Position numbers and translations under genes: made by a program
Source: Dimorphilus gyrociliatus
Taxonomy: Eukaryota > Animalia > Annelida
Assembly (NCBI GenBank): GCA_904063045.1
Contig: CAJFCJ010000005.1
Coordinates: 3,873,689-3,937,688, forward strand
Length of the DNA stretch: 64,000 bases
Direction of reading: 5' to 3'
Shown: positions 1-64,000 of the stretch, in pieces
Layout of the letters: each line of letters starts with the position of its first letter
Numbering within the stretch: position 1 is the stretch's first letter
The notes under the pieces: generated by a model
What the model was told of the DNA's origin: nothing
Database searches by the model: none
The model's input: the letters and a program-made list of their open reading frames with translations, nothing else

Positions 1-144
1 ATTCAGTCTTATCTCGGGCACTCGATTAGAATTTTAACGACTGTAGGCCTTTTGTTTTATGTTACTAATAACAAAATCTGAGATACGGTTACTAAGCGGC
101 AGTGGTACAAAGAATTTATTAACTGCCCAAATAAGAGGAAAACT

Positions 145-3100
145 ATGATGAATAAAACGAAATTTGACGGTCGTTTCTCGGCTCCGCCGTCTACGGATAA
201 AAGAAGATCAAGATTGAACACATGGTCTAGTGGTTTCAATTCGGCAGATATCATTAATGCTAAATATTCGGAGGGGAGTCTCTTCGAATCTTCAGCAAGC
301 TTTCGGTCATCTATTTTTGATGAAGACGAGGAGGATTGTACTGGCAGAAAGAGCAAATCCTCTTTCGTTCAGGGTGACACATCAGAGGTGAGAATATAAA
401 AAGGGAAAACAATTGCAAAAGAAATAAATATAAACACGCCATCTGGTGAAAAATTTGATCTTTAATTATAACTCGATTCGTCAAGTTGAACAAAAGCGGA
501 AGACGAATCTCTCTCTATTCCTTTTACATAGTTGGCTACTTTGCCCTTGATTATTGTATACATAAAATGGATAAGGCGAAGGAAAAAGAGAGGAAAGAGA
601 AAGAGACAAGCAAAAAAAAAAAAGAATTAGAAATATAATCGAAGGGAAAAGGACTTGGAAGGCTGCAAAAACTATCGATCAAAAAGCAATAAGATTCTAA
701 ATTGAACACGGGATGAAGGAGCGTATCAAAAATGGTTCCATATCAACTATAGATTTGATAGTGCTAATGGACGACTTAGCATCGTAATTAGTAAAAGAAT
801 AATGTAAAAATTAATTGTCTTTAGCGTCAAGTGCATCGAATTGTTTATGGTTGACTTAAGATTTAATTAAGCGCGTAGACGTTAAACGTTACCCTCGAGA
901 AACGCTCTCGAGGTCAAGAAAATCTATTCACTTTATTCTTTACTGCAGTTCAGAATGAACGAAATCAGAAAAAATTTATATAATTGGTTTTACAGAGACG
1001 GGGTTCTTCTTATTTTTTTTATATATATCTCAAGTTACACAACTCTTAAGGATTTTATTTATCCGCTCTTTTCGTATTTACAGATCGAAGAATTGATAAA
1101 CATTGAGACGCTTGAAAAACTCTCACAAACATTCCGAAGAGCTGATGAGGATGGATCTGGAGGCTTAGAACTCGATGAATTCAAAAAATTACTTAGAACT
1201 CAATTACATATCCCAACGAATAAAGAAGGTCAAATAGACGCTCTATTTCAAAAGATCGATTGGTCTTCAGAAGGAACAATATCATGGGATGAATTCTGCA
1301 CGTACATGCAATTGGAATATGCGGAGAAAGAAGATTCATACGTCAGAGGTAAGGAGGTATGCCTCCATTTACCAGCCAAAATAGTCAACAGTCCCCATAG
1401 AGAAGCAGTTGTCAGAGTTAGTGATACAACTGATGGAACGTTTATCGTATGCAGTCAGGATGGAAGCGTTAGTTTCTGGACATCTACATTAGAATTAAAA
1501 AGATCTCGCTCAGTAGTAGTAAGTGCCCCTTCTATTTATCTCCTTCTCTCTTTTTTTTTTGGGTAAAATAAGTTATTCGTTTCCCCAATAGCAATCAGAA
1601 AATCCCAGATCGAAACCGAAATGGATTACAGATTTTGTGATTATGAATCAATTTAACAAATTCCTTGTTGGAACCGGCGATAGGGAAATACAATTTTTCG
1701 AATTATCATCCTTTGAACCTTACTGTCAGATTAGCGGTTTAGAAACAATTCCTTTGAAAATTGATTACTGGTATAGGCCTTATCTCTTTTCTAATATTGA
1801 TTCCCTTCAAATTGGTTACAAATTTTTTTTGTTCAATTAAATAGTGCTACCGGCCAGGATGAATGCTTAATTATATGGGGAGATTCGCAAGGTTGCATAA
1901 ATATAATTGTAATAAGCGCAGCTGGTGAATGTTTGAGAACGTGGAAGAAGATGCCGAAAAGAGATGGAATAGCATCCGTTTCTATTGAAGCAGTCGCAAA
2001 GAATTCAAATACTCATTTCCTACGGTGGGTAGCTCACTACGATTGGGTTCAACAAGTCAAGTATTACCATGATCTTCGTCAAGTTATCTCCTGTTCCAAT
2101 AATGCTAGTACAGCCTTAGTAATCGGTAAATTTGTTTATCTAAGTATGTTATTTAGCAATTAAATTTAACTAAATATAATTTCGTGTGTAAAAGGCTGTA
2201 CATCCGGTTCGACTCAGATAGAAATGCAATTAAGGGAGATTAGAGACCCTACCTATGCTCAACTACAGCAAAAGAAAAGAGAAGAATACAATGTAGCACC
2301 CGTAAAGCGATTAGAGGCTGATAAGAATGTATTCAAAGTGTATAAAGGCGTAAAAACGTTCGACTTTTCCAAGCGAAGGAACATTTTAATAACCGGTGGA
2401 ATGGATCGAATTCTAAGAATGTGGAACCCTTACGTTTCATCGTAAGTCTCCAATCAAGGATAATAATATCGAAACATTTGTTTTCAGTGCACCTTTTAAA
2501 AAAATATTAAAATATCATGTACATGTATTTCTCTTCCTTTCTAGGAAACCATCGGCTATGCTTCGAGGTCACAGTGCCCCGATTGTTCATGCTTTTATAG
2601 CGGAGGAAGAAGGGAGAATATTCAGTATTTCGACTGACAAATGCGTCAAAATCTGGGATATTTCAGATCAAAATTGCCTTCTTACAGTTAGAGCCAAAGG
2701 TCATAAGATTCGAGGAGACATTCAAAGCTGTTATTATTCTCCAGTTGCTAAGGCTCTGTGCATAGCAACCGACCAAATGAATTCGCTGCTACTAAAACTA
2801 AGGTGATTTTTATTGAGAGAATTTGTATTTATTTTGTTTATTTATGATAAACAATCTCGTGTGAATAGACCTCAACATCACGCTGACATTCCTGTGACAC
2901 ATAAGGAACCAATCTACGCCATAGTATATAATCCAAACTTTAAGCAGATTATTACAAGCTCAGAATCTTCTGTAATAAAAGTATGGGATATTGAGACTGG
3001 TAATGCTATCTTTGAATATGGAGACGCCCATGGTGACAGCGCGATTACAGCTTTAGCTTTCGATAATACATCCAGGCGTCTATTAAGCGCGGGAAGAGAC

Positions 3101-4784
3101 GGTTGCGTACGGATTTGGAATTACAATAATGGTCATTGCTTGAGAACGCTAAGACGAGAAGACGAAGCTGAAGAATTATGCAGTCTTGCCTATGTTGAAA
3201 TGAATCGAAATCGTTATGTAATCGCTGTTGGTTGGGATAAGCGTATTAATATATTCAGTGACTCGAATGACGATGCTAAAGTTCGTTTGGTACAACATCA
3301 ACAACCTCATTGGAAAGATGATTCGGTTTGTAGCTCTGCAGTCAATAGACACAAATATTTTATTATACTTAATTATCTCCCTTTTCATTAACTAACAGAT
3401 AAACGGTCACACAGATGATATATTATGCGTTGCGCAATGCAAATCTAATTTGATAGCAACGTCTAGTTACGATGGCCAAGTTATCGTATGGAATATGGTC
3501 AGTGGGCATAGATTTTGTAATTTAGTTGCAGATCCACCTCCTGAATATGAAAATAATTGCGGTATATATATATATATTTATATATCTATAAATATAGAAA
3601 AAATTTATATAGATATATAAAACAAACATGCAAATCTAACTTGTCTTTTAATTAAATAGAAACGAAATACACGATAAACGAACTTAGAGAGTCGGGCCAA
3701 TTAAGTGTGAACAAGGTCTGTTTTCTACCCTCTAGATTCGATATGAAAGAGTCAGCATTAGTAATATCTAGTGGACCTTGCGGTTTTCTACATTTCTGGA
3801 ATATTTATCACGGTGGTAAGGTGGCAGCAAGATTCTCTTCTGTAAAATCTCACGAATCTCTAATAACGGCCATGTGCGTTGACAAAAGCGACAAATTAGT
3901 AATTGTGGGTGATAGTAACGGTTTTATTTATCAGTGGAATATAGAGAACTATTGCTTAAATGGTCCAGAAGAAGACGCTGCCGAACGTTGGTTTCCTTTT
4001 CTTAGGTTTTCTTTAGTACAAAGACATACTTAAAAGTGTTTTTTTTTCTTAAACAGTACTACTTAATTGGAGAGCTCATATTGAATGCATTACTAATGTG
4101 GTTCTAGTCGATGAACAAAAGATAATTATTTCGTCTTCTCTCGATTGTACGGTTCGTGTATGGACTATTGAGTCAGGAGACTACGTTGGCACTTTTGGCC
4201 AATCAGAAAATTGGAACATCTACGAACCGAGTACATTTCAACACCCAATGGTTCCATATGACGTTTTAGTCGATCCAATGAGTTTACCGACACATCCGAT
4301 TATTAAGGATAAAGAAAATATGGCCGAAGTGGTTCACGCAGATTCAGCTAGAGAAGATAAGGAAAAACGAGAAAGGGAACTGCAGGCATTTATTCAGTAC
4401 ACTAAGCAGCAGTTTTACGTCGACGATGATACTATCGCGGAACAATTGAAGACAAGGGAATACGCTTCCGGTACCGGTAAAAGGTAATAAAGATGGATAT
4501 ATCGTATATTTATCAATATTTAAAGAATACTAAGAATACGTTTCTAGGAAACACATTCCTCGAAGGTATTTTTCAATTATATTTTCTCTTAATTATTCAG
4601 ATTACGCCACGAAAAATTTAAACCCCTGAGGATAGAACGAGGTGGTCCCAGCGAATATCAGGCGCTAAGAACATACAAAATGGCGACTGACCCAAGTGCG
4701 ACTTTCACGAAAAAATTAACAGAAGCTAAAGACTCTTTGGAAAGCCTCGCCGAAGAAGTATTGACGTCACAAACTGCGCATTAA
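145..4784 (+). CDS. WDR49: EF-hand and WD40-repeat protein, WDR49/WDY-like (about 1066 aa, 11 exons)
   Basis: Exons joined by GT-AG with consistent phases: 145-387, 1084-1518, 1592-1770, 1845-2125, 2195-2441, 2545-2802, 2869-3325, 3399-3561, 3660-3986, 4057-4483, 4601-4784 (sum 3201 nt, in frame to TAA). EF-hand-like loops (DEDGSGGLELDEF; DWSSEGTISWDEF) are followed by many WD repeats (ITGGMDRILRMWN, LLSAGRDGCVRIWN, IATSSYDGQVIVWN). The family call is by recalled similarity. The true first exon could lie upstream of the window. Confidence 0.85.
437..448 (-). promoter_or_regulatory. CTCF-like motif (CACCAGATGGCG on minus strand) in WDR49-like intron 1
   Basis: Matches the CCACCAGATGGCG-type CTCF core. 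One of 10 AGATGGCG occurrences found in the window. Confidence 0.35.
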
Positions 4785-4786
4785 AA

Positions 4787-4798
4787 CGCCATCTGGCG
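4787..4798 (-). promoter_or_regulatory. CTCF-like motif (CGCCAGATGGCG on minus strand) immediately after the WDR49-like stop codon
   Basis: Same core as 437-448. Sits at the gene boundary. Confidence 0.35.
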
Positions 4799-5486
4799 AA
4801 TCCACTATGCAGCTAATCAATGTGAAGCCCATTACAAAAGATGTTTGCTTTCGCGTAGCGTATATAGGCTTATTTTTTTTCCCAACTCTTTTTTTTCACA
4901 TAGGAAAAAAACAGAGCAGGGAAGGAGGAAAGGGGTACTTTTGTTAATGAGAATGTTGACGTTTAACTCGTGCAACTCGCCGTCTGGTATGTCCATTTAA
5001 TAGGAAATTCATAAATATTCAGGGATAGTTTGGCAGGGTAACAGTCAAACAGTAATCGCTGCGTCTTCTTCTGACGAATAACCTTTATTGGGGTAGCTAC
5101 AGCAACACCTTTGCCCGTTCTGCCAATCCTTGTAGCAGTTAATGATAGGTTTGGTATTGATTTGTGTATGGGACGAAATTATAGGCCTCTTTTGCTTTCT
5201 CAGCGTCGAATATTTGCTACTGATTACACGCATGTTTTCGCATAGATAAGACGCCTAAAGAGACGTTTTTTTAACGTTCCTGCAGTTGTAAATGTATTTT
5301 TACCGCTCTCACGACACACTAAAAAATCAGAGAAAATAAGAACGAGTATTCATCGGTCTTTTTTTGTTGCTTGTTAATTAGTAGGCTGAGTTTTATTTAT
5401 TAAGCAGCCTTTAAGTCTTCTGGCACTGAAGTTATTTTCCATCATTATAGTTGAACGGAATATATATAGATAAGATGATACAGTAT

Positions 5487-5558
5487 TTAGAGAGGAGAAT
5501 ACGAAATAGATAGAGGGGGAAAGAAAGAAAGAGGGAATAAGAGAGGAGAATAGGAAAA

Positions 5559-5590
<32 letters not shown>

Positions 5591-5813
5591 AAGAGAGAGA
5601 AAGAGAGAGAGACAAACTGACAGAAAGATATTGAAAGGAGTCAGGTTCAGGAGAAAGAAAGAGAGAGATAGAAAGAGAGATAGAGTAGGTGGTGGATTGG
5701 GTAAATAGAAAGGAGTAGAGAAAGAAAGAGGGATAGAGAAAAAATAGAGGGAATGAATGTAGGGATAGTAGAGAAAAAAGTTTTGACACTGTTCCCGAAC
5801 TTTGAGCTAACAA
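5487..5813. repeat. Purine-rich (GA)n/low-complexity tract
   Basis: Runs of gagaga/aaagagag seen directly. This explains the spurious Ser/Leu-rich minus-strand ORF. Confidence 0.9.
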
Positions 5814-5898
5814 ATAATCAAGTACGTAATTAATTATTCACGAGTTCTATATAACTTGCTCTATACAGTGATTACGGACACGCTATAATAAATACGCC

Positions 5899-7221
5899 TC
5901 AAGTATTAGGCCTAACTACCCTTCCAAGAACTATTATAGCGCGCGTTCGGTAGTCTCTTACAAGGAAGATGAAAGGGCGATCAACTTTGAAGACCCTTTC
6001 GGCGCTTGATGCAGGAGCTGAGGAACCAACAGAAGAACTTCGACCAAACGTAGGCGTTGAAACAGTCTTATCTTCTTGTCCCTCGTCGACGATTAGGCAA
6101 ATATGGTGGAAGATTTTAGTTAGGTATAAACCTTTACCACCGTCCATTAGGCTTAAATCAGCTTTACCAGCTACGAACAAGTCTTTTATGCCGGCTTTTT
6201 GAATTGGTTCGTTTGCGTTAAAGCCTAATTCGTACCTGATTCTTGGAATATGTAAGTCTAGTAATTCAGGATGTAATTGACCTTCGAGATTCTCGAGCAT
6301 AGACCTAGTTAATTTTGCTTCTAATCTAGGCAGTTGATCGGGCTTTCTGGGTAGTAGGATAACCATGCGAACGTGATCGATTGCCCATGGAATTTCAACG
6401 ACATCGGCGTCCAATTTTGTCGTGTAGCCAGCTCGGAAAACGCTTACTGTATTCATCATATTTACGTCTATCTTCTCACGGCCACCAGTTGAAAATTTGG
6501 CCGTATAGGTTTTTGATATCTCGAATGGTAAATTCCATTTGGAACGGATGTAAATGGCTGCTACGATTAACATTTTTATTTCTTGGTCTAGTAGGCCCAC
6601 TGGTAGGACGTTGGTTATTTTTCTGAGCGTCTTTTCAGCAACGTACTCATTAATTTCCGCTCTAGTCGAATCTGCACGCTTGAAATCGACATACTTTACC
6701 TGGGCCATTTCGTATTTCGTACACGTCTCCCTATAGGCCGTAGCCATTTGGAATTCCTTTTGGACGAAGACGCGCGACGCAGCCTGAATTTCGCAACCTT
6801 TCGGTGCAGTAGTCCTCAAAGTATCCCAATACACGGCAGCAAATGCCGGTAGTCTGTGCTTAGGTTCAACTTCAGCCAGGAAAAGGGCTTTGCGAAATTC
6901 TTCCCGGGTCGTCGAATCGGAACCGATACATAATTTTCCTAAGCCAACGGCTAGATCTAAAGGTGAAAAAATGACATTGCCCTGTCTCTTTGATAGCATA
7001 GCTTGCAATACTGTAATTCCAAATTTATTATTGGCCCTACAAAGAGCAATAACGTGCGTTCTAGTAGTTCTTTCAGCGAATGCTTCTTCCTCCTCTTTCT
7101 TCTTCTTTTCCAATTCCTTTTCGTCGACCTTAGCAGGAGCCAAAACCAAAGGGTCACCGGCCGTCCACCGATCAGTAGCCGCATCGGCCGGCGTGTTGGG
7201 CGCAGATTGCACCACGCCCAT
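5899..7221 (-). CDS. Serpin-family protein, intracellular, predicted N-myristoylated and probably non-inhibitory (440 aa, CDS in one exon)
   Basis: Uninterrupted ORF with serpin motifs (GNVIFSP, AAIYIRSKWNLPF, TYTAKF, VEIPW, MVILLP, FKVDRPFIFLVRD, IIVLGRVVRP). It starts MGVVQS and has no signal peptide. A splice acceptor (ttttatcgattcgtacag|ca) lies 2 nt before the ATG. Confidence 0.95.
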   Translation of the reverse strand: MGVVQSAPNTPADAATDRWTAGDPLVLAPAKVDEKELEKKKKEEEEAFAERTTRTHVIALCRANNKFGITVLQAMLSKRQGNVIFSPLDLAVGLGKLCIGSDSTTREEFRKALFLAEVEPKHRLPAFAAVYWDTLRTTAPKGCEIQAASRVFVQKEFQMATAYRETCTKYEMAQVKYVDFKRADSTRAEINEYVAEKTLRKITNVLPVGLLDQEIKMLIVAAIYIRSKWNLPFEISKTYTAKFSTGGREKIDVNMMNTVSVFRAGYTTKLDADVVEIPWAIDHVRMVILLPRKPDQLPRLEAKLTRSMLENLEGQLHPELLDLHIPRIRYELGFNANEPIQKAGIKDLFVAGKADLSLMDGGKGLYLTKIFHHICLIVDEGQEDKTVSTPTFGRSSSVGSSAPASSAERVFKVDRPFIFLVRDYRTRAIIVLGRVVRPNT

Positions 7222-7517
7222 TGCTGTACGAATCGATAAAATTGACTGATCCGCAAGGATAAGGTTTTATATTTTATATGTATTTATATAAATATATACG
7301 ATATAAAGAAACAATAAATGAAGATTTATGAGTATGTTTATGAGACGAAATCTCATATAGAGTATATGTAAAGGTACAAATATTGATAAATGATATATAC
7401 ATACATCTACAATATAGATTGCTGTATATTATATATATATATAGTACAAAGTAATGTCTACTCTATGAGAATTATGAAGAAAATAGAAATACGTGTACGC
7501 TATATATAAAATATTAC

Positions 7518-7523
<6 letters not shown>

Positions 7524-7551
<28 letters not shown>
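7524..7551. repeat. (TA)n microsatellite
   Basis: Perfect TA run seen in sequence. Similar runs lie near 9195, 11088, 44350, 54880 and 63605. Confidence 0.9.
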
Positions 7552-7554
<3 letters not shown>

Positions 7555-9371
7555 GAAATAAAGTCGCTAACAATGAAAAGAAATCGACGGCCGTACATGA
7601 GAAGATGAAAGGCGGAATTCTGCATTTGAAAGCCGAGATGCTCAGTTATAGGCAAAAGATATAAGAGAAAGATGAGGGAAAAAGAAAAGTGACTTGTTTT
7701 CCTCTATTCTTCTCTCTTTTTTCTCTATATGATAAATGAATATATATTTTTTGAGAAGTTAAGTAAAAGTATATAAACCAGGGATTAGTGAAGAGAAAAA
7801 AAACACATAAAAAAGACGAATAGAGGAAGTTTGACTCCTTTCCTTCTTCGAGAGTTATGTCTCACCCGCACTAATTTTTTCTCTTCTACATGTTTCCCGT
7901 ATAATCCTATTAACCTTGGGGCGCTAGTAACTAAATTGGAGTTAAGCAGCAGAACGATTAACACAGGTATCAAAGACATGGAAATGAAAATTCCTTTACT
8001 GGAAAAATAAGACGACCAAGGCTTTAGCGGGCGTTAATACTCTATTTCCTATTACTTTACCGATTATATAAAGCCTAGAAAGATAAATGCGTGGGGTATG
8101 GGATAGGGAGGGTAAAAGGGAATAGAAAAGGGGGCGTTAGGGCGGGGTAGGAGGAGGTTGGAAAGAAAATTATATGAAAAATATCGTCTAGTGGAAAAAA
8201 GCCCTACTAATGGGTGTATATAAACGCAGGAACAATTCTTCCGCAAAATATCCTAGTTCTGTAATCTATGTAATTACTTTTTCCTTACATGCTTTCGTTT
8301 ATTAACGCCCAAATACAAATTAGCCCAGTGGGATATTTTATAAACCGTATAGTGCTGCCGAAAAAAGAGACGAATATATCTTTTTTCGCAAAATAAATAC
8401 CGCATAGCCGAAGGCGGCGTCTCTCTTCGAGCGCGTCTAATACTAAATACGCTCGTATATATCTATATAAATATATAGCATATATAAATTTAGCATGGAT
8501 AATACAGTATAAGAACTTGATTGTAACATAAAGAAGTTTGTAATGAATATACCTTGAACAAATAAGCGGTACAAGTTCTTTGCATTTGATACATACTCAT
8601 TTGCAATACATAGAGCCTTCCATAACATACTTAAAATACATACTTTATTAAGCCTTATTTCTAAATAATATAGATTAATTTGCGATTAATGTAGGAATAT
8701 GCTAATTTAGAGTATATATGACATAAATATAGATTAAATAAGTGAATAAGTAAATATGTGAATACATAAATGCAATATAGTATATGTAGTACGCCCTTAA
8801 ATATATATGTTTATATATACAGCTATAAATTGAGAAGTATTTGTAACCTTTTATAAACTTTGTACAATTATATACTAGCCATAGACGATACATAGAACAC
8901 AAATGGTATTAAAGTAAAATATCTTTCTATCATCTACAAAGCGTCATAAATATTCTCTACATAGTTTCATTTTTATATAGCAAGGTAAAACAATGTACAA
9001 CGTATTTATATACATATTTGTTAATCTATGCATTTAGATATTTTGATATAATAAACTCTAAGCTCTGTATATTTGTCTTTGCTTATGAGGTATGTGTTAC
9101 ATGTAGACAGAGGCATATATATATAAATTTAGTAAACTTTAATTAGGAAACAAATTCATGGTATATGTAAATATAGATTTATATATAATATACAATATAT
9201 ATATATATATATATATATATTCATATATATATTGTATATATAAGTATAATTTCATATGAATATAGTCATGTATGTTTATACGGCTATAATTCGACAGCTT
9301 TTGTATATAAACAAAATACCCCTGTCACACTTTAATGTTTCTTACTCTATACATATCAAATATAAATTTAC

Positions 9372-9549
9372 CTGAGAAATAAAAAAACTGCAGGAGATGC
9401 AGCAGACAGCAAAAACTGTCAGCACTACAAACTGACAAGCAGCACCAGTGGGATGTACCGACGAGCTCAGTGCTCCTAACTCCCTCTACCGACCAATGTA
9501 TGGTCATTATTTTAAAGAACAGTCGACAGGAAAATTTCCTCTCTTTATA
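9372..9549 (-). promoter_or_regulatory. Candidate TATA box and non-coding first exon of the serpin gene
   Basis: Minus-strand TATAAAGAG starting at 9549, a GC-richer stretch, then a CAG|GTAAAT donor at 9372/9371. It could splice to the acceptor just before the serpin ATG. Inference only. Confidence 0.35.
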
Positions 9550-10413
9550 CGTGAGCAATATAATCAAGGAGGCTCAGATGAGGAGTCGCGCTAAAAGATA
9601 AAAAAAAATCGTATTACGAACGATTCGTTGATGTGAACCGACTTTTTATTGAATTGGAGGCGAACTCTAAAGAACGCCTAATTAACTTAGTTATCAGACT
9701 GTCGCTAATATTTTATTTGCCGTATTCTCATCCATCTATATAAAAACTGACAGACGTCGCTAAAAAAAATAACTGGGAGATCAGACGTCAAGGAATACGC
9801 CAGGGCTTTCCAACCTCCCCCCTTCCCTCTCTTTCATTTTTTCTTTCCTTTTTTCCTTCTTTTTCCTTTCTCTCTCTCTCTCTCTTCTCTAATTTGTATA
9901 CGTATAGACATACACACGCACATATACGTGCGTGTTCATTTTTTCCTTTAATTTTTTCTGACAAGCATTTTATTTCTTGTGCCATTTTAAGGTTCCTATC
10001 TTGCGTGTTTCCCCCCCCCCCCCCCGCATAAAGATTCCTATTCAGTAGTGGTAGTAAATATATATAGAATGAGGGAGAAAAATAAACAAAATGAGAAAAT
10101 AACACCAAACCATAAGATAAACAGCTAAATAATTTAACGAGACAAGGGGAAAATACAAAAAAGCAAAGCAAAGCATAGCAAAGCAAAGCAAAGATATCAT
10201 AAAACAAGAAATTATCGCGCTACCGCTATGTTAGGCCTAGTACATTGGCGTTGACAACAACACGGACTACGATAACTGGTTCAACAACTATTCTAATGTA
10301 ATATTTTACAAAACGATCGGTTTCGGACAACGTTCCAGTCTTTTTATCGACCAATTCAATAGAGACGTATTGTTTATGAGTTAATATTTTTTTTGTTGGT
10401 TGGCGTTTCAACG

Positions 10414-12899
10414 ATGAAAATGACGTCGAGTGAATTAGATTACGAAATTGAAAGACTTAAAGCGGAAATTGCTCAGGAAAAGCAACGAAAGTTAGACCGT
10501 CTAATTCCTATAAAAATACACAAATAAATGTTTTTTTTATGGTTATTTAGAGAGAGAGATAATTAATTGATTTCTACTGAAATTCATAACGTTCTACATA
10601 TTTTGATTAGTTCAAGTCTTTTTCATCGGTTTAACTTTGTATTTTTTTTATAAAATAGAGAGATTGTTGAACATTCCTACCTGGGATTGATACCTACAGT
10701 TGAGGAATTGGAGAAGAAGTACGGTGGTTTCGATGAAGAGTGTAAGTAGTTACCTGTTACAAATAATCTATACAGTACACATATATGAACTTATACTTTT
10801 TATATATAGATATACTAAGTTAATTGTTTAATGAATTATTTAAAGAATGATTAGCCAATTTATCAATTTTTTTACGGCTTTTTATGCATAATAAATAACA
10901 GAATCTGTCCAACAAGACAAACTCTTAAAGGTATTGTTTACGCAGCTTTGGAATCGATTACGTCAAGATATAAAGATTGTAAGATATAAACTATAAAGCG
11001 TTCTTATATATATTACACCCGTCACTTGTAATTGGTTAAAGCTTTCAACTGAATAAGCTCATACATATCATGTATGTTTTAGTGTATTTATATATATATA
11101 TATATATATATATGTATAAATACAAAACTATATTGTATATGTACAAAATGCTTATACAATAATAGACTGTTATTAATAATAAATACAAAACTTATACTTT
11201 GATATGTATGCCATAAGAGTAATGCTAACTTTAGTTAACAAAAGAATTGATGTACCATTAAACAGTTCCTCCTGATATTACATTTATTCTATTATTTTTG
11301 TTTTTTTTTACCTAAAATAAGTATAACAAAAATGTGATTTTGTCTTGTCGTTACTCTTAATTCTTTTTAAAAGGATAATCCTATATTAATCCCTTAAAAA
11401 ACAATAAAGAAACAAAGAGAAGAGCATTAACAAAAACAAAATGAAAGGGAAAGTTTAAAATGAAAAGATGAAGAGAAGAATAAAATTAAAAGATTATTGA
11501 CATTCGATAAAATTTTTCTTTTTATTTTTTAGTTTCCTTTTCCTTTTTGGTTTTCTTTGTTTTTTTTTTTATTTTTTTACCATTTTGTTCCATTTTGTTT
11601 TCTATACTATTATTATGTGTTTCTCCTAATTATCGTTCAATATCCCAGGTAATGAATGGAAAACTCGATACGAAACTCAAATGGAGATGAACCAACAATT
11701 GCAAAAGCAGGTTTACGTTCTTCAGGATAGAGTGGATGAAGCAAAAAGAAATCTAAAAGATAGTACGTAAATATATGTATTAACGAAAGGCTTAATGGGG
11801 CTTAATCTCTTCTGTATAGCTTATATACGTAATAGAATTCTCATTAATATTTCAGGATATAATTACGCTCGTCATAGCCACTACGTTGAGGATGATGGTT
11901 GTTTGCTGCATGACTTACAATCTATCCTTTCCTATTTTTATAGTTGATAAAACAAAAGAGACATTTTATGCTAATTAGATCAACTTTAGCTTTTATTTTA
12001 TTTGTTTTTTATTTGAAAAAGAAATATTAGATAATAATTTAAGCAATTAGCTTCTCCTTAATTTAGCAAGCATCCATCGTTCAGCTCTTCTCCTTCTCTT
12101 CTCTCTTCTTCTCGCTTTCTTCGTCTTATCCCATTTCAATATCTGCCTGATAGATAGGATCGAATAGAGCCATTTCTAGGACTCTTTTCAAGCCAACTTT
12201 CCAGTATTTCGTTAGGGAATATTATATAATTTTCTCCTTCTTTTAAATCCCATCTCCCTTTTTGGACTTTTACCTCATTTGAATAATATTTTCATAAATT
12301 GCTGTTTTGTTTTTAACGTTTAGTTATCATATACAGCAAAGGCACCAAAATCTGTACGCAGTTTCGAACCGGACGCTCCAGTACGTTTTATTATTATCGA
12401 ACTTTTTTGAGGCTTGTCATATCTATACGTCTATTTTTAGATAACGGCCTATAGCCTGAAGGAATTAGAGAAGAAGCACCATTCGTTGGAAAATCAGCTA
12501 AAGGACTTGGAATGGAAACTCGATCAGGAATCGAAAGCTTTTCATAAAGCGAATGAAGAACGGAAGCAGTTTGCCACCGAATTAAAGAACTGCAAACAAA
12601 CTCAGGCTTCCCTTCATAACCAGCAGAGGGCGGCACTAAACACGTACAGAGACCTGCACGAAAGTCCCCGTACGGATAGATCGAGTATTGGGTAATAAAA
12701 AAAGTTTCTAATTGCGCACGATTAATCATTTTCGATCAATCTATTAAGAAAATTTACCTTTTATTTTTACTTTCTAATTTATTTTAATATGATTAGCAAC
12801 AGCAATATACCGCAAGATCAGCGTATTTTGGACCCAAAAAGAGGACCAATCAGGAAAACTGCTGCAGTATCGAAGTTACCAAAGTTGAATCTTCAATAG
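10414..12899 (+). CDS. CCDC169: Coiled-coil domain-containing protein 169 (DUF4600 family)
   Basis: Exons 10414-10490, 10659-10741, 10946-10978, 11649-11762, (optional 11856-11897), 12337-12380, 12441-12691, 12797-12899. Diagnostic segments NEWKTRYETQMEMNQQLQKQ, LENQLKDLEWKLDQESKAFHKANEERK and QRILDPKRGPIRKTAAVSKLPKL match the CCDC169 family as recalled. The N-terminal small exons are less certain. Confidence 0.8.
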
Positions 12900-13793
12900 A
12901 AAGTAATGCAATTAAAATGTTTACATTTGAAAAAGACGTTTAAAAAGAGGAATAAAAGAGAAAATTGATATGAAAAAAAAAACTAAAAATAATGAAAGAG
13001 AAATTTTTAATTGCTTAGAGATTATTACTATTATTATTTCACGAAGTAAACCAAGCCGTCCATCTATAATAAACTATGCGCTACCACTCGCTTTTCCGTT
13101 TGATTAATGAAAATAAATGAGTGGAAAGAATAGAAAAAAAGGAGCTTAGAATAGTGTAAACTATTGAATCAATGTTTTTACTCTCTGTTCTTATCCTTAT
13201 AGTCTTTTCCGGTACCTCATTAGACGAATTCGAATTGAAACTTGATCAACGACGCCGCATAATAAAACGATGCTAAAATCTGGCTATCCCCTTTTCTGAC
13301 TACTCCTCTCGACCTTTCTGCCTCTCTGTCTTTCTATCTCTCTCTATTACTACTTTTTCTTCCCTATCTGCTTGGGTCTCTTCCTTTTCTTCTCGCTTAC
13401 ATCCTGTTTCTAAATGTACTGTCCATCCTGCCCTCATCTTGTTGTTACAGTCGCCAACTTTTGCACACGACTTTCCTGTCCTTATTCTTGTCCTCAGCTT
13501 TTCGATCTTTCGCTGCATAACTTCCACTTTAGAAATTCTTAGCTTTCTATCAAACGTAATCTTATGACGATCTCTTGACAAGTCGCATGTTAAACTAAAC
13601 TAGGAGTGCAAAATAATTGACGAAGCCTATACGCTTTCTTCCCGAGAGCGTTATTTGTTTTTCGTCCAGCAAAACGTATGTACATAATATTAGGCCCAAA
13701 GTAACGTAAATTGCAAATTTATATGCTAATCCGCGCGGAAAATATGGTCTGATAAAAGGAGAAATGCTGCACGTAGTTTGGGAGAGATGGCGA

Positions 13794-13851
13794 GAGAGTT
13801 TGAGAGTGAGAGAGAGAGAAAGAGAAAGAGAGAAAGAGAGAGAGAGAGAGA
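13794..13851. repeat. (GA)n tract upstream of the GABA-B-like gene
   Basis: gagagagttt...gagagagagaga seen about 110-170 nt before the ATG at 13963. Confidence 0.85.
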
Positions 13852-13962
13852 AAAGGGATTTTGTCGCGCTGACTCCTGAAAGAGTTCGTAACCCGACTGC
13901 ATTTTGCGGGAGACCTGAAACCAGTCTACGGCTGTCGTCAGATTACTTGCGCACCCATTAGA

Positions 13963-16900
13963 ATGTTCACGCGCTTTTTCCTTCTTCTCCTAATACGTTT
14001 AACTACTGAATACAACAATTCAAATACGACATCTAAACTTCCTTTACATATACTTGGACTCTTTCCCTTCCGGGGCTCTTGGAAAGGCGGAGAAGGACAC
14101 TGGCCAGCTATAGAAATTGCTCTTAAGGATGTTAATGAAAAGGAGGGAATGCTAAATGGATACGAATTAAAAATATCCAAAGATGATACTGAGGTAGGTA
14201 TAAATAAATGAAGAAGGCCTTTTCTCTATATAAAGACGGTGAAACGACGACGATCAAATTAATCGTGTGTACTCTTCTCATAAAGCGTTACTGACGCCTT
14301 TGTCGCCTGCAACGACCGTTAAATACTTGCTTTTAGCCTATAGATCTATACTCTAATTTGTCCTCGAAGCGTTCAAACGGATAGAATTTTAGATGAAAAT
14401 CTCCTTTGAAAGCCGTAAATATATATTCCAACGGCTTTAGCTTTACGGCTCTGATTACGCGGTGGTCATCTGCAAATTGATAGCATGCGATTTTTTTGGT
14501 AAAGGGGCGTAGGCAATGGATCTTGTGAGGCTATTATTTATTAACATATGTTCGGGTACTAATATATAATAGGCGTCACCCTGACCAGAGGCGTTCGATG
14601 TATTCTACGAAACGCCCGATTGTTTGATCAACGGTATTTTATTGTTTGATGTCGAATCGTTCTAATCATCCATCAAGCTGAGTTATAGGCCTTTTCACCC
14701 GACCCTTAGTTAGAAAATGCAACTTTTGCGATTAACGCCGACTAAAAAAAGTGTCAACCGCAATACCACAACGATGGTAATCAGCTTCCACACGGAACGG
14801 CTATCGTTATAGAATATTTACTCTGTACTGAGCCATTTTTCTATTTTTCTCCTTCCCCCTCTCTCTACTTTTCCCCATTCAGAATAAAAAAGGTTGAGGT
14901 AAAGGGTTAAAAAAGCTAGAATTAAGTCGGACGTTAAGAAGCGAAAATGGAAAATAATAACTGACAATTGCAATATTGCAGTGTGACCCGGGTAAGGGCA
15001 TTATTCAGATGTTTGAGCGGATCTATCTGAAGAATCAAAAGAGTCTCATAGTACTAGGAGCAGGATGTTCTGATGTAAGTCAAACGACGGCTAGAGTCCT
15101 CAATCACATGAAAATAGTTCAACTCAGCTACACTAGTGCTAGTCCGGCTTTATCCGATAAGAAAATTTACGGGACATTCTTCCGCGTATTTCCACCGGAA
15201 TCCGCTTTTAATGCAGCTAAATTGGCAATGCTGAAGCAATATGGATGGAAAAAAATAGCCACTTTGACCGAAACCAAGGAATTATTCTCAATAGTAATAT
15301 ACGCATCCATCTCTTTATGATTTAACTCTTTTTTTTTATCAAATCTTCTCTTTCTCATTCTCTTTTTTTTTCCCTTCTTTATTTCTTTTCTAGACTACAA
15401 GTAAATTCTTAACAGAAGCTAAAAACGAAGGAATTAAAATTCTAACATCAGAGAGTTTTACAATTGATCCCAGACCGAAAGTTCGCAATATTAAGGTATG
15501 TTATAAAGAATAAATCATTATCTATTATATATAACATAATATATAACATGATATATACTGTATATATATATATATATTTATATATAGGTAATTGGGTTCT
15601 TCCCCTTTTCCCATCTTTTAAGCAATAATTCTGTAATAATTTGAAAAGAAACTATTATTCCTTTGATGTTTTATAGAAGCATGGTGCTAGAATAATTATC
15701 GGTAATTTCTACGCTGACATGGCTCGCCTGGTATTCTGCGAAGCTTATAAAGAGAAAATGTTTGGCGGAAAGTATGTATGGATAATTACCGGCTTCTATA
15801 CGAAAGATTGGTGGAAAGATCGTGTTGACGATGTAGAATGTACGGAAGAAGAGATGGAGAGAGCTGTGGATGGATATTTCAGCATGTCAGCATCAAATCA
15901 TTCGATTACAAACAAAACTGGCATATCCGGAAAAGTGAGTCATGTTTCTTCTAGTAAAGTAATTAATTTCCTAATTATCTAATTCATTAATGACATATAA
16001 GACAACGGACGAATTTGAGAGGGAATACCTAAAAAAAGTCAATTACACGTATCCAACTGGATATGACGAAGCAACTTACGGTTACGACTCGGTTTGGACT
16101 ATTGCTGACGTACTTAATCGAACTATCGAATATATGAAACACAAAGGTTTTTTTCTTTTCTCTTTAATTACGAGGAAATTATCCTCTAACTCTTCCTCCG
16201 TTCATCCGAAAAATGAAAAGGTTTCAATCGATCTATCGAAAACTTCATCTACAAGGACCAAGAGATGTCGGGCATTATTTTTGAAGCTATGAAGGAGACG
16301 TCTTTCGACGGAATGTCGGTAAGATAATTGCCTTATCATAATCCATTATTACCTTTTTTTACTCTTGTCGTTTAACCTGATTCATCCTTTTCTTTTACTT
16401 CTTTTTATCATACTTAAAATAACACAATGATATAAAATACCCTACGGGGAGTTAAAGAAGGCGCGAAACTTCCGGTCTCTTGTGTATTACAACAATAAAA
16501 AGTACTTTTTAGTCGTTTGTCGCCGTGTGACAGAACATTCTAAGTAAGGACTGCAAACAGTATATAAGTTGCTTAGAAGGGCTTAGTAGGCAGTCTAGAA
16601 AAGAAGTAAAGGCGTCAGTTTATTTATTTCCCTACCAAACTTTGAGAATAAGATAAGAATGAGGCGAAGAAGCAGAAGGAGTAGAAGAAGATAATGATGA
16701 ATGTGAAGAAAAACGTAGGAAAGCGAAAAAGAAACCAATAGGAAATAAGTAGAAGGATGAGGGAGAGGTGGGAAGAAGAATTTATATTTAGTTTATGTAT
16801 TAATAATAATAGTTTCCCTCTTTTATAAATTATACGTTCTTTCGCATTTGTATCATCCACCCATTCCGGAAAAATATGATCGGAATTGATTAAGCACTCT

Positions 16901-19859
16901 TTCCGGGTGACAGTTTCGAATAAATCCATTATACTATAGGGCTTAGAGAGAATCGCATAAAATTTCGTCTAATCTTAATTAGCTTTGCTTCTTATTTAAA
17001 AGAGAAAAAAACACTAAAAAAGAGAACTAATGCCAATACTTACATATGCTTTGTGTATACAGCACGCGTTTTGTATATATGTACAGTGTATTTATGTATA
17101 TATGCTCAATATAAACCAGAACAACAAAACTGTAAAATAAAAAAGAAAAGAGAGGAGATGGGTGTTGCTGTTTTTTTTAAATGTTCATTTTTTACTTATA
17201 TCATGTAAAATTGTATAAAAGCTCTATTTTTACCTTTTCCTTTGTCTCCATCTCTTTCCCTTTATTTGTTTCCCAATCTCGCTCTTTCTATACAATTATA
17301 TACACTTCTAATTACGTTACTTTACTCTCATACTTTCATGTATGTATATATATATACTATATATACATATTATATGTTTTACTAATATATATATATATAG
17401 ATATAGATACTTTTGTTTTATATTGCAGGGCAGGGTAATGTTCGATAAAAATGGCGATCGGAAGGGCGTAACGAAAATTGAACAGTGGCAAGCGAACAGT
17501 GGAAAAGTATAAATATTTATCTATAATTCATAAAGATACATTTCGTAGAATTATACCAACGTTAATAGCAATCATAGACGGTAAGTGGATCGCTAATTTT
17601 TCCCCCACAGAAATTGGTAGGTCTCTACGATTCAACTGCAGAAGGGAAGAGGTTATCCTGGTGGGACGAAGAAGTACTGTGGAAGAGTTTGTTAACATTC
17701 CATTCGCTAACTAAATACAAAGTTCCTCCACCCACTTCCGTTTACTTATTACAGGTGGTCATGCGCCACCAGATTCCATTAAGGAAATCGCCATTGCCAA
17801 GGTCATTTCGGTTGCACTTTTTATTGGAATGACGTCACTTGCAGCATTGGGAATTGTTTTATCTATATTATTTCTCGTGTTCAACATCAAGTATAGAAGG
17901 AGAAAGTGAGTATTGTTTTATTCTTTGTACTGCATACAGGCAATTAGCACTTTTTATAACTGTTAACATCCAAAAAGCCGTTACTATCGTATTGATTCAC
18001 CTTTCACTAAGAAAATTACATACTAATTACTTTGGCCTATAACGTTGTCAATATGCAACAGATACATCAAGATGTCCAGCCCGAATTTAAATAACGTAAT
18101 ATTAGCGGGAGCCTTATTAGCATTTTGTTCCATCATACTCGGCGGCAACGCCAATTCGTTAGTGTCTCCAGTTGTTCAACTAATCATGTGCAAGGTTTGG
18201 CATGCTTTTATCGTTACGAATAAATTACTTATACTTTTGTTCTCAACTATCTATCCCTGTTTTTAGTTTCCTTACCCTTCTCCCTTCCTACTAGCTCAAT
18301 CTATCTGTATATCTCCCCCCCTCCCCCTGCCCCCCCGCCCTTCTATCTGCCTCTCCTCTTTTATTTCTCTCTTTATATATTACTCTATTCTTTTATAATT
18401 TTCTTATCTTGCCAGTATAAACTTTCTCATCAACCTTATTCCCCTGCTGTGTTTTCTACCTTTTCCTTTAATTTCCTATCTCTGTCCTGTTCAACTTTTT
18501 AATTTTGCTCCTCTTTTCTCCTCGTGTGCTAACTTAAATACCAATTTGCCTTTATTTGATTATAATTGTTCTTATTTAAACCTAAACAGTTCCATATCTG
18601 GACACTCTCTTTGGGATTTTCATTGGCCTTTGGCGCTATGTTTAGTAAGACTTGGAGAGTTCATAGGATATTTACAAACAAAAAGATTCAAAGAATGGTA
18701 TAGTGTTTGCGTATAACGTCATTGTTCGTTTCGATCCATTCCAGCGATTCGCAACAGGTCATTAAGGACTTTCAATTAATGGCGATTGTTTGCGTCCTCG
18801 TCGGATTGGACGTTCTCATTCTCTCTATTTGGCAGTTTACTGATCCTCTGCAAATTGTATACGTCAATAAGACTTTACAAGCATTCGTAAGTAAAAGTAT
18901 ATGTTACATATATATATATATATTATATATATAATTATGATGTATATTTCACCTAATCTCTTCAAGACTTAGAGAAGAGGTGGAATATCTTGAATAATTA
19001 TGTATTATTTACCTTTATTGAAGTACCGCCATCTATAGCCAGATCCGCACAACGACAACCAGAATCTCATACCCCAAATTCGCTATTGCGAATCGAAACA
19101 CATGTGGTACTTTGCGGGGGCGATCTACGCTATTAAAGGCCTAATTTTAGTATTTGGGGCATTTCTCGCCTTTGAAACTCGTAAAGTGACCGTACCAGCT
19201 TTAAACGATTCAAAATTTATAGGAATGAGTGTCTACAATGTAGTCGTCCTTTGCCTAATTGGAGTACCAATTGCTCTGATATTGAAAGAAGAAATTGAGG
19301 CTTCTTATGTGCTCATATCGCTTTTTATTATGTTTGCAACTACTTTAACTATCTGTTTAGTCTTTATACCAAAGATAGTAAAGAGAAATCATGAATTCCA
19401 ATCGGGAGGAATGTTAAGTAAGTCTTGCGACTCTTCCGCAGCTGCAAGAAGGGCGGATAGGCACGGCCCATTTACGTTTAAATCAGAGGGTAACAGTGCT
19501 GTATTAAGGGACGAAGTATCTAATTTGAAAAATACACTTGAACAAGTAAGTATATATTAAAATATATAAATAGTTAAAACAATCAGAATTAGGATAAAGA
19601 AAAAATTGAGAATAGAAAAGTAAAGAGAACTTGGCTTGGGAAAATGAGAAACATTCTGTTTAAACTTATTAACCCTAAGGGTTTACACTTGTATTATTTT
19701 TCCATATAGCGTGAACGTAGAATAAAGGAATTGGAAGATAAATTTATTGGAATTAACGGAAAATCTCCAATGTCGGAGGAGACAGAATTTACGGGCGATA
19801 TAGGAACAAATCCCGGATTAGATGACAGCGATGATTGTTCGGAAAACGCTATGTGTTAA
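13963..19859 (+). CDS. Metabotropic GABA-B receptor-like class C GPCR (about 825 aa, 14 exons; GB2-like 7TM)
   Basis: Exons 13963-14193, 14982-15293, 15394-15495, 15677-15934, 16002-16146, 16221-16318, 17429-17506, 17611-17686, 17755-17905, 18062-18194, 18590-18697, 18758-18886, 19039-19545, 19710-19859 (2478 nt, in frame). Signal peptide; Venus-flytrap motifs (GAGCS, LSYTSASPALSD, YGYDSVW, FDKNGDR); 7TM motifs (YIKMSSPNLNN, AFGAMFSKTWRVHRIF, ETRKVTVPALNDSKFIGMSVYNV); C-terminal coiled coil. Confidence 0.92.
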
Positions 19860-21848
19860 AAGACTCACGATAAGCCTGTTTTAGTAATATTATTATACTT
19901 TTATGCATTATTATTATAATCATTATCGTACTTGTTAACGTTATTACAATTATGATATTTTTATTGTTGTTGTGTAAAATGGGAAACGAAATTAATATAT
20001 AGGAAAATTGAAAATGCACTGGAGCAATTTCATGCAAAAAGTTGTACACGTTGTATAGACTTCCAATTAAAATGCAACAAATCAAAACATTCTGTGAATA
20101 TTACATACTTCTTTATCTTATTAAAAGGGAATAATAAAAGATAATAAAAAAGCAAAAAAAACATAAGAGTTCCCTAGACGTTTCTAAGAGTAATTTCCCT
20201 CAGCTTAAAGGTTGTGCATAGAAAATGATTTAACATTATTTAATTTTCGTTTACCTATTGCACACATTCAATAGATAAAGCATATTTCTGCTTTTGTATA
20301 AAGATGATGAACAGGAAAATGGAAAAAGGGGATAGAGATGAAAAGGCGATGATAGGAAGAGAGAGAAGGAAATAGACAGAGAGAACGGAGAGAAGAAAAG
20401 AGTAATTTGCAGCGATAGAAATTAACTGAGAAAACAAAAGAAAAAAAGTACAAGTATCTCTGTGTTCTCTTTATTGAACCACCCTTTTCCTATAACTAGT
20501 TTATTTGCCTTTGTAGATTTTTGACAGAGTTTTAAGAGGTGTAAAGAGAAAAAGCGAGAGAGAAAGAGAACAAGATAGAGAGAGAATGATGGAGAAGAAG
20601 AGGAGGGATGAGGGGGAGGGTGTAGGATAGTGACTGAGAGTGAGTGAGTGAATGAATGAAAAAGATATATATAAAGTATATATATATTGCGTAAGCAAAG
20701 GGAAGAAATTATTATTAAAGGAATCCTTTACATATTAAATGTCGCGTGACATAACGATCTGAGAAGGACCGTAAGGAAGAGAAGAAGATAAGTAATTTGT
20801 TACTGGAGATGTACGCATCCAAAATGAAAAATTCTAAATGAAATGGTCCTCTAAACGGGAATCCTCACTCAGGAAATGAAATATCTAATTTATTCGTAAG
20901 CTTGTTAAAAAATAGGAAACAAAAAATAAAGCTTTTTTATACGTTCTGCACGTAATTTTAATAATGAACAGACACTCTGTACTGTGACTTTGTACTTAAT
21001 CCAATAAAAATAATATTAATAATAATACTCTGATAATAGGATAGACTTAAAATAGTTGGACCCCAAAGGAAAAGTCAACTGGACTCGAGATGACTAAGAA
21101 AATAAGAAAAGTTAATAACCCTTTTTGTACTCCTCGAATATTTAAACAGATCAAATGCATTCTACTGCCAACTAGGAGGAAGCGATTACGCACTACATAT
21201 TTCATTAATGGAAATTTTTCCTTCTTGCTTTCGTCTTTTTCTCCATTTTAGCTCATTCGATTTAAAAGGGAAGGCTCAACACGCAAACAAAGAACCAAGT
21301 TGGAACGTGATAGGTCAGCTAATTAATCTAAGAAATTACCTAATTAACATTTTACGGATATTCAGCCAAGGGTCGAAATTATCATATTCAAATAAGACTA
21401 AACATAATAAACAAATCTTTAATAGAGAAATACAACAATTGTTCAATAGATTTCAATGAAACCCAACGAAACTATACACCGTGGTAATGTCATACTTGTA
21501 GTATTTTAATCCAGGGATGAATGACTTATCTGCAAATTCATCTTCTGTTTCTGCTCCTTTTTTCATCAATTCCAATTTTCCAACCCTTCAACAATCTTTG
21601 GCTAACTCTTTCTTTTATTAATGCTTATCTATCAATTATATTTAACTATTAATTGTAAATGTTTATCTGAACTTAAGAAACATTAAAAGGAAGTTTTTAA
21701 TTAATTAAGCTACCAATGGGGAAAGTGTAAAACAGAGAAAAAAAAACAGGTAAATGGAATAAATTAATATTTGCGTGATTTTACGATTTACTCTTGTTTT
21801 TGCTCTTGATCGTTAAAAACAATCCTCTTAGATCTAGAATATTCATTG

Positions 21849-22515
21849 TCATTTTCTTATAATTCGTATTACCAGGTAAAGCTTTGATAGTGTTGAGTTA
21901 CGTGGGTAATTGTACAGTTCGTGTCCAAACTCGTTGAAAAAACTTCTTAGCTTGCTTTTAACGCAAATCAAATTATTTTCTATTACATTTCTAATGAATA
22001 GTAAGACAAAAAGTTGAAAAGGAAATAAAGTAACTCATACCCTTTAAGTTAATAACAACTTTACTATGAAACTTTTGAAACTCAAATTAATAAGTAGTAG
22101 CAGCGAAGGGCATGGAAATTCGTATAATTCCTCTGCTTTTTCTTTAGCTTACTTCCGTTTGTCAAACGTTCTTTATACTTCATGTGAGACGCTTTTCCCT
22201 CTCTTACAGCCGATTGAATAAAGTTTCGATTTTAAGAACATGATTAATTTTCCCTTTGAATTAATCATTTACAATTTTCAAAGTTGATCTAGAAGCTTTC
22301 TCCAATACTATCACACTCTTTAAATATGTCACTACACCATAAATAATAAGAAAGAGCCGAAGCGTTACGTTCTAGACGAGTACTTTAGGCCTACGAGTTG
22401 AGGTATCTTTCGAATTAGCCCCTGCTAAGTGCGTGCTTTTACGTTTATCTTCTTCATCCTCAGACACTACAGACAGCCTCTTCGCTGTTTCTTGTATTAG
22501 CTCAATAGACGTCAT
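21849..22515 (-). other. Possible small spliced orphan gene (about 102 aa) or pseudogene
   Basis: Three putative exons 22515-22395, 22253-22208 and 21990-21849 join in one frame (MTSIELIQETAKRLSVVSEDEEDKRKS...RKINHVLKIETLFNR...NEFGHELYNYPRNSTLSKLYL) with gtaggc/gtaaga donors. No family recognised. Confidence 0.3.
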
Positions 22516-24259
22516 CCTGGGTGAAAAGTAATAAGGAGCTAGGCAAGGTTTCGTGGCGCCATCTTTTGAAAGAGAACATCTGTAAAGCGTCAGTCTTTAA
22601 TATGAAAAAAACCAAATAGTTTGTCCTTATCTTGGCTAAACAATTTCAATATAGTTTTCGATCAACAGGTAAATTATGACTGTCAGTAAATATCAATATA
22701 CATATTTCTCCACTATTTATAGCAATTATTATAATTGAAAGTAAATGTAGTTCACCTGCTGAGCTTTTTTTACATATAAAAGGGAATTTCACATGAGGAT
22801 TTATCGGAATAATAATTCCATTTGGCCGATGATATCAACACACAAGCGAAATTGTCGTTTGTGATTGGGAGTTCTATCTGAGGGGATAGTCCACGAATAC
22901 TAAAAAGACACTTTCACCCTACTATTGAATCTATCCTATCTAATGAATCGTTACGAATACCACTAAACGGGTGTTTTTATACTAATATTCTTTTGAAAAT
23001 TAGCTTTAAGATATTTCTGTCACTCTTCCTAATCTTAGCGTAGCGTTCCTTTCTTTAGATGAGACTAGGAAACTTTTACAATCAATATTTTTTTTTATAT
23101 ATTTTCTACGATAACCTATATTTTACGAATCGTGAGAAGACTCCTTCAATATTTAAACATAACATATATTACTTCCGAAGACCCACTTACGTTCTACTTC
23201 CACCCTTTTATAAACAAATTTTTTTTTAGGGTGTTCTATCTATCTAAACTTTTATACAGAGTATATCATTTTCCTCCTTTTTTTCTCTCTCTCTCTCTCT
23301 TCCTTACAGCTTCGATCATAGTCTCTTATGATATTTTCATACTATTCTGTTGACATTCTTATATCTATAAATCAATTAGTATTTATCAAAATATTATTAT
23401 TGTATAAATATTTAAACTAAAGTAAATATTACAGTTATCTTAATGAATTTAATACTTGATTTTTAGCATATTCATACAAGAAAAAATAAGGGACTCTCCA
23501 GAAAATACACTCTACTAATCCAGGGGTGTGGTAATATGACGAAGAGAGAGAGAGAGAGAGAGGAGATAGGTTAAAAATAAAAGAATAAGAAAAGAAAGAG
23601 ATCAATTTAGCAATAAGAAATTTCTTTATAATTATTCAACAAATTGCTTATATTTCCTCTTTATAAGCTTATAATCTCATGTATATCGTCGTTGGTGGCT
23701 TAGCTTTCTTTCCTTTGTCAGTTTTTCCATTTAATTTTTTTTTTAAAAAAAAAACTAAAGGAAAAAGATCCTTTGTCCACTTTCCGAATGCTATTAATAC
23801 CTATAAAATAATACTATAATTAAGGTCAGCAGAATTGTTAATACTTTTTTTTCCACATATTTAAATAGTTTTTAATGAATAATGTATAGATTTTACATAC
23901 ATTTGTATATATATTTGTGATTTTATATCCATCACACATTGTACATCACTTAACTATGTTTCTATAAATATCCAATATTCACCATAGTTATAAACATATA
24001 TACGTATTCTATATACAGTTACTCAAGTACTTCAATTGTTTTTAAATAGTATTAAATATATAATATAGTATTCATTAACTAAATTACCAAGTTTTTATTA
24101 ATTAATTTTATAGGCCTATAAGATAATAAAAACTGATTTTTCTTCTCTTTTTTATATATTTGTTATATCTAAAGATAGAAAAATAATAGCTTTTTTTTTC
24201 GCCCCTTTTTTCCTGGTTTATTAAAGCTAAACAATTCGGTTTCGTTTTGTAAATCCCAG

Positions 24260-24790
24260 TGCACTTATCCGTATAATCAATATTAACTTCCGGTTGAGCA
24301 CGCGATTGAATGATCCATCGGATGATAAAGGGATAACGAGCGTAAGGTATGTATTTTGTTTATAAATATATATAATATATATCTAAGATCGTAAAAATAG
24401 TTTGAAAGAAAATTAAATAAATCTTTTTTTTTTTTTTTAAAAAAAATATTTTCGGATTATTTAGGTTGCATTTTGGTGAAGATAACAGCAATAGATGTTT
24501 ATTCTCGAGGGGCGTTCTAAGAGGAAAGGGGGTGGCGGAAGCGGCGTATGTTCATATATGAAATATTTAAGATGAAACCATATCGTAAAGATCTGCTTGA
24601 AAAGGTTACAGTGCAAGGTTTAAACAAGAAATTGTCGTAATTTTTGTTCTTTTAATCAATTTCATCCTAATTCATCGGTATCGAAAATGTTTCAGAGGCT
24701 TGAGGCAAATTGACCTTGGTGTTAAAGGAGGCGAGAGAGGGGGGAGAAAGGAAGAAAGAAAATGTAAGGGGAAAAAGAAAATCCGATAAG
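24260..24790 (+). other. Possible spliced transcript (orphan coding exons or lncRNA)
   Basis: Phase-compatible exons 24260-24346, 24465-24545 and from 24696, with gtatgt donors and pyrimidine-rich acceptors. No start exon or homology recognised. Confidence 0.22.
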
Positions 24791-25100
24791 AAGCTTTTAG
24801 AAGTTAAATGTACTCGAACCTAACGACGGTACAAGATTAATTCAATTTAATAAGCTACTCATTCAAAAGATCTATTTCATTAACCAACTCAAAACAACAT
24901 CCTTCTAGCGGGAGAGGGATAGAAGAGAATTAATATAATACGTTTAGGATAACTTGTTTAAACTTTAGGCCTATAATAGTTTTTCTTTCAGTGAAACAAA
25001 CATTAAAATCTACATTGAACCTTACTAATAAAATTAAAAAGTACTTATACAAATATATACATATACCTTTCACTGATTGTAAAAAAAAAGCCTAACTAGG

Positions 25101-25114
25101 CCTATAGATGGCGG
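25101..25114 (+). promoter_or_regulatory. CTCF-like motif CCTATAGATGGCGG, intergenic
   Basis: Fits the CC-N2-TAGATGGCG variant of the CTCF core. Located downstream of the Dmrt gene. Confidence 0.35.
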
Positions 25115-26452
25115 TTTTTCCCTGTGTTTATTAGAAAATAAAGAAAACATAGTATAAGAAGATCAAAAAGAGGGAGAAAAGTTAAAGAATGATTCATTGG
25201 ATAGTCTGACCTCAAAAAAGAAAAGATGAAGGAGAAAGACAAATGGGAAGGATGGGGGATAGAAGGAATTTTTTAAGTTGAAAGAAATCATACCAACTCC
25301 CTTTTTGCTGTTGATATTTTTTGTTACAAAATAAAACAAAGGCATTGTCTTTTTTAAAACAATCAAACACAGTTTTGTAATAAATTCTCGAATTATTTGA
25401 AAGTTCATGTACCAAAATATATAATATAAGATATAGAGTACATGTTCTTGTTAACATCAACGAGTATTAACGATGTCCTATGAATTACTTAGCGGATATC
25501 CGTGTTGAAGAGTAAAAGGGATAAATGGTTGAAAAGTATTTTCTTTTACCTATATATTCTTTAGTTAATATTTGTCTTCTTAAAAAGGGAAATAGGTAAA
25601 CAGCAAGAAAAAGAGGGCAAACTGTTAAAAGAAGTCAATTTAAATATACATATATAAATATCAATTAAGATGATTTAGACCTATAAAAGGCTATAAATAA
25701 AATATTTAACCTTTGAATCAATCAACGTATTAAACTATAGAGGAATCTTTTGATTTTGTAATCCTCTTTCCTAATTTTATTATTTATTAAAAAACACGAA
25801 ATTGTTGAAAAGTAATAGAATATTTTTCATTGGTGTTCTTGTAACTTTCTACTTAAAACAGAGAAAGGAATTCGATAGTTTAAGGAATGAGGAGACAGGC
25901 GAAAATTGGATATATTAGACATTTAACAAAGTTATAAGTTATATATACAATGTACATGTATTGTATACAAGTTGTAGGTTAAATGGGTATATAGTATGTC
26001 TTTAAGAGAACAGTAGCTTAAATGTATGTAAATACGTTAATGGTGCAAAGGAATTGATTAAGAATAAAATGGAGTTAAACTGCTTTCTATTTATCCCTTC
26101 TCCAGACGGTTGTAGGGAAAATACTTGCGCAACCGATAAACCGGACCAGATAACCTTTTGGCGAATGACTTAACAGTCAATTAAACAACGCCTGTTCGCC
26201 TACGTTCGAAGGTGAAGACAAACAAATAAAAGCGGTATATTTAGCGCTCTCAATTCGAAACAAGTGCTGCCAGTTTGTTTTGTTTGCCATCGCCTATACG
26301 GCTTTTAGCAACGCTATACGCAAAGAAAGAGAGGGCTTGTTTTCGTTTTCTACTGTATTTTATTTCTATATAATATTATTACACAAAAACTATAAATAGA
26401 CGCCTCCAGTTTTTTTGTTTTTTTGTTCCATACTCGTTCTCCTTCTCTTTCT

Positions 26453-26460
<8 letters not shown>

Positions 26461-26497
<37 letters not shown>
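26461..26497. repeat. (CT)n microsatellite in the Dmrt 3' region
   Basis: Perfect CT run. Similar runs lie at about 45523-45550, 48165-48196, 54706-54746 and 59311-59345. Confidence 0.9.
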
Positions 26498-26506
<9 letters not shown>

Positions 26507-26598
26507 TTCTCTCGTTAACATACATACAATCTTTTTTCTGTTTTGTTCATTCTAGCATATTCCATTTTTCTTAAAAAATAAATACAACTTTGAATTTT

Positions 26599-28365
26599 CT
26601 ATCTGGCAATAATTGATTCAACACTAAATTTTAGAGGCACTTTTTTAGTTGTTGGTTCGTCCGTAACGACTTTTGGCTTTTTTTCGTCGTCAGAACCAAA
26701 TGCAGGATGAGTGGAGGTTGATGTGAGAGAAGCTCTTGATTGGACACCGCTCATACCAGCTACTATATGTTCAATAGCCTTTTCAAGATTCCCACTACAA
26801 CTATGTAGAATTAACTCCAGAAATTGTGGATTATGAGTAGGGAAGAGCTTTCGGAGGAAACCCCCTTGTTCTGAGGAACTCTTAACCGGTATCGGAAGTG
26901 GCAATTTGAAAATTGGTTGAACGGCAGCTTGCTGCCTTTGAAGTGTTAATGCATCCAATTCTTTATCGGCGAAGGCTTTGCGCTTGCGCATTCTTTCGTT
27001 TATAACTGGATGCTGTGGAGTTCTTGGTTCAGTCTGACCTACATTGCGGAAGCGCATATTATAAGCTGCAAAAAAAGGGAAATATTATTAAATAGGAAGT
27101 CGAACGTGTGGTCTAAATGCTCCTCTGAACTAGGGAGCGAAGGAAAACAAACAAAAATCTCGTTCGTATGAAAACGTAGCTGATTCGTGCCATATTTTCT
27201 AGATGAAATTATATCCGCCAAAGTCTGGGTTAAATCAGCTAGATAACGCTCAATATGAACCGTGTACAAACACGGGTGAAAGCGACTCGGACCGATAAAG
27301 CCGCCGATAAGGAGATAGAAGCGAATAGATGCGCGAGATGAACTATAAAGTACGTTAGCTTATCTTCGCCTTTTGTTTGTTGACGGTAGGTCACGGTTCT
27401 CAAGGTTATTTGTTCAGTTAGAATATTAGATGGAAAAGTAAGGATCGAATTTACAATATTTACAAATACCTACATTGCAGTATTTCTCTGGACAACGTAT
27501 GCTGTTGCAGATTTCTCAGATTGCGTTGCAGAGTTTTTCGATATTGTAAAAGGTTCGCAGCGTTCCGTACCTTCTGTTGACCGGAAGCAGTATTATTCTC
27601 CGAAACCTGATGTTGATGCCTGGAAAGAAAAGGAAAAGAAAACGTTTATAGCTTGATAAGATTATGATAAAAATTGGTCCTAGGTGACCACCTCCCTATT
27701 CCCAAACTTTTTTCAAAAAGAAAATACATCGGGCCACCAGAATTCTTGCCCATGGGCACCCGACCTTTCACCTATTCACGTTGGCTATACGTGTAGACAC
27801 TCGTCTTCGGGGTGTCCGGCACACCGTGGTACCGTATGGTCAGAAATATGTTTGACCCATATTTGTTCCAACTTCGGACATCCCGCTGAATTTTGGAACA
27901 AATGTTTGTGAAAATAATATGCAATGTATACTCAAATCTGTATACAGTTTTGCAGTACAGCAACTAGGTCATGAGTAGTACCCCCATCGAAAATAATGGA
28001 ATACTTTAACAACTAGATAATTCGTTACAAGACATTCAAGCCGAAAACAAATTGGATAAACTTGTTCGTACATAAAAATGCATGTCATACCTTCTTAAAG
28101 CCACTTGAGCCGCCATTACTCTCTGTCTTTCGACCACTAATAGGCAATTAGCGCAAACACAGTCTTTCCACCTGCAATATTTTTTGTGGCCCTTTAAGCA
28201 GCTCACGACACCGTGATTTCTACATCTAGCACATTTTGGAGTCCTTAATATCCTCCTCTTTTTCTGTTCCTTTCCACCATCAGTTAATGAAAATGTATGT
28301 TCTTCAAAATCAGCTTCAATGTCGATTTCAGAATCCGAATCGGAGTTGGATTGTTGATCGGTCAT
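26599..28365 (-). CDS. DMRT2: Doublesex/mab-3 related transcription factor, DMRT2/Dmrt11E-type DM domain plus DMA-like domain
   Basis: Exons 28365-28091, 27619-27474 and 27065-26599 are phase-consistent. The DM domain [52 protein letters not shown] carries the DMRT2 signature ([18 protein letters not shown]). There is a DMA-like [32 protein letters not shown] segment and a C-terminal FSVESII motif. Confidence 0.88.
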
Positions 28366-31300
28366 TTTTCGAATAGGTCTCACGAACGAATGCAAATACA
28401 CAAGAGACAAAGCTAGTTTGGTTCATTTCTGATTGGTGAGTTTTTATCCTTAGCCACGCCTACTTTTGGTGCAAACAGCTGGATAGTGTTGAAGGATGGA
28501 TTAAATTACGACTCGCTGTGGTAGGTTGTGTGCTGTATGTTTGCTGTTTCATAAAACGCTCGAATATAGCTATATATCTTTTTACAAGTCACGTAATAAC
28601 GTGTTCTCAAATTGGTTATTGAAGTCGCCCAAAAAAAAATTTTTTTTTTTTTCAATCATCATTATCTCTTTCTAAAATACATAATTAGGCCAAATGAAAA
28701 CTATGTAACAACTTCCTAGATGATTGTTATTTTGATACTAAAACTTATTCTCCCATCTTTTTCTCAGACAAACCTTCGAAGAGAAAAGAAGCGTCCTTCA
28801 AAGATAAAAGTTTCGATTAAGTTAGCGCATTCCAACAAAATTCATTATTCATTCGAAACAATCCGTAAGATAGCTCTAGCAGACCGGACCAATTAGATAA
28901 AGGATAAGAAATAGATTTTGATTAATTATAGACTTTTTTCGTTTTGTTATTGAAAATAAGCTTAGAATAGAAGATTTTTTTTTTGGAAAGTGTTCTCTAT
29001 TGGTTTTTGCAGTTAAGTAAAAAAATAAAATAAAAGAAAAGCAAGACGATACGAAAATTGTTTGTCTAAGAAAGTAGTAAATTTATGTTCAAATTTCTAT
29101 TGTTTGCCATTCTAAATACGCATCATTATACGGTGTTTAATAGGTTTTATTGGATTCTTTACTCGATAATGTCTATTTAAATTACAAGGCAACAGGAGAT
29201 ATACTTTACACTCTATTTATACACAAAAGTAGACTTCTACAAGTTGAATTTTGGTATTGTTACAATCTTTTCTTTTTCTTTCTTATCGATATATTTACTT
29301 AAAGAGAATAGCTTAATATATACATATATATCTTTTATATGTTTCAATATATTTACTAACAATGATAAACAAGCTTTCTTTACGATATTTGACAATAAAC
29401 TGTTAAGAAGAAGATACTATTACCCTTTAATGCGATGTACGTTGAACTTTTATAGGATAAATGCGCAATAAAATTTAAAAAAAAAGAAAACTAAAAAAAA
29501 GGAAGAGAGGAGAAAAAGATGGAGAAAGTTTGAGAAAAGAAAACTTTGCTGACCATGTAAAAAAAAACCAGAAAAGAAGGATTTAGAAGATAGAATAGAA
29601 TAAAAACACAACAGAAATTAATAATAAAAATAACAATAAAAATAAGAATAACAATAATAGTAAAAACAATATAAATAACATATCCTGGGGAGGAGGGAAA
29701 GGATGACGCGGACGATGATAAGGGGGAATAGGAGGGCAATGAGGACATTGCGCCAACGATGTAAAAACGACGCAAAAGTATGAAGTACATCTATATTTTT
29801 TGATTAGGGGAAAATGGAACAAAAAAGGCAAACAGATAGAAAGAAAGATAGAATTAGGATGATATAGTAAATTCGCATTAGACGGATAATATGCGCGTAC
29901 GTTTGCCAGGTTTTGCAAGGCGCCCTCATTTGTCAAAATTTAGCTCGCCCTGACGTTTGTCGGGTGACTTTCGACACTATTACAGATATTATCTGACAGA
30001 TGGAAAAATATGTTATTAAAGGCGCCATTTCCAATAAACTTTAAAGTAGATTTATATCTTATCAGTCTCACGATTTTTATTTCACTTTCACTCTTTAATA
30101 AATAATCTAATAGAATTTACATAAACAGTTGAACTTTACCAGTAAAAAGACATATTGCGTAATTGAATGCAAAGAGTTTTAACTTACTGTAAGATAATAG
30201 CTAACTGTCGTCGTAGTGAATTTATTCGAATAAATAAAAATCTGGGTAAAATGGGTTATAAATTAATTTCTAGACCCTTAAAATGTTGTGATTTAATACG
30301 TTCATAAATAGAAAGTAAAGTGGCAAATAACATACGGAACCCAAATTTGTTGGGGAATCCCGAAGCGTCCGCTAAAAAGCCACTAAATCTACAAAAACCC
30401 CCAATGGTGATTATTAATGAAGCGCACCTGCTTAATTATGTTTTGCTTTCTGGATAATTACTATTTCATTAGTGTCAACAATTCCTTCTGGGCATATTAC
30501 TATCATATATATATATATATATATTGCCCGATTTAACACTCTTCTTTATCTCTTCTCTTTTTCTGAATTATCTAATAATCTGTTCAGATCTTGCCGCCAC
30601 CTTTCTAAGATTGCCAACAAATCGACTGAGAACAACCTCAAGAGACAGGGAGCATAGAGCACGATTACGCGAGTGTAGATAAGACTAGATAAGACGAGTT
30701 TGGTCGAGTGATAGGCGATACGTGTAGAGCCCGGCGCGCTATTCGATTGATGTGTTACTTAAATCATTCGATCTCGGTATGCGATGTATGTTTTCTCACA
30801 TGTAGGTCAGTTTTCGAGCCTTTTTTCTTTCGTTGTTCTTTCCTGTTTGTAGTTTGGCGGGAGAAAGTTTTTACTGAAAATTAATACTTTTACAACCTCT
30901 TATCGAACAGATGTCCTCGCACGCTTATATCGACTATTAGTCGACAATGCTGCCATCTATCTACCATTTCCAACTAATTCAGTTTTCCATGCTTCCGCAA
31001 TCATCCATTCTGGCTAGATTACAGGCCTAAGAAGGGTAATCGGTGGATAAGGGCGAAAGTGAAGACCATGTATAATTCTGAGATTTGCTTATCACCCTCT
31101 TTAGGCTGAGTCCCAGGTGTTCCCGAAACTAAACTTATCAAAAAATAGGAAAGGCTTCCTTTCCAAGATACGCTCATTTAATTTTCTAGTAGCTTGTCCT
31201 CTATCACGTATACATTAGAAGGAGATCACAAATACATAAGATCGAGTCCAAATTAGCTCTATACTTCTTTTTGTAAATCATAAATTGCTGCTAAATCTGG

Positions 31301-31804
31301 CACGTTTTACCATCCACTAAGATGCAGGGAATATGCCTTGATTAGCCTATAAATAATTGATAGAGATAAGTAGGTAACGCTGTTTTCTGCATCTCTTCGT
31401 ACCTTTTACTCCTTGGCACAAGTAAAAACGAACTTTTAAAGTAATTCAACGAGGCGTCTAATGGGTTGCCCGAGAGACGTCTACGTTGGTTATTATAAGC
31501 AGATCTAGAGACGCTTGAGGTGCGACCTATCTATTGTAATCTTAAACCTATAATAGTGAGAAATTATATATCAGTAAATATAATGTTCATTATAATAAAT
31601 GAGACACGTAAATAGTGGAATGGGCAGTTGGAATGGGTGGCAGGAGGATAGAGTAGCATTATTAATTTGGTCTTTGTACATACAGAGAGGAAAGAATGAG
31701 GAAACGAGTGCAGGGGGGAGAAAGAGCAGTAAAGGGGGGTTGTAAGGGGTAGACGGAAAAAGCGGGCTAGGAAAGGAGACGACTTACAAACGTTCCCGTT
31801 GGCA

Positions 31805-31833
31805 ATCACGTGATAGATATTGGTCACGTGACC
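31805..31833. promoter_or_regulatory. Tandem palindromic E-boxes (ATCACGTGAT and GGTCACGTGACC)
   Basis: 10-bp and 12-bp perfect palindromes, both with a TCACGTGA core (USF/MITF-TFE type), about 340 nt upstream of the iGluR-like ATG. Confidence 0.45.
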
Positions 31834-32073
31834 GCGATCGTTTCGTTTCCAGCTCATTTCGAACGACGAACCCGTGAAAAAGTCTCTTTTGTATGTGGAA
31901 TTTGGACCGGCGCCTGTTTATTTATAGATAAGTTTATCCAATGTAATTTATTTCGACATTTTCGAAGGTGAGATTTTCTATTTGTTCTTTCTTATTAAGT
32001 GCAAAAGAATATTCAATTAAGGAAACAAATAAACTTCGATTTAGATTAACCCAGACGGAACTTAAGAAATTGA

Positions 32074-32081
32074 TGACGTCA
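32074..32081. promoter_or_regulatory. Full CRE palindrome TGACGTCA upstream of the iGluR-like gene
   Basis: Consensus CRE about 90 nt before the ATG at 32173. Confidence 0.35.
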
Positions 32082-32172
32082 CAACTGTGTGCAGCTCTTA
32101 AGCTCATTGGATGTTCACATATAAGGGAGAGATGTCTGCTTGTTCATTTAGAGATGGAACGTGACTGAAGAC

Positions 32173-35100
32173 ATGCAATTCCATCGAATTCTTCCCAAAT
32201 TGCTTCTCCTGTTAGCCTTTCGAGCGTCTAATGCCGCTAAATGCTCTCTTACAGTCGGTAGGTTACTTTTTATCCTTCGAAGGATTTTCGTTCTCTTTTA
32301 TAAAAATCCTGTACTCTATGGGAGGAATAAGATTAGTCTTGAAGATTAGTAAGTTTCGGATAGAAGCACTATGTAAAAAGAGGAAAATCGCTATAAGGCG
32401 AGACTGTTTATCACCAAAGCAAACAAGGGATTTTCGCTTTCGATGAAAGTTTTTTCAAGACTTTTAAATTAAGCCTAATCGATTTGTAGACGACAACATC
32501 GGTTAAAATGTCTAAATTACAATAAAACGTACAGCATAGACAAACTAAGTGGCAGTTGACTGAAAAAGAGATACATTTTCAGCCTAATTTGTATATTTCC
32601 GACCTCACTAGTATAAGGACAATAGGGTAAAATGTCCTCTCCAACTTTCCGCTCTATAGATTACAAATCCTTTACAGACAACCAACTGTATATTTTGCAA
32701 TATAAGCTGAATATGTTTGTTGTCAAGCGGAATAGAGAGGGTAGACGTCAGTTTGGCTTTTCTCGCGGCTTCATTGTGAGATCTCGGCATGTGCACGTAT
32801 TATGGAAAAAAATAAAAAAAAAGTAAAAAAAAGGGAACACTAACAGTTCTATTTAACATATGAATATCTATATTTATATGAATATAAATACATATATTCA
32901 TATATATTTACACTTATATATGTACGTTACCATACAATAATGTTTATACATGGTATGTAATGTGCATAGTGCACCAGATACGATTCTATTCACTATGTAT
33001 TTAGTATATACACTCTCCAAGACGTATATATGTGTGCATAATTCTATATATTTCGTTTATATTGTACTACAAACAAAGTCTTTCTTTGCGGTTTTTTTTC
33101 TCTGAGCTCTTTGACAGACTATCTCAGATATAAATCATCAGCGACTGCAAGTTGATTAAATGAGAGTCGACTTTTTCTTCACTTCTGTTTCCGCAATAGA
33201 AGAGTTGGCACTTTGACGCCAACGTCTATTTTCGTTCAATATATACTCATCGCTGTTTGCAAACATACTACACGGTCGACGGAATTACGTTTGTCACCAT
33301 CGCGTATATGAGGCGTTATTTTCGTCTTTATTATACAGCTGCAACAATAAATAAATCCCCACAATATACAGTTTTAATTAACAGTTTTTCGTTAAATTTT
33401 TCAGGGGTTCTCAACTCTCCTCTCGGGGAGGGACTATCTTGGGAAAAACTTGCTCAGACGGCTTACAAGGCTCTAAGAAATACGGGTCGTTATGACGTTA
33501 ATTTCAAATTTCAAAACGTTACTTATTGGAGAGAGACGAGCTTCGAAAATTTGAATAGAGGTATTACTTGACGATAATAATGATAATATACAAAAAGTCG
33601 ATATATACAATATACAAGTCTAAATATTCTTAAGAAGCCTACTTTTTCTGTTGTCCTTTCCTTTCTTCCTTGTTCAAACTTCATTTAGCTGTGAAAATAA
33701 AGCATATCAGTGGATCGGGTGTTTGTCTCATTAATTAAAATAGAGAGACGCTCGAGTGGTGATGCTTAAATCGTGAAGATAAACGATACGGTTTAAAAAA
33801 ATAGGAATAGAGATCTTTTTAAAAAGAAACGAGCGTTACTATTCTTTTTAACGGAAGTCTTTTGTATTCGCACGTCTATTTGTACGCTTAACTGGCGAAT
33901 ATGTTTGTAAACGGAGAAGATTGATGTTTTATTGATATCTGATACGTAAGAAAAGTGGAAATTCGATTCAAGATGCTCTTTATGCGTTAGAACGCAAATA
34001 TAGAATTTAGAATTCGAGAGACGCCAAATTTGACGCCGAAAAATATGACAATCTTCCCTTACAAAATTATTTATTCATTTGTTGTATAATAATGAAATTT
34101 ATTAATTTAATGATTTCAGCTCACGCTGAGATAGGATCTGGTGGGTATGACGCCCTAATCGGACCGTATAGCTATGTAAATGCAATAGCAGCAGCTACTA
34201 AAGATTTTAGTGTACCTTTTTTTACGACGCCTGTAGCCAGTTCACTAATGCAAGTTAGTTATTACTTTCTTAAAAAAGGGAAGTGTGTAATGAATTTTCA
34301 CCTCGGCTTGATAACAATTATATTTGTGCAGTGGAAGGAGAACTCCTTGTCAATCCTACCCGATCAGTCGGATCAGGCGGAAGTCACGCTACAATTAGTT
34401 CGCCAATACAAATGGACCGAATTAGCTGTACTTTACGAACGCGATTTGGGTAAGGGACCTTCTGCATGCAAAAATCTTTCCCCTTCCCCTCTCTCATAAT
34501 CCATTTTTCCCCTATATTTACTATGCCTTATTCGTTCTAACTGCCAGCTACAAGTTTAAACAAGAATAGGTCTATCTCTCTGCTATATAATATAAACTGT
34601 AGATAGTACATGTACAAATATATATATAAATGACATATACGGTATTTATATAGATATGGATTGTATAAATTAGTTTCTATTATTCATTTTATACTCTGTC
34701 ACTATATGTCTACTTGTTTCGCATCTCTTCTCATCCCCCATTCCCCCCTTCACACGCTTCCTTCTCTCTTTACTATTGATTGTCCTTACCCTAATCAATT
34801 TCTGTTCTCGGCCTCACAGGAACAGATTTTATCGAAGTATTCGTGCAAGAAGCGGATTTGCACGTGCGTTCTTGGAGGGTAGAAGAGTCGTTTACCAAAC
34901 TTCTAATAAAAAAGAAATTGCTGGCTATAAGGAACATGTCTGTTACGAAAATCATAGTTCTCGCATCGGCGAATTGCACAAATCGAATCCTAGAGGAGGT
35001 AATTTTTTTATGGTCATAAATATTAATTAGTTCTTATTACTTTGACCATGATGTTGATTGATTTAAAAACAGGTAAAAAAACAAAAACAAAATGCTATAT

Positions 35101-38100
35101 ATACTGTATATACATACTGTATATACGGTATACTGTATATATATATATACTATAAAGATAGAAAATATAGAAATGGATAGGTTTTATTCCTACTTTATCT
35201 TATTATCTTCCAATAAGGTTTTAGTCAGATTTTTCTATTAATGTCTTTATACGAATTTTTCTCGTCGACAGGCTTTGCATTTGAGTATGCTGTCACACAA
35301 ATATTCGTGGATTCTACCGATTTTTGTAAGTATTGAGAGACATATGCTAAATATAGTATCGTTAGCGTATGTAATTATAGCAATTTCTACTCCCCTGATA
35401 CTCATTCCAGAACGTTCTCCTTCTCGCATCTTTGATCATCCGTGTTCCGCTCTAATTTATTCTTTATTATAAGTAATTACATACCTTTTATATTTAACCT
35501 TAGAAATTATCGAAGTATTAACAATAAATCTCGTTTAAGGGTTATATTTACGGAAATTACCAAACATATTTCAACAGACCGATTTCCCCCAAGGGTAAAC
35601 GATTGGAGCGATTAATTTAAAATTATCCCTATTCACCCTTTTAACTAATTCATTGTGCTTTCTTTTTTATATTATTACTAATTAATAATTAACTTTTAAA
35701 GTATATCTAATTAAGAAAATTAATTTTTTTCCTCCTCATCAGGATCATTCTAAGCTTAAACTGGCGAAAATTGTTGATACACAAGTCAACCTAACAACTT
35801 TTCAGCTAATAAGCCGAACCGACACGGCAAACTACGATCCGTTGCAGTTCGCGACGGTCTACGACAGTTTGCAATTACTTTCAGACGTTTCGCTCAAGGT
35901 TCTCAGCGGTGAAAGAGTTTGTAAATGGAAAATGCAGTTTCTTGACAGTTTGTTTTTATTTTGATTTTAACCTGATCGTCTTACTCGTATGTCTTGTCTT
36001 TTAATCCGATTATTGGAATTTTATGTTCCGCTCTATAAAATACTAACAGAAGCAAATTTACTCCATCCTCCCACCCTCTACGCCCCTTTTTTAATTTTTT
36101 TTTATCTTTTATTGATTTTTTTCTATAGCTATCGTTCGACCCTGTGAGGCATACCCCCCTCCCTCCTGTTTACTCTCTCCCGCTCATGTGTGTCAAACTC
36201 CTCACCGCTCGCCCCCATGCTCCCTCCCCCTGCCGTCAATCTGCACGCCTCCTTTCTCTATTTAGTGTTACAAACCTTTTTGTCTACTTCATTTATTTGT
36301 AGTTGTTTAAACAAGATAGTCTATTTGATAGAAATCAAGCCGACAGATGGTGCTACCGGTCCCATGTCTTTCGACTCGCAGGGAAGGAGGAGAGTGTATA
36401 ATTTGGACGTTCTAGCTTTAGATGATAGATCGAGAACAACGTCTAAATTAACAAAGATAGGAGTTTGGAAGAGAAATCGACGAGAAAAGACTCTAAAGTT
36501 AAGGAAGCTTAATAGGGGATCAGACAATGTCAAGCATAAATTAGGTCAAAGGACAATAAGCGTCGCTGTTTTTCCGGTAAATAGAGAGAGCAAACATTAC
36601 TGAAATATTATTGATCTTTCGTTTTTTTTTTTTAAAATACCAATTTAATTTCCTGAAAGGAACCACCTTTCATCGAAGAAGTAACAAATGGGGGTAAAAC
36701 ACGGTTCCAAGGTTACCTAATTGACCTGATGGATGAACTAGGAAAAGAGTTAGGCTTTGATTACATTCCAAGAAGGGTCCAACCCCTGGGATCTAGTAGT
36801 GTTGAAGATAGATTAACGGAGGAGATAGCGAACGGGGTACTGTATTCTCAGGTTGAGATATAAGCTAAGCTAATAGGATTATCTTGTAGAATGCCGTCTT
36901 CGCCCTATATCCTTTCGTGGAGAATACATCTCCGCTTACGGACGAGAGCATTCCTTATATGTTCTTTGGTATATCAGCTTTGTTGAGAAAGAAATTTCCT
37001 AGTCCTGGTATTCTACACCTGATTAAACCTTTAACAGCGGCCGCCTGGTGCCTACTAGTCGCAATTGCGGCCGTATTTAGCATCGGCCTATATTTCGTTG
37101 ATAGGTTTACACCAAAACAAAGTGATGGAGTTAAGAGATTGACTGCCCTGGACGCCATCTGGTTTGTTTTTTCCTGGATGATTATTGTTGGCACTTCGCA
37201 AACCTCAACAAAAAGTATGGGCTCTCGGATCCTCTCAGCTTGTCTATGGATATTTACTTTGTCACTCTTCAGTGCATATGTAGCTTCGTTAGTAACAGCT
37301 ATGATGGCAGATCGGCCCCTCCCACTTCCTTCTTCAATGGCTGAACTTGCAGCCTCAGATTCCTATAAGGTTGGATTTGTTCAAGGGTCAGCCCTATCGT
37401 ATATTTTACAAAGGTCCGAATTGGCTCACATGAAAACATTAGGTAGAAGATTAATTCGCTTTCGCAATAAAAAAGCAGCATTAGACAAAATTGCTACGGA
37501 CGATTTTGCCTTTATCGGAGAATCTCCATCCATACAGCATTTGACACGCTTAGATTGTTCACTTGTAGAGATACGGAGTAATTTTTATGATAAGTCTTAT
37601 GTAATTCCCATGGTAAAAGGTGCACAATTTAAAAATGACGTTGATAAAGTAATTAAGCGTTTATGGAGTGAAGGTAAACTTCAAGAACTGTACGAACGTT
37701 GGTGGTCCCCGTTAATCTGCGGCGGTAAATCCGAAATTAATCATTGGCAACTTGGTGCTAAAGAAATAGCTAGTGGTTTGGGTCTATTAAGTGCTGGTAT
37801 GGTTCTAGCCGCTTCTACGACCTTTGCCAGATTCTACTTGGAAAAGAATAAAAGAAACACCAAGAAAAGCCTCAAAAGAGTATGAGATTTTTAAAAATAC
37901 TTTAATATTCTGTTTCTCTTCTGCATATTTTATTGTTAATCATCTTCTCTTTTCCTTCCTCAGCGCAAACCGGATAAGAGCCCATCCTCTAAGCCTTTAT
38001 GTGCCGCAGATGGAGCTCCAAGCGCCAACAGCTCCAGATTCCAATTATCCGATCAAGATAAATCGCCAACTACAGAATTTCTGTCAACCTCTTCGTCGCC

Positions 38101-38212
38101 TGCAAAACTGCCATCTATCGGAATATCAAGTTTGAAAACGGTATCTAAAACAGTGAATAAGTCTGTTTCAACGCTTCCGAATGCTAACACGAAACATACA
38201 AGTATTTTTTAA
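32173..38212 (+). CDS. Divergent ionotropic glutamate receptor-like subunit with ATD, S1, M1-M3, S2, M4 (about 863 aa, 11 exons)
   Basis: Exons 32173-32257 (signal peptide), 33405-33560, 34120-34253, 34332-34449, 34820-34998, 35272-35325, 35743-35947, 36332-36576, 36660-36836, 36890-37879, 37964-38212 (2592 nt, in frame). Motifs: ATD DGATGPMSFDSQGRR; S1 EPPF..GYLIDL; M1 KPLTAAAW; P-loop AIWFVFSW; M3 SAYVASL; S2 FAFIGES, LYERWW. C-terminus ends -TSIF (class I PDZ-type). Confidence 0.88.
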
Positions 38213-39536
38213 AAAGAATCAAAGAAAAAGAAGAACAAAAAGGGAATAAGACATTAACTAATATTAGAATTTGTCTCTTCTTTTGTTTTTTTTATCATTA
38301 AGTATAATCAGTTTGTTTGTTTTTCTTGTTTTCTAATTACCATATTGGTTTTCATTCTCCAGATGAAACATGCAGACAAATAGGTTATAAAACTTGTTGA
38401 TAGTTAAAGAGCTTTTTGCAGAGAGGTAGTGAAAAACTAAGAGAAAGAATGGAATCAGGGAGGAGAGGGAAGAGAGAGAGAAAGAGAGAGTAGGTAAAAG
38501 TTGATGAGTGGATAGAAAAAGATGAAATTTAAAAAATAAAACATTATTACGTAATAAGGAAATTATATGCTTTGTTAGCTGTTACCAGATTATGCACGTA
38601 AGACTTTTAAAAAAACAACCAAAAACTGTATACCTTTATAACTAACTATATTTACATATGGAACAAGCAATACATAGATATATACTGTATATATTTCAAT
38701 GTATAACAATTATACACCAATATAGAATGTATCTTGCATTCATATATATAAATATACGGTTTTCATTAAATTATTAAATAAAACCACACAAGAAAAGTGA
38801 ACTAAAGTACTTGGTTGTTGAATGGAATTTCTTAAATATCTATTACAAATAAACATGTAGTTTAACAACTTTCCAGTTTTTATTCATTTCAATATTAAAT
38901 AGAAATCATTGCATAAATGCAAAATTTATTGGTTAAACTTGAATTAAATTTCTCGAATAGGTTCTTTTTTTTATTCAAGCACAGAAAATACTATAGACTG
39001 TCAAAGGCTTTTTAAGATTGTAGAAATAACTTAGCAAGGTCGTCTTCATGTACTCCTATTGAAGTTTGAAGGATTTTTTGGGAAATTAGTCATAAAATGT
39101 GAGCACTATTGATTATATTCAATACTATGTGCTTAATAAATATATATATATATATATAAATTTATACAGTATATATACGACACACTGTCTACAATTGAAA
39201 TTATTCACGCTCTGGCCTAACTCTTCAACTGGTTTCTATTATGAATCTTACGGACCTAATGTAATAATTGAGAAATAATCGATGTCGTCTCTTAGCTATT
39301 ATTTACTTAAAAACTGATTATATTATAATCTCCTTTCTTCTATCTATTTACCTTTCATTCTCCTTTGTCCAGTCAAAAATTTGCTTTATATAAAATTCCA
39401 TTACCCGTTTCCTTTTATTTATGAAAGAATTTTGTCATGATTTCATGGGAAAAACACTTAAAAGTGTCAATATAATTATAATCATTTAAATAAAATTCAT
39501 AAATTATACATTTAATTGATCGAGTCTGTAAGTGTA

Positions 39537-41596
39537 TTATATTTGTTTATAGGCCTCCCACAGATCATTTCCAACCCAAAATTTGTTGTGTTTTAACCCC
39601 AAAGCCGACATAGCTGTTGGAGCTAAATCGCCATTACTTATTGGTAATGTGAATTTTGCGTCTTTTCTTACACCAGGTCCTTTTATTAGTAACGGTATCC
39701 TTTGAACTTCATCTAACATTTGACCGTGACCATAAAATATACCTGAATGGTCTGATGTAAGAATGACTAGAGTTTCTTCTTCCTTTTCCTCCTCATCGAT
39801 TGTATCTAATATTTTTCCAATTATTCTGTCAATGTTATCAATGGCCTTTAAATATTCCTCGCCGCACCAACCACTTGTGTGCCCTGTCACGTCTATACTA
39901 TCAAAATAGAAAAATGTCAAAGATTTTTCAGTTGAGTCAAAAACGTTTTTCAAGTAAGCTGTTCCATTTCCCACAACCCATTCGTCAAGCGCATAAACGC
40001 TTGCACCACTCATTCTCATTTCTTTGTCTAGAGTTCCGGGTGCGCCATAACTGGCGTGAAACCTAAGAAAAGGCCATGAGTAAAAAAAAGCTGTTCTTAT
40101 TGTGACGTCAGAACTTTTAGCCTGCGAAAACATAGTTGGTAGGTGGAAATTTTTCCCTGAAGTCGGTGATATATTTTCTGTATAGCCTCTATATGGAGGC
40201 TTCCACCCATTATCATGTATACCAGAGGCATCGGAATCCATGGAACATAATATATTTGTCCAAGAAGGACCAGATACTGTATGTAAAACTGTTCTTGCTT
40301 GATTATTTGCCGAAGTGCCAAGTTTTTCCATTCTAAGCAGATTTGGGACACCTCCGCTAGCTTCTTTATAGCAGTCGTAATGTAATCCGTCAACTCCAAT
40401 TATAACGACATGTTTTGCTTCTTCAACGGTCTTGCTACTATCGGAGCATTTGGGAATATCACAAAATTCAATTAAGATGTTCGAATCTTTCTGAACAAGG
40501 CAAAATGGTCCTTCCGACATACCGGCAGGGTTTCGGCAATAGTTTGATGCTTCTTCGAGACTAGAATCCGGAAATCGATTAATATCTCTATAGATTGGAT
40601 TTTGAACTGAGTCCCATCTTAAACAACTACCACCCGAAGAACTGATCGATATATTCCCCATATAATCTCTTCCATTATCCGAGGTTTTGCAAGAATTTTC
40701 GCACCTATCTAATTCACAATAATCCCATTCTAGTTCCTCTGATAAAACGTAACACCAAGGTCGGTCCTTGGAATCAGCAGGATTACGGCAATAATTGGAA
40801 GCGTCGGATAAAGTTGCGTCAGGGAAATAAGATGAATTATAAAAAGAGTGTGAATGAGGGGCCTGCTTATCCCATCTTTGGCATCTATAGCCAGATTCGG
40901 TTAGACTGGTTGTTCCAACATACGTTTCACCGTCACCATTATAGCAAGTGGATTCTAATGCAATCAATTAAAAAGAGAAAACTATCAATAAAGTACTGAC
41001 AATCTATAAACATTATGAAGGATATACTATATACATAAATATTACTTTTACAGAATGGAACATCGCAGTATTCCCAAGATGTATCGTCGACGAAGCACCA
41101 GGGACCAAATGGCTTTCTATCAGGATTTCGGCAATATTCCCCATTTCGACATTCCTTACCAGTTCTCGTCCTTCGGAGTGAACCTTTGTATCCTAAAGCC
41201 ACCTCGTCAAATTTGCATTCAGCAAAATCGTGACATTTTTCAACGTTGCAGAATTCCCATTCGCTTCGATTATTTGGATTAGTATAACACCATAGACCTT
41301 GTGATTTCTCATCAGGATTACGGCAGTTATTACCGATCTCTTCCCAACTATTATCAGGAAAGGCTTTCCATTGGCTTTCATTTAACAATAGTCTCCATTC
41401 GACACATGCCTGACCGGAAGCTGTTACATTCTTAAAACCTCTGTAATCCCTGCCCTCTTCCTCAATTCGACATTCTATTTCCATGAAGGAAGTTATAAAG
41501 AAATAAGGATGTATTTTAAGTGGTACCTGGAATATTTGCGACACAACAGCTAATGATGACCAGGCCTAGCAAAATATTTTGCAGTATTAAGTTCAT
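39537..41596 (-). CDS. Secreted protein: signal peptide + four kringle domains + alkaline-phosphatase-superfamily (nucleotide pyrophosphatase/phosphodiesterase-like) domain (638 aa, 3 exons)
   Basis: Exons 41596-41527 (MNLILQNILLGLVIISCCVANIP), 41474-41046 and 40954-39537 are phase-consistent (1917 nt). Four kringles carry YRG/YKG/YVG/YMG, CRNP and PWC/PFC motifs. The AP-fold motifs are HVVIIGVDG, TVSGPSW, DVTGH, TSDHSG..GHG and IPLLIKGPGV. Confidence 0.9.
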
Positions 41597-42560
41597 TTTT
41601 GTATTGAATATAATCTAAATGTGAGAATATGATAGAAATACGTCTACTTTTATACTCTTAGAACATGATTTAAAAAATATATAGGTAATTATTGGCCATC
41701 GTGGAAAATGGCAGTTGCAACACTACACAGACAATACCAAAACACGCATTGTTCATATAATATCCGTAAATATATCTTTATATAATTAATAACAAGACAC
41801 TTTGCCCTCAATTCTTATAGGAGATTTCCTCTCTTTCAAGGGAACAAAAAACATGAAAAATTAATATGGGAAGGGAAGGGAAGATGTGGCCAAAATAATA
41901 GATATAACAACTCATTTCATATAAAAACTAAGAATTTAGTATAAAACAAAGAAAGCTCTTCTAAGAAAAGAGTCCAATAAATAAAAAAATGTCTTTTTTT
42001 ATCCTTCTCAGCAATGATATCCTCGTGAAGTCACGTATGGTCCACTTGAATATTTTTAAAGATAAACCGCTCTGCTTTTCTTTTCTTATCTTATTGTACA
42101 GTATATAGTATAAATATGCAATATATATATATATATATATATGTGTATATATAGAGACGTAGAAAAAATCTACTGTATTTACTTCATAAGCGCCTTAATT
42201 TTCAATATCTCGACGGAAATGTAATTGATAATTAAACAGGGGAAAAAAAGCTGTAGCGAGTGAAAAAACACAAGTTATTTTTATATTTATCTTATTCTTT
42301 GACTTAGATATTTATTGAACAAAAAGTTTTAATGTAGAAATAAATAGCTATTTTCGGATAAATCAATTATCTTTTCATATTTGACTAGTTATAGACAAAA
42401 TAAAAACAATTAGCATAAAGAAACATGTTCATTCAATATGTTCCATTGTTTCTTTAGTACTATCATTGTTCATTGAACTGCAGAAAAAAATGTAGATTCC
42501 AATTGAATATCTACATTTTGAAATCAGAAAAAAATTGCAGATTTATGAAAATAACTGTTT

Positions 42561-43337
42561 TCACATATTTGATAAATAGTTAACTGATGTTTGAGCCATG
42601 CTGTACATTGAATGTTGAAGACTATAGGCAAAGAGAATTCCCCTGTCATTTACAAGGTGTCTATAGTACAAATCTCTATAATTGCTTGTTGTGAACATAA
42701 GGCGTTGACCAAAGGCCAATAGCGGAGATAGAAAGGAAAAGCCATTCTGAGAGAAAAAGTGCTGCAATGCTGCTGATCCATTTTGTGAATCTTCTAGTAC
42801 GAGGATACCACCATCATTTAACAGACATACGGCTTCTTGAAGTCTCTTAACATTTGTTGGAATATCTCCTTCCGTTCCCATAATAATTAATCTGGATCGA
42901 GGAAGGTAATTCTTTTCGAAGTCTTCGGAAGTTAGAACATCTGCTTCCAAAGAAATAGCAGATTCATTTTTGTAATGTTTATTGGGAGAACTATGAGCAT
43001 AAATCAGCGGCTCGCCAGGATAAGCGGCTGTATTAATTAGTGCTGCATAATTCGGATTGCTCACTTGGATATGAGCCAAAGTTCCTCTCACTGAAAATTC
43101 ATCTTGTATCTTTGACAATCTTCTCAAGAGGGATGAATCGAGCGGATGAACTCTACCAGGTAAATAATCAAAATTTTTCTCCTCAATCAATTCGTTAGCT
43201 TCTGTTTTATCCTTTTTTAACTGTCGTGGACAGTGTACTTTACTACAGAAGTGTAAACTTTGAACATGTCCAGAATTGCACCACTCTGAAGAAAAAAGTT
43301 GAAAAACGTTGAAGAGAATTATAATTTTGAAACTCAT
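42561..43337 (-). CDS. Secreted/membrane-anchored protein with degenerate class I SAM-methyltransferase (Methyltransf_24-like) fold, single exon (258 aa)
   Basis: Uninterrupted ORF from the ATG of MSFKIIILFNVFQLFSS (signal-like). The order of motifs LSKIQ..SVRGTLAHIQV, LQEAVCLLNDGGILVLED and SPLLAFGQRLMFT..Y resembles bacterial/algal Methyltransf_24 proteins, but the EIG and DGGH motifs are replaced. The fold call is from memory. Confidence 0.6.
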   Translation of the reverse strand: MSFKIIILFNVFQLFSSEWCNSGHVQSLHFCSKVHCPRQLKKDKTEANELIEEKNFDYLPGRVHPLDSSLLRRLSKIQDEFSVRGTLAHIQVSNPNYAALINTAAYPGEPLIYAHSSPNKHYKNESAISLEADVLTSEDFEKNYLPRSRLIIMGTEGDIPTNVKRLQEAVCLLNDGGILVLEDSQNGSAALQHFFSQNGFSFLSPLLAFGQRLMFTTSNYRDLYYRHLVNDRGILFAYSLQHSMYSMAQTSVNYLSNM

Positions 43338-44100
43338 TGCTTTAGTGTCAAGTGCAGAATTCACATTGGCTATAAGTGAATAGAGATATTACTTTAAACT
43401 TTTACTACTTATGAACCTATAAGGCCGATTAGGAAATGCAAACAGTAGACCATTGTAATGCAAAGTAGTTTATTTTTAGTTAACTATATATACAGCTGAG
43501 CATAGCTCAGTCTCACCAAAAACTTGAATGGGGTGCGGTAAAGATTGAACTCGGTGTAAATAAACTTCGCAATTATTAGAATTTTCCGTAAAAAATATCA
43601 ATATTCAATAGAATTCTTCGCATATAATCGGTCAATTCGCTTCGACAACAAAATTCTTTCAAGTTGTTAACACTGTAGCTATGTGAAGTAATAATTAACA
43701 GTAATAGAGGCGATAGCAATTTTTTGTCCGTTTAGACCCTAGCTCCCCACTCCCCTCTCTATAGCCTTTGTTTTTATGTCTGTTCTCATTTAAGGCTCTA
43801 TAATTTGAAAAGATTAAAAATCAAAGAATATTAATTTTTTCCTTTCAATCTCTTCTCTCTTTCTATTAAATTTTGCCCTGTTTTTAAGTCATAAATAACA
43901 AATTTTAATCATTTTTCCTAATACCTGACATAAATCATCGATATGTTGTATTATCTGTCTTTTTATTAGTGGCTTCCCTCATTCTTCTTTGGTAAAAAGA
44001 GAAATAAAAAAAAGTAAAGATAATAGTGAAAAATATAAATAAGAATTTTTCCCATCCCCGTAAACTTCTCTGAAGACTGCCTATCTTATTAATTACAAAA

Positions 44101-44137
44101 GTGACGTCACAACATACATTAAGAGAATATATATAAA
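44101..44137 (+). promoter_or_regulatory. CRE palindrome (GTGACGTCAC) plus TATA box of the neuropeptide gene
   Basis: GTGACGTCAC at 44101-44110 and TATAAA at 44132-44137, upstream of the first coding exon at 44198. Confidence 0.6.
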
Positions 44138-44197
44138 TATATGTAAATTGGCGTGTAAGTCTAAAGGCTTGTTTGTTTCACTGAAGTAAGAGAAAGA

Positions 44198-45270
44198 ATG
44201 GAGTCGTTTCAACGAAGGTAAGATTTTTAATTTCTTTTTTTTTCCGTATAGTTTAATTCTTTCGTTTCATAATTACTTTTCTACTTTTGTCAAAAGAGAA
44301 AAGTAATGAGAGTAAGGCGCGCCAAGTTTTTCAAAGATAAATTTACAGTATATATATATATATATATATATTTCTTTAAGGTTTATATTAAACATAACAC
44401 AGAATTAAATAAAATTGCATACACTACTTTTATATTTACTCTTAATATTAAAAAGAAGAAGAAGAAGTAAAAGAAGATGAAGAAGAGTGTATAATATACT
44501 TATTTCTACTTTTAATAGTTGAAAATAATTGTTCTTCTGTTTTTTTAATAGAAAATTCCAAGGGTTAACGTAATAAAAGCAATGTTGTCTTTATCCAAAA
44601 ATTTATTAGACAGTAGCAGGTGGTAGAAATGTCTGAGAGCGGAAGTTTGCCTAATCCGATTGCAACGTCAACAAGAAACGTTCAAAGATTCTAGTAGTTA
44701 GATCCACTTTGTTTATAATTAATTTCTATTTTTCTAAACAAATGTTAAATATACATTGGGTATATATATACTGTATATATGTATATACAGGTAATTATAG
44801 AGATATTAATAAAGGCGATTATATACTAATTCATTAATTAATTATCCTATTACCTAGTACATAGTTTAATTTTATAACTACTTTTCTTTGTATTTAGTCT
44901 ATTTTTTACCATCTTCTTAATACTTTTGTTAGAATAAGAAATAACAATCTTTCCATTGAATAACGTGATCTAATGAAAAAAATTATTTTCCAGGATGTTA
45001 CTCAATGTAATCCTCTTGATCCTTTTGACAAACTGCGTCACTAAGGGGGAAAAGAGGCAACCTCACCTATCGGTTGACGCCCACTTACAATCAATAGCCG
45101 ATATGCTGGGAAATCCAAGAAAGGTAGAAGAAACTAATGGTATGAAGGCCTGGCTTAACAGATTAGGTAAACGTTGGATCAATACACCCCAGTTAAACCG
45201 TAATGAGGACGGTTTTGAAGGATTTAATGAGCAATTCAAGAAAAGAAAACTTCTACAAGATGTGTATTGA
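44198..45270 (+). CDS. CRH/DH44/egg-laying-hormone family neuropeptide precursor
   Basis: Exon 44198-44217 (MESFQR) splices in frame (AG|gtaaga...ccag|G) to 44994-45270. Signal peptide MLLNVILLILLTNC, a KR site, then a 36-aa peptide QPHLSVDAHLQSIADMLGNPRKVEETNGMKAWLNRL followed by GKR (amidation). The LSxxxxLxxxxDML pattern is typical of ELH/DH44. Confidence 0.85.
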
Positions 45271-45980
45271 CATTACCATTATTTATCATAACTTCTCATT
45301 TAATATTCAACTAAAGAAAATTAATTAATGAAAACAAATACATTATTACTAATCTTTAAATATCAAGTATGAATAAATTTATTCACTAATTAAGATATAT
45401 CTTAAAAGGAGGAAAACAAATAGAAAAGGCAAATTGGCAAACAGGGAAAATAGTCGAAGAAGATAGGAACACCGGGATAGAGAGAGAGGGAGGGGAGGAG
45501 ATGTGGCGGGAGGGGGGTGGGGCAGAGAGAGAGAGAGAGAGAGAGAGAGAAACTTTAACAAAAAGTAAAGAGGAAAAAAGAAGAAAGAATTGAAAAATTA
45601 TGAAAATGAAAAATCGCTTTGAATTCATATTCTTTTCATTTTTTTTGCTTTTTTTTGCAACTGACTGTGTTTCTTGCTACCTTTTTTTAAAATGACTCAA
45701 TATTCAGCATTGAAGAGATAGACAGTAGCAGCCTTTCATAACTTGTTATATCTTCTTATTTTATTTAAAAATAGAAATCTATTTATATATGTATATATAA
45801 AGTAATTCAAATGCTGTAAAATCTTCATTCCTATTCAGAATCTTGCTCTCTCCGCTCCTCTCTGTCTCTCTCTTTCTCTCTCTTTTGTAATAATAATTCA
45901 ACACAACGAACTTTTAAATACAAGTTTACCTCTTAAGACAATGAACAACTATCTATACAGCTTATATACAGCATATTACA

Positions 45981-47349
45981 CTATATTAAATAAAATGGAT
46001 ATATTATTACAATAGTTGTAATAGTATAGATAGTTTGGAATGTCCAGAACGGGCTTGTTGCGCCATCTACCGGTCTTTCTAATTTATATTCTGTCGGAAG
46101 CATTCTAGTTGGTATGGGAGTTTTTGCACAGTCCCTATCAGGCCACCATCTTTTGAAAAGACGCTTCAGGAAATGTTTACTTTTTAGGATTCTTAATATA
46201 TCATTTAAGCATTTAGTTAAAGGTGATTTATGACGAAGAATTAGGCAGTATTTAAGCTCCGGTCCAATTTGAAAGTCCAACAGTCTTAGATCGCAATGGT
46301 TTCTTACATGCCATTCGGCAAATGGAGATTCAATAAAAAATACAAATGTGCCGTTAGATGAGAGAACTTTAGCAACACCCTCTTGAGCTGAACGAACGAA
46401 GGTATCCTCTTGGTTCATGACTTTCCACATACGACGGCAAAGAGGGTTATTACCCGATCTAAAGAAACGCTCCGTATATGAACCCTTAATGACGCCATAG
46501 GTTATTGGTGTCTTAGAGTCAACTTCTATCAGGTCAGATAGGTCCTTGATTTCCGCAAGGCCCGAGTAAAGGGCGGCTATTTTCGCCTTCATAAACGGTA
46601 TAGTAAAATCCACATACTTTTCCCTAAAGGCTAAACGAGTAATTGGGGCAGCACCGACGTCATGTACCTGATAAAACTGAGAGCTAATACCCAGCTTAAA
46701 AGAATTTAATTAAATGACTAACACTATCTATTACTTCTCCTATTATTCCATTCCAAGTGCCATCTGGTTTTGGCCATCCGTATCCGCCTTCACTAACTCT
46801 CTTTATACGGAACGGAAGCTGGAAACAAGTATGCAAATACGTATATAAGCTTAAAGTACAAAAATAAATCAATAGGGGTCATTAGATTAATGCATCTATT
46901 TTTGTTAATATTTCCTACAGGCGACAACCTGTAAATATTTCGCTATTTTTTCCACCAAGTCAGGGATGAAGCCTTCGACGATAAATGGTTCAGTACCCTT
47001 ACTGTCAGATATGATGCGAAAAAATGGTGGCTCTTCTAAAGAAACGAATGTTAAATACCAATGTAAGTCGTTTGATGCCGTTGGTTTGCCATCTGTGTGG
47101 GAAAAAATACGACAATATGTATTTTCTCATCTATAATCGATATTAATCGATATGGACTTAGACAGGGTAAAGGGGGTGGAAAGAGGGGTTTTTAGCCTGA
47201 AGGGACACCCCAATGGTCTGTTGTAGCAGGTGATATTTTATTCCGGACAAAACTTGATTTAGCGCTTTGTTAAGGGTAGCGATTGAATTAGTCTAGGAGC
47301 ATAACAAACTGGAGTATATACACGGCGTATATAACGATAAAGAGACCAT
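45981..47349 (-). CDS. Pore-less iGluR ligand-binding-domain protein (S1 fused directly to S2) with GPI-anchor-like C-terminus (about 328 aa)
   Basis: Exons 47349-47310 (tentative signal exon), 47092-46929, 46818-46723 and 46667-45981 are phase-consistent. S1: EEPPFF..EGFIPDL..IA, GYG..DGTWNGIIGEV, DVGAAPITRLAFREKYVDFTIPFM. Linker SGLAE. S2: IKDLSDL, YGVIKGSYTERFF, FVFFIESPFAE, HCDL, RWWPDRDC. No M1-M3 segment; hydrophobic C-terminal tail ending at the stop. Confidence 0.88.
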
Positions 47350-48161
47350 AAGTAAGGGTAGAGAGAATAGAGAAAGACACTATTTAAATATACAAGAGAC
47401 GACGTCCTGCCATATTCCATAACGTTTTTTCCATCGCCGATTCTCTTTGCGCTAGACTGCCCATTCGCTTTATAACTGTCGTCCACCTGCAACCTCGTCG
47501 AAAAAGAGATGCCAGTGGAAAATCAAAAGAGAATAAAGAGAAGGATAAAATATGGCAGAGAGTAAACGAGCGAGTTAGAAAGGGAGCTGGAATTGAAGGG
47601 GATATAGTAGAAGGTGTTATACTTTATCGCTGTACATTTGCAACGGATTAAGCTCGTTGATCGTTCCATACATTTTTACCGATTCGATAAATTCGAATAT
47701 AAATACGGAGAGAATTAGGGAACGAACGAGCAAACAAGCGGCGAATTTTCCGGCGATGTTCTCCTGGGCAATTTGTCTACGCTTTCTACTTTGCTTGTCT
47801 TTTTATTTTCGACCGCTTCCATCTCAATCGAATAAACACGTCAAGGACAGACATACATGCTAAAACATACGCGGTAAGAAAGGCAAAAAGTATGAGCAGT
47901 TATTACTTTCCCTTTGTTTTCTTATATCAAATTGAATTCTTCTTTGTATTATTTCAATCCTTTACCTTTCTATAACCTATCATTCGCCCCACTTTTTCAT
48001 TTTCTAAGCAACCTACGACTTTTAATCAGGCGTCAAATTGAATAATTATACTCCGGAGGCTCACCTTTTAGATCATTTAAACTACAACCAAAACTTCCAT
48101 CTAAAAAGACTTTCGTAAAACAATTAAGCAAATATATTAAAATTTTCCATTCCATATCTTT

Positions 48162-48199
<38 letters not shown>

Positions 48200-48635
48200 T
48201 TCTTTATATCCTTTACATATGCAATGTCTATTTCCCCTTATCTTTCCCTATTCTTTATTTCTTTTTACGCTATCTATCTCTATATATGTTCATTACGAAG
48301 TTATCCTTCTCCTCTCCTCTTTTCTTCTTTCTTCTTCGTCTTCTTTGCCGTTTTCCTCGCTGTCTTTAACTTCAACGTCAAGTTTACGTTATTTTTTCGC
48401 TCCTACCTCTTAATATATTTCCTTTCTTTATATATATTTAAAGTCAGAAAATAGTTGCCTGTCTCTTTTAAACTGTTAATAATATCCAATCTTCTTGTAA
48501 GAATTAATAGAGGAATAGTGCTAAAATGAATAATTCCGATTAGACAACTGTAATACTCCTTATAAAAGTGACAATTTTCTTTTTTCGCTCTCGTTTTTTA
48601 CGAATTATCATAAAGATTGGTAGAAGGAGCAAACC

Positions 48636-48648
48636 CGCCATCTATTGG
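48636..48648 (-). promoter_or_regulatory. CTCF-like motif CCAATAGATGGCG, intergenic
   Basis: Close match to the CCA-N-TAGATGGCG CTCF core. Confidence 0.4.
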
Positions 48649-49829
48649 TTGATAGTCTATTTTATAGTAATAAAGTCCACTTACAGGGCTTTTCATCCCC
48701 TCTTAGCGATGGCCTCATTACGAAACGTTATGAAAGGAGAGATAAGAAATTGTAATTCTTTTTGACAATTATAAGGGATGAAATTCGGTTAAGAATTCTC
48801 GCTAGCAAAAATAAATATGTATTATTCATTAGTAAGAAAATTATTGATGATTTTATAGAATTGAATGGATTAACACCTTTACTAATGGAATAATAAGGTA
48901 ATCTACAAATAAAACGTAACGGTCTTATAGGATGGAATTTTTTGAATGCAAAAGTAAACATTCCTTTCCTGTTCAAACTTCTTACTGAGTTTTAATAAAT
49001 AAATTCATTTATATTCTACGATCGACAATAAGATAAAGAAAAGATTGAAGATTTTTTGATAATGATATCTTGTTGTTCTTCTTTTTATATTCTTCAGTAT
49101 ATTCTCAAAATCGTTTAAAGAAAAGAAAAAGCGCTGTTAATCTCCTATATTTTAATTGATATTTATTTATCATCCGTAGCCTTATCTTTAGTTTTCCAAC
49201 TGATTATAGTTTATTATAAGATAAATTGCAGAGGAGTAGTCTCTCAGAATTAAACAACTGATAGTGCTCAAATAATACACACATACTATATTCAGTATTC
49301 TTGCAGTATATGGCCTTGCTGACGTTTTGAGGAAGTGAAGAATTCTTTTATTCGAAAATAAGTGGAAAACAGACATATCAGTTACTTTTTGCGTGTTATT
49401 AATATTAGTATCACTTGCTTAAGATTATAGATAGGGCTATAACATGCCAATAGAGGGTATATATGTGAATTATTATGGTACTTATCCTCCCTATACATCT
49501 TGTAAAGTCAATCAGGCGAGTGATGAAATTCTCCGACTTAATTATGACCGTATCGTACTATTTGTTACGATAAGAGTTCGGTGAGATAAATATAGAATAA
49601 TTTATATGAATATCTTCCATGATCATTATGATAATTAGATATCATTCAAGAGAATTTGTGGCTCTTTTATTATTAATCTCGTATTACTTTGAAATAAAAT
49701 CTCTGGAGGAAGTCAAGCTGACAAAATTGTATTTGCCTTTTGAATGATTTGAAAGAACTTAACGATTGGCGTAGGCAGTAAAGCCACTCTGTCAGAACAA
49801 GTGAAAATCATTGAAAGTGTAGAGAAAGG

Positions 49830-50923
49830 ACGATAAGATTTTATGCGTTTCTAAACTTATTGATTTTTATATTTTCTATTAATATAGAAATGAAATGTTT
49901 CTCTCTTACTAAGAAATATCGAGCGTTAGAATTCGGAGATGCGGAGGCGTACTGTAAAATCGATCTGCCGGAAAGTACCTGCCTCTATAATCTCTGTTCT
50001 TGTACTGTTGAATCTGTTTTTTTTTTTTTTTTTACTTCCATTTATTCAATTATTTGAAAGTTTCCTTGAATATTTAATATAAATATAGATTCTGAAAAAG
50101 TGAATGTATCGTTAACAGGTGAAGGTTGTACTATAAATATAAATCTGAATATTAATGAAATCATAAGCGGATTAACAACATTCTGCAAGATAGAGATAAA
50201 GCCTCAAACTAAAGTACTAACGATTGGATCATCTTTACTAACGTCAAGTTCGCTAAAAAATTGCCTTTAAAGTTGTTTAAAGGACTAAAATTGCATTCGC
50301 TACTTTGTGGAAAGGTTCCCCAAAAACTAAATGTTACCATTTTCAATCATTGAAAGTAGGTAAAATGGGAAGGAAAGGGTATTTGTCAGACGTTACCATA
50401 AGCCTATTGATTTAATATTTACAGTTTTGATGTTGAATAATTAAAAGACATAGTACGAGGAAAAAGGGAGGGAGAAAGAGGGTAAAGGAAAAAATAAACC
50501 TATTGAGTTACTTAACAAAAATATGAAATAGACTTTTGATATTATTGAAAATAGGCTTAATTTAAAGGATTTTTTTATAATTTAACAGACTTAAAAGTAT
50601 TCGTAAAGACATGGGAGACATGTATGATAAATACTTTCAAAATAGACTAAGACGGCATCTACGGAAATAGGAGTTATCATCATGTTGCAATTACGTATGA
50701 CAGCTATAATGAAGAAATAACCCTATATACAGACTCCACCAATACTGAAAAACATCTTTAAAAACCGTCCGAAGCCAATTCAGAGTGCTATCAAGATAGT
50801 CTACTGCTAGGAACGTCTCCTAAGGGTTCTAAGAGGAATTTTAAGGGCAAAAAGTTGACGAATTTCGTTATGTAAATAGAATATAGAATAATCACGATAT
50901 CCAATTACAAAATGTACCTTCGG
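49830..50923 (+). pseudogene. Decayed gene for a secreted Cys-rich + LamG/concanavalin-A-like (Laminin_G_3) protein
   Basis: Exon-like blocks 49830/49888-50001, 50089-50355 and 50589-50923 with phase-1 junctions. The last block reads SYHHVAITYDSYNEEITLYTDS...LLLGTSP...NFKG, the LamG-3 pattern. Six in-frame TAA stops and no frameshift are needed to hold the frame. Confidence 0.55.
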
Positions 50924-53900
50924 GTAAGTTATTTGTAATAATTCTCCTATAAGATATTCTATGGCAGGGATATTAATGGGTCAAAAGGAAAAAGATGTCT
51001 CAGGTTAACAATGGTATAATAACATAAATTGACTAGACGCTAATTGCAAACATTGCAAACAATGTAAAGAGATTTTATTGATATAACAATTTTCCATCTC
51101 GCGATAAAGTACTGTTAGATTATTAACCAAGTTATGGTATTTAAAGTAATTTCCATGGGTTTTGCCTAAATTTCTTTACTTTCTTTTGGTGTACTGCAAA
51201 ATTGGGATGCATGACTAAATATCTATAATCCCTGTTAATTCCTATTGCAAGAATTCTATTTAATAATCACTAGTACATTATTCTCTCTCTATCTATCTCT
51301 CTATCTTTCTCTCCAAAGATTTCTAATTTAATTAATACTACCATTCTTTTAGACCAAAGCAAAGCTAACACCATCTGTATTTTCTTAGATAGGAAACAAA
51401 AGATCTCATTATTATTCTCAATCCAAATAAATGAATACTATCATTGGTAAATACCCTATGTAGTAAAAATCCTTCTAATCAAATGTCGGTTCACTGAAAG
51501 GCATAAAAGATTTCTTGGTACTAACAGTACAAACAGTCTTTTTTTTTACAATTTCAAGGAACATCATATCAAATTGAGCCGTAGTTCAAAGGCGACTATA
51601 TGGTTAGTCGGGTCACAGTTAACCTATCAAGGGAAGCATGAAATATATGGACAAACTTTCATAAATAAGCCTCCTTATAAAGTAAATGAAACTTTGAATT
51701 TAGTAGATGGTATTTGCATACTAGCCAAGAGCTACAAAGGCAATTATAATTAATTATAGTCTTAAAACAGTCAATGAAAGGTTTCATTCAATGAGATAAT
51801 CACATATTTCTCAACAATATTAAGTCACTTAAGATTTACCACTCATCCGTTCACTTTTGCCATAGGAATTTGCCAAAAGTACAGGAATTTCAGGGAAATT
51901 TCCAATAAGTATGTTTCTTTATGCATAATTTACTAATTTAATGATTACATTTATAAAAAAAATATTTAAATATATTCGATAGTTACGTCATCTACCGAAT
52001 TTCTACGAATTCTATACCATTCACACACTAGTACCAATACTCTCGTTAAGAAAGTATATATGATTAAGCTGACAACACACAACATAATCAACAACATTGA
52101 TTACAGAAACACTCTAATGAGTTTCTAAAGAAAGAAGATTGATATTGTACGTGAAACAGAAAAGACAACAAAAAATCTGCAACAATACAAGGAAAAAACC
52201 AACTGTAAGACTGATGGAGACAGCACTAGCCTTAACGATATATCTACACTTATCAAAAGTTCCAAACGATCTCTTCAGAATCTTTGAAAGTGTCGTCGAT
52301 TTCTCATACTATTCCGGATCAGATAACCATCTAATTGGATCATAGTACTACAAACTCAATTAAAAAATCAAGCATTCCAAGTAATTCATCGCCTAATTCT
52401 AATTTAGGTATATTACATCCAAAAAAAAAAAAACAACAACAACAACTCAGAATACAGAGGCAAGCCGTGAATAATAAAATACCCAATAGGGTTAGTAGCA
52501 CCCAAAATCCCCAGTGGTATGCTTACCTAATTTAAACCAATTTTCATGGTATTATTTGAGAATGCTTTTTTGATCTCTTAAAGAAAATTCTCTCTCTAGT
52601 TTACTTATCATCTTTTGTTTCCGATTTTGTTAGAGGGTAATATGACACCATCTTTGATTAATTCCAGGGAATTGTTATGAATATATAGAGTTCGATTTTT
52701 GGTGCACTAATTACTTACGAATGCTCCCTTCTTCTTTCACTCATCGATTCAATGAAACTATATTAACGGAATTGGGAAAATAATCGTGGTGTGCATAGGT
52801 AAAAAAGAAACTAGGCCTACAAAAAGGGATTGTTTTTTTTTACTAGTCTTATTAGATGTAAAAGAAATCTCTTCTCCTTATTATTTTAGTATTATATGAA
52901 AATTACAAAATCTAAACAGAATATTGTGAAAACATTTCAAGAAAATACCGTCTTACAAGTTAAAATAATAATAGAATTCCAGTTAAATCCTATATCTTTA
53001 CTTTCGCTAAATCATTAAAAAGAACAGTAATAATTTTACAGTTTGTAAAACGGATTATATTCAATCCAGCTAATTAAGAATCTATCTCTTTGCAGTTTTT
53101 ATACTGCAGTATATTTTGTATTGTATGAATTTAATATATAATCATATACAGTACATACAGTATAGATATATTAAAGAAGTATTAAATAAAATGTCTAAAT
53201 TATATAAATACAAAGTCATGTGCTTAGTTTCTTATTCAAGAATAGAGAGATGATAATTTATCCAGTTGGAACAATCTTATTTTTGCAATATGTTAAATTT
53301 TGCAATTATCTCTCCTCGTCTTTTTCTTCTTCTTATTGAATATAAAATAGCATTGTATAGAATAAAACTTTATGTGTCAGTTATTACCTTTTGTAAGCTA
53401 AAGAATAAACTAACGAACAAATTATTGAATGAACAGCAAAAATATTAGCTGTCTATATCCATAATCTAGGTATGCTTCATTGATTGTATTATTAAAAAAA
53501 TTATTACACTAAAATCTCTTTCAATTTCTCTTCCTATACCCTCTTTTCTCTCTCTCTCCCTCTTTTTCTCTTTCTTTCTCTCTCGCTCTCTCTCTCTGTC
53601 TCTCTCTTTTGTCCACATTTAAAGGGTATGAGTATACATTTTATATAATAATAGATTAATTGAATTCGAGATTTATAATATAGCAAGAATAACATTAATA
53701 ATAACAATAATAAAGAAAGCCTTTAACAATTCGAACAACTTTTAGCTTTTAACGGTAGAATATCATATGAATTACAACGATAGATAGCATAAAAAAACAA
53801 TTGGAGACATATTAGTCCTATAGGGCCATAAAATGAGATATCAATAATTTATAGAATAAATTACTGTAAAGGACGTCTATTAAAATACTAAATGAAAATA

Positions 53901-54704
53901 TTAATAATTACCAGACTCTTATATAGAATCTTGCTCAAATTAAATGTATAAAGTGTACACTACACTATATTGCAATATCTTTCTAAATATGGATGATTAT
54001 TAATTAATGGTCACTTTCTATTTATAGGCTTATTTTCTTTTTTGATTAATCTAATCCATAAACATTGTCCGTCTAACGTCTGGGATTTAAATAAATGCAT
54101 TTGTAAATCGGTATACAACACTTTAAAGCTATTTGGTTAGATAAGAGGAAGAGGCAAAGAGCCGGAAAAACAGCCGTCTGCATGCTAAGTTTACCCTACG
54201 AATCAAACTTTCCCAGAATAATCGGGAAGAGAATCAAAAGAGAAGAAAAAAACCAAACTGTTTCTCGAGAAATTGTTTGATTGCCGCGTATAGGATGAAA
54301 GTGGTGTGACGTAATTTATGCCTCAATTAAGTATGGAATATCTTAATCTTTAATATTTCTCAAAAAAAGAAAGAGATTCCTCTTGCTCGTTTAATCTTTC
54401 GTATTTATTCTTCATTTGTAATAAATAAATGATATTAGCCTATATATAGTAGCAAGAAGCAGTATTTGCAACTTGTGTACATAATCTGTCTGTTATGCAG
54501 GGTGAGAAATAAATTTTCGCAAAAATTTTGTTTGTCACGCAGTGTTTCAAGTTATTTACTTTGTAAAAAGCTAGGCTATGTAATTTGGACTTTGACTTAT
54601 TAACAATAATTTATTTAATAGCTCCTTTTTTATATTCTAAATGGTCTTGGGTATCCTTCCGCCTTTCCTTTTTTCTTCTTCCCACACCTATAAACTCGTC
54701 CTAT

Positions 54705-54750
<46 letters not shown>

Positions 54751-54870
54751 TCTCTCCCTTCTTCCTTTATCTAAAAACATTACATATCCATTTATTTAAC
54801 CACAGTGAAACCTTATCATTCTTACGTCAAAGATCAGTATAATAACTACATGTGCATACAAAGAAGCTTA

Positions 54871-54913
<43 letters not shown>

Positions 54914-57738
54914 TTTCTATAAATCCTGTATACTGGTTATGATAAATTTTAGTTATTTTTATAGCTCATTTCCATGCAAGTATTCTAAGCATTAACCATG
55001 GGAAATCTGGATGTGATAGTTCCGCCAACGCCCAGACAAGGTCACCTCAAATTATCCATCAGGTGTATAAAAAACATTTATAAAATAATTTACGACTTAT
55101 AGACATTTGGTAAATCGTCTTCCATCAGTGAAATATATTATGGGTTGATGATTGCCTCCAACAATCTTAATGGAAAATTAGTTGTGGACGGGGACAGCTC
55201 GTTAGGCTACATTAGTAATCTCCTAAGCTTTCATGTGACCGCAAATTACTGAAGAGTTTTATAATTAGGGTAAAGTTAGAGTTTTTGATGAATAATAATA
55301 AAACACAAATTTTCTGACGAAATGTTTTTTTCGGTCAATAAAACTTCTCTGCTATATCTGTCAATTGAATAGGGAAATCTACACATTTTATTTATTCATG
55401 TTCATAAAAAACAAAACAATTCCTGTCTTTACTCTCATCAATACGTTGATAATAAGTAGAATGAAATATATATATATATATATTAGTATATTTATATATA
55501 TATATATATATTAGATATATATATAGTGTGTGCTTAGTATCATATGATTAATTATTGTTAGTATTATTAAGATGTTAAGGTTAAGAAAAAAATTAACGTA
55601 ATTCTGCTCCTCTCCATCTCTAATGAGAGACGAGAATTTGGATTATTTATTGGGTATCAGAGATACAAAAGAGATGGTTTTAAGCTTGGGAGTTGGAGTA
55701 GAATTCTTTACAGATGAGTATACAATATTTATATATATATATATATACTGTATATATAAAATAATCCATACATTGAAATAGAAAAGGAGGTAAATGTAAA
55801 TTTATATAACGCCCTCAACACTTGGAAAATATTAACCGTTTTCACTTTTCACAAGATCAAGTTTCATCCTCTACTTCTGAATCAGTTATATTAATTTTTT
55901 TATATACAGTATATATATATATATATTGTCGATCTATTGTCATACTTCACGTCTCTTCTCTCTCGTAATAAAAATTAAATATATACTGTATATTCGGCTA
56001 TAGAGTTGTATCAGATAGAAATGGAATATGGCAGGACACGAAAATATTGTCCATTATATTCAAAGAAGACAGGCCGAAAAAATACATTAGGGAATATTCA
56101 TAAATTCGTTGCCTCGTATAAATAATCCTTCAAAACGGACATGTATGGCTTTTACGAGGGGTTTTATGGATAAAAGGTTTAAATTTACTTTCTTTTTAAC
56201 GTATAAATCTTAATTTCTTTCTTTTGCGAAGATATTGATAGTTTTTTATTAAATTAATCTAAAAATAAATATTGTCAAGTGTGGAGGATATCGAATATAT
56301 ACCATTCACTTCCGGTGATATTAAAGAGAAACGCTCTTCCAGGAAAGAAGGACAGTCAGGAATATTTATATACAAATAGATAAAGAACTGGAAAGATATT
56401 AAAACTTGTAGAATTATATTCAACAAAGGCTAATGTTCCTAATGTTGTAGAATTTTTATAACCCGTCAGAGACATAAACCAATGAAGAAAGGTCACTGTT
56501 CGATTTGGAAAGACTAGCTGAAATAGAATTAGAAATGACAGTCGGAAATAAGAATGAAACGGTTCGGAAAAGGATTGTAGAATTCAACAAATGATAAATG
56601 GACGACATAAACAAAGAGTAACAATGGAAAAGAGGATGATTAATCTTTACTAAGTCTACTCCCTTAGTTGTAAAATATTTAATACATGCTTTTAGTTCAT
56701 TCATAGTAAAACATAACCTTATTTGTTATAAACAAAAAGTAAACAAGTATACTATATTTTGTTTTCCTTTTGTACTACTTCCAGTAGAAAGTACTACTAG
56801 CAAACAGTTTACTAACACTTAAAGTTGTTATATCTGCTAATAGAGCTTTTCCATTTCACCTTTTTCCTTTATTCTCGCTCTAATTAAAATATTTCTTTCT
56901 TTGTAGTCTGAAAGCAACTTATCAATCTTAGCACGATGAAAGAGGAAACAGAGCAGATCATTCTACCACGTAATTACTTATGGCATTTGTACGGGTTATT
57001 TATGAGCAGTCCTAAATATCAGAGAAATTGAGGACCCTTTAAATTGTAATCATATACAAAAAAAAACATCCAATTTAGCCTTTTCCAATAAATATTTCTT
57101 GTAACTAATTTCTTTTACAATCATGGTCAAAACTTTCTTCCTATTCCAATAGGGGGCGTTTGAAAATCATAAAATGGTAAATATCTATATATAGTATATG
57201 CTTTTATATATATATATATATGTATATATAAATAGTATGTTTATACTGTATATTGATATACATAAGTATGCTAGCGATACGCTTATGTAAGGTAGCAGTA
57301 GGCAATAGATTCAATGTACTTTTACCATGATTTTCATTATAATAATGCTTTTTAACGTCGTATAATTTGATTTTTTAAACATATTTGTTCTAATTACTTA
57401 TATTTAACAAAATGGTGCGTACTTATCCATTTTCTCACCTTTGTTAACAATATATGTGCTAGCTGGCTTGTGCTATATCATATTCCTTAAAAACCACAGA
57501 TATATTGTAGTTTAAGGGGAACTTGTAAAGACAACTCGTACTAATCGAATTAGAAAAAGCGTTGCTGGATATGAAATGAAGTAGTAAAAGTAGAAAAAGG
57601 AAAAGAACTCTTTGTTATAGAACTTCTGACAGATAAAAATCGGCTTAGTCCAAAAAGCTGGATGATTAAGCGCACGAGGTGTCGCGTCCATCGCTCTACT
57701 TTCTAAGCGTCACTTCGATGCTCAAGTTGGCAGTAGCA

Positions 57739-58419
57739 ATGGGCTGTCAGCAAACAAAGGTAAGACGTTCAAAGAAGAATGATACTCCAGTTATTAAGGA
57801 TGGAATTACCTTCGATTCTTTTCTATCGGATGAAGAAAAGTCAATTGTCAGGAAAACATGGTCTAACCATTTTGAAAAAGATATGGTCGGATTTGGTGTG
57901 ATTGTGTTTGAAAGAATATTTGAGGCTAAACCTGAAGTAAAGTCATTATTCCCGTTCGGGGATCAGAGCGGAGAATCTCTACGTAAAAATCATCTTTTTA
58001 GAGCTCACGGTCTAAGGTTTATGAAGGCAGTTGGTGCTTGTGTAGACTCATTAGACGATACAGAGTCGACTTTGACGCCTATGCTTTTGAGACTTGGTGA
58101 AACTCATGCTAGAATTGATGGATTTTCTTGCTGCTATTTTGATGCCTATAAAGCTACTATGACAAATGTTTGGGGTAATCAATTGGGTAAAATATGGGAA
58201 GACGAAGATGTCAGGTTTTCATGGACTAAAGTTTTCGATTTTATGATGCAGCGTCTAGCCGATGGATATCAAAATAAGTTGAATGATCAGCAACGCTCTA
58301 AAGACGTTCAAAATTCTGAAAATGACAACGATAGCAAAACTCATACAAACAACATCGATAAAGAAAATAAATGTGAAATAATTACAAACAATAAAGAGGG
58401 CGGAAAAGAAGAAGAGTAA
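57739..58419 (+). CDS. Globin, globin-X/neuroglobin-like, predicted N-myristoylated and palmitoylated, intronless (226 aa)
   Basis: Starts MGCQQT. Globin fold landmarks: A-helix LSDEEKSIVRKTW, CD1 LFPF, distal His E7 (AHGLRFM), proximal His F8 (LGETHA), H-helix SWTKVF. An in-frame upstream ATG at 57718 sits in weak context. Confidence 0.92.
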   Translation: MGCQQTKVRRSKKNDTPVIKDGITFDSFLSDEEKSIVRKTWSNHFEKDMVGFGVIVFERIFEAKPEVKSLFPFGDQSGESLRKNHLFRAHGLRFMKAVGACVDSLDDTESTLTPMLLRLGETHARIDGFSCCYFDAYKATMTNVWGNQLGKIWEDEDVRFSWTKVFDFMMQRLADGYQNKLNDQQRSKDVQNSENDNDSKTHTNNIDKENKCEIITNNKEGGKEEE

Positions 58420-59305
58420 TTGTTGATATAAAAGCGGACTACTGCAAAGTTGTGTTTATAAAGCCTATAAAAGCCAAACAAAAAATTCAGTCTAAATTCG
58501 ATAATTATTGATCGAGCACTTTACAGCTAGGCAGAGGCATTTTCCAAAACGACTTGGCGTCTTGATTATGACGCCTGATATCCTTCATTGCAAAAGTATG
58601 AAACGAAAGAAATTTATACAATAATTATATATATTCTAATATACATATATTCATATGTGTACTCTACATACTTTTTAATATAGCATATAATGAAGTACAT
58701 ACATATATTTTTGTATATAGTACATATATACTGTATATAGGGTATGTGGTGTATACATAGACCAAGAGGAAGTCTTCATTATTAACTATTATGGAGTAGG
58801 GAGAGTTATTTTTCTATTCTTTTTTTGCTACGGTCAATAGTTAACAAATTCATAGTTGGCTATACGATCGATTACTCGTCAAATATTTAATCGAATAAGA
58901 GATTAAAGCGACCGAAAAGTGAGAGGTATCCGTTTTAAAACCCTTTACATCTTAATTTTAAATCGTAAAGCGATGAGAAAAAGGTTTCACTAAATTATAA
59001 TCAACTCTTTCTATTCTTGTATTAAATTAGCATTTTAAGCCTAAACTATTTTTGGAAAAACTGGATTAAATATACAGTATTATTTTCCCTCGCTAACTCT
59101 ATATCTAATTTACATTTCTAGCTAACCACAAAATAATATTTAAATGGTTAATATATCTAAACGCTATTGTTACCTTCTAAATTAATTATTTTTTTCATTT
59201 TTTGTTGCGTATTTCTCATTTTATTATTGTTACAATATATCCTCAATTTACGCAGGAGAAATAGATTGATAGGAAGATAGAAAGAGAAAGAGGGGGATAG
59301 GGAGT

Positions 59306-59348
<43 letters not shown>

Positions 59349-62300
59349 AAAAAAGGAGAAAAACAGTCAGAGGCAGAAAAAAATAGCAAAAAAAGTTTAT
59401 CAAATGCCTTTGTAAAGCTATACATTTCGTCTTCAAAAGAGGAAAAAAGAAAATAAACTACAACAAGTTTTTCTTTATTAAAAAAAACTGAAGAAGAGGA
59501 AAAATATTTACAACTAAATAGCAGTGACTGTAATTAATTAGCTGGAAAGAATAATAAAAGTAGACCGATATCAATAAAAAATAGATAAATCTTCTCAACT
59601 ATGAACGCTAAATGAATTATTAAATAAAAGAAGGCGAGAGAATGATTCTTCTCCTTCATCTTCTTATTTTGCTCTTATTCTTCTTCCTCTTTCTTTTTCT
59701 TTGGATCTGTATGAATAATCATTGGATTAGCAGCCGAAGGGCGTTTACTTGTACAGGAAAAAGGAAATGCCAACAATACTTCCTTTCATACATTGTAGTT
59801 GGTATGTTTAAGGGCCTGTTTAAATTGGATACTTTTTCAATAAATAGACGCCCATTCTAATTTAGTTCTATAAGCCGCTAACGTATTATCTCCTCATTTT
59901 ATTCCCTTTTCAACCAGAGCTTCAGCACGAATAAGGTTATTCATCGTTAAAAAGCGTCACTTTATCCTCAAGACGGTTTACCGAATTTCAAAATACTCAC
60001 TTGACTGTCAAATGTTTCGACGTGAGCATAATACTTGAGACGTTTCCGTTTGAAAGAGTTTATAGGCATTCAGTAGGATGGATCTAAAGGGATTAATTGA
60101 ATTAAAAGCACATACTCGATCTATAATAAGAAGCCGCAGCTCGTATCTTGTTGACAGACGTATAAAATGAAACCATAGAAAATTCTGACAAGCTTTCAGA
60201 GTTCTATAAATTCCAATATGAAAAAATCCATGGCTTTTCTAAATAAAAATACCTTGACAGACTTCCAAACAACGTGTTATCGTAATAATTGAAGAGTTAG
60301 TATAGAATTTGTAGGCAATCCTCGTTTCATCATCTTTATTACTTATATAGATATTCGCCTACGCCGCAAATGAATTAGTATACTGTTGGACCATATCAAA
60401 ATGAGGGCTTTTATTAAATACAGAAATATAAAATAGATGAATAATTTACCTTTAGAATTCTTTAACCGTTTGCCTATTTCCTTCCTTTATAATAAACCAC
60501 AATAAAGAGAGTAACAATTGCAGCTTGCACGAAACACGTTCGACTTCTCTTTTTTTATATAAAAAATCTTTGAACCATAGTTCACAACGATTTCTTCTCC
60601 CCTTTACTTCTTTTCTCTTTCTGTATATTATTAGGCTCCTCCCTTTTTTTCCTTTATCTACCTAGCCATTTCTCCTAATTATTATTTGTCACATGCGACA
60701 TAAAACCTCAAGCATTTTTCCAGCTAACCTTAATCAAGTACACTTCATTAATTAATAATCAACTAAAAATTATCTATAATGAGATGACGGAGGTGTTTAA
60801 GATGAAATGGATTCACGGAGAATCTAGAAGAGAAATCAAGAAGAAAAAGTACAATTTATGAAATGTTATTTAAAAACGAAATATCCCTGCCGTTTCCTTT
60901 TCATACTCCTCTATTACAAGCCAAATGAAAAGGTATATGGAGAATCAAAGAAAGTAGTGTATATATGGAGAACCTTAGAATCAAGCGGTTCTTTTTCTGT
61001 TTATTTATTTTCTTCATTCTGAAGGACTGCTATATCAAAGCGTTTGTCGGCTTTTATGAATTTGTAAACCAGTCCCGATTACTCTTTAGATTCTTAGGCG
61101 CAGATTACTGGATAAACCGTATCTTTCAGTACAACCGCTTAATCGCCATTGATTGCCAACCCTGGACGAAACGAATACAATGTATATATAAATAAGCGAT
61201 ATGTATTTAAGTAGAGCTAGAGACTCTATGAAGCCAACGTACGTATTATTTATGAAGCGGATAAATGCTCTTTTATACTTTTTTTTTTTATTTTTTTCCC
61301 TGTTCAAATTTCAATACAAAGATTATACTTAAATTATTCATAATTCTTGCCAACTAATTGTAATTTTATGGATGAATTTCTTTACAAACGCTACTAGCAA
61401 AATAACATAGAAATATAGAGGATTCCCTATATATAGATTATTAAGAGTGTCTTTGTATATTTACTACTTGTTATTACATATATAGCTGGTTACGATTATA
61501 TAAATATATATCATCTAAAATCTATTTTTGTAAAATAATCCCTTAAAACGAAACTAATTAATACGTTTTAAATGGAATATTCACTACGTTAATAGTATTT
61601 TTAAGTGCATTTAATATGCATAAAATTTGCATATTTTATAAATATATTTATATATTTATAAAATATAGAGAAATGAAATATTGATATTAATGCCTTTGCT
61701 AAATCCGAAAAACATAAATACGTAAGATTTAATAACACTGTCGACATTTATCAATCACACGAAAACGTCAAGAAAGCTGATTAGACTGCAACCACTGTAC
61801 TGGTAGTCCCAATTTTTTTAATCGATTAGGCCTACGTACCAAGTACAATGCAAGGATGAAACTTGTCTAGCATTCTTAGCATCTGCACAGGCACTTAAAG
61901 ATGCAATTACGAGCAGATTACTCGTAGTTCCTCATACACCTGTCTCTATTGAAATACCTTGAGAAAACTATGGGGAAAAAGGTCAATAAGGAGGAAGTTA
62001 AACGTATACGGGTTTTTTTCGAATAGGCATCTTTCTTGGAAAATTTGGCGTTCCCATTACAATCGTCTTCTTTTCTTCCCCTGTGTTTTAAATGGCTTGG
62101 CTGTCGATTCAAGGTCAAAAATTCTATAATCGCATTCCACAAAAAAGTCAATAGGACAGTGAAACGTCTTTATTTTTAACTCATTGGCAACCAATTGATG
62201 CGTATAGACTGCCAATTAACCTTCATATACTTCTCTATCCTTCTTCAGGGGATTTCATGTAAATTGTTCATTAAAAGTATAGACTAACTCAATTACAAAC

Positions 62301-64000
62301 GCTCTTAGAAAGAGTGTCAATGTCATCATTGACTTTACGTACAATGTACAAAAGCATTTAATTTATAGCTGAACAATATTTATAGACTTTTTCAACCTTT
62401 TAGTTTGCCGATAAAATACTAAAGGTGATGATGAAAGTATATATCCTATAGCTAAAATAAAGAGCATATAATATTGGCAAACTTTCTAGTATGCGACAGG
62501 AGTCTTGAGCTGGAGGGCACGTAAACCTTAATTATATATCATTAATAAACGATTAAATGGAACTCTTTAAGTAAAAGAAGAATATGCAAATATTTATTCT
62601 TTCAACATAATTTCATCATGCACAATATTCAATAATTTACAGATGATATGTTCTATTATCTCTAATGTCTTTCCTATGGGAATGAATATTACACTTGCTT
62701 ATTATATGTAACATATATAAATACAGTTTATGTTCACATAGAATACTGTACAGTATATTTCTATTTATGAATATGCATGAAAACAGATTTTGTGCTCACA
62801 CTATGTATAGATTTATTAGAAAGCATTCTATACAATCTGTTTAGGATACATTAAATATGTGATCTATAGCATACATATGCTTAACGTATGAAAAAAGGTT
62901 GCTTTTTTTATATTTGTTACAAACTGGTATTGCCTCCTCCCCCTCGTTCTTTTCCCAGCCTCCCTTATTCGCTTTCTTTCTTCCTTTGAGAAAGAGAAAG
63001 CAAACATTTCACCTTCTACAAACTAAAAATACTTGGTGAAAATATTTCAAAAATTTCATTGAAAGAAAACAGTAAAAGAAATGGAAAACGAGTAAATACT
63101 CGTAAACAAGTAAAAATTTATGGTATATAGAATAATATCTGTATGTATGTAAATACTGTATTTATATATATATAATATATATAATTGTTTTATATAAATA
63201 TACAGTACACTGTACTCTTTTTCGAACTTTCTATCTATATGTATAGAAAAAGGCAAAAAAAAAACTACTGTAATAACGAAGCTTATTTTTACTAACAATA
63301 TACAAATGTTTCGGAACAATAACTGCTTTATAACAAATAATAAGAGCTTATGAACAAGCTGTTTTCCCTCTCACCCTTAGTTTAACATAGTCTTTTTTTA
63401 TTTAATCAAGGTTAAAAACATATTACTCAGACATGAACTATACGGGATAGTTCAATAAACTCTATTTTTTTTGTTATATCCATTGAATATCTTAATGAAG
63501 CTCTGATTGAAGAGTTGGAAAAGAGTGGAGGAGGAATACGAGAATAATAGAGATTTTCTGGAATTTTTTATGCGCCATCTGCTTTATAGCTTCTCAGAAT
63601 AGCATATATATATATATATATATATATAAACTGTATATCTCCATATTTCTTTGTATATATACATATATAATATACTGTTAGTTTATAAATAGTTTTATTT
63701 TATAACATCCATGTCTATAAAAATAGAAATTTAATAAAGAAAAGGAATAATTAGAAAAAATAATGTAATCTGCAGTTTAGACTATTAAATGAGATCATTG
63801 ACAGATTTTTCTAAGGATGGTTGCGCTTGGGGAAAACAAAGGAGCAGAGTAAAAAAAGAGAAGAGTGTCTAGACTTTTGGCGCGCTATGAGATAAAAAGA
63901 AAAGAAAAATATAAATCTGAATAATAAGGTTAACGACAAAAGTAAAGAAAATAATAGTAAGTAGGGAAAGATAAAAAAGAAAAGAAACTTTAAAATCGCT

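Follow-up and report, generated by a model that had tools for sequence, protein, structure and literature searches.

Kringle modules act as extracellular binding units in plasminogen/HGF-type proteases, in ROR/MuSK kinases and in Kremen. Among phosphoesterases, ENPP4, ENPP7/alk-SMase and the Xanthomonas (Xac) NPP, all assigned to PF01663, come closest to the enzyme described here, with which they have in common the fold, the metal ligands, an active-site Asn and a nucleophile placed in the same x-P-x motif. In this study, we analyzed a gene of the annelid Dimorphilus gyrociliatus that joins modules of the first kind to a catalytic core of the second. The gene lies in a stretch of 64,000 nucleotides of contig CAJFCJ010000005.1 (assembly GCA_904063045.1), which is referred to as the window. 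A first-pass annotation, made from the letters alone, had described four kringles fused to a "bacterial-style" enzyme of the alkaline-phosphatase (AP) superfamily and had known of no named kringle-phosphatase family. Consistent with the latter statement, no such family and no paper pairing kringles with an NPP or AP-superfamily enzyme was found in full-text literature searches.

The coding span runs from 39537 to 41596 on the minus strand in three exons, and these are exactly the coordinates that had been assigned to the gene in the first-pass annotation. Its features are as follows (X2 is one of the two sequencing runs described below).

41596..41527, minus strand: exon 1, with the ATG and a 23-residue hydrophobic leader, ending in phase 1
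41526..41475, minus strand: predicted intron 1, 52 nt, GT..AG, phase 1, unspliced in run X2
41474..41046, minus strand: exon 2, 429 nt, symmetric phase 1-1, encoding kringles 1 and 2
41233..41472, minus strand: kringle 1, 80 aa, Pfam PF00051 over residues 3-80 of the exon-2 product
41050..41217, minus strand: kringle 2, 56 aa, the second Pfam PF00051 stretch in exon 2
41045..40955, minus strand: predicted intron 2, 91 nt, GT..AG, phase 1, unspliced in run X2
40954..39537, minus strand: exon 3, 1418 nt, a single uninterrupted ORF for kringle 3, kringle 4 and the enzyme core
40701..40946, minus strand: kringle 3, Pfam PF00051 with E = 4.8e-27
40446..40691, minus strand: kringle 4, Pfam PF00051 with E = 1.1e-18
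39540..40409, minus strand: minimal NPP-type core of the alkaline-phosphatase superfamily, 290 aa, PF01663
40389-40391, minus strand: Asp codon of GVDG
40272-40274, minus strand: codon of the Ser nucleophile in TVSGPSW
40209-40211, minus strand: Asn codon of HDNGW
39891-39893, minus strand: Asp codon of DVTGH
39879-39881, minus strand: His codon of DVTGH
39747-39752, minus strand: Asp and His codons of SDH
39726-39728, minus strand: His codon of GHG
39537..39539, minus strand: stop codon TAA
39414..39419, minus strand: polyadenylation signal AATAAA of the sense transcript

Exon 1 translates as MNLILQNILLGLVIISCCVANIP, and by inspection its leader reads as a predicted signal peptide. As kringles 3 and 4 are encoded together with the enzyme in one ORF, the kringle-enzyme fusion is independent of the splice predictions. 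The earlier observation that the enzyme and two kringles occupy a common 1418-nt exon is therefore borne out, and the possibility raised with it, that kringles and enzyme belong to separate genes, is at odds with this exon. The splicing of the leader and kringles 1 and 2 to exon 3 is predicted from canonical sites, frame continuity and conservation in a paralogue. The position and phase of the intron following exon 1 match those at L002, the locus of the paralogue's orthologue; for intron 2, the acceptor, that is, the exon-3 acceptor site, is also present in L001, a contig carrying the orthologue of the window gene, and both position and phase are kept in L002. Searches and folds were run exon by exon, and exons 1, 2 and 3 were never joined for them. 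The D. gyrociliatus genome is 73.8 Mb in size, has a median intron of 66 bp and shows no trans-splicing (PMC7854359). Contamination can be excluded, since the gene has spliceosomal introns and animal genes as neighbors.

Two other features of the window may be mentioned here. A single-exon serpin gene (PF00079; 5899-7221, minus strand; 440 aa) matches a called gene of GCA_904063045.1 exactly. A 91-aa ORF (44995-45270, plus strand) has a signal-peptide-like start and dibasic sites (GKR and KKRK) and looks like a small neuropeptide or prohormone precursor, as judged by its translation; an exact look-up returned no recorded gene with exactly that product.

The kringles differ in completeness. Exon 2 matched PF00051 with an E-value of 3.4e-23 in two stretches. 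Kringles 1, 3 and 4 are full-length matches (profile positions 1-3 to 79 of 79, E 1e-18 to 5e-27). Kringle 2 was detected solely as the second, partial stretch in exon 2; it is a mini-kringle that retains the six Cys, with its Cys2-Cys3 loop down to 5 residues. The count of four kringles thus holds for the number of stretches, three of which are full, but not for kringle 2 as a complete domain (56 residues with the loop deleted). The second kringle of the paralogue is likewise short, with about 70 residues. Read by eye in the lysine-pocket region of the kringles, which is neither a binding nor a structural comparison, the residues following CRNP are DEK, DRK, ADSKD and AGMSE. In an AlphaFold model of the whole exon-3 product (pTM 0.67), the kringles had pLDDT values of about 35-60; this low confidence is due to a shallow alignment, and the model is silent on how the kringles and the enzyme dock.

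The paralogue, DgyrCDS8898 (P0167, 647 aa), is encoded elsewhere in the same D. gyrociliatus assembly, on a different contig; Pfam recognizes four kringle stretches and PF01663 in it. It is collinear with the window gene, its residues 29-189 corresponding to exon 2 and its residues 200-643 to exon 3. Each paralogue has an approximately 80%-identical orthologue in other assemblies: P0001, encoded on the genomic Logan contig L001, is that of the window gene (80% identical), and P0013, encoded at L002, is that of DgyrCDS8898. At L002, a leader exon is followed by a phase-1 intron ahead of the first kringle Cys, as in the window; a short second kringle is then followed by another phase-1 intron, and one exon encodes kringle 3, kringle 4 and the enzyme. 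A codon comparison between the window gene and L001 gave a dN/dS of 0.07 overall with dS saturated (kringles 0.10, enzyme 0.05), and by this comparison the sense ORF is shown to be under strong purifying selection. The product of the window gene is absent from a collection of 5.8 billion proteins in which DgyrCDS8898 is present. As the window product is missing from both protein searches, with the paralogue present, a gap in the public record is suggested: in the public annotation of D. gyrociliatus, the window gene is probably missing or incorrectly modeled. Most of our confidence goes to the reading that the gene is functional and protein-coding, belongs to a pair of old paralogues and encodes a signal peptide, kringle 1, a short kringle 2, kringles 3 and 4 and a minimal NPP-type core, and we consider this likely.

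The stretch was found in only two runs, X1 and X2. X1 is a marine metatranscriptome, whose single matching contig (426 nt, about 96% identical) spans the final 107 codons together with some of the 3' UTR; this contig derives from a close relative and is uninformative as to strand. In it, the stop codon at 39537 reads TAT, which would extend that relative's protein at the C-terminus, and the 3' UTR has a 10-nt insertion at 39509. For run X2, the library type is not recorded; its contigs total 60 Mb, and the depth is about 400. X2 matches the window perfectly from 39404 to 41556, except at two joints, where the following segments are skipped.

40279..40340, plus strand: skipped segment, 62 nt, GT..AG, absent from some of the X2 contigs (depth 173 without it, 242 with it)
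40993..41053, plus strand: skipped segment, 61 nt, GT..AG, skipped throughout X2

The former is spliced in about 42% of the X2 depth; its removal takes out the codons immediately preceding that of the catalytic Ser and would shift the sense reading frame there. The latter spans the 3' boundary of sense exon 2, running into intron 2. Both segments have good plus-strand donors and pyrimidine-rich acceptors; read in the sense direction, they would be CT..AC and protein-truncating. With plus-strand GT..AG borders and such donors and acceptors, these segments represent introns of a transcript that runs antisense to the kringle gene, and the X2 contigs point to abundant spliced antisense RNA spanning the entire kringle-enzyme gene. 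None of the predicted sense splice junctions was seen in the X2 contigs (39404-41556), and both sense introns are retained. Once 40993-41053 is spliced out, two short ORFs on the plus strand are fused into one of 129 aa, whose composition looks random. Two other explanations for the X2 contigs were considered. Genomic DNA with two deletions fits far less well than splicing, given two precise same-strand GT..AG gaps of 61-62 nt with pyrimidine tracts in otherwise identical sequence, and trans-splicing as the cause of the truncated 5' contig end is excluded by the genome paper (PMC7854359).

The antisense RNA bears on whether the window copy is expressed at all. It could be that this copy is silent or repressed by the abundant spliced antisense RNA, being redundant with DgyrCDS8898, which would do the work. 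X2 contigs that show only plus-strand GT..AG joints and keep the sense introns favor such a situation, as does a public protein record holding the paralogue's product and not that of the window gene. However, the low dN/dS reflects long-term constraint on the window copy specifically, and its ORF is intact. The X2 contig stops at 39404, 10 nt downstream of the sense-strand AATAAA, and no plus-strand polyA signal was found in the scanned region around the other contig end (41480-41700). Furthermore, the antisense acceptor is not conserved in the orthologous contig L001. As contigs drop rare isoforms, the absence of sense mRNA cannot be read from them. Silencing of the window copy therefore appears rather unlikely to us, and we keep to a functional gene as the preferred reading.

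Relatives of the enzyme core were sought in an exhaustive search of 1.84 billion cluster representatives, which returned 6281 of them, 30 with E-values up to 1e-30. After the orthologue P0001, the next relatives are kringle-less proteins, 33-42% identical, from Owenia fusiformis, Pomphorhynchus laevis, Neoechinorhynchus agilis and further contigs. Maximum-likelihood tree building joined the window gene to P0001 and P0167 to P0013, both at 100/100 support, and these four together with the Owenia and acanthocephalan proteins form one clade (95/91). In an alignment of the family (A2), the Cys residues at DGLxxxC, LC and GWC are invariant or nearly so. The best tree does not group the four kringle fusions exclusively with one another, although a topology that keeps them together was not rejected (AU p 0.051). 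Sequences that are clearly bacterial, carrying PA14 or PI-PLC fusions, lie on a separate and more distant branch. Thus the catalytic-domain phylogeny with bacterial homologues, which the first-pass annotation had proposed as a check, speaks against its own label of a "bacterial-style" enzyme, as the nearest relatives of the core are animal proteins.

Taken literally, the label would make the enzyme domain a recent bacterial acquisition fused to animal kringles. Language-model neighbors are bacterial clusters throughout, a word-based homologue search with the window protein yielded the orthologue and beyond it bacterial proteins only, and the wider core family is mostly bacterial or environmental. 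However, the word-based search missed the animal relatives that the exhaustive search and the tree place with the core (Owenia and two acanthocephalans), the bacterial PA14 and PI-PLC group branches apart, and the gene has spliceosomal introns and animal genes around it; we regard an acquisition from bacteria as very improbable. The bacterial relatives carry PA14, ricin-B, laminin-G, Ig, chitobiase-C or PI-PLC modules. One of them (P0050, 710 aa) has the core fused to a Ca-dependent PI-PLC domain, and another (P0011, 836 aa) has a duplicated core plus PA14; these fusions give hints of substrates related to phospholipid head groups or glycans, as far as domain neighbors can indicate this. A further relative, P0030 (7978 aa, from a 26-kb Logan contig), contains two copies of the small NPP-type core at about residues 1950-2200.

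The core itself matched Phosphodiest PF01663 with an E-value of 2.7e-23 and 83.6 bits (gathering cut-off 23), over profile positions 1-220 of 342. The motifs GVDG, TVSGPSW, DVTGH, SDH and GHG are all present and conserved in a 38-sequence family alignment, in which Asp7, Ser46, Asn67, Asp173, His177, Asp220, His221 and His228 (numbered from the first core residue, at 40409) are invariant or nearly so. Compared with solved structures, the profile of this alignment retrieved ENPP4 (E 9e-28) and the Xanthomonas NPP (E 7e-27) ahead of sulfatases (about E 1e-17). All six metal ligands (D; D,H; D,H; H) and the active-site Asn align with those of ENPP4 and Xac NPP, in agreement with the earlier statement that the set of ligands is complete and with the motifs named there. 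The Ser of S-G-P-S-W aligns on the NPP Thr nucleophile (T-F-P-N-H), which confirms the proposed exchange of Thr for Ser; the T-x-P-x-H pattern of NPPs is not found, and at least 90% of the subfamily members keep the Ser. The last His follows the DH pair by 7 residues, versus about 93-105 in ENPP4 and Xac NPP, and the family can for this reason be described as an NPP core without the insert.

Structural comparisons gave a similar picture. An AlphaFold model of the core had a pLDDT of 97.1 and a pTM of 0.94, and an exhaustive structural comparison (VIA-align) ranked NPP7 (Z 31.4), PafA (30.6), Xac NPP (30.5) and ENPP4 (29.8) on top, with sulfatases at about 29. Foldseek against the PDB gave superfamily matches only and did not tell NPPs and sulfatases apart. 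A single-sequence search against PDB sequences yielded weak matches (E about 5e-7) with sulfatases on top, whereas the profile search put NPPs first. NCBIfam returned no equivalog and weak partial matches only, and no characterized close relative was found for the core subfamily. That the core is a non-catalytic binding module, or a sulfatase acting on sulfate esters, would fit the partial Pfam Sulfatase matches on its C-terminal half and the rank of sulfatases near behind NPPs in fold searches, but we give it next to no credence, as all two-metal NPP ligands are present and invariant, the profile search prefers NPPs (E 1e-27) over sulfatases (E 1e-17), the match to the type I sulfatase family PF00884 covers only profile positions 205-300, and S-G-P-S-W ends in Trp where the formylglycine signature (C/S-x-P-x-R) needs Arg.

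The architecture proved to be rare. Two large protein searches contained four kringle-bearing sequences only, all from D. gyrociliatus or close relatives, and no kringle was found in any other relative scanned. For two kringle-less Logan relatives (P0008 and P0012), the upstream DNA contained no kringle in the 247-305 nt available. Neither the genome paper of D. gyrociliatus nor its supplementary material mentions kringles, and the supplement has no entry for DgyrCDS8898, kringle, PF00051 or PF01663 (PMC7854359). The expectation that the combination is not common was therefore correct. The accompanying expectation that it is not already annotated was correct only in part: it has no named family and no paper, but DgyrCDS8898 is present in NCBI/UniRef as an unnamed protein. 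Our verdict, as far as searches of sequence collections can carry it, is that the domain combination is real and restricted to one lineage, so far the dinophilid worms.

Based on the aligned residues, the core would be a two-metal phosphoesterase, probably using Zn2+. The Ser of TVSGPSW would attack the phosphorus, giving a covalent phospho-enzyme intermediate. One metal would be held by the Asp of GVDG and the Asp-His pair of SDH, and the other by the Asp and His of DVTGH and the His of GHG, while the invariant Asn of HDNGW may hydrogen-bond a non-bridging oxygen, as in NPPs. As the core is without the insert of about 95 residues that NPPs have between the DHG and HG motifs, its substrate pocket is predicted to be open. 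The product would most likely be a secreted enzyme whose kringles anchor it to a protein or surface outside the cell, in analogy to the binding modules that bacterial relatives carry in a comparable position on their cores.

The gene probably arose when kringle exons were added by shuffling to a spiralian gene that had none; an origin by exon shuffling is suggested by both introns being in phase 1 and by the symmetric 1-1 exon for kringles 1 and 2. The whole gene would then have been duplicated before D. gyrociliatus split from its relatives. As the paralogues are collinear and share introns, a single fusion, followed by whole-gene duplication before species divergence, is the most economical account. 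Our most complete proposal, which we put forward tentatively, is that dinophilid annelids possess: an exon-shuffled, secreted, kringle-tethered minimal NPP; two diverged copies of it under purifying selection; and, for the window copy, regulation by a fully overlapping spliced antisense RNA, one intron of which removes codons before the catalytic Ser.

If true, this would be the first family pairing kringles with a metallo-phosphoesterase, adding a new catalytic partner to a kringle repertoire hitherto made up of proteases, receptor kinases and Kremen-type receptors. It would also offer a clean and datable case in which exon shuffling was followed by gene duplication, in an annelid with a compact genome. 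The core belongs to an uncharacterized subfamily of animals whose NPP-type cores are the smallest, with 290 residues, Ser as the nucleophile and no insert at the substrate pocket, and such a subfamily could be a useful minimal scaffold for studying the evolution of specificity in the alkaline-phosphatase superfamily. In addition, the public gene set of D. gyrociliatus probably has a gap at this locus.

The known systems nearest to the window gene include its own paralogue. DgyrCDS8898 and its orthologue P0013 are laid out in the same way, with a signal peptide, four kringles of which the second is short, and an NPP-type core, and their introns agree in position and phase with those of the window gene. 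However, the identity between DgyrCDS8898 and the window gene is only 33-36%. In the DgyrCDS8898 lineage, kringle 1 is interrupted by an additional intron and kringle 2 is less strongly shortened; DgyrCDS8898 is annotated, and the window copy apparently is not. The homologues of Owenia fusiformis (CAH1792115 and CAH1797123), Pomphorhynchus laevis (KAI0979309) and Neoechinorhynchus agilis (KAL7667404) are uncharacterized and without kringles; they have an equally small core (33-39% identity) with identical catalytic residues and the conserved Cys. Bacterial COG1524-type small AlkP-superfamily proteins present a matching minimal core, at about 30% identity, that is also joined to a binding module. 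However, their modules are different and usually C-terminal, and they are without the conserved Cys pair of the animal clade.

The NPPs are only about 17-20% identical to the window core. They use Thr where the window core has Ser, and they comprise roughly 380 aa, including the stretch between DHG and the last His that is absent from the 290-aa core; the window protein is also without the SMB or nuclease-like domains of NPPs. As in classical kringle proteins, the kringles of the window gene would serve as extracellular binding units, and they lie between phase-1 introns, consistent with exon shuffling. Their catalytic partner, however, is a predicted metallo-phosphoesterase, whereas that of the classical kringle proteins is a serine protease or a kinase.

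What the first reader, a model, noticed from the sequence alone, without database searches (positions are those of the whole stretch)
45981..47349. Natural pore-less 'S1S2' glutamate-receptor ligand-binding protein with a GPI-anchor-like tail
Seen: the end of S1 (DFTIPFMKAKIAALY) is joined to the start of S2 (IKDLSDL..YGVIKGS) by only 5 residues (SGLAE, 46565-46551) in the middle of one 687-nt exon. The roughly 130-aa M1-P-M3 channel is therefore absent from the genome here, not spliced out. There is no amino-terminal domain. Agonist-contact positions of AMPA receptors (GluA2 Y450, P478, T480, R485, S654, E705) all have counterparts (YG, APITR, FREK, GSY, IES), and both S2 disulfide cysteines are kept. 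The C-terminus reads D-G-A, a polar spacer, then a hydrophobic tail with no following charge, which fits a GPI-attachment signal. Established: this architecture mirrors the engineered S1S2 crystallography construct and is conceptually like molluscan AChBP for nicotinic receptors. Inference: a cell-surface or shed amino-acid/glutamate-binding protein acting as a synaptic buffer, decoy, chemosensory carrier or co-receptor.
Basis: partly seen in the sequence, partly recalled or inferred. Interest (0 to 1): 0.9.

Follow-up and report, generated by a model that had tools for sequence, protein, structure and literature searches.

The report
Channel-less glutamate-receptor binding-domain gene
This marine worm has a real, expressed and conserved gene that makes only the ligand-gripping clamshell of a glutamate-receptor channel, with a secretion signal, a membrane-anchor-like tail and no pore, and I found no paper describing the large family it belongs to.

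Summary
The core observation holds. On the minus strand, one exon (46667-45981) joins the end of S1 (PFMKAKIAALY) to the start of S2 (IKDLSDL) through five residues, SGLAE (46565-46551). M1-P-M3 is absent from the DNA. A 100%-identical spliced RNA contig and relatives' transcripts read straight through the junction.

Two corrections:
The true start is the ATG at 48155, which gives a 4-exon, 345-aa protein: signal-like N-terminus, ligand-binding domain (LBD), hydrophobic tail, no amino-terminal domain.
- The GluA2 S654 counterpart is Tyr, not Ser. The R/T/E alpha-amino-acid triad is kept.

An ortholog in a related species is also 345 aa with the same exons. dN/dS is 0.11 over the LBD. Its tail diverges right after a conserved D-G-A, as expected for a GPI signal.

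The exon-4 model (pLDDT 88) superposes on engineered S1S2 crystal constructs at about 2 Å.

Of the 149 best library hits, 84 also lack the pore. One is an engineered construct; one is a Capitella teleta gene sharing an intron position with this gene.

Literature searches found no description of such proteins. This scan had already flagged sister genes elsewhere in this genome. GPI anchoring, the ligand and the function remain inferred.

The parts
48156..48585 (-). 5' UTR of exon 1, including a (GA)n run at about 48160-48209
   Evidence: RNA contigs 23 and 24 of run X5 have similar depth (68 and 72). An in-frame stop lies 17 codons upstream of the ATG. Continuity across the GA repeat was not shown directly.
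48065..48155 (-). Exon 1 coding part: ATG and a signal-peptide-like N-terminus (MEWKILIYLLNCFTKVFL...); the donor GT follows at 48064
   Evidence: RNA joint 47092|48065 in X5 (same species) and in X2 (a relative). Sequence read. The MEWKIL start is conserved in L001.
47093..48064 (-). Intron 1 (GT..AG).
46929..47092 (-). Exon 2: start of S1 (LTFVSLEEPPFF...EGFIPDLVEKIAKYLQ)
   Evidence: Spliced RNA contig; conserved in that reading frame in L001.
46723..46818 (-). Exon 3: S1 middle, with GGYGWP (Y98, the Y450 counterpart) and WNGIIGEVI
45981..46667 (-). Exon 4 coding part: end of S1, 5-residue junction, all of S2, linker, tail, and stop TAG at 45983-45981
   Evidence: AlphaFold model pLDDT 88. 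Foldseek matches to S1S2 crystal structures at rmsd about 2 Å.
46551..46565 (-). S1-S2 junction SGLAE (aa 152-156), where M1-P-M3 would sit
   Evidence: Contiguous in the DNA and in RNA contigs of X5, X1, X2 and X3. Reads SGLTE in the ortholog.
46059..46067 (-). D-G-A (aa 318-320), candidate GPI omega site
   Evidence: RP[VA]DGA is conserved between the orthologs, and sequence similarity ends immediately after it. GPI attachment is an inference.
45984..46058 (-). C-terminal 25 residues: polar spacer, then a hydrophobic tail with no following charge
   Evidence: Hydropathy; modelled as a helix; sits where M4 lies in channel-bearing relatives.
45561..45980 (-). 3' UTR
   Evidence: RNA contig 23 continues down to 45561.

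Best explanation
The gene spans 48155-45981 on the minus strand, with 4 coding exons and 345 aa. It encodes a secretory-pathway protein that is only the ligand-binding clamshell (S1S2) of a non-NMDA-type ionotropic glutamate receptor.

Shown:
- An ancestral in-exon loss removed M1-P-M3, so the protein cannot form a channel.
- It is transcribed, correctly spliced, and kept by purifying selection.

Inferred:
- After signal-peptide cleavage, the domain faces the outside of the cell.
- It is held on the membrane by its C-terminal tail, most likely through a GPI anchor added at the conserved D-G-A. The tail sits where M4 sits in channel subunits and probably descends from it.
- The residues that clamp the alpha-carboxylate (R132), the alpha-amino group (E230) and the ligand backbone (P125, T127, T182) are kept. 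The likely ligand is therefore a free alpha-amino acid or a close analogue. The Tyr at the S654 position makes plain glutamate selectivity uncertain.
- The most likely action is ligand capture at the cell surface without ion flux. That could mean a local buffer or decoy, or a ligand-presenting co-receptor for a signalling partner.

The gene is one member of a large family of pore-less binding-domain proteins in annelids and other invertebrates.
For: Architecture:
- S1 and S2 are joined in one exon.
- The exon aligns in one stretch to engineered S1S2 constructs.
- No PF00060 Lig_chan match; only sub-threshold SBP_bac_3 and Lig_chan-Glu_bd matches.
- The exon-4 model has pLDDT 88 and pTM 0.77. 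It matches KaiR1D, GluRIIB, GluK and GluA2 LBD crystals at E about 5e-18 and rmsd 1.8-2.5 Å over about 178 residues.

Expression and splicing:
- A 1525-nt contig of run X5 is 100% identical to the window and joins exactly the four exons at GT..AG introns.
- Relatives' contigs (X2, X3) and a marine metatranscriptome (X1) also cross the junction.

Selection:
- The ortholog on L001 has the same four exons and the same length of 345 aa.
- dN/dS is 0.17 over the whole protein and 0.11 over the LBD, with dS about 1. Differences by codon position are 65, 56 and 137.

Anchor:
- D-G-A is conserved, followed by a completely diverged but still hydrophobic tail. The ortholog's hydrophobic run is about 13 residues.
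- About 41 of 83 pore-less relatives end in a similar hydrophobic tail.

Ligand site: across 64 pore-less sequences, the counterparts of R485, T655 and E705 are R in 59, T in 53 and E in 55. Both cysteines are kept in 63.

Family:
- 84 of the 149 best library hits have a PFM-to-YG distance under 60 aa. One of them is an engineered construct. The other 59 scorable hits mostly show 104-170 aa.
- Capitella teleta P0017 carries SBP_bac_3 and Lig_chan-Glu_bd with no Lig_chan. It shares the intron position before the ADVA motif, and its final exon also fuses S1 to S2.
- In the tree, this gene and its ortholog sit inside a 28-member pore-less group.
Against: - No ligand-binding, localisation or GPI experiment exists. 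SignalP, NetGPI and PredGPI could not be run.
- The signal peptide's hydrophobic core is short and interrupted by Lys15.
- In the window species the tail is 22 residues and is modelled as a confident helix, so a transmembrane anchor is possible.
- Tyr at the S654 position and a conserved extra pair of cysteines (C188, C257) may have reshaped the pocket.
- Only exon 4 (aa 118-345) could be folded. The spliced protein has no reference, so lobe 1 was not modelled.
- The tissue of expression is unknown.
- The tree was a quick search with many weak branches.
Confidence: 0.78

Rival explanations
1. Same channel-less binding protein, but anchored as a type I membrane protein by a surviving M4-derived transmembrane helix rather than by a GPI anchor.
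For: The tail lies where M4 lies in channel-bearing relatives (sequences). In the window species it is 22 residues long, and AlphaFold models it as a helix with pLDDT about 94.
Against: No cytosolic residues or positive anchor follow it. The ortholog's uninterrupted hydrophobic run is only about 13 residues and its spacer holds two Lys. Sequence conservation stops exactly after a D-G-A triplet typical of omega sites. Many relatives have textbook GPI-like ends.
Confidence: 0.28
2. A ligand-sensing half of a split receptor. The free LBD docks in trans onto channel subunits that cannot bind agonist themselves, for example the iGluR-like gene at about 32173-37885, and gates them.
For: The window does hold a full-length iGluR-like gene (ORF 36917-37885 with M1-M3 and M4). 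Scan note s1-084659 proposes such a pairing.
Against: The two are only 20% identical over S2, so neither is a recent derivative of the other. At least three other genes lie between them, and the two point towards each other. The family has dozens of members with no such neighbour known. There is no co-expression or interaction data.
Confidence: 0.08
3. A decaying gene fragment or pseudogene left by a partial deletion, with no function.
For: It arose by loss of an essential part of a channel. Pfam domain scores are below the curated cut-offs.
Against: The ORF is intact at 345 aa in two species with dS about 1. dN/dS is 0.11 in the LBD, and the excess of third-position changes is clear. Spliced mRNA was found in four runs. 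The binding triad and the disulfide cysteines are conserved.
Confidence: 0.02
4. A horizontally acquired bacterial periplasmic amino-acid-binding protein (SBP_bac_3) rather than a receptor derivative.
For: It has the same fold and the same contiguous S1-S2-like order. Pfam SBP_bac_3 scores as well as Lig_chan-Glu_bd. IMG names one relative an ABC-type amino-acid transport substrate-binding protein.
Against: The 60 listed PDB sequence hits and the 50 listed fold hits are all animal iGluR LBDs. The gene has three spliceosomal introns, one shared with Capitella. It carries the iGluR-specific WW...C motif and disulfide pair. Its nearest channel-bearing relatives are animal iGluRs.
Confidence: 0.01

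Closest known systems
Engineered S1S2 ligand-binding cores of GluA2, GluK1/2/4 and Drosophila KaiR1D (e.g. PDB 1FTJ, 5DTB, 5IKB)
   Same: S1 is joined to S2 by a short linker with no pore and no ATD. Sequence alignment runs in one stretch (2e-19), and the folds superpose at about 2 Å.
   Different: Those are laboratory constructs cut from channel subunits. This one is a natural gene with its own signal peptide, membrane-anchor tail, introns and orthologs. One such construct (P0093) sits in the protein library and must not be counted as natural.
Molluscan acetylcholine-binding protein (AChBP)
   Same: By analogy only (my own knowledge): the extracellular ligand-binding domain of a ligand-gated channel family, made as a separate channel-less secreted protein.
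   Different: An unrelated fold (Cys-loop). AChBP is a soluble pentamer shown to bind ACh and modulate synapses. Here nothing is known about oligomer state, ligand or physiology, and the protein is probably tethered to the membrane.
Bacterial periplasmic and lipoprotein amino-acid-binding proteins (Pfam SBP_bac_3, e.g. GlnH)
   Same: Same clamshell fold, contiguous order of the two lobes, and no channel. Gram-positive versions are lipid-tethered, much as a GPI anchor would tether this one.
   Different: This gene is of animal iGluR descent: best hits, WW...C motif, disulfide pair and introns. No ABC transporter partner is implied.
Frog, chick and fish kainate-binding proteins, and ATD-less iGluR/IR subunits (400-500 aa)
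   Same: They lack the amino-terminal domain. ATD-less channel subunits of 400-500 aa are among the nearest channel-bearing relatives.
   Different: They keep M1-P-M3 and M4. This protein does not.
Schistosoma mansoni SmGBP, a truncated metabotropic glutamate receptor (PMC3206071)
   Same: A natural invertebrate protein that keeps a glutamate-receptor binding module and lacks the transmembrane signalling part.
   Different: It derives from class C GPCR Venus-flytrap modules, not from ionotropic receptors.
Uncharacterised pore-less LBD proteins: Capitella teleta P0017, P0005/P0152, and sister genes in this genome (scan notes s1-080265, s1-080335, s1-080258, s1-080361)
   Same: Same architecture, a shared intron position, S1 fused to S2 in the last exon, and the same tree group.
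   Different: Only about 28-36% identical. This gene and its ortholog sit on a long branch (1.24). It has a shorter stalk (48 aa after the last Cys, against 79-102 aa) and a Tyr at the S654 position.

Membership tests
Ionotropic glutamate receptor (channel subunit) | Bilobed S1S2 ligand-binding domain of iGluR type | tested here: met
   phmmer to S1S2 structures at 2e-19. Foldseek E 5e-18 and rmsd about 2 Å. Lobe 1's N-terminal part (exons 2-3) was judged by motifs only.
Ionotropic glutamate receptor (channel subunit) | Pore module M1-P loop-M3 between S1 and S2 | tested here: not met
   32 residues separate the F of the PFM motif from the Y of the YG motif, against mostly 104-170 in channel-bearing relatives. 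No internal hydrophobic segment. No PF00060 hit. RNA is contiguous across the site.
Ionotropic glutamate receptor (channel subunit) | M4 helix followed by a cytoplasmic tail | tested here: inconclusive
   A hydrophobic tail sits at the M4 position, but the protein ends there with no cytoplasmic residues.
Natural pore-less iGluR LBD proteins (family not found in the literature searched) | Signal peptide, contiguous S1-S2, conserved Cys pair, no ATD, length about 260-360 aa | tested here: met
   345 aa. Groups with pore-less sequences, including Capitella P0017, at aLRT 89. Intron position shared with P0017.
Natural pore-less iGluR LBD proteins (family not found in the literature searched) | Alpha-amino-acid clamp: Arg (R485 position), Thr (T655 position), Glu (E705 position) | tested here: met
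   R132, T182 and E230 are present. Family conservation is 59, 53 and 55 of 64.
GPI-anchored proteins | N-terminal signal peptide | tested here: inconclusive
   MEWK followed by a hydrophobic stretch, conserved in the ortholog. Judged by eye and hydropathy only; no SignalP.
GPI-anchored proteins | Small omega, omega+1 and omega+2 residues, a polar spacer, then a C-terminal hydrophobic run with nothing after it | tested here: met
   D318-G-A, a 9-residue spacer and a 16-residue hydrophobic end. The ortholog has D-G-A, a 10-residue spacer and a 13-residue run. Homology stops after D-G-A. This was a rule-of-thumb inspection, not a trained predictor.
GPI-anchored proteins | Actual lipid anchor (PI-PLC release, mass spectrometry) | not testable with these tools
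   Needs an experiment.
Bacterial SBP_bac_3 periplasmic binding proteins | Closest sequence kin are bacterial SBPs, with no introns | tested here: not met
   The 60 listed PDB sequence hits and the 50 listed fold hits are all animal iGluR LBDs. Three GT-AG introns.

The most novel reading that the evidence does not exclude
The family is the glutamate-receptor counterpart of AChBP. These would be GPI-anchored or shed binding domains that invertebrate cells display to capture amino-acid transmitters or chemosensory cues. They might then shape signalling, or hand the ligand or their own closed-cleft conformation in trans to ligand-blind channel subunits or other receptors. That would be a previously unrecognised layer of amino-acid signalling built from receptor parts.
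Probability: 0.2. Interest if true: 0.9.

Novelty: new variant of a known kind. Interest (0 to 1): 0.68.

Why it matters
Structural biologists have cut the S1S2 core out of glutamate receptors by hand for decades. Here evolution made the same cut and kept it under selection. It did so in dozens of 50%-identity clusters, at least some from annelids and probably arthropods, and many from marine metatranscriptomes.

If these proteins bind amino acids at the cell surface, they are a new class of players in invertebrate glutamatergic or chemosensory signalling, acting as buffers, decoys or co-receptors. They would also be natural, soluble-by-design binding cores useful for ligand discovery and biosensors.

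They also matter for annotation. iGluR and IR repertoire surveys that filter on the channel domain will miss them, and surveys that do not will miscount them as receptors.

Tried and rejected
Rejected. It lies in intron 1, the ATG is absent in the ortholog, and a net one-base indel between the species breaks the frame.
- **ATG at 47090 directly after the acceptor.** Wrong frame; it stops after 13 codons (read).
- **Recent tandem duplicate of the neighbouring full-length iGluR-like gene.** Rejected: 20% identity over S2. tblastn found no other paralog in the window.
- **Pfam on exon 4.** Only sub-threshold hits.
- **PDB sequence search with exon 2 alone (54 aa).** Nothing meaningful.
- **Word-indexed homolog search restricted to 126-400 aa.** Found only the window's own ORF and one ortholog. 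The exhaustive representative search was needed to see the family.
- **Names for ten relatives.** None was informative.
- **Rfam on 45000-49000.** Nothing for the conserved intronic blocks. Single-strand folds were unremarkable, z -0.8 and -2.5.
- **Literature.** Seven full-text searches and two papers checked gave no description of pore-less iGluR binding-domain proteins. Subscription-only papers are not covered.
- **Full-length (spliced) structure prediction, SignalP, NetGPI.** Not possible.

Full report
**What is in the sequence**

The window is AT-rich animal DNA, about 28-40% GC per 2-kb window. On the minus strand, the ORF 46613-45981 and the frame upstream of it read:
- the end of an iGluR S1 segment (VHDVGAAPITRLAFREKYVDFTIPFMKAKIAALY)
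- five residues, SGLAE
- the start of S2 (IKDLSDLIEVDSKTPITYGVIKGSYTERFF...FFIESPFAEW...HCDL...KRWWPDRDC)
- a 48-residue C-terminal stretch ending in a hydrophobic tail and a stop

The M1-P-M3 module of roughly 105-140 residues found in channel subunits is simply not there.

phmmer against all PDB chains aligns this exon in one stretch, residues 4-180, to the engineered S1S2 constructs. These are Drosophila KaiR1D (2e-19), GluK4 and many GluA2 cores. The alignment runs straight across their artificial linkers.

**Gene model**

One call of read laying settled the gene model. A 1525-nt contig of run X5 has no mismatches to the window and depth 68. It joins 48065|47092, 46929|46818 and 46723|46667, then runs on to about 45561. 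All three skipped parts are GT..AG introns on the minus strand.

A contig from a related organism (X2) has the same three joints. Contigs from X3 and from a marine metatranscriptome (X1, one mismatch) also cross the S1-S2 junction without any insertion.

The coding sequence is therefore 48155-48065, 47092-46929, 46818-46723 and 46667-45981. That is 1038 nt and 345 aa.

The start codon at 48155 is preceded by an in-frame stop 17 codons upstream, and the ortholog also has one shortly upstream. No amino-terminal domain can therefore be hiding upstream.

The N-terminus (MEWKILIYLLNCFTKVFL...) looks like a signal peptide. This was judged by eye and hydropathy only.

Its ATG is not conserved, and a net one-base indel between the species breaks the frame.

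**Is the gene alive?**

The word-indexed search found one ortholog fragment, P0002, at 80% identity. It lies on an 11.4-kb Logan contig, L001.

The whole locus aligns. The same four exons give a protein of exactly 345 aa.

| Measure | Value |
|---|---|
| Amino-acid identity | 72.5% |
| Differences by codon position 1 / 2 / 3 | 65 / 56 / 137 |
| dN/dS, whole protein | 0.17 |
| dN/dS, LBD (aa 31-297) | 0.11 |
| dS | about 1 |

Taken with the spliced mRNA, this rules out a pseudogene.

**Fold**

The spliced protein has no reference, so I folded only exon 4 (aa 118-345), using an alignment of 64 pore-less sequences. The model has mean pLDDT 88 and pTM 0.77.

Foldseek against the PDB returns only iGluR ligand-binding cores at the top: KaiR1D, GluRIIB, GluK1/2/4 and GluA2. 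E-values are about 5e-18 and rmsd 1.8-2.5 Å over about 178 residues. The natural five-residue junction is therefore compatible with the clamshell fold.

**Binding site**

I mapped residues through the KaiR1D alignment and my own knowledge of GluA2 S1S2J numbering.

| GluA2 residue | Counterpart here |
|---|---|
| Y450 | Y98 |
| P478 | P125 |
| T480 | T127 |
| R485 | R132 |
| T655 | T182 |
| E705 | E230 |
| C718 / C773 | C242 / C297 |
| S654 | Y181 (Tyr, not Ser) |

Across 64 pore-less sequences, the Arg is kept in 59, the Thr in 53, the Glu in 55 and each Cys in 63. The S654 position is variable.

The clamp for an alpha-amino acid is thus preserved, but side-chain selectivity cannot be read from the sequence. 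Two further cysteines, C188 and C257, are conserved between the orthologs.

**C-terminus**

After C297 comes a 20-residue linker, then D-G-A (aa 318-320). A 9-residue spacer follows, then 16 hydrophobic residues, and then the stop.

In the ortholog, RP[VA]DGA is conserved and similarity ends right behind it. Its tail has a 10-residue spacer containing two Lys, and a hydrophobic run of only about 13 residues.

A conserved small-residue triplet, followed by a freely diverging but still hydrophobic end, is what a cleaved GPI signal would give. Thirteen residues is too short for a membrane-spanning helix.

Against this, the window's tail is 22 residues long, is modelled as a confident helix, and sits where M4 sits in channel subunits. 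My estimate is about 60-65% for a GPI anchor and about 30% for a transmembrane anchor. No GPI predictor was available.

**Family**

The exhaustive search of 1.84 billion representatives gave 967 hits at E <= 1e-3. I measured the distance from the F of the PFM motif to the Y of the YG motif in the best 149 hits.
- 84 have under 60 residues (mostly 29-41; this gene has 32). They lack the pore.
- 59 have 60 or more (mostly 104-170). They have the pore.
- 6 could not be scored.

One "pore-less" hit, P0093, is plainly an engineered GluA S1S2 construct and must be discounted. Many of the others are complete ORFs of 260-330 aa with clear signal peptides. About 41 end in a hydrophobic tail, and about 19 stop within 15 residues of the last Cys.

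Two sit as contiguous ORFs or exons in genome assemblies. P0152 is in GCA_022702835.1. P0017 is in GCA_000328365.1, which I recognise from memory as Capitella teleta. P0017's precomputed Pfam families are SBP_bac_3 and Lig_chan-Glu_bd, without Lig_chan.

P0017's gene has an intron at the same place as intron 3 here (EVIRG|EADVA against EVIDS|VHDVG), and its last exon also fuses S1 to S2.

I built a quick maximum-likelihood tree of 102 LBDs with the pore segments cut out. It puts this gene and its ortholog on a long branch, with P0005, P0025, P0006 and P0017 (aLRT 89), inside a group of 28 pore-less sequences that also holds 2 channel-bearing ones. The pore-less state needs at least 4 (starred branches only) to 8 changes on the tree. 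The pore was therefore probably lost more than once, though the backbone is weak.

The ESM Atlas places the nearest clusters in Arthropoda and Annelida.

**Context**

The full-length iGluR-like gene at about 32173-37885 on the plus strand is only 20% identical over S2. Several other genes separate it from this one, and the window holds no other paralog. I see no support for a special pairing of the two.

**Literature**

I ran seven full-text searches and checked two papers. No description of natural channel-less iGluR binding-domain proteins turned up.

The nearest concept found is SmGBP, a truncated metabotropic receptor of Schistosoma (PMC3206071). Paywalled literature is not covered.

This scan has already reported sister genes on other DNA of the same genome (s1-080265, s1-080335, s1-080258, s1-080361). 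Their follow-ups reached the same reading, so this is a further paralog and not a first sighting.

**Verdict**

The gene is functional by evolutionary and expression criteria.

It is not an iGluR channel subunit, because the pore is absent. It is an iGluR-derived, probably GPI-anchored, extracellular amino-acid-binding protein. Its ligand, anchor chemistry and physiological role remain inferences.

Noticed in passing
window 47588-47869 and 47150-47527 (inside intron 1, minus-strand gene): Two non-coding blocks are 93% (283 nt) and about 88% identical to the related species' contig L001. Synonymous sites of the flanking exons are near saturation (dS about 1). There is no Rfam match, no RNA depth in run X5, and only weak folding signal (z -0.8 and -2.5). 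This could be a conserved regulatory element or an unknown RNA; it remains unexplained.
   Followed up: partly
window 44995-45270 (+): A 91-aa ORF has a signal-peptide-like start and dibasic and Gly-Lys-Arg sites. RNA depth is very high (about 790 in X5), it is conserved in three relatives' runs, and it is spliced to an upstream exon at 44992. It looks like a secreted peptide or neuropeptide precursor, lying convergent with the 3' end of the LBD gene.
   Followed up: no
protein library hit P0093; ESM Atlas cluster 'Glutamate receptor kainate-like protein' (261 aa, Chordata): An engineered GluA S1S2 crystallography construct (258 aa, ending NKWWYDKGEC) sits among the 'natural' representatives. 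The chordate Atlas cluster is probably the same kind of entry. Counts of natural pore-less proteins must exclude such synthetic sequences.
   Followed up: partly
L004 (Capitella teleta KB297234.1) 3001-4078: An annotated 342-aa hypothetical protein (P0017) has the same pore-less architecture, an intron at the same position as intron 3 here, and a long Asp/Glu-rich stalk before a hydrophobic end. The family has therefore sat in a genome published in 2013 (date from my own recollection), apparently without comment.
   Followed up: partly
window 48160-48209 (-): A (GA)n microsatellite lies in the 5' UTR directly upstream of the start codon. It broke the RNA assembly into two contigs.
   Followed up: no
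window 32173-37885 (+): A full-length iGluR-like gene has its last exon (36917-37885) carrying M1-M3, S2 and M4 together. This is the same exon layout as the pore-less gene's last exon, but the two are only 20% identical over S2.
   Followed up: partly
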